Shown here: positions 1 to 64,000 of the stretch, piece by piece | Layout of the letters: every line of letters begins with the position of its first letter | How positions within the stretch are numbered: the first letter of the stretch is position 1 | Source: Octopus vulgaris | Taxonomy: Eukaryota | Reading direction: 5' to 3' | NCBI GenBank assembly: GCA_951406725.2 | Contig: OX597822.1 | Location: 12,028,001-12,092,000, forward strand | DNA length: 64,000 bases | Program-made: the position numbers and the translations under genes | Notes under the pieces: generated by a model | Seen by the model: the letters and a program-made list of their open reading frames with translations, nothing else | What the model was told of the DNA's origin: nothing | Databases searched by the model: none

Positions 1-1079
1 ATGGCCCACTCAAGTAGAGAGTTATTGTTTACAGAGACATATCCGGGTGTAGGGGGTTTATCCGGGATTTCTTGAAGGAATCTGTCCAAAGACTTCTTGA
101 ACCCTATAGGGTCAGTTTCTGTTTTAATGTGTTTTGGTGTAATGTTAAAGAGAGCGGGGCCAATTGAGGTGAAATAATTGTGCCGTATTGTTGTTATGAG
201 ATGAGAGTGCGATTTTTGTTTTGGGCGGATGGCACGGGGCCCAAGCCTTGGATGTACCTTAAAGGTGATGCCAACATCATTTGGGCAATGCTGATGGAAT
301 ATTTTCCACATCATGCAGATGATGTAGCGCTCACGACGACGTTGGAGAGAATAGAGTTTTAGCTTTTCTAGTCGACCCCAATAGTCGAGGCCTGTCATGC
401 CATCTATCTTTTTTGTGATTGCCCTTTGAGGTGCTTCGACTTTTTTGATACCTTGTATTGTGTGGGGAGACCACAGTGGACAACAGTATTCAAGGTGGGG
501 TCGGGCAAAAGTGGAGAAGAGAAGGATAATGGTGTGGATATCTCTCGACTGGAAAGTTCTGAGAATCCAGGAACACATTCTGCGGGCCATGTCAACTTTG
601 GTGTTTATATGAGTGGCCCAGCTTACGTTGTTGTCCACAATTACTCCCAAGTCTCTGATGTTGTTGGACGCTGCGAGAGTTTCACCTGAAGGAAGGGAGT
701 ATGGGAGTTTCAGGGCATCCTCTTTTCCAAAGTGGATTAGCTCAAATTTATCCTCGTTCAGCAGCATATTGTTTTTTTCTGCCCATTGGATAACAGCCAG
801 TAGATCTGACTGAAGGCATGTCCGGTCACTCGCCTCATTTATGACCTTCTGTAGCTTGGAGTCATCTGCAAAGATTTTTATGTTGCTGTGCTTGATGATG
901 TCATTAATGTCATTAATGTAAATGATGAAAAGAAGTGGGCCCAGCACAGTGCCTTGCGGAACGCCACTACTGACTTTGGCTGGGCTTGATTTTACCCCTT
1001 CAACTACAACATGTTGAGATCTGTCTGTCAGGAAACACTTAATCCATTTCAGTAACTTTCCAGAGACACCAATGTTGGT
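1..1079 (-). mobile_element. CR1-like LINE ORF2, C-terminal part of reverse transcriptase (5'-truncated, open frame runs off the window edge)
   Basis: Manual minus-strand translation gives 359 codons with no stop: ...[83 protein letters not shown]. These are typical CR1/L2-group RT motifs. Absent from the ORF track because there is no stop within the window. Confidence 0.93.
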
Positions 1080-1080
1080 G

Positions 1081-1572
<492 letters not shown>

Positions 1573-1666
1573 CATATATTTGTGAGAATGTACAAATATG
1601 TAAAGTTGTCCCGCTTACCTGACGTAAAAGTGAGTGTGATAGCATGGGTGTATGTGCATGTATACA

Positions 1667-1699
<33 letters not shown>

Positions 1700-1755
1700 G
1701 TTTCTCTCTTTATATATATATATTGGCATAATCACCTATATATATATGTAAATAC

Positions 1756-1794
<39 letters not shown>

Positions 1795-2084
1795 TAATAT
1801 TAAGGCGGCTAATCGCAGTTTACAACCGAAAGCCACAGAAACAGACACACACACATATATGTTTATACGGAAGAAAAGAGAGAGAATGAGAGAGAGAAAG
1901 GGAGAGATAGAGAAAGATATATGATCATGTATGTTTTGAGACATATATTTATATGTGTGTCTCTTTGGGACCAGGATACTTGTAGAAGGGAGAGATTACC
2001 GTATCCTCAAACACTCGAAAACCTGGAATAGTGATGACCCATCCTAGGACCCCTAAAAGCCAAATAATCGTGTCAAACCTGCTA

Positions 2085-2137
<53 letters not shown>

Positions 2138-2155
2138 AATGTATGTATATATATA

Positions 2156-2286
2156 CACGGTGTCCCCCAAAAATGTATACACACCTTAAATAATTGTAAA
2201 TTTGTTATTCTTTGTAAGCCTAGTACTTATTCTATCGTTCTCTTTTGCCGAGCCACTATGTGTATACATTTTTTGGGGACACCCTG
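2156..2286. mobile_element. Tc1/mariner-type MITE, 131 bp, 28-bp TIRs, TA flanks
   Basis: Left cacggtgtcccccaaaaatgtatacaca (2156-2183) versus reverse complement of the right end cagggtgtccccaaaaaatgtatacaca (2259-2286): 2 mismatches. TA on both sides. Confidence 0.85.
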
Positions 2287-2616
2287 TATATATACATATT
2301 TGATTGACCACTACAATATATATCGAAACATGATATGCGTGTGAGGAAGGTAGTCTGCCCCAGTATTGACTTACAATGTGAGCGTGGGTTGTGTGCATAG
2401 AAACAAAGCATATAGAACGAAACAAGGTTGAGGTTTGTAGACAATATGGTTGCATGCGTATAAATGTGTAAGTAATTATGTATGTAGATGATCATATATG
2501 CATGTGATATAAATTTACGAGGTATGTATGTTTCTATAATGTGTATTTGTTGACATATTTATACGCCGGTATATACAATGTGTGTATGTATGTATGTATG
2601 TATGTATGTATGTATT

Positions 2617-2756
2617 CAAGGTGCTTGCTTAGCAACCACATGGTTCCGGGTTCAGTCCCAGTGCGTTGAACCTTGGGTATGTGTCTTCTACTATAGCCTC
2701 GGGTCAACCAAAGCCTTGTGAGTGGATTTGGTAGACGGAAACTGAAAGAAGCCGGT

Positions 2757-2798
<42 letters not shown>

Positions 2799-3020
2799 TG
2801 TGTGTGTGTGTGTTTAACTGTGTTTGTCAACTACACCATTGCTTCGCAACCGTTTCTGGTGTGTGTATGTCCCCGTCAATTAGCGGTTCTGCATTAGACC
2901 CCGACACAATAGGTACTAGGCTTACAAAAAATAAGTGCTAGGGTCAGTTTGTTAGAGTAAAGGTGGTGCTCCAGCATGGCCACAATCAAATGACTGAAAC
3001 AAGTAAACGAACAAAAGAAT
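2617..3020 (+). mobile_element. tRNA-derived SINE family A (internal microsatellite)
   Basis: B-box-like ggttcagtccc, core ccttgggYaWgtgtcttctactatagc, internal (TA)/(TG) run, tail ggtgctccagcatggcc..tgactgaaacaagtaaa. More than 15 copies or fragments in the window. Confidence 0.9.
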
Positions 3021-3052
3021 ATATGTATATATGTGCGTGCACACACATACAC

Positions 3053-3098
<46 letters not shown>

Positions 3099-3734
3099 GT
3101 ATGTATGTATGTGAATGTATTTAGGCATGTATGACGTATCTATGTAGGTAAGCAAGATGTGTATCTGGTGTATGGTTGTATAACCGAATGCGTTGTTTTA
3201 ATGTAAGCGTGTGCATGAATCCATTTGTATGTGATTATGTGTGTGTGGATGTGTGTGTGTGTGTGTGTGGATGTGTGTGTGTGTGGATGTGTGTGGCGTG
3301 TGATAGTTTATGTACAATTCTGTGTTATGTTTCTTTTAGGAATTTCGTATATGTGTTTCTGGGATGTTTGCGTCTGTACCTGTGTGCATGCGCATGCGTG
3401 TGCTTGTGAAGGGATGTGACGTACATGTGCATGTAGGAATGCGTACACGTGTTGAGAAGTTAATGGAAATGATACATAAGTGTGTGAGAGGGAGAGAGAG
3501 AGGGAGAATGTGTGAGTGTGTAAGTTAGAGAGAATGACTGAAGGTGTCGAAGATAGAGACAGGAGTAAGGATTAAATGACGTCATATGATGCAGCGAGGG
3601 AAGAAAAAGAGGGAAGAGGCTAGAGGTTCGAGGGAGACAGGAAGAGAAGAGATGAGAGAGAGAGAAGGAATGAGATGCAAAGAGAAGGAGATAGCGGCAG
3701 AAATACATTAGTATATACACGCACACAATCACAA

Positions 3735-3735
<1 letters not shown>

Positions 3736-3778
<43 letters not shown>

Positions 3779-3783
3779 GTCTA

Positions 3784-3818
<35 letters not shown>

Positions 3819-3839
3819 CTCTATCTGTCTGTCTATCTA

Positions 3840-3870
<31 letters not shown>

Positions 3871-3922
3871 TTATTTATCTATCTATCTATCTATCTTTAT
3901 TTATCTATCTATCTATCTTTAT

Positions 3923-3960
<38 letters not shown>

Positions 3961-4197
3961 GTCTGTCTGTCTGTCTATCTATCTGTGTATATCAATCTGT
4001 CTCTCTGTCTTCTGTCTATCTATCTATCTATCTATCTGTCTTCTGTCTCTCTCTCTATCTATCTATCTTTATTTATCTATCTATCTATCTATCTTTATTT
4101 ATCTATCTATCTATCTATCTATCTGTCTGTCTGTCTGTCTATCTATCTGTGTATATCAATCTGTCTCTCGGTTTGTGTATCTATCTACCTGTCTGTC
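3736..4197. repeat. compound (TCTA)n/(TCTG)n microsatellite
   Basis: Directly visible. Confidence 0.95.
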
Positions 4198-5640
4198 TAG
4201 AGATTATAATACAAAGGAGAATATGAGAGAGATTGTATATCAGAGAGAGAGAGCGAGAGAGAGAGAGAAAGAAAGAGGGAGAGAGAGAATGCGGGAGAGA
4301 GATATAAAAAGAGAGGAAAAGTACTATAAAATAAGGGGAACGGTAGAATTTGGAGAGAATGTTGACGTTGGTGTTGGTGTGATGGAGCGGAATTAGTAAA
4401 TGATTAGGTTTTTCATCAACTGGAAGAGATTGGGTTTTAGTGAAAACAATGTACTAACGACACACACATATACATACATACATACATACATACATACATA
4501 CATACATACATACATACATACATACATACATACATACATACATAGACGTATATGTGTAATCACAAACACATAGATATATATGTGTGTGTGTGTTTCTGTG
4601 TGGGTATTTGTGTGTCTGTTTGTGTGTGTGTGCGCCTGCGTATATGCATACATACGTACATACACACATACATACATATAAAACACGTGTTCATGAGTTT
4701 GCATATACATACGTAGATGTGTATATATATATATGTATATATATATATCTATGTATGTGTGTATATGTGTGTATATATGTATACATGTATGTATATATAT
4801 ATATATATATATGTGTGTATATATATACATATATATATATATGTACATATATATGTATATATATGTGTGTGTGTGTGTATTCATATATCTCTTTATTTAT
4901 TTACAAGCATATATACACACGCACCTAATCTTTATATTTATAATTCTGTATAAGCATACGAATAAATAAATGGAAAATAAGATACTTAACATACATATAA
5001 TTATGCACACACACATACACACAGGCACACACACGCGTGTGTACATACAAGCACACACATATACATATATATATATATAAAAACATATACTCACACACAT
5101 ATGTATATATTCATACAAACACACACATATATATATATATACATAGATATATGTATATATACACACATATATGTGTATATTCGTACATACACACACATGT
5201 ATACACACACACACACACCCATGTATAAATATCTACCTATCTATCCTATATTTTACACACGCAACCCAACGTAGAGGTAGGTATGTATACACATATCGTC
5301 ATCATACATTATACATTATTACAGACGAACAGGTCAATATCATCACTATTATGAAGACAGCTACAACTACTTAAGCACACACTCTGGTTAAAAGCAATAT
5401 TATCACTCACATGAACACTGAATAAAACACACAACCAACATTATCAATACCATAATAATTAATTACTTCTGCTGTATTATTTCTAGCACCTGCACTACTC
5501 ATATATATATATATACATATATATATATACAAACATATATACATAAATATATGTGTGTGTGTGTGTGTGTGTTTTATATGTGTATATATATATATGTATA
5601 TGTAGATATATATGTATGTATATATATATATGTATATATA

Positions 5641-5850
5641 TTCTTTTATTCTTTTACTTGTTTCATTCATGTGACTACGACCATGCTGTAGCACCGTCTT
5701 AAAGGATTTCAGTCGAAGAAATAGAACCCAGGAGTTATTATTTGTAAGCCTGGCATTTATTCTGGTGGTCACTTTTACCGCTAACTTACAGGGTCGAAAA
5801 CACAGCAACATCGGTTGTCAAGTGATGGTGGGAGGACAGACCCAATGACA
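5641..5850 (-). mobile_element. SINE family A, 3' half
   Basis: Reverse complement of the family A tail (cttgtttca..ccatgctgtagcacc..catcggttgtcaag). Confidence 0.8.
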
Positions 5851-5855
5851 AATAC

Positions 5856-5928
<73 letters not shown>

Positions 5929-5968
5929 GTATATATATGTATACATATATATATATTTATGTGTGTGT

Positions 5969-6004
<36 letters not shown>

Positions 6005-6089
6005 GTATGTATAGAGAAAGAGAAAGAGAGAGAGAATAAATAATGAGAAAATGGAAAGGTAATTAATAAAATTATTTATTAATTATAAA

Positions 6090-6290
6090 ACAGCTGTTTC
6101 GATTCAGAAATCTTTAGATAATTAATTTATAAAATTGAAATCATTATAAGATGTATCTCTTCAGAGGTTATAAGGATATACAGATTAGAAATAGATTTTG
6201 AGAGAACCGCTATGAAGTGATTCATCTTATAATGACATTAATTTTAGAAATTAAATATCTAAAGATTCTGTATCGAAACAGCTGTCAGAG
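6090..6290. repeat. Inverted repeat (~80-bp arms) of a Penelope-like terminal repeat with a hammerhead-like motif
   Basis: Arms 6090-6169 and 6205-6290. Minus-strand arm reads CTGAAGA-gatac..gaatc-GAAA-cagctg-T. Plus-strand arm reads (a)tgaagt-gattc..gtatc-GAAA-cagctg-TC-agag. Confidence 0.65.
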
Positions 6291-6305
6291 ATCGTGTCAT
6301 GTATA

Positions 6306-7877
6306 TCTATAAAACATAAAATGTCTGTGTGTATGTGTGTGCTTTTATGCGTTTCCACATTTTTCTTTGGATTTTGATGAAATGTTTTTTATTAAATGGC
6401 AAATTTATCCAGGAAGGTCACTGCTGCATTACTGATGCCTAGAGATGCCCCCTTGTAGGAGAAAATCGATAATACTGAAGGGACGTCCAATTTTTTGCAA
6501 AACAAGGTAAACTTTGCACGCCAGAAAAGTTACAGGAATGTACGATTTTTATAATTTTGGTGTCAAAACGACCATCCTTTTGCGACATTTGTGACAAATA
6601 TTTTTTGCACTGCCTTGAGGCCTCAGATTCCCAAGAAAATTGCGGAAAACTTCGAAAACACCAATTTTTCGCGTTTTTGCAAAGTTACATGGTAGAAAAC
6701 CTTTTACTGGAAAGTCCGATTTCCTTGATTTTTACGGCTAAAAACCAACACATAACGGCGGTTCTATCAGACATTTGTTTTATGTCCAAAGGCATCCCTG
6801 TGGGACCAAAACCCGCGAAAAACTGTGAAAATCGATTTTTATACATTTTTCCCCTTTAAAGCTTCATAAACCTCTCACTGCTTTGGTGGATTGTGTTCAA
6901 ACTTTACACAATATTTACTCATCCTAAGGAGAACGTTAAGAGACTCCGATGTGCACAGAATTCATTCTCGTGTCACCAACAAAAAACTGAGTAGAAAATC
7001 GTTTTTTGCCCTTAAATCCCTCATTTTTGACTGAACATGAGGGCTCAGCTTTTCAGCGACAACTTATCGAGTGACTTCTCCAATCAGCTTCTCACCGTTG
7101 GTGATCATACAGCTTCCATCTAGGCATATCTGTGGACACTCTTGATGACCGTACGACAACTGTTTTTCCCGATCTGCACATAAACTACCAAAACCTGAAT
7201 CGGCTGAGCGAAAGTGCTATCTTAGGTCCCAAAAACACATTTGTTGCGAAACTTAATGAAGACATGTTGCAAAGCCTTCCTGGAAACCTTCACACCTACA
7301 AGTCTAACTACACTGTTGTGGACCAAGCAGAGGTCATTAATTTTCCCACAGAATTCCTCAATTGCTCGCATCCCTCCGAACTACCGCCTCCTCGACTGCA
7401 CCTCATAATTGGAGCTCCGGTCATGCTGATGAAGAACCTGGAGCCATCACGTCTGTGCAACGGAGCGTGGTTAGTGGTAAAACATGTGCTGCCTCAGGTT
7501 ATTGAATCTACAATTATTTCGGGTTGCGGCATCGAAGAAGTCTTCATACCCAAGATACCTCTTACACCATCAGATAATCAATGCCTCTGTCCCTTGCGTC
7601 GACTTCAGTTCCCTCTTCACTTTGCTTTGCCATGTCCATCAACAAGTCCCAAGGCGAAACACTAACAACGACAGGCCAACATTTAGGCCAACCATGCTTC
7701 TCGCATGAACAATTATACGTTGGATGCTCAAGAGCCGGATGCAAAAAAAAAAACAAACCTTTTCATGATCGCCCCGAAAGCCAAAACGAAAATTGTCGTC
7801 TACTGTTAGGTGCGGTAGGTCGTCCAACAAGTCGCAGCTTCCCAGCCAAACCGGTTTTTCGTGGGCAAGTACTCTTG
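6306..7877 (+). mobile_element. Internally deleted Helitron
   Basis: Putative 5' A|TCTATAAAA start, PIF1 helicase remnant, subterminal hairpin cccagccaaaccggtttttcgtggg (7841-7865), then a CTTG|T end (variant of CTRR). The ends are less certain than the helicase. Confidence 0.7.
7132..7800 (+). pseudogene. Helitron RepHel PIF1-type helicase C-terminal fragment (frameshifted)
   Basis: SAILGPKN..FPTEFLN..LPPPRLHLIIGAPVMLMKNL..LCNG..VFIPKIPL..RLQFP, then after a frameshift CFAMSINKSQGETL..PCFSHEQLYVGCSR (helicase motifs V and VI). Confidence 0.93.
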
Positions 7878-8389
7878 TTGCTATTCTTTCAAAATTATCT
7901 GTTTTTCGTAAGTCTTTTTTTTTTTATTATTTTGTCCACTACAGCTTCTCAATCTCCTTGCAGATGGCTTGAGTTTTGGCATCATTGCACCCACTGCTTT
8001 TCGTTTATACCTGTGAACGGTCAATAATCCTTTTTGGAGCTATTGTGAGAACGATAATACAGCCCCTTTAGGGACACTTTGCATACAATTGTTGCCCCCC
8101 CCCCCCTCCATGTGATGCTCTTGTAGCTTCTCCAAGGCTTTCCCCCCCTGTTGATAATACTTTATTAATGGTCTGTGGGAAAATCACTTCTTCCTCAATG
8201 TCAATGTTTGCAACTTAACGCCAAAAATATTCAGAGATGTACAACGAAAAAAAATATATGTAGAACCTATTAAGACCATCGCCGAGTATTTAGTACCCGA
8301 ACACCGCCTAGTATTCCTGCAAGTAATTAATAAATAATTTTAATAATCACCTGTCTATTTTCTACTTATTCTTTCCCTCTGTCGCTCTC

Positions 8390-8461
<72 letters not shown>

Positions 8462-8573
8462 ATATTAACCATGGTTTATATGGTTACCTTATAGTTGATC
8501 TTTCTATAAATTGGTAACTAACCGGTATTTTCGTTGGATTTATGATCCCTTAATGAAATTTATTACCTTTACT

Positions 8574-8650
<77 letters not shown>

Positions 8651-8653
<3 letters not shown>

Positions 8654-8812
8654 GACGGGCTTCTTTCAGTTTCCGCATACTAAATCTACTCACAAGGCTT
8701 TAATCGACCCTAGGCTATAGTAGAAGTCACTGTTCTAAGGTGCCAGACAGAGGGATTGATCCCAGAACCATGTGACTGGGAAGCAAGCTTTTTACCACAT
8801 AGCCACGCCTGA
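8651..8812 (-). mobile_element. SINE family A, 5' half
   Basis: acgacgggcttctttcagtttcc..ctatagtagaag..ttaccacatagccacgcct. Confidence 0.85.
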
Positions 8813-8821
8813 GTCTATATA

Positions 8822-10045
8822 CAGGGTGCTTAATATATTTGAGGACAGATTTATGTTTATAAATAGCAGATATATAATAACAGATAATAAATTTATTTAT
8901 CGAAAATGCTATGAGGATAAAAATAAACCTTCTTTTCTATAATGTTATTCAATAAAGACAACTTCAGCTTTAACAACTGCTTCTATATGAGATCTAAATC
9001 TTCTACATGCTCGAATCAAGTGGTCCTCGTTCATTTTGGACATTACTCCGGCTATGGCAGTTTTCAAAGGCTATGGCAGCTTTCAAAGAATCTCTCAACA
9101 ACGCTCCACATGTAATAGTCAAATGTACTGAGATCTGGGGAATTAGGAGTCCAAATGTTAGGGGTTATGTGATCATGAAAATTTTCAACCATCCATTCCT
9201 GTGTTACTAGAGGTGTGTGTGATGGTGCAGAGTCTTACTGAAACACATATGGGTTTTTCATTGCATATACTATCTATCTAGGGCTTAACAATTGTTTCCA
9301 GGACCTCAGTGTAGGCGGCAGAATTAACTCCAAAGCCTTGTTTAAAGAAGTAAAGAGGCATCACATGTTATTCATTGCTAACAACCCATAAAACCAAGAT
9401 GGTTGCAGGCAATTTTGTATTCATAACACTTCGAACTTCAGAAGGGTCTGCACATAACCATCTGTAATTTCTTCTGTTAACCTTTTGATCTAGGTCGAAA
9501 TTTTTGCTGGTTTGAGTAAAATCAAATCCTATCCTCAACTGGATTTTTCAGTTTGTCTAAGAACCTTTCGATCACATGTAGTGATTTTCTTTTGCTGTTT
9601 CGGACTAATAGACATTTTCCTATCAAAACAAGACTTACATCTTATGTTGTGGACAACATTTCTGACTCTTCCTTGTGAGACATGGAGATCCATTGCAATT
9701 GACGTCGTGGATTTCTGGGATTGTTATCAATGGTCTGTTTAACTTGCTGGACAAATTCAGGTGTTCTTATGATTTCAGAGCGTTTGGTATGCGTTTTCTG
9801 CTTTAATACGGGTAATTCGTATCCATCTTCAGTCTCTCACTCCTTGCAAACTTTGTAGGCAGAAGTCCAGATATTTCTAAATCGCTATGATCAGCATTTA
9901 TAACCCTAATAACAGCATGCCTCTTCATTTCTTGAATAAGCTGAGGGCTTGTCATTATTATTTTCTGAAACAAAATATTATACAGAGTTAGCAAAATATG
10001 TTGCAATGATCCAATAATCTAAAACAGGTATGTGCTCATATATAT
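8822..10045 (-). mobile_element. Degraded IS630/Tc1/mariner transposon (DD37D/maT-like transposase pseudogene)
   Basis: TA|CAGGGTG terminus. Minus-strand fragments MKRHAVIRVINADHSDLEISG, IRTPEFVQQVKQTIDNNP, KNFDLDQKVNRRNYRWLCADPSEV, VNSAAYTEVLETIVKP and IWTPNSPDLSTFDYYMWSVVER, with many stops and frameshifts. Confidence 0.85.
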
Positions 10046-10147
10046 ATATATATACGAAGGGCTATTTCAGTTTCCGTCTACCAAATTCACTCACAAAGCT
10101 TTGGTCGACCCGAGACTTTTGTAAAAGAAACTATATATATATATTAA

Positions 10148-10716
10148 AACAGTTATCGCCAAGCTAATATGGCAGTCCATAAATATGATTAGCTCCAAGA
10201 GGCCATTGCTTCTAGCTAGCTATATGACACACGAACCTGTGTCCATTATAACCTTCGAACAGGGGAGGTCAGCCGCTTCCCCTTGGTGGTCAGGGGATAA
10301 CTGTTAATTTCCAGTACCGCTGCCGTAGTCTCCTTTAGAGACACTTTGATATTTTAATATTTCTATTTTTGAAAACCAGTGGATATATTCCACTGAAATT
10401 AGGTAAATAATCCTTCGAACAGACGGTCGGCAGCGACGCCTGCAGGGTCTGGCCGCTCTACATTGATAAGGGGCAAATATCCTGAAACATGTCTGCAGAT
10501 ATCTGACCATCAAGGGGAAGCGGCTGACCTCCCGTGTTCGAAGGTTATAATGGACACAGGTTCGTGTGTCATATAGCTAGCTAGAGGTGATGGCCTCTTG
10601 GAGCTAACCAACAGCAGCGTTAGTCTTATATTTATGGACTGCCACATTAGCTTGGCGATAACTGTTAATTTCCAGTGCCGCTTCCGTAGTCTGCTTTAGA
10701 GAGACTTAGAAGTTTT

Positions 10717-10725
<9 letters not shown>
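10148..10725. mobile_element. Penelope-like terminal-repeat remnant (inverted plus direct repeats, degenerate hammerhead)
   Basis: Inverted arms 10148-10293 and 10503-10666; direct repeats 10296-10364 and 10657-10725; motif tctaca-TTGATAA-gggg..tcct-GAAA-catg-TC-tgcaga at 10457-10499. Confidence 0.7.
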
Positions 10726-10770
<45 letters not shown>

Positions 10771-11436
10771 CTAAATCTATATATATACATATATACATAT
10801 GTGTGTGTGTGTGTATGCATGCTAAGATAATGATAATTACCGATGCACTTGGTAGTGTGTGTTCTTACCTCAGTGACACCCTAGGTAAGACAAAGACCTT
10901 CAGATAAACAAATCAACCAGCAAACTCGTACATTACAAATACAATGCAAAAGTAAAACAGAAAAGATATGCAAAATTTTTCGCAAGTTTGGAATGTAACA
11001 TTGTTTTTTGTTGTCTACATTTCAAAGACGGAGCTTTGTATATTTGTGGAAAACAGCTCCTTACTTACGGGAAGACTTGAAATAATTAAAAATAAAAGAA
11101 AACGTTAATGTTCTTGTATTTGTAAGAAGTGGAGAGATCAGGGTCTTGTATGTAAGCATAAATGTGCATGTGCTTGCGTGACTGTGTGTACGTGTGTCCC
11201 CGTGTGTGTGTGTGTGTGTGGGTGTGGGTGTGTGTGTGTGTATTTTCTTTTGCTTCTCTATTTGTATTGTAAAGTACATCTATCTCCTTATTTTCCCGTT
11301 TAGAACTCTTTGTCTGCTTCTACTTCGCATTAATTGCTTCACCTCGCTGCAAATATAATGATACAAACACACAAACACACGTACAAGGAAATGTATGTTA
11401 CACATGCGTATATGTATGCGTATGGGCATGTATATA

Positions 11437-11478
<42 letters not shown>

Positions 11479-11665
11479 CACACATACATATACGTGCATA
11501 TATATATATATATATATCCATATATATGTATATATATATGTATATATGTATGGATATGTGTGCATATATATACATATATATATATATACATATACATTTT
11601 TATGTATATATCTGTACATATATATATATGTGAATGCGTATGTATATATGTTTTATGTGTAAGCT

Positions 11666-11730
<65 letters not shown>

Positions 11731-12110
11731 TTACATATATGCATATACATATAAATACATATATGCATATATATATATATATATGTATGTATATACATAT
11801 ATGCATGCGTATACACGCATACATGTCGATGAAAAATCTCCATTTGCTAATTGGGATAGGTGAAAAAGAACTCATTTTAATTAAATTAATTGACGTCAAA
11901 TGCGAGATAGAAAATTAGAAAAGCCCCAGCTTCTTAACTAACCCAGTTGTATGAAGAAACAGATTTGAACAAAGCGAATCTCTATCATTTAGTGTCTTAC
12001 TACACTTTCTTACACTGGAAAGTTGTTTGTCTAATCCGAGAAAACTGACGGATGCAAATGAGTGTTTTGATTGTAGATAATTAGATCTTAATAGATTAGA
12101 CATTATTTAG

Positions 12111-12370
12111 ATTATTTACATTCGATGAATATTTGTCCTCATCTTGTTTGTTATTAACGCAAAGTCTCGCCTCATGTACTCCCCAGCCTTCTTCAGATGT
12201 TCTGGGGAAATTTCAAACCTGAAGAAGGACGCCTGAAGAAGGCTGGAGGAAATATCAGCCGAAATGTTGTGTTTACAATAAACAAGATGGGGACAAATAT
12301 CCGTCAAATGTAAATAATGTAAAGAATGTAAATAATGTACTTAATTCCTAATCTCTCAAATATAGAACTG
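12111..12370. mobile_element. Back-to-back inverted pair of the hammerhead-bearing tail (family H)
   Basis: 12111-12221 is the reverse complement of the family H tail; 12228-12370 is the same tail in forward orientation. Confidence 0.8.
12228..12273 (+). ncRNA. Minimal type I hammerhead ribozyme motif
   Basis: gacgc-CTGAAGA-a-ggctg-(10 nt)-cagcc-GAAA-tg-TT-gtgtt; stems I and II pair; the ACGT palindrome has decayed to ATGT. Confidence 0.7.
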
Positions 12371-12727
12371 TTTTAATAGCTTATGATACAAATTAATAGT
12401 CTGAATGACAAATGCGTTTTGTACGTTTGCTATGAAGTCTTCTCGAAATCATGGGTCAGCATGGTAACCAATGGTGTCATGAAAACTTTTGTTGCCCTGT
12501 TAATCCCCAAATAAAGTGTATTTGCCTACCAATGCTGTGTTGAGCACTAATTCTTGTTCTTCGATGTGACCTCATGTATATACATATACGAATTCACGTG
12601 AAGAGTCTTTAAACCAGATACAAAAGCGAGATATAGAGATACATACTTACATAAATTTATATGTGTTCATATGTGTATATATGTGTGCATATCTATCTAT
12701 CTATATCTATCTATCTATCTATATCCA

Positions 12728-12759
<32 letters not shown>

Positions 12760-13937
12760 TCTACCTATCTACCTATCTATCTATCTATTTATCTGTTTGT
12801 GTGTGTGTGTGTGTGCATATGTGTGTGTTCGTATGTATGTATTAAATTTTTAATTATAAACATCTGCAATAATATAAGGATTATCGATGTCACACGCTTA
12901 CTCTATGTGTTTAGTTTATTCTCTCATAAGCTGCGGGCGAGCGTAGTAGTTTTTCCTTATTAGCGCTGTAGCTAGTTCAAAATTCAAATTCGTTTTACTT
13001 CGTTGTGCATCACTGCTGCACATCATCAGATTGACATTACACTATTTGCATATATGCACCAGACAAGCGATTGCAGTTCGTTCCGAGGTGACTCGCATAC
13101 ACGTTGCAAAAACAAGGAAATATCGACAGCCAACGTTCTCGATCAGCGACGGCGAGAGTTGTTTCGCCTGATTTGAGATATCCACTGTCTTTTCACATTC
13201 GACGTCTTAAAGAAACTTTTCCCTGTAACGCAACTTCGCAGCTAATGAGTGCATAAATAAAAGCATACACAGTATGTGAGATCGATAATCTATGAATGCA
13301 CCAACAAATATCTGGCTGTGTTTCTCACAAATACAGATTCTGATGATAGCATTGATATCTGAAACTGCAGAACATGCCCTACCGTTTTTATTGCAAGTTG
13401 CCTCCTGCCTTTTATACAAACGCGGTCAAAACAACGAAAAAGATAGCCATCCATAAACAATGAATGAGGTGGAGAAAGTAGAGGATTTCTCACATTTGGG
13501 TTCGTGGGTTGATGCAAGCTTAGAAGCTCGAGCTTACGAGAACATTAAAATTCACATTTTGTAATGGTCTAATTATTTAGAACGTACACAACAATTCTGA
13601 AAGCAGCACTTCAAATGACAATCAAAACAAACCAGGCTTTTATGAATATCCTCCGAGAGTTAATTCCACAACAAAGCAGAGAAGAATGTGTTACAAGCTG
13701 ATGCGGGAAACAACGCACAGAAAGCAACGTAGGGGGTCGTTCTGCCAGGGCATTTATTGGTCAAGTGTCTACTGAAGAGCGTCCAGGAACAATAATACAG
13801 GAGAGGGAATTCTAAAGGTAAGTGATCGATGGTGTTCGCTTGTGGACATATACATATATACATGCATAAATCCATCCATGTGCACATAAAAACACACACA
13901 CGCACACATACACTTACATATATATATATATACGGAT

Positions 13938-13970
<33 letters not shown>

Positions 13971-14029
13971 TGTATACACTTATATATATATATATTTGCA
14001 TATATATGCATATGTGTGTGTTTGTGCCT

Positions 14030-14252
14030 GTGTTTATCAATGGCACCACTACCACCACTTAATATTCGGTGTTGGTGTGTTTACGTCCCCGTAACTTAGT
14101 TGTTCGGCAAAAGAGACTGACAGAATGAATGCCAAGTATATAAAAAGTATACATTTATTAGGCTCGATTTGTTCAACTAGAATTCTTCACGACAGTGCGG
14201 CAGTATGGCCCCAGTTTAATGTCTGATACATGTAAAAAATAAAATATAAAAG
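14030..14252 (+). mobile_element. SINE family A, 3' half
   Basis: ggtgtgtttacgtccccgtaacttag..ttcggcaaaagagac. Confidence 0.8.
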
Positions 14253-14856
14253 ACATATATATATATATATATATGTGTATATAAATATAAAACACCACCA
14301 CCACCACCTCATCATCATATTAACCGTCTCTTTCACCATCAATCAATCACATATAGATTTCAGAACGGGTTTTCCTTGTATCACTTTCACTTTCAGTCAT
14401 AATAGGGGGAAAAAAAACTGAGCTCCGAACGAATTAATGTTACTGGTCTGAACTCAATATCATGTTATATAGAGCTAATTTTAGGAGTTAATTTCGCTTT
14501 ATAGAGTTACAGATAACGATATAAAGATTAAGGTTTCGTTTAAGCTTAATATGCCATTGAGCTTTTAGCTGGAAATACAAAAAAAAAAGAAGCAAACGTG
14601 TAACACCAACAACAACAACACCAACATCAACAATATAATCTCAACGATAAATATCATTAGGTGCCCAGAATGATATTGCAAACTAAACCACTGTTTTATT
14701 CCCTTTGAGATTTGGCTTTGTTTTTGCTCTCCATACGATACCTTTATTTATTTTAAGGTGGAGCGGTGGATATCGTATATTAATCAAAGCCTTTGATCTG
14801 AGAAACAACTGTTATTAAAATACTGTTTTATGAATTTTCATTTCAGCAATTGAGCA

Positions 14857-15040
<184 letters not shown>

Positions 15041-15994
15041 AATAAGAAGAATATAGAGGAAAAGGAATAAGAAGGAGAAAGTGTTCTGGCAATGAAATGA
15101 ACGAAATATTTTATTATGTTATATATTATATAATTTGTTCTTTGTTTTTGTTTATTTAATTTTTATTTTTATTTTTATTTTGTTCATTGCTTTTGCTTAA
15201 TACAGTTTGTCTAAACGCTGTGCAAGTAAATTCGCATCGACATTGCTACGATAGAAATCGCTGGCTCATTGAAGCGTGACGGGCAGCTAAACAACATCCG
15301 AAATAAATGACAGACTCAACTGCAATTGGGGAATTTTGTCTTAATTTAAAACGAGTGATTATTTATGACAAAACGGATGGCTGTTTCTGCCGAGGGAGGA
15401 GGAAACCGCTTTTTCTAATATAACCTCAGACAAACAGAATAAATGGTTGCTGCGCTTTGAAGTAGTCGATCATGCAGGTGATAGAGGCTACGATGATGTC
15501 ATATGCTGGCTGTTGAGAGCGGTGAAGCTACACAAAATGGCGGTGGGAGAAACTATAGGATAAAAGATGAGTGGTGCATATTAGGAACAATATATCGTAG
15601 AATACAAAGATGCTCATTTAATCAGGAATTTGTTTTAAGCTAGTTTAATTAATGTTAGTAAGTCCAACACTTGCTAACATAAAGTTTGATAATTCGTGAA
15701 TTCTCAGTTTAGTGTAGCGTAGGAAATACGGAAGGCCGGTTATGTGTTGAACCGATGGCACACATTGCCGCTGGGAGATGGGGGCACACACTCATTATAT
15801 CTGAGAGGGTATCTTTGCCTTCAAATTTATACTTCCACAAACATATCTACGAAAATTAATCTCTCAGGGATCTCTCTCTCCCTCCCCTCTCTCTCTATCT
15901 ATCTATCTATCCATCCATCCATCCATCTATCTATCTATCTACCTATATCTATCTATATGTAAGTGTGGTATGTAGGTATGTAGATACACTTAGA

Positions 15995-16232
15995 CATACA
16001 TACATGCATACATACATACATACATACATACATACATACATGCATACATACATACATACATACACACATACATACATGCATACATACATACACACATAAA
16101 TACATGCATACATACATACATACATACATACATGCATACATACATACATACATGCATACATACATACATGCATACATACATGCATACATGCATACATACA
16201 TGCATACATACATGCATACATACATACATACA

Positions 16233-16266
<34 letters not shown>

Positions 16267-16318
16267 CATATATACATACATACATACATACATACATACA
16301 TACATACATACATACATG
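15995..16318. repeat. (CATA)n/(CATG) microsatellite
   Basis: Directly visible. Confidence 0.97.
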
Positions 16319-16385
16319 CATGCATTGCAGAAGAAATATACAATGATATTCGGAAATAAAAAAGGACTCCCCTGGAATAAATATA

Positions 16386-16620
16386 TATTTCTTTACTACC
16401 CAAAAGGGGCTAAACACAGAGGGGACAAACAAGGACAGACAAAGGGATTAAGTCGATTACATCGACCCCAGTGCGTAACTGGTACTTAATTTATCGACCC
16501 CGAAAGGATGAAAGGGAAAGTCGACCTCGGCGGAATTTGAACTCGGAACGTAACGACAGACGAAATACGGCTACGCAGGTCGCCCGGCGTGCTAACGTTT
16601 CTGCCAGCTCGCCGCCTTTT
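16386..16620 (-). mobile_element. tRNA-derived SINE family B, long-tail subtype, full length with TSD
   Basis: Minus strand ggcggcgagctggcagaaacgttagc..gagttcaaattccgccgaggtcgac..ggggtcgatgtaatcgac..gtaaagaaat; 10-bp direct repeat aataaatata at 16376-16385 and 16621-16630. Confidence 0.9.
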
Positions 16621-17518
16621 AATAAATATAGAGACTCCTCCTGTTGTCAAATACGTACAAAGACTCGACCACAGGAAATAATGGTAGAATATTCCCATCA
16701 AAACATCTGCGAAGTGTAAACATAACAGAGGCCGATTATTAAGAAGAAGTATGTCGCACATTAATAAAAATATGCCGAACTTTTCTCACGTTTAAAATGT
16801 CACATCGCTTTTGTTACCTGAATTCCAACAGTGGAGTGTTGTATCTTTGTTTAGAAACTAAAGCGAACATGCATACATGTGTGTACGAAACATGTACTGT
16901 AATTTTCAAAATAAGTTATTATCATAAAACACGAATTCTACCATATCAGAATATTTGAACAATACTGGGATTCTACACCAAAACTAGAGTCAACTTTATT
17001 GTGAAGATCAATGTGTATGGGACTTGAGGCTTTACCATTCGAATTGTTAAAGCCGCGAAGAGAGCTCCACCTGAAACTGTAAAGGAAAGAGAGCCTCATC
17101 AAGAGAATTCGTCTTTCATGTTGGGTTTTACAATTTCTTAAAAGCCACAGAGAAATGAATTTATATTTTATTCAAAATAGTAACCGAAATATTTGGCTAA
17201 AAGGAAAGGAGCTAATTTAGAATAGCGTTCTGAAAACGACTAAGTAAAAAGAATGGTTGGCGAGAAATTGGAGAGATAGAATGAGAGAACGATGTTTAAT
17301 TGAAATTGCTCATAATATGTTCAGAATAAAAATAATAGCTAAGTGCAGTTCAAGGTAGCTTTTAAATAGAATAATTTGACAAAGATTTTATTCCCGAAAG
17401 ATACAATCGTGTGAAACTCATTTGTAAGATATTTTATTTTATCTCACTCTCTCTTCTCTCTCTTTCTACACCCCATCACACACACACAGAGACACACAGA
17501 CACGCGCGCGCGCGTACA

Positions 17519-17673
17519 TGATGGACTTTTAGTTTCCGTCTACGAAATCCACTCACAAGTCTTTGGTTGACGCGAGGTAGAAGACAGCTGTGTAAGGTTC
17601 CACGCAGTGGTACTGAACCCAGAACCATTTGGTTTGGAGGTAAACATTTTTAATATGCAGCCACGCCTACGCC
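17519..17673 (-). mobile_element. SINE family A, 5' half
   Basis: agtttccgtctacgaaatccactcacaag..actgaaccc..gcagccacgcctacgcct. Confidence 0.8.
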
Positions 17674-18470
17674 TATAAATATTGTTTAGTCAGGTCGATC
17701 AATTCGCCTGTTACTAAGGAGTTTTCTCCCATATGTAGTCGGTTCCTCAGACAGATTAATAGATAAAGGGCATCGAGTTGTGACGACAGATATGTAGGTA
17801 CATACGATTGGCTGAACTCAGAATAAAAATAAGGTAAGGAAGATGGGAGAAAATGCTTGTAAATGCATACATAAGCACGCGCAGAGAAACATACATAAGA
17901 ACATAGAAACTCGGCGATGACCCAAAGGAGGGAAGTAAAAGAAAAAAAATATTGATAAATGGATGAACTTGTAGATGGTGAAGTATGTCTGCGTGAATGC
18001 ATGTGTGAGGGGAGAGAGAGAGAGAGAGTGCGATAGAAAAGAAGTCTGTGTGGACAGTATAATCGCTTGAATGAAGAAAATAAAAAAAAGTTTCAACAAC
18101 AAAGAAGAGAAGAAAGAGAAAATATATTGTAAAAAAAGAAGAAAACGAAGCACGCTCTCATATACATAAAGATAAGAAGCTGCTAGTCATTCCGTCATCG
18201 TCGGGGAGCTATAAAAGGGGGAATGGAGACGGGGGTAGAGTTTTCTTGAATATCAAAAATTACCTCAAAAATTAGAAACGCAGAATGGAGTACAGCAAGC
18301 ATATAATATAGAATATATTAAAATATGCAGTCTTTGGGGGACAAATTTATTCAAAATTATTCTTTGATTATACAATCCCAAATCGTCGCGTTTTTTAAAG
18401 TTGCATTCTCTTGAATCAACATGCTTTTTTATAGTATTCCATTGCAAATCGATAATAATTCTCTCTATTT

Positions 18471-18493
18471 TATTATTATTATTATTATTATTA

Positions 18494-18552
<59 letters not shown>

Positions 18553-18572
18553 GTTATTATTATTATTATTAT
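18471..18572. repeat. (ATT)n microsatellite
   Basis: Directly visible. Confidence 0.97.
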
Positions 18573-19639
18573 TTTCTGGCATTTTTTATCAAGAATTTTC
18601 TATTTACATTTCTAGGAAGTAAAGAAAAATGAAAAAGATAAAGGCAATATATGTTTGGCCCGTATATGTGTATAATCCATCGTCGGATGCCTGCTGAGAC
18701 TCGTACAAGTGACACTGATGGACGACATCTTCCGATGCTGCCAATTTTCCTCTGGGCAACCAAATTCATACGCTGCTTTGTTTACTACAGCAGGGATTTC
18801 TTCCAATGACATTGATCGAGTATTGGTTATTGGTTATAGGTTCAGATCTAACATTTTTAGTGGTCTATACAGTGATGCCTTAGCTAGCGAGTTGGCAGGA
18901 TACGTTGTGAGTTCAAATTCCGCCCGAAGTCAACTTTGCCTTTCATCTGTTCGTGGTCAATAAGAAGCCAAACACCTAGGCTCGATGTCTTCGGCTTGTC
19001 TCCTTTCCTCAAAAAATTATGGCTTTGAATACAGCAACGGACAGGTATTCCATTCTGGAGAATGTTGTGATCTTGGACACTTATACACCATAGAAATTAT
19101 AAAACACGTGACCCAAGCATATTAAGAAAGCACTATTCAACCAACGATTCACGACAGGATTACACCAGCTATTGAAATGTAACTTTTTTTGTGCCTTTTC
19201 TATAATTATTTCCGTGGTCATTGCTCAAATACACTTTCTTCTGGTCCCCTCTGTCAGGTTCTTTAAACGAGTCACTTGCTTCTCTTCCCAGATGTAACTT
19301 TTCTGAGTTGAGTCTTTTGTTAGTCGTAAGTACTTTTTATCCTAATATCTTATTTTCTCATTCTACTGCTCTCTGAAACTTACTGTCATCGTCTTGTTCC
19401 CCTGGGTTCTGTCAATCAACATCTTTTTCTATTTGCAAATCCCTTTATTTCTTTCCCTGTACTCCCTTATCGCAGAGTGTCCTCAATTCATTTTAGGGAC
19501 AAAATCAGATAAAAATTAAACTATGCGCTGCATTGATATATCAATCCTCTTAGAAGCTAAGGATCTTGTCGAGATATAGTTAGTCCAGTATAAAGGCATA
19601 AAAATATTAACCGTTGCATTCAGTTGAATAGATTTAATA

Positions 19640-20235
19640 GAATGCTGGCGAATCCAAGCGTTGGTCTTCTTGTCCCGCGATGTGATATCTCATTCCATTT
19701 TCCACTGAGCTACAGTAAGGGCGTTCGTGTTGGTAGTTCTCAGAGCCCATGCTTCGCTGCCATAAATTCATTACTGGCAGAATGTTGATGATCTTTTGTT
19801 TAATTTTTGTGGATGCCGTGGGGCTTCTCATGAGGTTTTCCACCTTCCCAAAGGCTACCCAACCAAGGGCTATTCTCTCGATTTCCGGTAGGCGATATCC
19901 GTCTTTCGTCATCATCTTTCTCAGGTAAACATATCTGTTTACCTCGTCTATGTCACTTACAATGGCGGGCGCTGGCATAACGTGCGCCTTGGACAGGATG
20001 CATCATAAAAATTAAACATTTAAGAATAACTATAGATGGGATGGTCACATCTCGTGACTGAAGGACAACAAATGGAGGGTCAGTGGGATGGAATGGATTA
20101 CAAGATAATGGACAAAATCCAGAGACCCATCAACGATGGGATATCTGAGGCCTACATGTCCACGCCCGGCCAGATACAAACAGTAGTGGAAGGAGTCCAA
20201 GAAGGGATTCCTTCTTCGGGAATGATAGAACCATA
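19640..20235. mobile_element. RTE-clade LINE 3' fragment with an inverted 5' segment
   Basis: Minus 19980->19640: EVNRYVYL..EIERIALGWVAFGK..ILPVM..GSEAWAL..ITLRDKKTNAWIRQ. The continuation is on the plus strand, 20005->20235: RWDGHIS*LKDNKW..MEWITR..WKESKKGFLLRE*. Confidence 0.78.
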
Positions 20236-20600
20236 TCTAAATATAAAGAAATGATTGCTATAAATGATCGTTGGTGTAATTTCAGTATTTATTTCTTGTG
20301 TCTTTTCTGTTGCCATTGCAAACTGAACGTGGTTAATTTTAATGCACGTAATTGTTTTCACATATATTTACAAGATACCGATTCCCGAATATCGATTTTC
20401 TAAAGCGATCATTAATAAACATAAACTAGAAAATATAATAAACATCACTAATTCTAACATATTTCTTGAGGAATTAGTCGCCGATAAGCTTGAAAATTTC
20501 AGAGAAATTTATTTGATAAAATGCAAAGAAATACACTTATCTCATGCAAATAGGAAAGCTGTCTGAAGGAGTTTGTTTCTAAAATTGGGCCGAGTTTTTC

Positions 20601-20813
20601 AAGGCGGTGAGGTGGTGGAATCGTTAGCACGCTGGACGAAATGCTTAGCGGCATTTCACCCGTCTTTACGTTCTCAGTTCAAATTCCGCAGTAGTCGACT
20701 TTGCTTTTCCTCATATGGGAATCGATAAAATAAGTACCAGTTGAACACTGGGTCGATGTAATCGAGTAGCCTCTAACCCGAAATTGCTGACTTTGTGCCA
20801 AAACCTGAAACCA
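20601..20813 (+). mobile_element. SINE family B, short-tail subtype
   Basis: ggcggtgag..gttagcacgc..agttcaaattccgc..gataaaataagtaccagttg..gtcgatgtaatcga..ttgtgccaaaa. Confidence 0.88.
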
Positions 20814-21141
20814 AAATCAGGCAGAACTTTGTATCTCACATCACTGTGCTCAGCTTCAGTATATGATTCCGAAACAACAGCACTATTTGAACTGCAGTTT
20901 CAGGCGATTCAGTATTATTTGAGCGGTATTGATATATGTGGTGACCCGCCACTTGCTTGGCAAAATGATTGCATGTGTAGACTGGAGAGGAAATGTCAAG
21001 TTTCGTTTGGATTTCAAAATCATAGGCATTACTGCTCGGTAACGCTGCAGAAGACGAGACTATTGGTCATAAAACGGAGAATTTGTCATGATCTTTAGTT
21101 GGAGGAACGGAATGTTCACTTGTGCCCGTTGTTTATAGACT

Positions 21142-21177
<36 letters not shown>

Positions 21178-21178
<1 letters not shown>

Positions 21179-21502
21179 TGGTACTCCGTCGGTTACGACG
21201 ATAAGGCTTCCAGTTGAGCCGATCAAAGGAATAGCCTGCTTGTGATATTAACGAGCAAGTGGCTGAACACCCTACAGACACGCGTACCCTTAACATAGCA
21301 ATCAGGGAGATTCAACGTGACACAGATCGTGACAAGGCCGGCCCCTTTTGAACTCCAGGTACAACTCCTTCTTGCCAGCAGAGTGGACTGGAGCAGCGGG
21401 AAATAAAGTGTCTTGCTCAAGGACACACAGCGCTGCCGGGGATCGAACCCACGACCTTACGACCGTGAGCCGAATAAGCTAACCACTGGCTCACACGCCT
21501 TC
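21178..21502 (-). mobile_element. tRNA-derived SINE family C
   Basis: Minus strand: A box (cagtggttagc), B box ggttcgatccc, core ccttgagcaagacactt, tail ..cgtcgtaaccgacggag; second copy at 57281-57653. Confidence 0.88.
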
Positions 21503-22299
21503 GCTATATACACACATGTAGTTACTCATATGTGGGTTTGCTTGTTTTAGCTGTATCAACATGAAAGTTTCTAATAAAGCGGTTATTTGTATGAGAAACC
21601 TTCTGCATGTAATCATTTGATTGGACGATATTTTTCGAAATGATCAATGCTTCTATCGAGAAGAATCAACGGCAGCAAAACCATTATCACGTGGTCATCC
21701 AAGCAGTCCAAAGTAACAGCTACATCTCTCTCACTCTCTCTCTCTCTTTCTCTGTCTGGCTCTTTCTCGCTCTCTCTCTCACACACACACAAACACACCC
21801 TCTTCTGGAACTATATTCTATACACGCAATAAGGACTACAGGCTGCATGCATTCAATCTCTGGTTATTGGATTGTGGTCTACATAATGAATTTCTTGCAA
21901 GAACATATGTAACTGAAATATTTCCATATTTTCACAGTTTAACTCTTTCACACAGCTGACTGAATATATTTCCAACTGCGATAAGAGTAAGTAAGTGATT
22001 CACAGGAATGAGTAAGCTACTTTATAAAACAATCTCAAGTGAACGGATAGCAACTTTACCCATTCACAAAATGGCGAACGTATACTACACTTTGAAATTG
22101 TGTGGTAGCAACTATGACAACGGAAAGGATGCACATACATTCGTCATAAATACATGCATACTCACAAGCACACATACAGACAGACAGACAGACAGACAGA
22201 AAAACAGGTGTATATTTATATATCCTTAAATCCTTAAAAATGTTTCAGCCCGAAGGCCGCGGCCATACTGGGGCACCACCACTGAACAAATTGACAGAT

Positions 22300-22356
22300 T
22301 GCATCGGCTGCGGCTGGGAAACGAACCCGGGCCGCCCGCGTGGCAGGCGAGCATTC
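22300..22356 (-). pseudogene. tRNA-Gly(GCC) fragment lacking its first ~20 nt
   Basis: Minus strand GAATGCTCGCCT-GCC-ACGCGGGCGGCCCGGGTTCGtTTCCCaGCCG(cagccg)ATGCA matches metazoan tRNA-Gly-GCC as I recall it; anticodon at 22344-22342. Confidence 0.85.
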
Positions 22357-22498
22357 AGTCTTTTGGCTGTGGCCATGCTGGAGCACCACCTTTAATCGGA
22401 CAAATCAACCTCAGAAATTATTTTTTGTAAGCCTAGTTAGGTTACGGGAACGTAAATACACCAACATCAATTGTCAGGCGATGGTGATAGGGAGACAA

Positions 22499-22543
<45 letters not shown>

Positions 22544-22689
22544 CGACAGACTTCTTTCAGTTTCTGTCTACCAAATCCACTCAAAAGCTTTGGTCGGCCC
22601 GAGGCTATAGTAGAAGACAGCAGTGGGACTGAACCCAGAACAATGTGGTTATTAAGCAACCTACTTACCATACAGCCTCTCCTGCGCCT
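22357..22689 (-). mobile_element. SINE family A (internally deleted)
   Basis: Same head and tail motifs as the other family A copies. Confidence 0.85.
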
Positions 22690-22705
22690 ATGTAAATGTA
22701 TGTAT

Positions 22706-23076
22706 ACTCTTTTACTCTTTTACTCTTTTACTTGTTTCAGTCATTTGACTGCGGCCATGCTGGAGCACCACCTTTAGTACTTATTCTATCGGTCTCTTTT
22801 TGCCGAACCGCTAAGTGACGGGGACCTAAACACACCAGCATCGGTGGTCAAACAATGCTAGGGGGACAAACACAGACACACACACACACACATATATATA
22901 TATACATATATACGACAGGCTTCTTTCAGTTTCCGTCTACCAAATCCACTCACAAGGCATTGGTCGGCCCGGGGCTATAGCAGAAGACACTTGCCCAAGA
23001 TGCCACGCAGTGGGACTGAACCCGCAACCGTGTGGTTGGTTAGCAAGCTACTTACCACACAGCCACTCCTGCGCCT
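22706..23076 (-). mobile_element. SINE family A, near full-length, low divergence
   Basis: Head aggcgcaggagtggctgtgtggtaagtagcttgc..ggttcagtccc; tail ends in (taaaagag)n. Confidence 0.93.
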
Positions 23077-23401
23077 GAGTATGTATATATATAATTAAAA
23101 TTCCGTTCAGTTAGGTGCTAAAATTGAGGCACCTTGCTAAGTCGGTATAAACAGCACACCCAAACAATATTAAATCAATGACGAATATCAAGACTCCGTG
23201 CCGGAGTGTTTGTACCTGATATTCCTGGAGTGTGCGCAGACAACGCAACTCAGCTAAGTGAAGATATCCGTTCTTGGTAATTCACATATGGACTATTTAT
23301 AAAGGTATTTTCTATAGAATTTCCAAAGTGCAGATTCCAACTAAGGTGAATATAAATGAATTACAAATATTTTGTTATTAATTTATACATACATACATAT
23401 G

Positions 23402-23479
<78 letters not shown>

Positions 23480-23514
23480 TATATGCATTATATATGTGTG
23501 TGTGTGTGTGTATC

Positions 23515-23688
23515 AGGCTTCTGCACAGTCTCAGTCTCGCAAATTCCCTTAGAGGACCGATGGGGGCTGTGTGTAAATTTGGCTGAAGAGACTATAATAT
23601 AGAAGACAGTTGCCCAAGGTGCCGCCCAGTGGACTGAGCCCCCCCCCCCATGTGGTTGCTAAGCGAAGTTCTTACAGACGCAGCCATG
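23515..23688 (-). mobile_element. SINE family A, degraded 5' half
   Basis: tagaagacagttgcccaaggtgcc..ggactgagccc. Confidence 0.7.
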
Positions 23689-24881
23689 TATCAATATATG
23701 TTGCGGGAAAATATCAAACAAATGGAAAGCAAAATAAATATACTTTTATATATCCTTTAATTAAATATATAATATAAGGAAGCAGGGAGGAAGAAATATA
23801 TATATACAACACACTATTATTACTATTACACGAGAATCAAAGTTCTATATCAAAGGCTCACGGTGAACTGCTACCAATACGAACTGCCAATCACTCATAG
23901 TTCTTTAATATATAACAATGAGTCTATCTTTTGTCAGAATACTTCCACAACATACATATATACAGCAATAAGCCAACCAAGCCGGATTATGTTAGTGGAA
24001 TGAAATGCATTTTATCACAGTCTACGGATTTAGCGGATTAAGTCTACTTCCAAAGTAAAATGACCCTACTGACGTTCTGACGAACTGCGACAATTTTCTC
24101 CTAATCCAATTTGGCCGCGCAATGCTTATTTCTTGTTCATCCGGGGACATAGTGTAATGTTTAGCCAAAGTGCCGTGCTGTAGGATTGATCTCGAAATGA
24201 CTTTCTTTACCATACAACCACGCCTTTTGTGTGTGTGGTGGGGGTGCGTGATACTGATGTTTATCTCACGTTGATAAGTGATAAATACATTTGTTACAAC
24301 AATGACGAGTCCTTACAAAATACAAGATGCTACAAATGTGACGGAAGAGATATTACGATAATGCTTATCAACTGATCAGAATAGAAAATAACAACAACCT
24401 TACACACGCACAAACAAATACACGTACATGCACACACACACACATAGACGCGCAGACACACATACATACACACGCGCACACACACACACACACGCATGTA
24501 CACATACACACACATACACACACATATATATACATATATAGATATGTAGATACACACTTGCACCCACACACTCATATATATATACATACATATATACTTG
24601 TATGTATATATATATACCTATATGCATGTATACATACATGCACACACATACTAATACAAACATACGCCCACACATATGTATATATAAACATTTAAAATAC
24701 GAAGGATTAGGAAGAGAAGACGAAGAAGAAATGATGATGATGAGGAGGAGGAGGAGGAAGTGAAGGAGCCGGAAGATGATGAGGATGGCGATGGTGTGGG
24801 CGTTGACGATGATGATGATGAGACGACGACGATGATGCTATGTTTGGAAAGGATAAAAATAGGATACTACTTTATAACACT

Positions 24882-24929
<48 letters not shown>

Positions 24930-26029
24930 GCACACACACACACACACTCGAGCTGCACAAGCACACAAACAACAATCATCCCTATACACACACCGCTTTC
25001 AATATTTGAACCTTGCAAGCAAATCCGTAAGGATATTGAGGTGTCGAGGTCAAATATTAAACCTTTGTGTCGTAGTAACGTATAGAGAATCCCTAATGAA
25101 CTGGACCTTTCGCAAAAGCTTCTCAGAATTTGTTTGAATCTACAGCCAACTTTTATAATGTTTGACACTGACAGACTGTTCAGCAGAAAGAAAGATTTCA
25201 GACAAATGTTATTCAGAGCCATTTCTATCACACTTTCTTCTCTCTCACTCTCTTTCTCTCTACCCTTAATTTGTTAGTTTGTCCTGGTTTCTGCTCTCTT
25301 TATCTCTCTTTTCTCTAGTTCTAAATTTCCCTCTAATAATTTTGCCCGCAAAGAAACAGTTATTAATTGGAAAGATTATGAGGTACGCCAGGTACAATAC
25401 GAAAGTCGTTCATTCAAAAGGGAAAGAGCGATAAATAAACGTGGGAGACATGTAAATGGAAGGTCAGTTGTTTCATTACTCTCCACGAGTTATCCTTCCA
25501 AGCTGTACACTCGTGCATGCGCACACAGGTTTTAGAACAAGCGTACAAAGGAATGAATAAAATGCGCAGGTAATATTTCAAGATGAAATCGAAATTTCGA
25601 ATTGAAGAAGATGGAGCGTTCTGCTCACTGTTCGCAAAGATAGAATTTGTGTAGAAGATATCTCGAAAGAAGGATAAATAAACGTATGGTAAATAAACTA
25701 AGAGATGAGTAGCTTGAATATTGTCAACCAGTTTTCTCCTTTAGCTGTGGGTTTGTGCATAAGCACGTATGTTTTACAAGAAGCGCACAAACGGGAAACA
25801 CTGTCCACACACAAATTAATGAAATAAAATTTCTATTCAATGGAACAAATTTTAGAGAAGCGCACATACTTTCTAAGATAAGACAAATTATACACACAGG
25901 TAAAATGGCAAATTTCTAAGGATGACAGACAAAAAATGTTTAAGAAAACATTGCTTTCAGCCCTACAGTTTTGCTGTAGCTGTCGTTGATATTTAGCGAA
26001 AAGCCATCCAAGGGTACGCAGATCTGTGG

Positions 26030-26221
26030 TTATTTCTTTATTGCACACAGGAGGCTAAACATAGTGGGGGGGGGAACAAATAAGGACTATCAAGGGGATT
26101 AAGTCGATTACATCGACCTCAGTGCGTAACTGGTACTTATTTAATCGACCCCGAAAGGATAAAAGGTAATGTCGACCTCGGCGGAATTTGAACTCAGAAC
26201 GTAACGGGCAGACAAAATACC
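26030..26221 (-). mobile_element. SINE family B long-tail subtype, truncated where the family H element begins
   Basis: Matches 16386-16570. Confidence 0.85.
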
Positions 26222-26223
26222 TC

Positions 26224-26527
26224 GGGCATATGGCGTAATGGTTAAGAGCGTGGGCTACTAAACCCAAGATTACAAGTTCGATCCCAGGCAGTGACGCGAA
26301 TAATAGTAATAATAATAATAATGATAATAATAATAATAATAACAACAACAACAACAATATCGAAAAATACATTAGGAATGAGAACCCAGGTTCAAAATTT
26401 CAGGAAGACACCAGATGAAGGCTGATTGTGAAACGTTGTGTTAACAACAAACAAGATGAGGACAAGTATCCGTCAATTGTAAATAATGTAAATAAGGCAC
26501 ATAATTCCTCATCTCTTAAATATAGAA
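26224..26527 (+). mobile_element. Family H: tRNA-like head + (AAT)n + hammerhead-bearing tail
   Basis: A box tggcgtaatgg, B box agttcgatccc, (AAT)n/(AAC)n spacer, degenerate motif gacac-CAGATGA-aggctg..GAAA-cg-TT-gtgtt (26407-26442), tail ..cataattcctcatctcttaaatatagaa. Confidence 0.82.
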
Positions 26528-26714
26528 TAGAATAAGTATGATTCTTCAAAAAAAAGTATAAGGGTCCATTCATTTCACAAAAAAAAAAATTGTTCAAAGG
26601 GGTGCCCCAGCATGACCAAAGTCTGATGACTGAAACAAGTAAAAGATAAAAGCCATATCGACATACATACTTACATGCATACGTTTGTACATACATGCAT
26701 ACATACATGTGTGT

Positions 26715-26823
<109 letters not shown>

Positions 26824-26927
26824 AATATATATGTATACATATATATATATATATATAAAATATGTGACCTCGTGTGTACCGTTGGCGATTTCTCTGTCTT
26901 CCTTCTCTGGATCTTTCCTTCTCCTAT

Positions 26928-26962
26928 GTTTCCGACGAAGAGCTCCGCTCGAAACGTTAAAC
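26928..26962 (+). ncRNA. Minimal hammerhead-like motif in a ~200-bp (TA)n-flanked insert (26862-27063), probably a Penelope-like terminal repeat
   Basis: gttt-CCGACGA-a-gagc-tcc-gctc-GAAA-cg-TT-aaac; stems I and II pair perfectly; U4 is replaced by C. Confidence 0.65.
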
Positions 26963-27086
26963 CCTCCTTCTTCCCTTCTTTCCTGAGCGTCCAATAATAC
27001 TATATTTGTTCCACGTCCTCGCGTTGTTGTGTTTTTTTTTGTGTTTTCTTGTTTGGATTAACTTTATATGTGTATATATATACATA

Positions 27087-27161
<75 letters not shown>

Positions 27162-27904
27162 GTATGCATATATATCGATACATATGTGTGCGTGTGTGTG
27201 CATTAAATCAGATTCGTTAAGATGAGATTTAAATCAAAAAACCTAGTGTTTCACATTCTTTCTTTAGATGTTTATGCACAGAGGAATGCATATCTCACTC
27301 CCATGCAGCCGAGGCACACACGAACTTTTGGAATTTCGTTACAACTAGTTACAACTAGTCACAACTTCAATAGCATGACTCATAAAAGTCTTGCAAGTCA
27401 CAGGGATAACTGAAGCGGTTCTTAGACATTCACGGAAAACAGGCGGAAAATGGTGACAATGCAGAAACGAAACATCGCTCCAGTATTTGTAAACAGCTCT
27501 TCAAACACCTTTCAGGGCTCAAAAACCCTGTAAGATCTCATGCTGCAAAATAGCAATTATAGGTACCAGAAGATGTCAAGGAGCTGACTGCCTCATTATA
27601 TCTATGTGTATGTGTGTTTGTGTTTGTGTTTCGCCTCGGAGATTGCGAACCGGTGCTGGTTTGTTTAGTGTTGTTTCGTTCTGGTGATGAGCACTTGAAG
27701 GCTGTTCCCCCGGCATGGTCGCAGTCCAATGATTGAAACATCTAAAAGATAGAAGCTGCAGGATACATACATACTTATTTCTCTCGCTGGTTTACAAGGA
27801 AACAGAAATGTCAAAATTATACAGCTTCTTTGTGAATGACTTCTTTATGGAAAGAATATGCAAGAGATGGAAAGGAGCGTTGTCCTAGTGACAATATTCC
27901 CAAA

Positions 27905-29323
27905 GAATGTAGGCTTGGAGTTTGTTCAGGATAAATGTTGTTATATGAGTGTGAAAGTGTGAAAAGCTATAAACCAAACGAGTAACACCTCCATCAATGA
28001 TTTGATTGTTTCCCCTGTAACTGACGACGAGTGCTAACGGTATCTAGGGGTGCATGAAAATCTATCTTACAATGGCACCTGTAACACAACACGTGTCACA
28101 AAAGGATATTACAACCGAATAAAGAAAATTTGAACTTGAAAACTCTCTGCATTCAATAAAACAATGGCCCACAATGTGTTTGTAGTGCCAGTACTCATAC
28201 CAACATTTGCGCTGCTTGACTGGACGCTTGATGAGATCCGAGCCATTGATGTGAAAACCCGAAAAATACTAACAAGCATACATAATTTCCACATAAACAG
28301 TGACGTAGGCCGCCTCAACCTAACACGAAAACAAGGCGGCAGAGGCTTAACTTCGATCCAAAATGCGTTTGAATGTCGCATCATGTCTCTTCAGGAACAT
28401 CTTTTAACCACCAAGCGTCGAAATGCATCCCTCAACAAAGGTTTCATACATGAGGCTAATAACATCATAAGACTTGGAAGTCAGCTCTGAAAACCTAGAA
28501 TACATGCCCAAAGACGACGCTCGACACTACTGCAGCGTATCGTCAGCTGAAAGGATGAGCCTATATGAGCAAAAGACTATGCATGGATATGTTAATAGAA
28601 GGCTTCATGATGATAGTAAAATCGATCTTGGAAGCAGTTTATCATAGACCAATAGCCAGATTACTACATCCCACTTTGAAGGGTGTGCGCTTGCAATCCA
28701 GGAACAGGAAATATTAACCAAGCACCGGATGCACAAAAGGTAGAGAAATGCAGAAAAAGGAGTAAAATGTGGCAACCAATGCAGACTTTGTGGAGTTCAG
28801 ACTGAAGGTATCACGCATATCCTAAGCAGTTGTCCGTGTCATGATGGTATTATCTACCATGAGGCATGATGTTGTAGCTAGGATACTCTATAACGAAATC
28901 CGTCGGAAGGATAATCTCGAGGACAAAGAAATAAGAACCCACAATATGGTAGAAGCCATAGCCACTCATAATTAAAAGGATTACTGGTGGAATGTACCAG
29001 TGAAGACCTCAATAAAATGCACGCACAACATACCTTATATAATGATTTGGTATCGAGAAGAGAATCTGTGCACAGTTGTGGAAATTTGCTGACCAGCGGA
29101 TGTTAACATAAAGCTGAGATTCAGTGAAACAGAGAATACCTACGCTGAACTATTGAGAAATCTGCAGTTACTATATCCAGATTGCAAGTTCAGGTTTATA
29201 CCTGTAATTATTGGGACCCTGGGATATGTAATAAACTGCCTAAATACCAATCTTGAGAAATTAGTCTTCTCAAAACCAGAAAGGAGAAAGCTAAAAATCA
29301 GTAAAACTTTCCAGAAGTTTATC

Positions 29324-29328
<5 letters not shown>
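27905..29328 (+). mobile_element. R4/Dong-like (RLE-type) LINE, degraded 3' part
   Basis: YLGVHEN..LSAFNK..IDVKTRKILT..SDVGRL..RKQGGRGL..MHG..AIQEQEILTK..CRLCGVQTEGITHILSSCP (CCHC)..RHDVVA..YWWNVPVKT..IPVIIGTLG. Confidence 0.9.
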
Positions 29329-29365
<37 letters not shown>

Positions 29366-29367
<2 letters not shown>

Positions 29368-29620
29368 GGTAAAGACCCCCTTCGGTCATGAATGACCATG
29401 GGATTGCACTAGAAAGTTACCCTCCTAGACACAAGTCCGGGCAAGGTTGTTTATGGAAGACCAGCAGTCGCCCATATACCTCCCCTCTCCACGCCACCAG
29501 TGTTATCCAAGGGAAAGACAAAGGTCGATACAGCTTGGCACCAGTGATCGCAACTCATTTCTACATGAATGGAGCAACGTGAAATAGTGCCTTGCTCAAG
29601 AACACAACACGCAGCCCGGT

Positions 29621-29622
<2 letters not shown>
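29366..29622 (-). mobile_element. SINE family D fragment (core plus tail)
   Basis: Minus strand core gtgttcttgagcaaggcact resembles the family C core, but the tail is different (..catggtcattcatgaccgaagggggtctttaccc). Confidence 0.6.
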
Positions 29623-29673
<51 letters not shown>

Positions 29674-31086
29674 CACAGACGCATACACAGAGAAAATATG
29701 CTCTATGAGGAGGATACGGGACCAAATTCCGGAATAAGTAAGACCCCCCCCTCACACTACACTGTTATTTCCAGAGTAGCACACAACACGGGACATAAAA
29801 CCACAGCATTTTGTTGAAACCGGGAATCGAACATTAACTTGCGTATTCAAGTACCTGTAATTTGCTATTCTATATTCACTACACACACACACGCGCGCGC
29901 GCACAGAAACACATACACACATATATATATGTGTGCGTGTTTGGTGTGTGTGTATGTATATGTATGACGATGGCAAAAGTGGCCGAAACTTCGAAGTCAG
30001 AGTTAACATTCTGGTTTGAGAATAGCAAATTCATACTCAAAAAATTATAGAGTAAACCATAAGATTAATCTAAAATTGTTGTTATTGTAACAGTACATAA
30101 AAACAAGCATGAATATATATACATATATACATATGTATATGTATGTGTCCACGTAAATATATATATATATATACACACACATACATATATATATATACAC
30201 ATACATATATATATATATATAAATATATATATGTATGTGTATATATATATGTGTGTGTGTGTCTCACCGAGGGTATTGTGTTTGTCAACTGGCTGTGTAT
30301 CTTCGGGGCAATATGTGTATTTATGGTATTATCCTGTGATATTAAAGCGAATGCATATATGTACACATCCACCAATATTTGCATGTATGAGTGCTCGAGA
30401 GATTTCCTGAGAATATTTATACGTATGCCTGAATACGTGTATGTGTGTGCGTGTATGCATGTGTGTGTGTGTGTGTATTTATTTGTGAGTCTATTTAAGT
30501 ATCGAAATATAATATATATGGGGTGTTAACTTTGTCAAATTAGCATCGGCAAAAGCACATATATTGTTATCATCTGCCAACTTGTCAACTAGAGCATATG
30601 TGTTAAGAAAGATTAATATCATATCCTATACATAACCGTACATAAATACGACTGCCATCCAACAGCCACCTACCATCTCCCCCTCAGTTACTCTTTTGCC
30701 TCGTCTATATAAAGATATGAGGCGTGTGCATGTTTGCATGAACTTGACTTTATGTGTGTGTGTGTGTGTGTATGTATCCGTGTGTATGTGTGTGTGTTTG
30801 TGTGTATATATACATATACAACGTCCATTTCTATATTTATAAATAGTCATATGCAGAGACATGCAAGTGTATATATAAATATTAATACATGCATATATGC
30901 ATAAAGGCACATGTACACTCAGAAATATATATACATGTACATGTACATATATATATATATATACACATATTTAGATATATGTATATATATGTATGTGTAT
31001 ATATGTGTATAAGTATTTATGTCTATAGATATGTATGTATATGCATATGTATATATACATATATGCATATACTCATATATATCTAA

Positions 31087-31133
<47 letters not shown>

Positions 31134-31174
31134 GTATATATCTATATATATAAGTAAATATGTTTATATGTATG

Positions 31175-31266
<92 letters not shown>

Positions 31267-31735
31267 CACATGCATACACACCACACATCTGTAGAGAACT
31301 CAGGGAAACTGGGAAAGTGAGACAGTGAGGGACAGTACGCAGAAACTGGGGAAGAGAGAATCTTAAATGTTGGTGTGGAAGTGTTAAATGTATGTGATGT
31401 GTGCGTGTGCGTGTATGCGACAAAGAGAGAAAGACAGCTTGGGTATGCGTTTATATATCTTATTAAAAGCAACCATTGATCTGATATTGGCGAACGTTAT
31501 AACCAGGAGACATCTGCAAAGATGAATGGAAATACTTGCCTTACATAAATATGTAGAGATGGATATGTGTATAACGTATGTATATACGCTTGTGTGTATA
31601 TGTTAAAGTATATATATATATATGTATGTATGTATGTATACTGACATGCATACGCACTCACTCATATCTGTGTTTATATATCTATGTATGTGCGTATAGA
31701 TATATGCCTACATACATGCATACATACAAAGGCCC

Positions 31736-31778
<43 letters not shown>

Positions 31779-32025
31779 TGTAGAGCAAGTCATAGACATG
31801 TGCATACATATTTATGCATACAATCAGGCGAGCACACACATACGTATATATCCATTTGTATATATACTCCTTTCCATATATGCTACATTTGTACAAAAAC
31901 CTTTGTGTGAACACGCGTGTGCGTATATATATATATACATATATATATATGTATACGTATGTATGTATGTATGTATGTATGTATTTATGTATGTATGTAT
32001 GTATGTATGTATATATATATATATC

Positions 32026-32068
<43 letters not shown>

Positions 32069-32439
32069 ATATGTATGTGAAGATATATCCATTCGTACAT
32101 ACGCTCTCATACATACACATATGTGTGTACACACTGAAATATATAAAATGTGAGTACGTGTATAGGTACACATATGTATATGTGTGATTGTGTATATATC
32201 CATCATATCTATTGATTTGATCGTTACGGCTGTAATTCATATATAAAAGCAGCAACCAAACCGGATTTAGATGCGAGCTAAATTTGCAAGGCCCGGATTT
32301 TATCATTCTCAGAACAGGTGCGACTGTGATTATGCAAAGAAAAATCGATAAAGAAATCTAAGACTGAATTCCAATGTGCGATTTGTAAATTGGAAATGTC
32401 TTAGAAAATTTATCATTCGCAGACATACACATTTATATA

Positions 32440-32488
<49 letters not shown>

Positions 32489-32598
32489 GTGTGTGTATAT
32501 CTGCGTAAAGGTATGTATATATGCACATGTATACATACATGCATGTGCATATCTATACATATGTGTGTATATATATATATATACAGATATATATATAC

Positions 32599-32645
<47 letters not shown>

Positions 32646-32724
32646 TATATATATATATACAGATATATATATACATATATATATATACATGTATATACAT
32701 ATATATAGACACACACATATATAC

Positions 32725-32765
<41 letters not shown>

Positions 32766-32785
32766 TATATTTATGGCGATTCTTT

Positions 32786-32849
<64 letters not shown>

Positions 32850-33073
32850 CGATGTGTGTGTGTGTGTGTGTGTTTGTGAAACAAAATGTATGTGTGAGAC
32901 AGGGAAAGGCTACGTATATGTTTGTGTGTTAGCGCCATCGTGTGTGTGTATCAGTGGGTGGGTGTGTGACCATATTACTACTGTTCATGAGGGAAAGTTA
33001 TATCATGCTTGTATTATTTAGTTCCAGACTTCCACAGAGATTTATTGATTGTATTGAGCAGCAATGTTACTTC

Positions 33074-33167
<94 letters not shown>

Positions 33168-33211
33168 GTGTATGTATGTATGTCTGTATCTATGTATGTA
33201 TGTATATATAT

Positions 33212-33251
<40 letters not shown>

Positions 33252-33643
33252 CTGAATGTCTTAGGGTTATAGTTGTTTTTCCTATACGGAAAAATAAATA
33301 TATATTTATTTATATATATTCAAATGTATATATGTATGTATATGTGCATGCGTGTTTGTGTGTATTTACGTTCTTATGTGTGTAAGTGCAAGGAGCAATA
33401 CCCGGTCTCGGCCAAGTTTATTATTTCCTAAAATATACTTTATGATATGTGTTCACAATATTTCGGATATATTGCTTTTAAAAAGATGCTGTCAATTACC
33501 TGTAGGTCGACGAATTTTTTATACATCCAGAATAGTTACAAATCATCAAAAATGGTGGATTACCTTTTCCTTCATGAACATACGACATGAATAAATAAAT
33601 GAATGAATAAATGAATAAATTATTAATTAAATAAATATAATTC

Positions 33644-34048
33644 GTGTGGTAAGTTGCTTGCTTACCAACCACATGCTTCAGGGTTCATTCCCACTGCGTA
33701 GCATCTTGGGCAAGTGACGTCTACTATAGCCTCGAGCCGACCAAATCCTTGTGAGTAGATTTGGTAGACGGAAACTGAATGAAGCCCGTCGTATATATGT
33801 ATATATATATATATATGTGTGTGTGTATGTGTATGTTTGTGTGTATGTCTTTGTCCCTCTAACATCGCTTGACAACCGATGGTAGTGTGTTTACGTCCCC
33901 CATAACTTAGCGGTTCGGCAAAAGAGACCGATAGTATAAGTACTAGGCGTCCAAAGAATAACTCCTAGGGTCGATTTGATCGACTAAATGTGGTGCTCCA
34001 GCATAGCCGCAGTCAAATGACTGAAACAAGTAAAATACTAAAAGAGTA
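33644..34048 (+). mobile_element. SINE family A, near full-length
   Basis: All head, core, microsatellite and tail motifs present. Confidence 0.92.
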
Positions 34049-34094
34049 ATTGCCAAAATCTTACCCCGGATATTTTGTTAAATATATTTGGTAA

Positions 34095-34312
34095 ATAATT
34101 CTTTCTACAAATCGCACGAGGCCTGACATTTTTGGTGGAGCATCTCGTAGATTACATCGACTCCATTGCTCAAATGTTACATATTTTATCAACCACGAAA
34201 TGATGAAAGGCAAAATAAACCTTGGCGGTATCAGACCTCGGAAGGTAAATCTGTAAGAAATGAGGTAAAGCATTTTGGCCGATGTCATATCTGTTCTTCC
34301 TACTCACCGCAT
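34095..34312 (-). mobile_element. SINE family B, degraded
   Basis: gattacatcgactcc..ttttatc..tgaaaggcaaa..ccttggcgg. Confidence 0.65.
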
Positions 34313-35119
34313 TAATATCTAAGAAGTAATTTATATAATTTCTAGAAATTAATTATGTTAACTTAAATATTAACTTTCTTAGTAACAACAGCAAACTAGC
34401 CACTGGTCTTCTTTAAAATGTTTAATTCATTCGAATAGAAAATATAACTTCTGAGCACCTCCTCGGAAAATGTATCTCTAACCAAATGTCATCTACCTGT
34501 GTCCAAAGGATTTGATTATGTTTTCAATTACACGCGGACTGTTAAGAAACATCCATATGTCGCCCTATCACCGCTTGATAAACGCTGTTGGTTTGTTTAG
34601 CTGCTCACATCTTAGAGGTTCAACAAAAGTAAAAGAAAATTGCCTAAGTACAAGAGTTAACAAAAGAGTAATGATATCTATTTGTTGGATGAAAATACTT
34701 CATGGCGGTGCCCCAGCATGACCACAGATTTAAAAAAATGAAAGATAGATGAAAAAAGATAAATGTTGATATATATGTGCATTCACATATGAGTGGGTAC
34801 GTATTTGCTTGTGTGTGTATATACAAAAATGTATGTACGAATTTATATGTATATGGATATATATATATATATATACTGCATGTATAAGTGTAAATATAAT
34901 TATCGAAACGTGTGGTGTTTATTAAATAGCTGTCTAACCGTGCACATTCTTGACTCTATTCAATTTTATTTCATAAGTGTATATATATGTATATATGTAT
35001 ATATGTGTATATATATATATATTTATATATATATATATACATATATACATATTTATATATGTATATATACATACACACACATACACACACACACACACAC
35101 ATACACACACACACACACG

Positions 35120-35152
<33 letters not shown>

Positions 35153-35535
35153 TATATTATTATATGTTTGTTTTCACTGTCCTGTTTGTGTTACCAATTT
35201 TGACCCTCCGCAAAATCCCAAATTATACCCAATTTGCTTTGCGGAAGCAACTGTCTTATCGAAAGCGTATATTGTTGTTAAATGCTCGAAATACGAGACT
35301 AGATTAACAGTCAAAAACTGATGAAGGGTCGTTCTTTATGTTGTTTGTTTTGTTTTCCATTTGTATTTTTTGCTGTTCAAAAAATTGTTCATATTCTATG
35401 CACCCGTACTTCGTATTTTTTTGTTATAGTCGTTTCGTGACTTCCTGTGGTCACATATGCATATATATATATATACATATATATGTGCATATATATACGT
35501 ATAGATGTAAGTATGTACATATACATATGTATATA

Positions 35536-35590
<55 letters not shown>

Positions 35591-35595
<5 letters not shown>

Positions 35596-35702
35596 TAGGG
35601 AGATAATACAAATTTATACATAAATTATTAGAGAGTTACCACTATGTGGATAGTGGTAACTCTAATAATTTATGTATAAATTTGTATTATCTCCCTAGTT
35701 TT
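35591..35702. repeat. Near-perfect palindrome (53-55-bp arms, 4-nt spacer)
   Basis: aaaactagggagataatac..gttaccactat-gtgg-atagtggtaac..gtattatctccctagtttt; the arms differ only by a 2-nt indel. Confidence 0.92.
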
Positions 35703-35772
35703 TTGTGCTAAGCCACTTGGTGTTAAATTAATGGTATTATTAAATTAATATCACTTTTTCACCCTCATTTAT

Positions 35773-35832
<60 letters not shown>

Positions 35833-36949
35833 TATACATTTAATTTACATGTATATGTAAATTGATTCAAAGAACCAAATAATATTTCTCACACTCATTT
35901 CTCCACTTGATGCGTCGCCATCGAGGAAGACCGTGTGTGAAGCTAGGATTGTATCTAATCATCGTTCTGAAAATTAAGGAATCGCAATGGTCGTCGGTAT
36001 GTACAAAAGTTCATTCGATGAGACAACTGAAAGAGCAGATGTTTATTCTATTTGTCGTCAGCTGTTTCGTAATCTGTGGTTATTACACAAGCGACGCTAC
36101 ACCATCTGTTATCCATATATAAATGAATAGATAAATGAAAATATATACCCGTAAATAGAACTGTGATTTAACATAACGAATAGATTACAATTCAGAAGAT
36201 TTCATGACAGCCTGAAACAACAGGTTTGTTATAAATAACAAATGGTTTCATTATATTGTCAAAGACAATAAATATATTTGGCAGATAACATGTTTTTACT
36301 AATACTAGAATTAGCAAATATGAAGTGTATTAATGAAGGGAGGACAGAAGATGAATGCAATTTCAGACAAGGAATAAAATACAAAAAAAGAAGTACAATA
36401 AAAATAAAAAAAGTAAATTAGAAAGAAAAAGTTTATCATACATATTTACTTGGCAGGGATTTATTTCGCGACCCTTTACTATTTAAATGAATAAGAAAAT
36501 TTCTTACGCCTTTTATATCAATCGGGATGATGGTTTGTTTCGTTTAGAAGAGGAAAAATTTTGTTTTGGAGAAAGGGAGAAAGTGAGAAATATAGGGAAA
36601 AAGTCAAGAGGGATAAAGAAAGAAGAGATAGAGAAGGGTAAGGAAGAGAAGGAGAAACAGGCTTCTTTTGCAACGATTTTGCATCGACATTGTCAACTCA
36701 TTGAAATTTAATTACAATTCAAGATTTCATTCTTGATTCAGTCTGTGTTATTGAAAGCATCTCTTCTTCTCTCCCTCCACTTCTCTTATTATATACATAT
36801 TAACATGTTTGTAAATATACACATCAGGATTGAAAAAGCGACACATGTGACCAATCCATTGAAATTCAATTACAATTCAAGATGTCATTTTGATTCAGTC
36901 ATTGTTTTCGAAAGCCTCTCTTTCTCTCTCCCTCCTATTCTCTACATGT

Positions 36950-37165
36950 GTGTGTTTCTTTCTGTCTGTGCTTGACCCCCACCACTGCTTAACAACTGGT
37001 GTTGAGGTGTTTACGATCCCGTGGGCCAGCGGTTTGGCAAAGGAGGTTGATAGAATAAATACCAGACTTTAAAAGCTAATACGTACTGGGGTCGGTTCGT
37101 TCGTCTAAAATTTCTTCAAGGCGGTGCCCCAGCATGGCCGCAGTCTAATGACTGAAGCAAACGAT
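36950..37165 (+). mobile_element. SINE family A, 3' half
   Basis: ggcggtgccccagcatggccgcagtctaatgactgaa. Confidence 0.82.
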
Positions 37166-37601
37166 AAAAAAAACAAACGAAGAGAATAGAAGGAAAAAAG
37201 TAAAATGGAATTTAAGTAGAAATATAAAAGGTCAGGTTTGCTAAAGACAATGTATTTGTTTTAATGGAGGTACGTTGTGGAATGGCAAAAAATTCGAAAG
37301 TGTTGGTATTTCACGAACGACTGAATCAGAGCAGAAATGTCATCGGAACACCATTGTTGACAGAACCAACATACGCAGACCCATACACCTTCTATGAAGA
37401 ACTTCACATACACACGTCCTTTCTCTCTCTCTCCCTCTCTCACTCCCTCTCCCTCTCGCTCGCTTTTCCTCTCCCTGTCTCTTCCTCTTTCTCTCTCTCT
37501 CTCTAACAGACACACAACAGTTTTTACAACAAATATCCATATCAAAATGGTAATTTCATGAATATTACAATTTCATCATTTTGGTTAAGTGTCTAGATCA
37601 A

Positions 37602-38767
37602 TCTATATCATTATTTGCGCGTGCATTTGAGTGTGTATATATATGTATATATATATATAAATAATATATATAAGCATATATACATACTTGACACGTGAGT
37701 AGAATTCATGTCCAGAAATCTCATGACATACTAGATTGTTGAAAAAGTCGATAATACGGCACCTGGAAGGGACCTTTATATCTACCTCATATAACTGTTT
37801 TTTTAAACACCCAAGGGAAATAACCCATAACAACTGTTCAATATTTTTAACCACTGAAGGGAAATAAACCACTTCATTGTTTATGATCGATTACTTTGAA
37901 TATTGATTTTTTGTGTGACCTATTTCTAATTTTTGCAGACAAAATCACTTTTGTACTTTATTTGATACATGAGAAGTCATGTCTGGAAACCTCGTGACAT
38001 ACTTAGATTGTTGAAATATAATAGGTCCCTTCCAAGTGATCCTTCTATCTACTTCATATTAATATTTTATTTAAACAACCCAAGGGAAATAGCCCATAGC
38101 ACTCGCAGATTCTAGCGAAGCGAACAATATTAAATTTTCATGATCAGCCGACCTAATTCTGCATTTCACTACTCACGGTTTTGAAATGTTAAACGTTATT
38201 ATTGCACTTCCTTAATTTGAATCTTAAACATTAAAGACTTCATTCATACATTTCTATACATACATACTTTTTTGAATGCACATTACTCCGATAATTCTGC
38301 ATTTTTACAGTTACACTTTTTCCATGACAGTAGGTAATATTTTTATTCCACAACGAATTTGTAGTGGCTTGATGCAGGCATAAAGTGGATTCAATCTTCA
38401 ATTGCCAAATTTCACTTACCATTTCAACAGAGCTTTTCTCACGGTAAAACAATAGCTTTCCTGTGAATGATAGCAGTTCTACATTTCCAAGATGCCTTCG
38501 CTAAGCAGAATAATATATTTGCCTCTCGCCAACCTCCGTCAACCCCTCTCACCAGCCTCCGACAATCTTTCTCGCCAACCTCCGTAAACCCCTCTCGCAA
38601 ACTTCTAACAATCTCTCCCTCCTCCAGCTGACAGTGTTTTGTATTTTTCCGTGATGGAAGATACACATTTTGTGGCAGTTAAAACGAAATTGCTTTCTCA
38701 TATCAGAGTTATTAGGCGTTTCAATAGAAAGTCTTTATTCCCGGGAAGTACCGGGTGCACCAGTTAG
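37602..38767 (+). mobile_element. Probable non-autonomous Helitron
   Basis: A|TCTATA start (uncertain), internal duplication and ~23-bp minisatellite (38523-38615), 3' hairpin cccgg-gaagta-ccggg, then ..cagTTAG|T. Confidence 0.5.
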
Positions 38768-38849
38768 TATATGCATACATACATACATATATACATACAC
38801 ACACACACACACATACTTATATATATATAAATATCAATTTTCCTGAAAC

Positions 38850-39195
<346 letters not shown>

Positions 39196-40068
39196 TTATT
39201 TCATACAAATTGCCACAGGGGCATAACATAGAGTAACAATTATATTAATGGGATGAAATGAATATAAAACTTTTAATGAGGGAAATGAACGGCGCCCGCC
39301 GACCGCCGTCTCCCGAATACATTGATCTTTTTTAGAATAAACAGAATGAGGTTTCAAACTTCTTATCATTTACAATGCGGAGGCTTTCCTACCTCTTACT
39401 CATAGTCCAAGGCAGGAATTTCGGCAGACCAGGTACAGAAACAATTTTTGGTTGGCGAGATACATCCCCCAAAACAAACCAAAAAAAATTTAACTCACCA
39501 AAAAGTGAGTACTACTAGATTCACCACAGGCAGAAAAAATGTCTAGAGTTCAGCAGGGATTTATTAAAAATAACACAACAAATCCACCCCCGAACTCAAG
39601 AATCAAAAATCCCTACCCGTAGTGTGTCTCTTTTTTGCCCTCTTATTCATGCAGTTCAAAGCGACTTTACAACTGGAAATTGGTAGCAACAACAAAACCA
39701 GGCACTCCGAAGCAGGAACTACAGCAAACCAGGTACTCCAATGCGAGAATTATAGCAGAGGAACAATACTTTGGTTGCGAGATACGCCCACCAAAACACA
39801 GCAAATTTTTGTTGGCGAGATACTCCCACCCCAAAAAAACTTTACTCACTAAAAGTGAGTACAACTACACTCCAAAGACAGACAAAAATGTTTAGAGTTC
39901 GGCAGGTATTTATTAAAAATAACACAACAATAAATCCCCACCGAACTAAAAAGAAAACAAAAAGTCTTACCTGTAGCCAGTCTCTTTTATTTCTCTTATT
40001 CACGCAACTTAAAGCGACGTGACGTTCACAGTAGCAGTAGCCAACAACTGACGGTGCTTGTGTCGAGA
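39196..40068 (-). mobile_element. Non-coding non-autonomous retroelement with a duplicated ~300-bp 5' unit
   Basis: Bounded by 14-bp direct repeats; 3' ~180 bp homologous to 40083-40280; tandem units ~39425-39695 and ~39725-40050. Confidence 0.72.
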
Positions 40069-40082
40069 GTGAGCAAGCTACT

Positions 40083-42066
40083 TTTATTGATATAATTATG
40101 CCATAAAGGCATTACACAGACGTAACTCCGGGCTGGACATTACATTGATGAGATGAAAATGATAAACGAAATTATGATATTAATGAGAGGAGCCAAACAC
40201 TCCCGCCGATCTTCTGCTTCTCTAAACCATTGTTCTTCAAAAAACTGAACGAGGTATTGAACCTCTTACTTCCGTTTTACAATTACTGGACTTAACAGTC
40301 CTTTACAAATTGAGGCGCTGAGCCTCTTATAAACAATAATATGCGATAAACATTTTAGGCACTAAAGCCTCTTTATCCTTCTTCTCCGACCAGGCTGAAT
40401 GCTCCAGCTCCAATACTCGGGGCCCAGAAGGCGAACCTAAACTGGTCCTTCGAGAAGGAGTCCAACAACCTGAACATATCGACTTCCGATATGACCTCCG
40501 TAATCACCTGCGGAGGCCAATCCGAGTCTTCAGTCAGGGCATGAGCTCCTCCCTCCGGCCCTCTAGCTTTCTTAAGAAGCTCTCTTTTGCCCCTCGCTTA
40601 TGAAGGAAGATAACAAAATCATCTCTTTGACACTCTGGGAAGGTCCAAAGTTTCCTCTGTTGGTGGCACAATCCCCACCGACAAAGTTTAAGGGCATGCC
40701 GACAGTGTACCATCAACCGCTCTTTTTCTTTTTCTTTTTCTCCCCTTTGCTGCAGAAGGGTGTGGTATCTCTGCTTTATCCGGAGGATCTTCCTCCCATC
40801 CCGCAGCTTTAGGGACGTTCGGTGGTCAACCATTGGTGCCTACCTTGTTTCTTTTCTTTGTTTTTTTCGATGAGGTCTCCACCTCCTCGACTGCCTCCAT
40901 CTTTCCCTATAATGGGGGAGCGTGGAAGCTACTTTTATTAGCTGCTCTAGGACTTTACCTTGGTCCTGGGGACAGTTCTTTTTAATGTGGCCTGGTTTTA
41001 AGTACAGGTGACACTCAAGAATCACCGGATACCTAGAACCGGCCAATCTCAAGAAATCTGGGAAAACCAGATTATTGGCTGATTGGGTCCACAGGGTTTA
41101 AGCCGCTTTTAACCCCACCCAATCAGTCACCGGCAGAATTTTAAGATTTAGGAGTTTGGCTCCGCTGCCACCCAGACTCAAGAGAATAGTGTCTTCTATC
41201 CACTCGGGTTCTATCCCGGGTGGCAACCCATAGAACCAAGCTCTTGTTATTTTCTTCCCACAATATGTGGGAAGAAAGAGACTCTTTTGCCCTTCTAAGG
41301 GCTGGCTCGCAAAATTGCGAGTCTCCTCTGGGGTGTCAAATAGCAACCACACCGTTGAGTACTTGACGCCCCTGGCAATAAACTTAATAGATATTCTGTC
41401 AACTCTTTCTCAATTTCAATTTGAGATAACACTGTGATGGTGCCGAGCGACTTGGAATACGTCCTCAACACCACCGTTCTCTCGTTGAAATCTTTTACCC
41501 GCTGCTTGGGGGTACAATCTTCCACTTCAACGCAGTGTTTGCCTTTTTTGCCATGCTTGCGGAAATGAGAGTCCATAAAATAGTTCACACAAAATGTCTA
41601 AATAAAGTCAAAAGTAAACAAAATGCGCAGAAAGACACAGCAGATAAAGCAGCAACAAAATTCCGGACACTCGGTAATCCTGATCCACAGGTATTCCAAA
41701 ACATGGCACACCACACAGGTACTCAAGGTCACAGTAGCAGCAGGAACACACAAAATAAACCTCCACAAATTGGCCGAATTTTCAAAGTTTTCACAAATCT
41801 TGGTGGTGAGACACGCTCACAAAACAACAATTCTCACAGCTAAGTGAGTCACTTCGCGCGACTGCAGGCAGACAAATGTTTGGGACCCAGTGAGGATTTC
41901 CTATTCGAAAAAAACAAAACAATGTCAAAAAACAAAACCCCATTGAATCCCCCCCAAAACAGATGCCTACCTTACAGTCGCGCTTTCAATATTTCTTCAA
42001 TTCAGGACGGCTACAAAAGCACGTCATGACAGTATTCAAATTTGGAAGCAACTAACCAACTCATGC
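40083..42066 (-). mobile_element. ORF1-only (HAL1-like) non-LTR retroelement, ~2.0 kb
   Basis: Bounded by 14-bp direct repeats; ~490-bp 5' UTR starting near AGTT; one disrupted ORF; ~210-bp 3' UTR ending in AATAAA; no space for EN/RT. Confidence 0.75.
40293..41576 (-). pseudogene. gag-like ORF1 with degenerate zinc knuckle (frameshifted)
   Basis: MDSHFRKHGKK..FNERTVVLRTYSK / WLLFDTPEETRNFASQPL..LFLPTYCGKKITRAWFYGLPPGIEPEWI / RYPVILE-CHLYLKPGHIKKNCP (CX2[C]X4HX4C-like), followed by a basic low-complexity region. Confidence 0.75.
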
Positions 42067-42498
42067 GTAAGGAAGCTACTTACCACGCAGCCATCCCTAC
42101 GCTATACGCATGTGTGTGTATGTGCGTGTGTGCGTTTCTGTGTGCGTAAATATATGCACATAGATATTCATATTCATACACATACAGACGATATTCACAT
42201 ACATACATACATATATACATATAGAGATAGACAACGAATCATGCTGTAAAGAGATACTCCAATATCAATTCTAACCGTTAGGACGTACAATATTATAGTT
42301 ATGATTACATATTAAGTGAATGGAAAGAAGAAACTTAAAAAGGAGGAAATTAGATACAATGAAGTACAATGAAGCATAAATATCGATCAGTCTGGATCCC
42401 TACTTTTCTATTACCTTTTTCTACTACCTTGGTAGGTTTATGCTCATACCAGTTCCTCTCATGAGATCAAATGCAAATACTGGTCACGGCGATTGATA

Positions 42499-42572
42499 TC
42501 TTCTTCTTCTTCTTCTTCTTCTTCTTCTTCTTCTTCTTCTTCTTCTTCTTCTTCTTCTTCTTCATCATCATC

Positions 42573-42617
<45 letters not shown>

Positions 42618-42626
42618 TTCTTCTTC

Positions 42627-42666
<40 letters not shown>

Positions 42667-42716
42667 CCACCACCATCATCATCATCATCATCATCATCCT
42701 CTTCTTCTTCTTCATC
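42499..42716. repeat. compound (TTC)n/(TCA)n microsatellite
   Basis: Directly visible. Confidence 0.97.
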
Positions 42717-42884
42717 TTTTCCTCCTTTTTCTATTGTGCTTACAAAGGAAAGTCGCTGTTTTTGAGGACGTAAGATGTTGCTTAATTTCATTGTTTCGAA
42801 GAGAGAAAATTTTGACTTTGTCGTAACATTTTATTACTAAGCCTATCAGGGTCTTCTGAGGTTAGATGACCTTGCAGAATTCGC

Positions 42885-43025
42885 GCCCTTTCGGGATTAT
42901 TTTATCGGCCCCGTAAAGATAAAAGGAAAAGTCTACATCGCCGGAATTTGAACGCTGAACGTACAGAAAGACGAAAGGCAGCTAAGCATTTAGCCCGGCG
43001 AGCTAACGGCATTGCTAGTTCACCG
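42885..43025 (-). mobile_element. SINE family B 5' fragment
   Basis: ttatcggccccg..ggaatttgaac..gctaagcattt..gctaac. Confidence 0.7.
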
Positions 43026-43277
43026 TGTTAAGGATGAGATACATATCAAAATTAATCCAAGGGACAATTCACCGTTTCAACAGACAACATGTCATCACTT
43101 TTTACAACTACCAGTTAGCAGAGAATGTTTGAATAACAAAAGCAACATCAGCGTCGCAAACGGCACTGACGCAAATGAATCAAATGAAATTCATTCTATG
43201 TGAAAGTCGGACTTGCTCTAACATCAGTTGATAACGAAACAACAAGTACAACGGGCACGAAACGCGAAGTGAAGAAA

Positions 43278-43672
43278 GTAGTAGTTGTAGTAGTAGTAGT
43301 AGTAGTAGTAACAGCAGCAGTAGCAGCAATAGCAGTAGTAGTAGTAATAACAGCAGCTGTAGTAGTAGTTGTAGTAGTAGTAGTAAGTAGTAGAAATAAG
43401 TAGTAATAGTAATAGTAGTAGAACTAGTAGTAGTAGTAGTACTAGTAGTAGTAGAGTATCAGCAGTAGCAGCAGTAGTAGTAGTAGTAGTTATAGTAGTA
43501 GTAGTAACAGCGGCAGTAGTAGTAGTGGTAGTAAATAGTAGTAGTAAGTATTTGTAGCAGTAGTAGTAGTAGTAGTAGTTGTGGTAGTAGTAGTAACAGT
43601 AGTAGCAGTTGTAGTAGCAGTAGTAGTAATTGTAGTAGTAGTAACAGTAGCAGTAGTAGTAGTAGTAGTTGT
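43278..43672. repeat. (GTA)n/(GCA) microsatellite
   Basis: Directly visible. Confidence 0.96.
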
Positions 43673-44293
43673 ATTTACTACTACTTCTAACAACAACCAT
43701 TGAGATTATCCTTCCCACTTTCTCTTCTTACACTTTCTCCTTCTCTTCTTATTTCTCCTCCATTTCCTCCTTCTCTTCCTCTTTCTCTTTTCTCCCCTTC
43801 GTCCACCACCTCCTGCTCCTCCTCCTCCTCCATATCCTCATCATCTCTTTCACCCTACCACTCCCCACTCCCGTCACTCATTTTTAAGATTCCCATCAAT
43901 CTCCCCTCCTTGAACCCTTTCTTCCTATAAACAACAATTAAAAACCAATCCTCATTCCGGATCTGCCATTTCAATTAACATCTTTTAATTAATGATTTTC
44001 ATTTGCTTTTTCATTCCAAAGCAATCATCTTCTTTCATTCTTTCATTTTCATTCACTAAATTCCTTCTCTACAAATGTCTTGTACTCCCTTCCCCCAATT
44101 CCATCTCCTTGTCTCTTACCGAATGTCTTTCTGTATTGTTTGCGTGTGTAGTGAAAAAACTTTCTTCAAAGCCCCTACATACATTCATAGGCACCTCGCG
44201 CGCACACACACACACACTCACACACACACACACACGCGCACACACACACACACACACACGCATGTATATATAAACACATACGTACAAAATTTG

Positions 44294-45072
44294 AGCCGGT
44301 GGCTGGAAGAATCGTTTTTGTGTCGGGCAAAATAATTAGCGGCTTTTCGCCCATCTTTACATTCAAATTCCGCCAGGGTCGACTTTGGCTTTCATTCTTT
44401 CTGCATAGATAAAATCAGAGCCAGTTTCACCATGGGGTCGAAATAATCAACTAGCCCCTCTTCCATAATTGCTGGCCCTGTGCCTATATTAGGAAAGAAT
44501 ATTTTGCTCTAGTAACAAGGCAGTGAACTGGCTGAATTGTCATGCCGGGCAAAAGCTTGGCAGCCTTTCGCACCTCTTTACGTTCTGAGTTCAAATTTCG
44601 CCAGGGTTGACTCTGACTTTCATTCTTTCAGGGTCGATAAAATTAAAAGTAGTTGGGCACAGGGGTCGATATAATCGAATTATCCCCTCCCCCAAACTAA
44701 CTTGCTAGCCTTGGAACCAATATTTTGAAACGAATATTACACGGTGCGACAAAGTTGGTCATTTAAATGAGCGTAACCGTCTTCCCGAGATGTCGCATTG
44801 CAGGGTCGAAACCGACGTCTGAAATGTTGCGAAATGTTCTTCTTAACCATTCAGACACACCCCGACTATTAATATTGGCTTCAAATTTTCTGCACAAAGC
44901 CAGCAATTTCGGGACAAAAGGGTAAGTCGATTACATTGACCCCAGTGTTCAACTGGTACTTATTTTATCCCGAAAAGATTATATGTAAATGCGAGCTCGG
45001 CGGAATTTGAACTCATAACGTAAACCTTAGTATTTCGTTCGTTGTGATAACGGTTCTGTCAGCTTGCCACTT
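44294..45072. mobile_element. Cluster of three family B SINEs (44294-44490 +, 44517-44733 +, 44876-45072 -)
   Basis: Each has ttcaaattYcgcc..ggtcgac and ggggtcgaNNtaatc motifs. Confidence 0.82.
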
Positions 45073-45559
45073 TTTCAATGGTTATTAATATAACTGTCAT
45101 TTATAAATAATTCTTTTCCCGTCATAGCATAATTATTTGCAATTAGTTTATTAACGATCCCCACATTAAGACGGAGATAGCATAAATCAATGGCACAACA
45201 TCTCTGAAACTAGTCAACCTGCTAAAAATAGCAAGCAAATATCATATCCCTCAAATAATCTTATCAGTAGAAGCATATAAACCCAAGATATCAACGAAAT
45301 GAAACAGTTATTGATACGGATAGACGATCCATTATTAAAGGTCTGGTTGACGATCAGGATTCACCTAAGGCTTAACAGCGACTGCAACAACAGCATCAAT
45401 AACAGCAACAACAATCAACTTTGCCTAGAATTAATAAATAGTTTTAGTTCTTAGCTTACTAGAAACTTAAAATGGTCTGCATATATATTTTCTTGCTTGC
45501 TTGAGATCGAAGTCATATCTCTCAAACGACAACTAATTTCTTCAGAACAGGAAGTTATA

Positions 45560-45845
45560 CAGCATGAATTAGCATGTGATCAAGTGATCGACCAGGCTAT
45601 CGTATGTTGTTATACATCGCTGGTCCCAATGCGCTTTGCATCGTTTCAGTTTTCGAATGATGCCACTCCGCTGGCTAGGTGACCAGAGCAACATTCCCCC
45701 TGGTCAAAAGGCTGGTCCATTGCACGGTGACCCGATTACAACTGAGTAACATGTTTCGTTCAAGACCACAACGCACAGCCCGTACAGGAATTGAAACCAC
45801 GATGGCAAAATCGTGAGTGCCATACGCCTAAACACTTGGCTCTCA
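45560..45845 (-). mobile_element. Degraded tRNA-derived SINE (distinct tail)
   Basis: Minus strand A-box-like agccaagtgtttagg, B-box-like ggtttcaattcct, core-like gttgtggtcttgaacgaaac. Confidence 0.55.
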
Positions 45846-46817
45846 CTAAACAGCTGCAACAATGAACGTCAATAATGGAATGTATATGTGGGCAATCACC
45901 CTGCTCGAAATAACAGTCAAATCTCTCTCTCACAAGCTACTCGTCTTACCCTCTTAAAGAGAAGACAAAAGAGATGGTTGCATATGGATTAGGTTTGATC
46001 TGATAACAGGTCAGTTAGACCAAGGCTATCCTGAAGCTAAATAACAACAACAACAACAACAATTATATGCAAAGCTTTTGTCTGCTTTCTAAACAATTCC
46101 GCTCATTAGTTTCTTTTTATTCTGTTCATTAATTAAACATCTTCACCTTCCTGCAAATAAAAACGAAGACATATAAAATTAGATACAAGACAAAAACGAT
46201 CTCTGATAAATCTAAGACGATAGATAAAGAGTTTCGGCCTCCTCCGAGATATTCACGTGTTTATTCATTCAAAAAGAATTGTTTGAATACACAAATAAAT
46301 AGAGTGTTTTAAATCTGTAAATTTGAATTTTAAATTCGGACTTTCAACGATATAAAGATGCATTGAACTGAGATAATTCAAGAATGATTGTCACTATTTA
46401 GAAATAAAACAAAATCTGTGTTTATCATTCTAAGTTCACTATCTTCAGTTGTGACAGTTGAGTAAAAGACAATCGGAATAGAAGACGAATGGAAAAGACA
46501 ATCAACGAGACTGTATGATCCGCTAGAAAAGTAGCTAATTCTCCCTCAAATTATATACAATTGTCTTCAAAAGCGAAAGGATGCACTGGAAGATCTAATC
46601 GTGCATCACCAGAAAAACGAGGGAAGTACACGGTGACAGCAGCGTGAACGTTATTCATAGAATTGATATATTGCGGAGTAAGCGTAAAAACGTGAATTTG
46701 CTTCAGTGAAAAGCCAAACGCTTGCAAACAAAAAGCAAACGCATGCGAAAAGGAGTTAGCCATATATTTGTACGAAACAACCTTCATGCTATACGCCCCA
46801 GCTGTATCATAATTTTA

Positions 46818-46960
46818 TGAAATATAAATAGATTATGTATTTAGACTTGGTCCCTTGCAGTCCCATTTATTTCAGATGCATTATTTACGCATACGAAAAA
46901 TATTCGAAATCTGAAAGATTTTCTGTCCAAAACAATTTAGATTAGACTTATCTGCCCTAG
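46818..46960 (+). mobile_element. Possible pogo/Tigger-like (MER2-like) terminal remnant
   Basis: tttagacttggtccc..cgaaatctgaaa..ttctgtcc resembles the MER2-type end as I recall it; highly degraded. Confidence 0.35.
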
Positions 46961-48075
46961 TTATTCGGGTAAAAAACAGGCAGGATCAGTTGAGGTTAGG
47001 GTAAAATGTAATCCGTCTGGTGGCTTTAAATTACACTTGAATACTTTCTAATACGAAATTTTGCTCGTCCACATCTCTAATGAGAGAATCTGGCTTCCAA
47101 ACGGAGGCTTTTAAGACAACGCCAGAAACAGCTTAAAAGAGTTCAAACTGGATCTGGTCAAGGAGGAATGGATGTGAATTTCAAAAGATAAAGTATGCAG
47201 TACATTTAACTGGCTTCTCAAATGGGTTGGTTACAAAAAGTTACCTTGGATTTGCGGTACCTTAATCATCCAGCAGAATTGTAATGAAGGCAGTTTCACA
47301 AAATATAGCAGCAAATGTATATGCAGATGTCATGGACTCTGTGCGGTGCGGTCCTCTTAGATTGTAAGGGGATAAAGGTCGTGTATATGAATATATAAAC
47401 TACTGCCGACTTTCAGTTTCCTTCTACCAAATCCACTCACAACGCTTTGGTGGACCCAGGGTGTCATGCAGTGGGAATGAACTTGTACCCATGTAATTTG
47501 GAAGCAAGACACGGCTTCCATATTTCTGTTGGAAAAACATAGTGTTGTACACAACCGTTCACATTGTAGAGTGCCCCTTTGTGGACAATTTTAGTAATAC
47601 TAATAATAACAATAGTTAAATTTTTGGCTTAAGGCCAGCAAATTAAGAGAGGACGATAGGGTTTCAGCGCTCAGCTGGTACATACATTAAATGTTAAAAT
47701 ACGGTCAAGTTAAAGGCTAAATCTACAAGTCTCGGTAATCGTGACCGATGTAGTTAGAAGGAAAAACCGAGAAAGATATCGTAAGCATCCTGATGAACTT
47801 CTTAAAACCTTCGCTAATATTTGAGTGTCTCGTTGTTTGACCTGGGAAATATGAGAGTCGAGGCCGATTTGACTGGAACTTGAAATCGGGCAGCAAAGAT
47901 TAGAAAAAAATGATTGCAAAGCATTCTATATGACGCTGTTTCGACTGCAATTTGCTACTTCTCTCTCTGTACACACACACATGACTCTGTTTGTATATAT
48001 ATATATTTGCATATTCGTCTATGAAGGTCTGTGCATGCACATACATTCTCATACACGCACACACACGTATGTATG

Positions 48076-48147
<72 letters not shown>

Positions 48148-48416
48148 CATATGTGTGTATATATATATACACTGTGTGTATATGTATATAAAAGCTTCCA
48201 CCGGGTATTTATATCGATTTTGTGTTATTACATAATATCAACATGAATACCTGTCAGCAAATATATGCATGCCGAAAGATTCAAATATACGCAAAACCAC
48301 TCCCGCGTCTGCATGAATGCTCGCGTGTGAGTGTAGACACGCACACATACTCACACACACATACTCACACACACATACTCACGTACACATACATATATGT
48401 ATATATATATATATAC

Positions 48417-48511
<95 letters not shown>

Positions 48512-49978
48512 TATGTATATATATATCAACATACGTAATCATTATAGCTGTCAACAACTTTCTCTGGCGAGCGCAGAACCTCTACATTCTTCATTGAAAA
48601 CGAATATCTTATTGGAAAATGTCATTGAATCAGAAAAATAAATCCCAGATCAGAAAACTTAGATCCAATCCGATCAAATACGGAAAGCTGGTTTGTATGA
48701 GAGATCGAATCCTATAATCTTATAAATATGTGTTTCTAATCGTTCATTGTCTTTTTTTTTCCATTGTCTTTGTGTTGAATAAGAAATATTTTGTCTTTCA
48801 TTCCATGTACGTCTCCAAGGTATTAAACTTAGCTGGATAATATTGTTGGCTTATTTCTAGCATTTTCTTTTTCGTTTCGCCAGCTATCATTTCTTTCATT
48901 CATTCTTTCTTTATTTATTTATTTATTTCTTCCATCCTTTCTTTCTTTCCCTCGTGTGTATTCCGGTAATTCTCTGTTCTGGATTTACTTCTAGCGTATT
49001 GTTTTTGACTGACCATATCTCGATTTCCTCTATTAATGTTTGTGTGGGTGTGTGCTCATGTATATATTAAAGCATATATGTATATATATATGTATGTATG
49101 TACGTATGTATATAGGTGTGTGTGTGTGTGTTCATACTTGTGCACACACACACACATATATATATACTTATATATAGTGTATATAAGTTTATACATAGTT
49201 ATATATAGAGTGTATATAAGTATAGAGTCTATATAAGAGTATATATATATATTATACACATACATACATGTGTGTGTCTCTAAACATAAATACAAACGTA
49301 TATGCAAATACAGAGATATATACATATCTGTGTATGTTTTTCTCATTACAAATGTCTTCTGCAAAAGAAATTCTCTTGTTGTCGTTGTGGGTGTTGTTCT
49401 TCTTTCTTTCTTTCTTTCTTTCTTCTTCCTCTTCTTCTTCATCTCTTCCTCCTTCTGCCCCTTCTTCTTCACTAGCAGTTGTTTACCCATCCAACCAGCC
49501 ACTCACCAACTACACTCGCTATTAGCCATTTTACCCGTTCATCATCATAAGAATATTGCTAAAGGTACCAGCCGAACATCCCTCAAAACCATTCCAGATT
49601 TTTCAGTAAAATGTTCCTAGTCGTAACACCTTTAATCGCATGTGATTTCGATAGAGTCCTAGTTTCGCCTGAGCAACAAACACAGGGCAGACTTTGAAGT
49701 GGGGTGGGAATTCATTGATGAGGTCGCAAATAGCGACGAAAGGACTTTGACAAACAAACAACTTATTGATTGTTTAACCAGCACATTAAACAAATGATCG
49801 ATCATTACCTGGTTTGATATTTAACCAACTGACTAACAATAAAGAAGTGATGTTAAACTAGTGCGTGTGTTTTTATTATTAGCATAATGACCCTCCCAAA
49901 TAATTTAAATTTAACAGATAAACGTAATAAACCTTCAATAAATTCGAGTATTGAAAATGAATCTAAATTTCTTTTCAG

Positions 49979-50087
49979 AAACAGGACAAATTATCCTCTC
50001 TCCTATACAATGGGCTGTGGAGAAACAGTCCGAGTCAGAGGAGAGAGCATAAATGGCCACACTGGTGGTAACTCAAGGAGGAGAAAA
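49979..50087 (+). CDS. Candidate host exon (frame uncertain; one frame gives MGCGETVRVRGESINGHTGGNSRRRK)
   Basis: Strong acceptor tttcttttcag at 49968-49978; GC-richer unique sequence; acaATGG at 50010; possible donor AAA|GTACGT at 50088 in phase 0. Confidence 0.4.
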
Positions 50088-51000
50088 GTACGTCACTGCT
50101 ACACCAGCATGCTAATATGTTAGAACATAGGGACTCGATAGATAACAGATGTTAGGATAAACAGACACGACACTATGAGACCACACCGATAAAAGAAAAT
50201 AAACCGAAACTTAACAGAAAACGTAAACAGCGTAATAAACCTCGTCCACTGCTTTCAACCCCACAACCTGATGATTGAAGACAGAATAGGAAAAAGAAAA
50301 TATACAAAGCCAAATACACGCACACAAGACGCGCATGCACATTCTGCACCCTGATACACGCGCAAACACATACCAAGATACGGATACATATCATAAATAA
50401 AACAAGATAGAATAGACAGGACAAGACCAGAGAGAAGAGGAGACTCGAAGAACAGATAACCATTGAAAAGGTCTCAGAACGTGTGAAGAAAACCTCAGAC
50501 AAAAATACTAATAATAAGGATAAAGCTAAGACGATGATCAAATTAATAGTTCGTGTGTTTACTGGCGAAATGACCGACTCCAAATATAACAGTAATCTCT
50601 TTTGACACAGGATTTCCCGTTAAGAAACGGGCAAAACAAATACTTGCTTGGAGACACTAGGAGGGTTATTAAAGCCTGTGTAGGCCACGGTATGAAACTG
50701 TTAGTATCTCATAACTACATATTGCGTACACACATATATTTACATATGTACACATACACATATCTATATATATATGTATGTATGTCATTGTTCAGTCTAT
50801 TGCAAGATTTTTTGCCAATAGAGGAAGAACCGGTTTCTAAACTGGATCCAAGGTTCCTTCATTGGAATTTCAACATCAACAACAGGGAATTATTATATGT
50901 ATGTACGTATATATGTATGTATATGTGCAGACTAGTATGTTTTGCTTTATGTGTGTTTTCTCATACATATAGTTACATATCTGGACATACTGATATATAT

Positions 51001-51750
51001 TTATATGATAAACGTCTGGCAAGTTTCACAGATTCTCACAGCTTCAGTGCTGGCTTGGATGTGTGATCTTCGAATTAGCTTTTTCCTTTCTGGTTTTCAG
51101 AAGCCTAATTTCTCAAGATTGGTATTTAGGCAGTGTGTAACATATCTCAGGTCTCCATTAATTACAAGTTTAAACCTGAACTTGTAATCTGGTTAGAGTA
51201 ACTTCAGATTTCTCAATAGTTCAGCATAGGTTTTCTCTTTTTTCACCTATCTTCAGCTTTATGTTAACATCTGCTGGGCAGCTGATTTCCACAAACGTGC
51301 GAAGTTTCTATTCTCTATCCCAAATCCTCATATCAAGTCTGTTGTGCTTACATTTTATTGAGTTCTTCACTGGTTCATTCCACCAGTACTCCTTTTTATT
51401 TTGAGTGGCTATGGCTTCACCCATAATGAGGGTTCTTATTTCTTTGTCCTCGGGGTTATCTTTCTGACGGGTTTCATGTAGAGTATCCTAGCTGCAACAT
51501 CATGTCTCATCGGTAGATAATACCGAGATAACATTTTCGGACAACTACACATGATGTGGGTGATATCTTCAGTGTGATTTCCACAAATTTTACATCGGTT
51601 GTCACATGTTATTGCTTTTCCTGCATCTCTGTCCCTTTTCTGCATCAGGTATTTGGTTAATATTTCCTGTTCCAGGATTGCAAACGCATACCCTTGAAAG
51701 AGGGTGGCAGTAAACCGGCTGTGATAGACTGTTTTGATGATCAATGTTAC
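51001..51750 (-). mobile_element. R4/Dong-like LINE 3' end, same family as 27905-29328
   Basis: FAILEQEILTKYL..CKICGNHTEDITHIMCSCP..YYLPMRHDVAARILY..YWWNEPVK..HNRLDMRIWD. Confidence 0.9.
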
Positions 51751-51796
51751 TATCGTCCCGTATGTCTGTATGTATGTATGTATGTATGTATGTATG

Positions 51797-51825
<29 letters not shown>

Positions 51826-51827
<2 letters not shown>

Positions 51828-52400
51828 TCTATCTATCTATCCGCTCATTCGAAGTCGACTCTCGGTTACTCGATGGATCAGTGTCCTCCCAGTCAGTTCT
51901 ATCCTGGGCCGCTTCTTTCAGATTGGCTATGTCCATTCCGGTATCACTCTTGATGGTGTCAAGCCAGCGGGTTCTAGGTCGGCTTCTTCCTCTCTTGCCA
52001 CTGACCATTCCGAGCTTGATGTCCTTCTCCAAGGATTTTCTCCGCATAGTATGACCAAAATATGGCAATCTATGCTTGGTGATCCTAGCCTCCAGCGACA
52101 TTTTCGGCCTGATCTGCTTTAGAACTTCTCTATTGGTGAGCCTCACTGTCCATGGAATCCGTGAAAGTCTTCTCCAACACCAAAGCTCGAATGCATTGCT
52201 TCTCTTCTGGTCAGCTTTCTTTAATGTTCAGGTCTCGCATCCATATGTTGCTATTGGGAAGACAATTGCATTCACCAATCTGCATTTGGTTGCGAGTCTG
52301 ATGTCTTCTACTCTTCCAGACCCTGCTCATACTTACCATTGCCTCTCTGCCGAGTACTATCCGCCGTCTTATTTCTGGAGTGCAGTCACCATCTCGATTT
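51826..52400 (-). mobile_element. RTE/BovB-like LINE 3' end with (GATA)/(CATA)n tail
   Basis: TKCRLVNAIVFPIATYGCET..AFELWCWRRLSRIPWTVRLTNREVL..RLPYFGHTMRR..GKRGRSRPRTRWLD. Confidence 0.92.
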
Positions 52401-53107
52401 ATTTAATATACATATATATATGGTATGAAATATTGCGTATGTAGGCTTCCGAAATGTTTGTAAATATGCATTTTCTAAGCCAGTAATACCAGCAGACTTA
52501 TAGTTCCACGTGATTATATGCACACACACACACGCGCACACAGAAAAACATATACAGAGACACACTCATCGCACATACATAATGTGTATAATATTAATTC
52601 GTATATTTATTCTTAACACGTCAAGGCACATGTAGATGCTAAGTATGGATTTTGCTGTAATGTATATCATAAGAGAATAACCTCTTCCTTCTACTTCTAA
52701 TGCAGCAGAATATACATACATATATACAAGTATACACGCATTCACAAGCACTATTTCTTTGTATCTTTTGATACCCACCCCCACATACACACACAGACAT
52801 ATGAACTCTTGTGGATTTGTGGTATAACGTGTGTGTATGTGTGTATTAAATTCCCTACGTATGTGGTAACTAGAAACTCACAACCCTCAGAAGGCACATT
52901 ATACTTTATGTAATCGGAACATCTATTTACTAAGAGAGGCCTGTAATTAATTAGAATCGAGTCGAGTCTTTAAACGGCGACTCTTTAAATTAAATAATTG
53001 CAATGAATGAATTCTTACGAATAATCAGCAACTGAAAAAAATGAAAGACAGCAAAAAAAAACCGCTGTGCAATACATGAATTATTGTTATTGAGGTCTTC
53101 AATTAAT

Positions 53108-53330
53108 GCGGCGAGCTGGCAGAACCGTTTGCACGCCAGACACAATGCTCAACGAAATTATATGTCCGTCTTTATGTCCTAAGTTCAAATCCGCTCCGTG
53201 GTTCACTTCGCTTTTTATTCTTAACGAGTCGGTAAAATAACTATACTTTTGAGAATAGGACTCGGTGTAATCGACCTCGAAATTACCTTCGCCAGAAATT
53301 GACGTCCTTGTGCCAAAGCTGAAATCCATA
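53108..53330 (+). mobile_element. SINE family B
   Basis: gcggcgagctggcagaaccgtt..agttcaaatccgc..gtaatcgac..cttgtgccaaa. Confidence 0.8.
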
Positions 53331-53646
53331 TTGATATTTCCAATTATCTATATTTGTTAAGCAACAAATATCAACTGAATAACTAACTCAATACATGGTG
53401 TCGGCTGAATTATTTTATTTTGTTAGTTACAACGATATTTCCTCCAACATGATTTATCAAGTACAATTCTATATTGAAGAGATGAGGAATTATGTACATT
53501 ATTTACATTGTACATAACTCACTCCATAATTGCCCACGGCCATATGGCGTAGTGGTTAAGAGCGCGGGCTACTAACCCCAAAATTCAGAGTTCGATTCAA
53601 GGCCGTGACATTAATAATAATAATAGTAATAATAATAATAATAACA

Positions 53647-54168
53647 ACAGAAAAAGATGGTATAGGCACACACCAGAAAAGGTCGCAGAAAACGAGAAAG
53701 CAACCGTACTCTGGGATATGCTAATACACACAGATAGAGAAATTAAGGCCAATAGGCCAGATATAATTGTCAGAGATCATGAAGAAAAAAATGCTTTCTA
53801 ATTGATGTATCAATACCAGCAGATGACAACGTGTCTCTAAAAGAAATGGAGAAACTTTCAAAATACAAAGACCTGGAAATAGAGGCAACTCTAATACAGA
53901 ATCTAAAAACAGAAAGAAATCCTATAATAGTAGGCGCATGAGGCATGATGAAAAGATATTCAGACAAATACGTAACAAAAACAGCAGGACTTACAAATGT
54001 ATATAACATACAGAAAATTGCACTGCTGGGCACTGCACACATCCTACGCAAAACACTTTCAATACAGTAACCATCAGAGCATTACAACAAATCAAAGCAC
54101 ATACCCAAGTATCACAGAGCTGCGCTCGGTAGTGAAGTGAAAGCACGCTATAAAAATAAAACTACTAA
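53647..54168 (+). mobile_element. Dong/R4-like LINE 3' end (RLE endonuclease) inserted in (AAT)n
   Basis: RWYRHTPEKVAENEKATVLWD..IHTDREIKANRPDIIV..CFLIDVSIP..KEMEKLSKYKDL..IQKIALLGTAHILRKTL, stop at 54068-54070; (AAT)n on both sides. Confidence 0.92.
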
Positions 54169-54230
54169 ATAATAATAATAACATCGAAAATACCTTAGGA
54201 ATGAGAATCCAGGTTCGAAATTTCCCCCAA

Positions 54231-54276
54231 GACACCTGACGAAGGCTAGAGGGTATATCAGCCGAAACGTTGTGTT
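54231..54276 (+). ncRNA. Minimal type I hammerhead ribozyme motif, intact core
   Basis: gacac-CTGACGA-a-ggct-(12 nt)-agcc-GAA-ACGT-T-gtgtt; stem I 5 bp, stem II 4 bp, palindromic helix III. Confidence 0.78.
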
Positions 54277-54741
54277 AACAACAAACAAGATGAGGACAAA
54301 TATCCGTCATATGTAAATAATTAAAATAATGTATGATTTATCAAGAAATTTAAATTAAATTCGAAAATGCAAGTTTGGCAAAAATTCTCTCAAAGCTTAG
54401 AATTAATTCACACACAAACGCAAACGCACGAACACACACAAAAGTGCTCCCCAAGTATGTGACCTTGGGTTCGTACTTACTACGTGAAACTTTGAATGAG
54501 TTTATCCGCGGGACATCAAAAGCCTTATGAATTGTTGGCTTTGTATGTGTGGTTTTGTGTTTGTCCAGCCGTTGTTGGTTTATTTACGTTTCCGCAAATG
54601 AGACCGAAGGAATAGCTGCCATGTTTAAAAATTACTGAGGGTCTTCGAGTAGACCCTCCAATGCGGTTTCCTGGCATGGCCAATGCCGAAGGAGTGAAAC
54701 AAAAGATAGATGATATATACATACATATACATACATACATA

Positions 54742-54822
<81 letters not shown>

Positions 54823-54836
54823 TATATATATATGTC

Positions 54837-54929
<93 letters not shown>

Positions 54930-55403
54930 TTATATACTGGGTAGAAATCATTAATGATTTATACCACGTGGTTAGCGCGGAAATAAAACCTCATTGGTAC
55001 ATTATATAAAGAATTATAACAAGGGCTTCGCTTGTGCCTCACCGCGCACCAAATGATAGACGGCAAGAGAAACTATTGCAGTTTGTAATAGTGTCTCTTG
55101 ACGTCTATTTTCAGTGCGTGGCGAGGCAAAAGCCAGGTTGTTGTTATAATTACACACACACACAAGCACACACACGTGGGTATTTGATGTGTCTGTATAT
55201 GATGGTGTATGTATTTGTTCGAAGTATATCCGTATTTATATGTAACTCCGATGTTTTTGCGAGGAAAACAACGTATACATACATACACACCCTTAAATAC
55301 ATACATGCGTACACACATGTATACATACATGCATATATGTGTGTATATATATATATATGTATGTATGTATGTATTTATATATATATATATATATGTATAT
55401 GTG

Positions 55404-55441
<38 letters not shown>

Positions 55442-56744
55442 CGTGTATATATATATATATACGTACATGTATATATATGTATATATATGTATGTTTGTGC
55501 GTGCTCGTATTTGTGCGAGCGTCGTATATGCTTTTGTATGTGTGTCTGTATGCGTGTGCATGTATGTGTGTGTGCTTGTATGTGTGTGTATGCATGTGTG
55601 TGTATGTTTGTATATATGTGTGTACGTGTGTGTAATCCTCTTTCTCGCCCTTTCCCTCTCCCTCCCCCTCTCTCTCTCTCTCTCTCTTCCCCGTCTCTCT
55701 GTTTCGCTCACTTTCTGGACACGTTTGTGTAAACCAATCAGTCGGTTACGAAACAGAAGAGATCTTTAATTCAGATTACGACCGTGTGAAGCTAATTGAA
55801 ATGGAGAAATGATTTATCGTTTTATTAAATGACCTCTTACGTATCTTGGGGAATTTCGACATATTAATCATCTTGTAAGCCGATTTCTCGCTTTCCGTCA
55901 TCTAACAGAACAACAGATGCAACAGATGTCGTTAGTATGTTTTTCACACTTTACATCTCTGCTTCGTATAATAAATCCAATCGACACCTCCCTATACGCC
56001 ACATCGCCATCGTATATATCCGGTGTCTTTTCCTTGTGGTTGGTGGCTTTTTCAGCTGCTGGAAACAGCAGTAAAACTGTTGCCTCAAATTACAACCAAC
56101 AAGCTTGATTTTTTTTTTTAAAAGGGAAAGAAAAAAACTATGAGGAAGAACCTTTAGAATACTCTTGTGAGAATGTTCTGTGTTTGGAATAAAGAGAGAC
56201 ATTTTAGGAATAGATTAAGAATGGTTTTGTTTGAATTGTAGAATCATTAGTAAAACTGAGGTATTTTATGGCAGTTCGTGGTGTTTCGAGTTCAAATCAT
56301 GTTGATCAATTTTGATTTTCAACCTTCCAGGGTCGAAAAACAGAAAAACTGCTAGAAGCAGTAGTAAAACTGTTGCCTCAAATTACAACAAATAAGATTT
56401 TTTTAAAGAAAAAGAAAAAAATTATGCCTTGTGGCAAAAATTTGAAATTATTTACGCTTATCTTTGAGTTCCCTGTGTGTTTGGTGTCTCGAAACTCTGA
56501 GCCCCTTAAGGGATTATCCACCTCTCCTCATGTTGGTTTTTGGTCTAAGATTTCCATTTCTACACGTTGGAGTCACTCGTTTCATGCTTTATTGTATTAT
56601 ATCTTTGAATCGCTCTTTTTACTCACCTTTTCGTTTTTCTCTCTCTTTCCCTATATCCATAGAACTTATAAGACAGGTTATCCAGCTTTCATTGTGCACA
56701 GGTGACCAAGATCACAACATTCCCTCTGAATGGGATGTCGATCC

Positions 56745-56948
56745 TTTGACGGGTTCGATGTCAGTAATTTTGTGGGGAATTGGCATGTCGATTACATCGA
56801 TTCCAATATTTGAGTGGTACCTTATTTGACCGAAGTGATAACAGGCAAAGTTCACCTCTGTGGGATTTTAACTCAAAAGGTATACACGGATGAAATGCTA
56901 CTTAGAATTTTGTCCGACGTCCTTAAAATTCTTCCAGTTTGCTGCCTT
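56745..56948 (-). mobile_element. SINE family B, degraded
   Basis: gtcgattacatcga..tggtacc..ggcaaagtt..atttaactc. Confidence 0.65.
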
Positions 56949-57280
56949 ATCTTCCCTTTCTGACTGTAAATCAATATCTGGGTAAAATGATGGCCGGACA
57001 TTCCCACAGCATGGGCAGACCAGTAAAGCTAGTGTAACTTCGCAATCACAGAGCTTGCCACCTTAATTTTTATACGTACATTTCAAAAATAAATCCGATT
57101 TAAATTATCTAGTAATATATAGATATAATCAAGAATACTCAGCATCGAAAAGATGTAAAGATAAAGAGAACCTGTGTCTGGAGAGAGAGGAGAAAAGAAA
57201 TAACGATGTAGAATACGACGACTTAGCTAGAATTTAGTCCTTTAATTTTCGAATTACGCTGAAGATGAATATAACAAGGG

Positions 57281-57653
57281 CATTCCGTCGGTTACGACGA
57301 CAAGGTTTCTAGTTGATCCAAGCAATGGAACAGCCTGCTTGTGAAATTAACGTGCAAGTGGCTGAGCACTCCACAGACACGTGTGCACTTAACGTAGTTC
57401 ATGGGGAGATTCAGCGTGACACTGACTATGACAAGGTTTCCCCTTTGAAATACAGGTATAACAGAAGCAGGAAGAAAGACTAAGTTGAGGTCAAAGAGTA
57501 CAGCAGGGTTCACCACCACCACCCACTGCCGGAGATCGTGGAGCTTTAGGTGTTTTCGTTCAATAAACACTCACAACGCCCGGGCTGGGAATTGAAACAG
57601 TGATTCTATGACCGCGAGTCCGCTGCCCTAACCACTGGGCCATTGCACCTCCA
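57281..57653 (-). mobile_element. SINE family C variant flanked by ~100-bp direct repeats
   Basis: Tail matches 21181-21360; tRNA head (caatggcccagtggttagg..gtttcaattccc); the central part differs. Confidence 0.82.
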
Positions 57654-58301
57654 CGATAAGATAAGTACGTCTAAAGAGCGCGGAGAAAAAGAAATAACGA
57701 TGTAGAATATGAAAATTTAGCTAAAATTTACTCCTTCAATTTTCGAATTACACTGAAGATGATTATAAAGCATAGGAAAAATTATTTTACATAAATATAT
57801 CACAGAATATTGAATTGTATGTAGATACGTAAGCTGACACTAAAATTCATGTTCCATATTAGAGAAGAAAAAGATGGAAACATCAAAACTATTGTTGTTC
57901 ATAGAAAGGAATTAGACATGTCACGTGATAGGTAGAGAAAATAAATACACTAATTTTACATAACTTCATACTTACATACCTATATGTATACATACACACG
58001 CGTATATACATGTATGCAAGTATGCATCTATGCTTGCATATATATTGTCTTTGTACATGTGCATATAACAGTAATGATAATAAGAATAGTAATAAAAATA
58101 ATTCGAATTATATATGCAGATTCTTAGACATTTGTTTATATATATATTCATATAATCCATTTATGCACAAATATATACACATTATAACATACGACCAGCA
58201 CATACAATCATATATATATATAGACATATACAGACATATATCCATGTGCAATTATACATACACGCATACATACATGCATAAATAAATACACATAGATATT
58301 T

Positions 58302-58392
<91 letters not shown>

Positions 58393-58886
58393 ATATATAA
58401 TATATAATATATATAGATACATATATAAATCCATACACATATACCTATGCACATACCCACACTGACATACATACATATGTGTGTGTGTGTGTGAAGGTCT
58501 GTATGTGTGTGTGTACGTATGTACGTTGTAACCTGAGTCAGATAATTGAAAACTTCGCTAACGTCATTACACCAATCGCTTTATATGCGAACAATGAATA
58601 CATGGCATTCTGCCTAAGTTCATTATGTGTAGTTTTGACGTGGAATACTAATTCAAATTCAATTCCGAAATGGTTTCCTCAACAAAAACAGTCCGATTGC
58701 AGCGAATCTAACATTGTAAGCAGACGCTAGTTTTCCGATTATCTGTGCATCCAATCTAGAATTCGGTTGAAATATGCATGTTTAATTGCCTCGTACTTAT
58801 TTCCCACGCTTCTTCCAAAATTCTTCGACTGTCGTACAGGAGAGTCTAGATCTATCTATCTATCTCTCTATCTATCTATCTATCTC

Positions 58887-58981
<95 letters not shown>

Positions 58982-58982
58982 G

Positions 58983-59079
<97 letters not shown>

Positions 59080-60102
59080 GAGGGCTGGGCATGCCGTGGT
59101 TGATGATGCGCAGATATGCGCTGAGACTGCGACATCTCTGGCTCTATGTAGACGACGGTGAACAGGTGTGGTCGCCGTTTGTAAGGCACGCTTTCCCGCA
59201 GCTCGTCTCCATGACCGAACTGCAGTCGTGGATCAAAAAGAGGCCGAGGAAGGGCGAATGGCACCGCGAGTGTCGCGTTGCTCTCAAGCAACTCTGCCGT
59301 CCTGGGTCGACCTTAAGTGACTTCAACACAACCAAAGCATTCTATAGGGGTTTAGTGGAGGGAGGTACGACGACGAGCTCGGGGCGAACCTGGACGTCGA
59401 CGAGGAGTACCTGATCCGCTTGTTCAGGACGACTTTCGGGCCAGGGCCCATGGACAACTTCCAGAGATCCCTGGCCTGGCAGTGCTACCGAGAAGCGCTA
59501 CCCGTTCGGGATAAGCTCTACAGACACGGCTCGAGAAACACGGGGCCGACCTGCCCGAGATGCGGTCAGAGCGACGAAACCGTTCTGCACGCACTCGTTC
59601 AGTGTCCAACAATTTCCGACCTGTGGGCTTATGTCGAACAACTGCTGTCACGTGTGGGACGAGTCGGTTTATCAGCTGAGTCTATCGTCAATATTGTCAC
59701 GCCTCCTTCCTTCAAACGGGAAGGAAGAGCTATTTTCATCATCCTTGTGGCTATGGCGAAAGAATGTATCTGGTGGACGCGTCTGAAAGGATTGGAGACA
59801 AACACTTTCCTCTCTGGTCAATCTCTCATCAACTTCTTCAAGTACCACTTGAAAAGGAAAGTGAGAGTAGAGAGGCAAGTTTTGTCTAGCGAATGTTTTA
59901 AAAGAAGATGGGTGAATGTAGCAAGAATGGCACGTATGAATGACGAAGCCACCTTGAGCATAATCCTATGAACCCAGAAATTGAAAACAGAGAGTTGCTT
60001 ATTCGCAAAAAAAAAAAAAAAGAAATATAACATGTGACTCCATTGACCGAGGTTACCGTGGTCTTTTCCGTAGGCTTTTCTTTCCATGGCTAATAAAGAA
60101 AC
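59080..60102 (+). mobile_element. Tx1/L1-clade LINE 3' end, copy 1, in (TATC)n
   Basis: [15 protein letters not shown], then a frameshift, then ALPVRDKLYRHG..CPRCGQSDETVLHALVQCP (zf-RVT CCHC)..AKECIWWTR, stop at 59971; ends tggctaataaagaaac. Confidence 0.92.
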
Positions 60103-60103
60103 A

Positions 60104-60184
<81 letters not shown>

Positions 60185-60185
60185 C

Positions 60186-60248
<63 letters not shown>

Positions 60249-60313
60249 GTCTGCCTGTCTGTCTGTCTGTCTGGCTGTCTCTCTATCTATCTCTCTATCT
60301 TTCTGTTTGTCTG

Positions 60314-60348
<35 letters not shown>

Positions 60349-60900
60349 GCCTCCTTCCTTGAAACAGGAGGGAAGAGACATTTTCATCGTACTTGTGGCT
60401 ATGGCGAAAGAATGTGTATGGTGGATGCGTCTGAAAGGTCTAGAGACAAACACTTTCTTCTCATCAACTTCTTGAAGTATAGCTTGAAGAGGAAGGTGAG
60501 AACAGAGAGGGAAGTTTTGTCTAGTGAATGCTTAAAAAAAAGTTGGGGGAATGTAGCAAGGATGGCACGTGTGAATGAGCCACCTTGAGCATAATCCTAT
60601 GATCCAGAAAAAGAAAGGAAAAAAGTGAGTCAGTTATTGTAATATGTTTTTTCCATGGCATTATTTCTCGAGGTTACCTTGGTCTTTTCCATAGGCTTTT
60701 CTTTCCACGGATAAACCTAAACTGTTCCCCCTTCTACATTATGACATTTCTGTGATACACGATCCATATTGATCGGCTTCCATTTTTTTCTGCGATCCCT
60801 TGTGATCGAAATTCTACACTCTACTTTTTCCTTTTTTCTTTCCTTGCTAAAAACAAAAGCTCTACTTCTGTGTTCAACCCTGTGTGGCTAATAAAGAAAC
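60349..60900 (+). mobile_element. Tx1/L1-clade LINE 3' end, copy 2 (diverged)
   Basis: PPSLKQEGRDIFIVLVAMAKECVWW; same terminus; (TATC)n on both sides. Confidence 0.9.
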
Positions 60901-60901
60901 G

Positions 60902-60990
<89 letters not shown>

Positions 60991-61034
60991 ATCTATCTAT
61001 CTATCTGTCTGTCTATCTATCTATCTATCTATTT

Positions 61035-61772
61035 GTGCAGTGTCCAACAATTTCCGACCTGTGGGCTTGTGTCGAACAACTGCTGTCACGTGTGGGACGA
61101 GTCGGTTTATCAGCTGAGTCTATCGTTAATATTGTCACGCCTCCCTCCTTCAAACGGGAAGGAAGAGCTATTTTCATCATCCTTGTGGCTATGGCGAAAG
61201 AATGTATCTGGTGGACGCGTCTGAAAGGATTGGAGAAAACACTTTCCTCTCTGGTCAATCTCTCATCAACTTCTTCAAGTACCACTTGAAAAGGAAAGTG
61301 AGAGTAGAGAGGCAAGTTTTGTCTAGCGAATGTTTTAAAAAAAGATGGGTGAATGTAGCAAGAATGGCACGTATGAATGACGAAGCCACCTTGAGCATGA
61401 TCCTATGAACCCAGAAATTGAAAACAGAGAGTTGCTTATTTGCAAAAAAAAAAAGAAATATAACATGTGACTCCATTGACCGAGGTTACCGTGGTCTTTT
61501 CCGTAGGCTTTTCTTTCCACGGGTAAACCTCACCTGTCCTCCCCTTTACACTTCATATTGACATTTCTGTGATAACGATCCCTATTGATCAATTTTTTTT
61601 TCCTCTCCCTTTTTTTTTTAACCCCCTTTTTTTGTCCTCTTTCTCTCCTTTTACGATCCCTTTTGATCGAAACTCCCCCTTCCTTTTTTTTTTTTTTTAA
61701 ACCTTCAAAAGAAAAGCTCTACCTTGTAATTTGTTCTATGTGTGTGCAGCCCTGTGTGGCTAATAAAGAAAC
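61035..61772 (+). mobile_element. Tx1/L1-clade LINE 3' end, copy 3 (near-identical to copy 1, full 3' UTR)
   Basis: [17 protein letters not shown]..; terminus agccctgtgtggctaataaagaaac|atatctatc. Confidence 0.92.
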
Positions 61773-61902
61773 ATATCTATCTGTCTGTCTGTCTATCTGT
61801 CTGTCAATCTATCCATCTATCTATCTATTTCTCTGTCTGCCTACATACTTATGTATATACATATATAAACAAACATATGAATGTGTCAATGCATGACACA
61901 TT

Positions 61903-61946
<44 letters not shown>

Positions 61947-62011
61947 CGTACACACACGCAGACACAAGCAGACACACAGACTCACATACACACACACATA
62001 TATATATATAG

Positions 62012-62919
<908 letters not shown>

Positions 62920-63032
62920 TTGTATTATGAATTAGTTTCAATATGTATCCCAATAGAAGAAATTGAATTTAGAATAAGATATTTCTATACAATATATTTT
63001 GCATCTTCTAATATATAATGAACAATTTCATT

Positions 63033-63060
63033 CCCGGGCAATGCTGGGTGCCTCTTCTAG
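63033..63060 (+). mobile_element. Helitron-like 3' terminus
   Basis: Hairpin cccgggcaatgctggg, 8 nt, then CTAG|T. Confidence 0.55.
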
Positions 63061-63957
63061 TACACACACACACACACTCACACACACACACACACATACA
63101 CAAACACACACTCACACTCACACACACACACACATATATATATTCGTTTGTGTGTGTGTGTCTATATATATATATATAAGTATATATCTCATGTTTCTTT
63201 TGTTATCTTACCGTTTTTACCAATATATATATATTTATATATATATATGTATACTTGTATGAATGTACACACAAAATAGAGTAAAAATCAACCAGAACGG
63301 CGCGCCTATACCTTTAATACTTCCGTGATATAGCTGAATCATAAATCGAAAGTAGAATCAGTCGTTTGGTATTTGGTCCCTCTTCACAAGACCCCAGTGC
63401 ATGAAAGCATATATCTACGGGCATTATTTGTATCAACAAGAACAGATATATAGTATGTAACTATTCATCGCTGTTTATATACCCCTTAATTATTTCGATC
63501 CAACTTTCAAAATATATTCAAATTTTATTTTTCACATTGTATTTTTTTTCACCAATTTTCTTTTTTCGCCCGTGTCTGTAACAATCAACGCATTAAATGT
63601 TGATATTTCTGCGCATTTCTTTTGAGGTATTTTAGCATTATTTATTTCTTTTCTATGAAATAACAAGAAAATTATGTGTTGCCGCGTTTTTAGAGAACCA
63701 AATCGTGTTAGTATTTAATATGTTTTTCTTTCAAAACTAAATGTTTATGTCTGCGTGGAGAGAACAAAATATCTCACTGCTTCTAGGTTTTTCCTGTGCT
63801 TTCTCCATTATCTTTTATCGTTTTCAGATTTCGATCATTGGACTGCTGTCCATGCTTAGGTGTTTATGCGAAAAAATCGTTCCCAGTTCTTAAAATATAT
63901 TTTTTCGAAGTCGTAACTTTTCCCTGGACACCAATTGCCGGACGGCTGATTTTCACA

Positions 63958-64000
<43 letters not shown>

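Follow-up and report, generated by a model that had tools for sequence, protein, structure and literature searches.

In one SINE of Octopus vulgaris, two related retroelements, E1 and E2, lie one behind the other at a single short site, and the question that this locus raises is whether they met there by accident or belong to families that seek the site out. The locus lies in a stretch of 64,000 nucleotides (contig OX597822.1, positions 12,028,001 to 12,092,000), here called the window, from a genome of 2.8 Gb. A preliminary description made from the letters of the window had suggested non-autonomous elements that target an abundant SINE or its ancestral tRNA. We propose, with considerable confidence, that E1 and E2 are copies of two old ORF1-only families that were likely trans users of the endonuclease and reverse transcriptase (RT) of a 5.7-kb Tx1-like LINE, which inserts at the same site in the SINE head. 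Both window copies are dead.

Anatomy of the locus

All parts of the locus are on the minus strand (Table 1); a split SINE and two elements in its own orientation had been described. Read along that strand, the order is SINE head, first duplication copy, E2, second copy, E1, third copy and SINE body. Within the SINE head, the insertion point has the box A-like motif on one side and the box B-like motif on the other. Three copies of a 14-mer had been noticed and are exactly where they were placed; with a common 5' A, which could belong either to the element end or to the target, the duplication is 15 bp long. The 3' ends of E1 and E2, described earlier as homologous and clearly diverged, align at 62% identity over 202 columns (E 5e-9). 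Each duplication copy has at most one private change, and E1 and E2 are equally old (~85-88% to their nearest copies). By analogy with young arrays, rather than from the stack itself, E1 would have come first and E2 second. Further copies of the same SINE, uninterrupted or truncated, lie at 2607-2795, 8576-8789, 22892-23053 and 33651-33834 of the window, and microsatellites dominate a repeat search of its whole length.

Table 1. Features of the stacked locus in window positions, listed in the 5' to 3' order of the minus strand.
Feature	Positions	Strand	Basis
SINE 5' head up to the insertion point; box A-like motif 42093-42082	42082..42103	minus	sequence; same head before 25 of 29 other E2-family 5' ends
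Target-site duplication copy 1, head-proximal, one private mismatch	42067..42081	minus	sequence
E2, full-length (1983 bp), decayed ORF1-only element	40084..42066	minus	79-80% end to end to 2.0-kb copies L131 and L133, bounded by the same duplication
E2 broken ORF1: two predicted RRMs, zinc knuckle, low-complexity linker, C-terminal domain; frameshifts and stops	40373..41554	minus	tblastn with intact sister protein P0001 and fold of the sister protein
E2 3' end: 4-bp hairpin and A-rich terminus, common to the partner LINE	40084..40115	minus	sequence comparison
Target-site duplication copy 2, middle, one private mismatch	40069..40083	minus	sequence
E1, 872-bp internally deleted copy of a 2.5-kb ORF1-only family	39197..40068	minus	comparison with family copies
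E1 5'UTR: two tandem repeat units (40018-39802 and 39665-39442), 77% alike	39442..40018	minus	also in other family copies
E1 deletion junction, ~6 nt common to both sides; ~1.4 kb including ORF1 gone	39403..39408	minus	comparison with family copies
E1 3' end: same hairpin and terminus as E2	39197..39228	minus	sequence comparison
Target-site duplication copy 3, native side, majority sequence	39182..39196	minus	sequence
Rest of SINE head (box B-like motif 39165-39155) and SINE body, then TA microsatellite	39060..39181	minus	sequence; other window copies at 73-85%

E1 and E2 belong to ORF1-only families

E2 had been described as a 2.0-kb element with only a gag-like ORF1. It is indeed ORF1-only, as full-length E2-family copies elsewhere are 2.0 kb long between duplications and have no ORF2, which is not the pattern expected if this copy had just lost its ORF2. 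Its ORF1 is not intact: the sister protein P0001 recovers it as four tblastn pieces in three frames, one at 65% over residues 58-215 (E 6e-64) and more in other frames, with frameshifts and stops. E1 had been taken for a non-coding element of 0.87 kb, and of this the size stands and the type does not. It aligns to bases 1-845 and 2264-2487 of a 2487-bp full-length ORF1-bearing copy (L118), and it is non-coding because the ~1.4 kb deleted from it held nearly all of ORF1. Among 42 matches, the window copy alone spans this deletion junction. Since E2 aligns end to end with ORF2-less copies and E1 consists of the two ends of an ORF1-bearing copy, both are ORF1-only elements and E1 is further deleted. 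The two families are 69% alike in the ORF1 region.

Two related families are younger. A protein search gave 11,093 first-look candidates (a rough number), from which a family of ~2.25 kb with an intact 414-aa ORF emerged (family Y; median pairwise identity 99.0% among 18 copies); a further family (Z) is 2.0 kb long with a 415-aa ORF. Lower-identity matches to related ORF1 proteins were ORF1-only at all 20 loci. These are full-length, multi-copy elements in which ORF1 is present and ORF2 absent, which is what defines an ORF1-present non-autonomous LINE.

Other rearrangements were seen among the copies collected. Four E2-family copies (L077, L078, L023 and L007) have an inverted internal or 5' segment resembling the twin-priming inversions of L1. 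At L087:1000-1476 an 18S rRNA fragment (Rfam RF01960, 146 bits) is joined directly to an E2-family 5' end in place of the SINE head, which looks like a template switch during reverse transcription, and at L010:2410-2982 a frame reading like an exon of a host nuclease gene adjoins an off-target E2-family copy. A 3.6-kb element between duplications (L245) has ORF1, no ORF2 match and an extra 1.5 kb. In two loci (L140 and L141), the ORF1 of an older ORF1-only copy is interrupted at the same position by a short element whose 3' end is of the same type and which is followed by a target-like 15-mer.

One site in an abundant SINE

Site use was determined from the best 40-150 candidates of each genome search. 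In 251 kb of DNA chosen without regard to the SINE, the density of empty target sites is ~1.0 per 10 kb, which gives a random 3' end a probability of ~2.6e-4 per insertion of falling on one; by rough estimate, the genome holds ~290,000 empty sites. Against this background, the SINE site is used by 12 of 14 intact 3' ends of the E1 family (15 loci, counted by hand) and by all 11 of its intact 5' junctions (13 loci), seven of them directly behind another element, and by 30 of 30 family Y 3' ends among the matches scored. The 29 other 3'-end matches scored for the E2 family comprise 15 at the site, 11 elsewhere and three without a 3' end. Targeting by non-autonomous families of one position in an abundant SINE, as had been suspected, thus extends to many copies of several ORF1-only families, and the flanks of the on-target copies all continue into the SINE body rather than being random. 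In the E2 family the targeting is looser than the preliminary description implied, with 11 of 26 intact 3' ends off the site. Most of these 11 open with the initial 4-6 bases of the site (two of them represent one duplicated locus), and script detection found a duplication at three, two of which are again one duplicated locus. Truncation at the 5' end affects all 11 off-target copies, one of which also has a 5' piece inverted, versus 7 of the 15 on-target copies.

As a control, other Tx1-like families (30 loci) had one of 21 scorable 3' ends at the site, by a weak match, and the top zf-RVT families do not target the SINE. Several copies of such non-targeting Tx1-like families (L199, L212, L214 and L226) have similar 3' flanks, and these may belong to another repeat that is preferred as a target.

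The target is the SINE itself. The proposal that the ancestral tRNA might be targeted, in the manner of Dewa or Dada, did not hold among 25 distinct tRNA genes sampled from six amino-acid types, none of which carries the 12-mer of the site. Octopus SINE families include OK, OR1 and OR2. A tRNA origin of the SINE head is plausible, and box-like motifs are visible in it; ARAGORN and Rfam gave no tRNA match to it, and its best alignments to tRNA-Lys and tRNA-Glu score 53-56, compared with a 95th percentile of 50 and a maximum of 58 for shuffled sequences.

A candidate autonomous partner

The preliminary description had advised a search for an autonomous partner that has both the 3' end and the target in common with these elements, and this search yielded one with the same target and a 3' end that is related. 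An ORF2 fragment that ends exactly at the SINE site, upstream of an ORF1-only element, led to a LINE family in which 29 of 30 3' ends (query locus included) meet the site. Eight copies of 5.4-5.7 kb have both ORF1 and ORF2 between duplications, and many others are 5'-truncated. The one intact ORF2 encodes 1133 aa with Exo_endo_phos, RVT_1 and zf-RVT domains over cut-off (PF03372, PF00078 and PF13966), and its best solved relative is human L1 ORF2p (E 8e-66), far above R2. The partner ORF1 has a zf-CCHC domain over cut-off; its Atlas look-alike, ZCCHC3 at 0.90, is a lead only. An APE endonuclease with RT and a C-terminal zinc-binding region, a CCHC-containing ORF1 and sequence-specific insertion are all features of the Tx1 clade, the last being common in it though not universal. 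In a tree of 45 RTs, those of octopus form one clade (100/99), within which the three targeting RTs form another (100/99); the nearest relatives with names come from fish, amphibians, turtle and coral, and among these proteins several have ZCCHC3-type ORF1 domains and one is named Transposon TX1. Because this tree lacks an outgroup as well as curated sequences of Tx1 and L1, the assignment of the partner to Tx1 is likely and falls short of proof.

A partial deletion is seen within one partner copy (L310), and near 73.05 Mb of G000:C2 (L249) another autonomous Tx1-like family, with an intact 1140-aa ORF2 and no SINE site, forms a tandem array with a period of ~5.4 kb.

The DNA of E1 and E2 resembles that of the partner only over the last ~20-30 nt, which comprise a 4-bp hairpin and an A-rich end; a long poly(A) is absent. 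In an alignment of this hairpin 94.6% of 112 cells are paired and six are compensatory, a level reached by none of 500 shuffles. There are only four pairs, and one of them holds all compensatory changes. By eye, a similar hairpin is present in non-targeting Tx1-like families, which means that the hairpin by itself does not single out the partner. As the DNA is otherwise dissimilar and the ORF1 proteins are 27-30% identical and not sisters, the link between partner and riders rests on the shared target and terminus, which together suggest mobilization in trans. It should be noted that the partner copies found are 88-98% alike and younger than E1 and E2; therefore, the enzyme source of E1 and E2 would be an ancestor or an older sister of this family.

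Proposed choice and rebuilding of the site

In 18 young single insertions the two duplication copies disagree five times at position 13, with the family base always in the upstream copy, and one variant at position 7 is present in both copies; the end of the upstream copy therefore likely derives from the element RNA. The families also differ in the variant of the site that they occupy. Family Y is at the AA variant in 41 of 55 cases versus 14 of 72 empty sites in a non-random sample (p 4e-10). For the E1/E2-type families it is found at 0 of 20 ends and another variant is used, and three ends of an older group use a third. SINE age may be part of this difference, which also hints at target tracking.

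The match of the distal part of the upstream duplication to the family rather than to the native site could also be read in another way, namely that the elements are steered by pairing between the DNA and target-like sequence in the transcript, acquired when transcription reads through out of the SINE head or onward into its body, and that any Tx1-like ORF2 supplies the enzyme. The similar hairpin of the non-targeting families and the 5'-truncation of all 11 off-target E2-family copies also speak for it. However, 5'-truncated partner and E2 copies are also found exactly at the site, and where the first half of the duplication varies, the variant is native and not templated. In addition, the accessible text of PMC4494074 attributes target choice in Tx1 elements mainly to the endonuclease. 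We therefore regard steering by RNA-DNA pairing as unlikely and retain target choice by the enzyme of the partner LINE.

Origin of the stacks

Stacking is most extensive in family Z, which forms head-to-tail arrays within single SINEs of up to seven Z units and nine elements in total; for 26 of 30 Z copies, found at 15 of 19 places, the 3' end directly adjoins another element. It could be argued that such stacks arose mainly by local tandem duplication, or from dimers mobilized together, rather than by separate insertions at one site. At most places Z lies upstream of a Y or partner copy, and in one Z array two neighbor pairs differ by just 2 bases, as local duplication would give. On the other hand, a Z unit often resembles units of another array more than it does its own neighbors, copies of the E1 family have at least four different upstream partners, and E1 and E2 themselves come from different families. 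Stacked Y copies are scattered among solo ones, with a solo copy as nearest neighbor in five of seven cases, and have no private change in common. Duplication or co-mobilization as the main source of the stacks is thus very improbable, and these comparisons favor separate insertions, mostly into the upstream duplication. In two Z arrays a derived variant lies upstream of the ancestral one, and a third is mixed, with no clean age order. In one array an extra-T site variant is present in all seven upstream duplications and absent from the last copy.

The ORF1 protein

The predicted structure of the family Y protein has two RRM-like domains in its N-terminal 205 residues (pLDDT 84.7), followed by a CCHC knuckle. 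The RRM-like fold superimposes on that of La with Z 9.4 and an rmsd of 2.9 over 82 residues, and the Foldseek matches are tandem-RRM proteins. A model of the whole 414-aa protein from a shallow alignment has a pLDDT of 40 and gives no usable structure of the C-terminal domain. In Pfam the ORF1-only proteins match the zinc knuckle alone, below threshold, and the match of an octopus ORF1 profile to vertebrate ZCCHC3-type ORF1s is weak (best E 0.004) and lies mostly in the knuckle. We describe ORF1 as a predicted RNA-binding protein of two RRMs and a zinc knuckle. The ORF1p of L1 consists of a coiled coil, one RRM and a CTD, and the predicted RRM-RRM-zinc knuckle arrangement in octopus is unlike it. 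The closest named relative is an uncharacterized Octopus sinensis protein (75%).

Comparison of coding sequences indicates that ORF1 is under purifying selection, with dN/dS of 0.13-0.25 in 10 of 11 pairs and 0.67 in one pair of decayed E2-family copies. The ORF1-only proteins are 23-34% identical to the ORF1s of ORF2-bearing octopus elements, and in a tree 13 of them form a single long-branched clade (100/100) that is not sister to the partner ORF1. The separate clade and the low dN/dS together point to an ORF1-only lineage that is old and self-maintained, rather than to recent deletion of the partner. It is scarcely credible that E1 and E2 are autonomous LINE copies each of which lost an internal part in an isolated event: E1 does carry a one-off deletion and a partner copy is internally deleted too, but the part lost from E1 is ORF1 and not ORF2, the idea is contradicted for E2, no ORF2 trace was found in the window, full-length copies at unlinked loci measure 2.0-2.5 kb between duplications and lack ORF2, the intact 414-415-aa ORF1 of the young families is followed by a stop and the 3' end, and ORF1 is under purifying selection between families.

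Proposed mechanism and its implications

We now put forward a mechanism for the spread of these ORF1-only families that draws on the partner LINE for its enzymes. The element RNA would be coated by its own ORF1 protein through the predicted RRMs and zinc knuckle, and the ORF2 protein of the partner would bind the shared 3' hairpin. The partner endonuclease would then nick the SINE in the interval that separates its two box-like motifs, and target-primed reverse transcription would insert the copy, resulting in the 15-bp duplication. We propose that the last bases of the upstream duplication are supplied by the element RNA, so that a usable site is rebuilt ahead of each insert; later copies would enter this upstream site, giving rise to head-to-tail stacks.

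A broader reading, which we offer tentatively and at somewhat less than even chance, is that a Tx1 lineage that remains active, together with ORF1-only satellites that have long formed a clade of their own, would be specialized parasites of the promoter region of the SINE. Insertion would split box A from box B, the site would be rebuilt from RNA to give interstitial arrays like those of HeT-A/TART, and successive families would shift between SINE variants. If true, this would amount to a chase of transposon against transposon, and to a natural nuclease for which cephalopods offer harmless landing sites by the hundreds of thousands. Since intact copies of ORF2 and ORF1 exist, both the gain of a rider from its own ORF1 and the way in which an APE endonuclease reads and shifts its target can be tested. 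For annotation, stacks of this kind will be mislabeled as split SINEs, satellites or host genes, as the Octopus sinensis record illustrates.

Comparison with known systems

Sequence-specific Tx1 families in the accessible text of PMC4494074 and PMC3706591 include Keno (U2 snRNA), Dewa (tRNA-Leu spacer) and Kibi/Koshi (microsatellites). The octopus elements resemble them in inserting at a fixed base of a multicopy target and differ in that this target is a mobile SINE and not a host gene array. A SINE thereby joins the list of targets of sequence-specific LINEs. The portion available of a further source, PMC13282606, lists L1-Tx1 families and is silent on their targets. In the literature searched we found no SINE target for Tx1 and no Tx1-type ORF1-only family, and neither of these in cephalopods, and Repbase, Dfam and subscription journals may hold them. 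Specifically, Tx1 elements that target transposons and ORF1-only LINEs are each known, and it is their combination on a SINE that was not found in these papers.

The closest parallels in targeting are the Tx1-Mar LINEs and SINEU of crocodilians and Tx1 of Xenopus, in which, according to the available sections of Kojima 2015 (PMC4494074), Tx1 elements target other transposons and have non-autonomous riders, and sequential tandem insertions sandwich one duplication. In octopus, likewise, a Tx1-type LINE targets another transposon, its riders share the target, and tandem insertions share the duplication. The targets differ, being DNA transposons (Mariner-N4_AMi, Tx1D, Harbinger) or LTR elements in those systems and one position of a SINE head in octopus, and so do the riders, which are snRNA-headed SINEs in the Tx1-Mar system and encode their own ORF1 in octopus.

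The ORF1-present non-autonomous LINEs named in the accessible text of Kojima 2018 (PMC5786205, PMC5753468) are HAL1 (L1 clade), HeT-A (Jockey clade) and Ag-Sponge (CR1 clade), with no member of the Tx1 clade in that text. Like these, the octopus elements have one ORF1 protein and no ORF2, are multi-copy, and appear to depend on a partner. A Tx1-type case thus joins the short list of ORF1-only retrotransposons. HeT-A also forms head-to-tail arrays with its partner, and the octopus arrays differ in being interstitial and inside a SINE. An assignment to HAL1 in the strict sense was rejected, as ORF1 is a tandem RRM with a CCHC knuckle and has its relatives among the ORF1s of octopus Tx1-like elements; HAL1, moreover, is not described as site-specific in the text available, whereas the octopus families are. 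By analogy, therefore, we suggest that the octopus ORF1-only elements work in the way of HAL1 and HeT-A on the one side and of Tx1-Mar and SINEU on the other, without being filed as HAL1.
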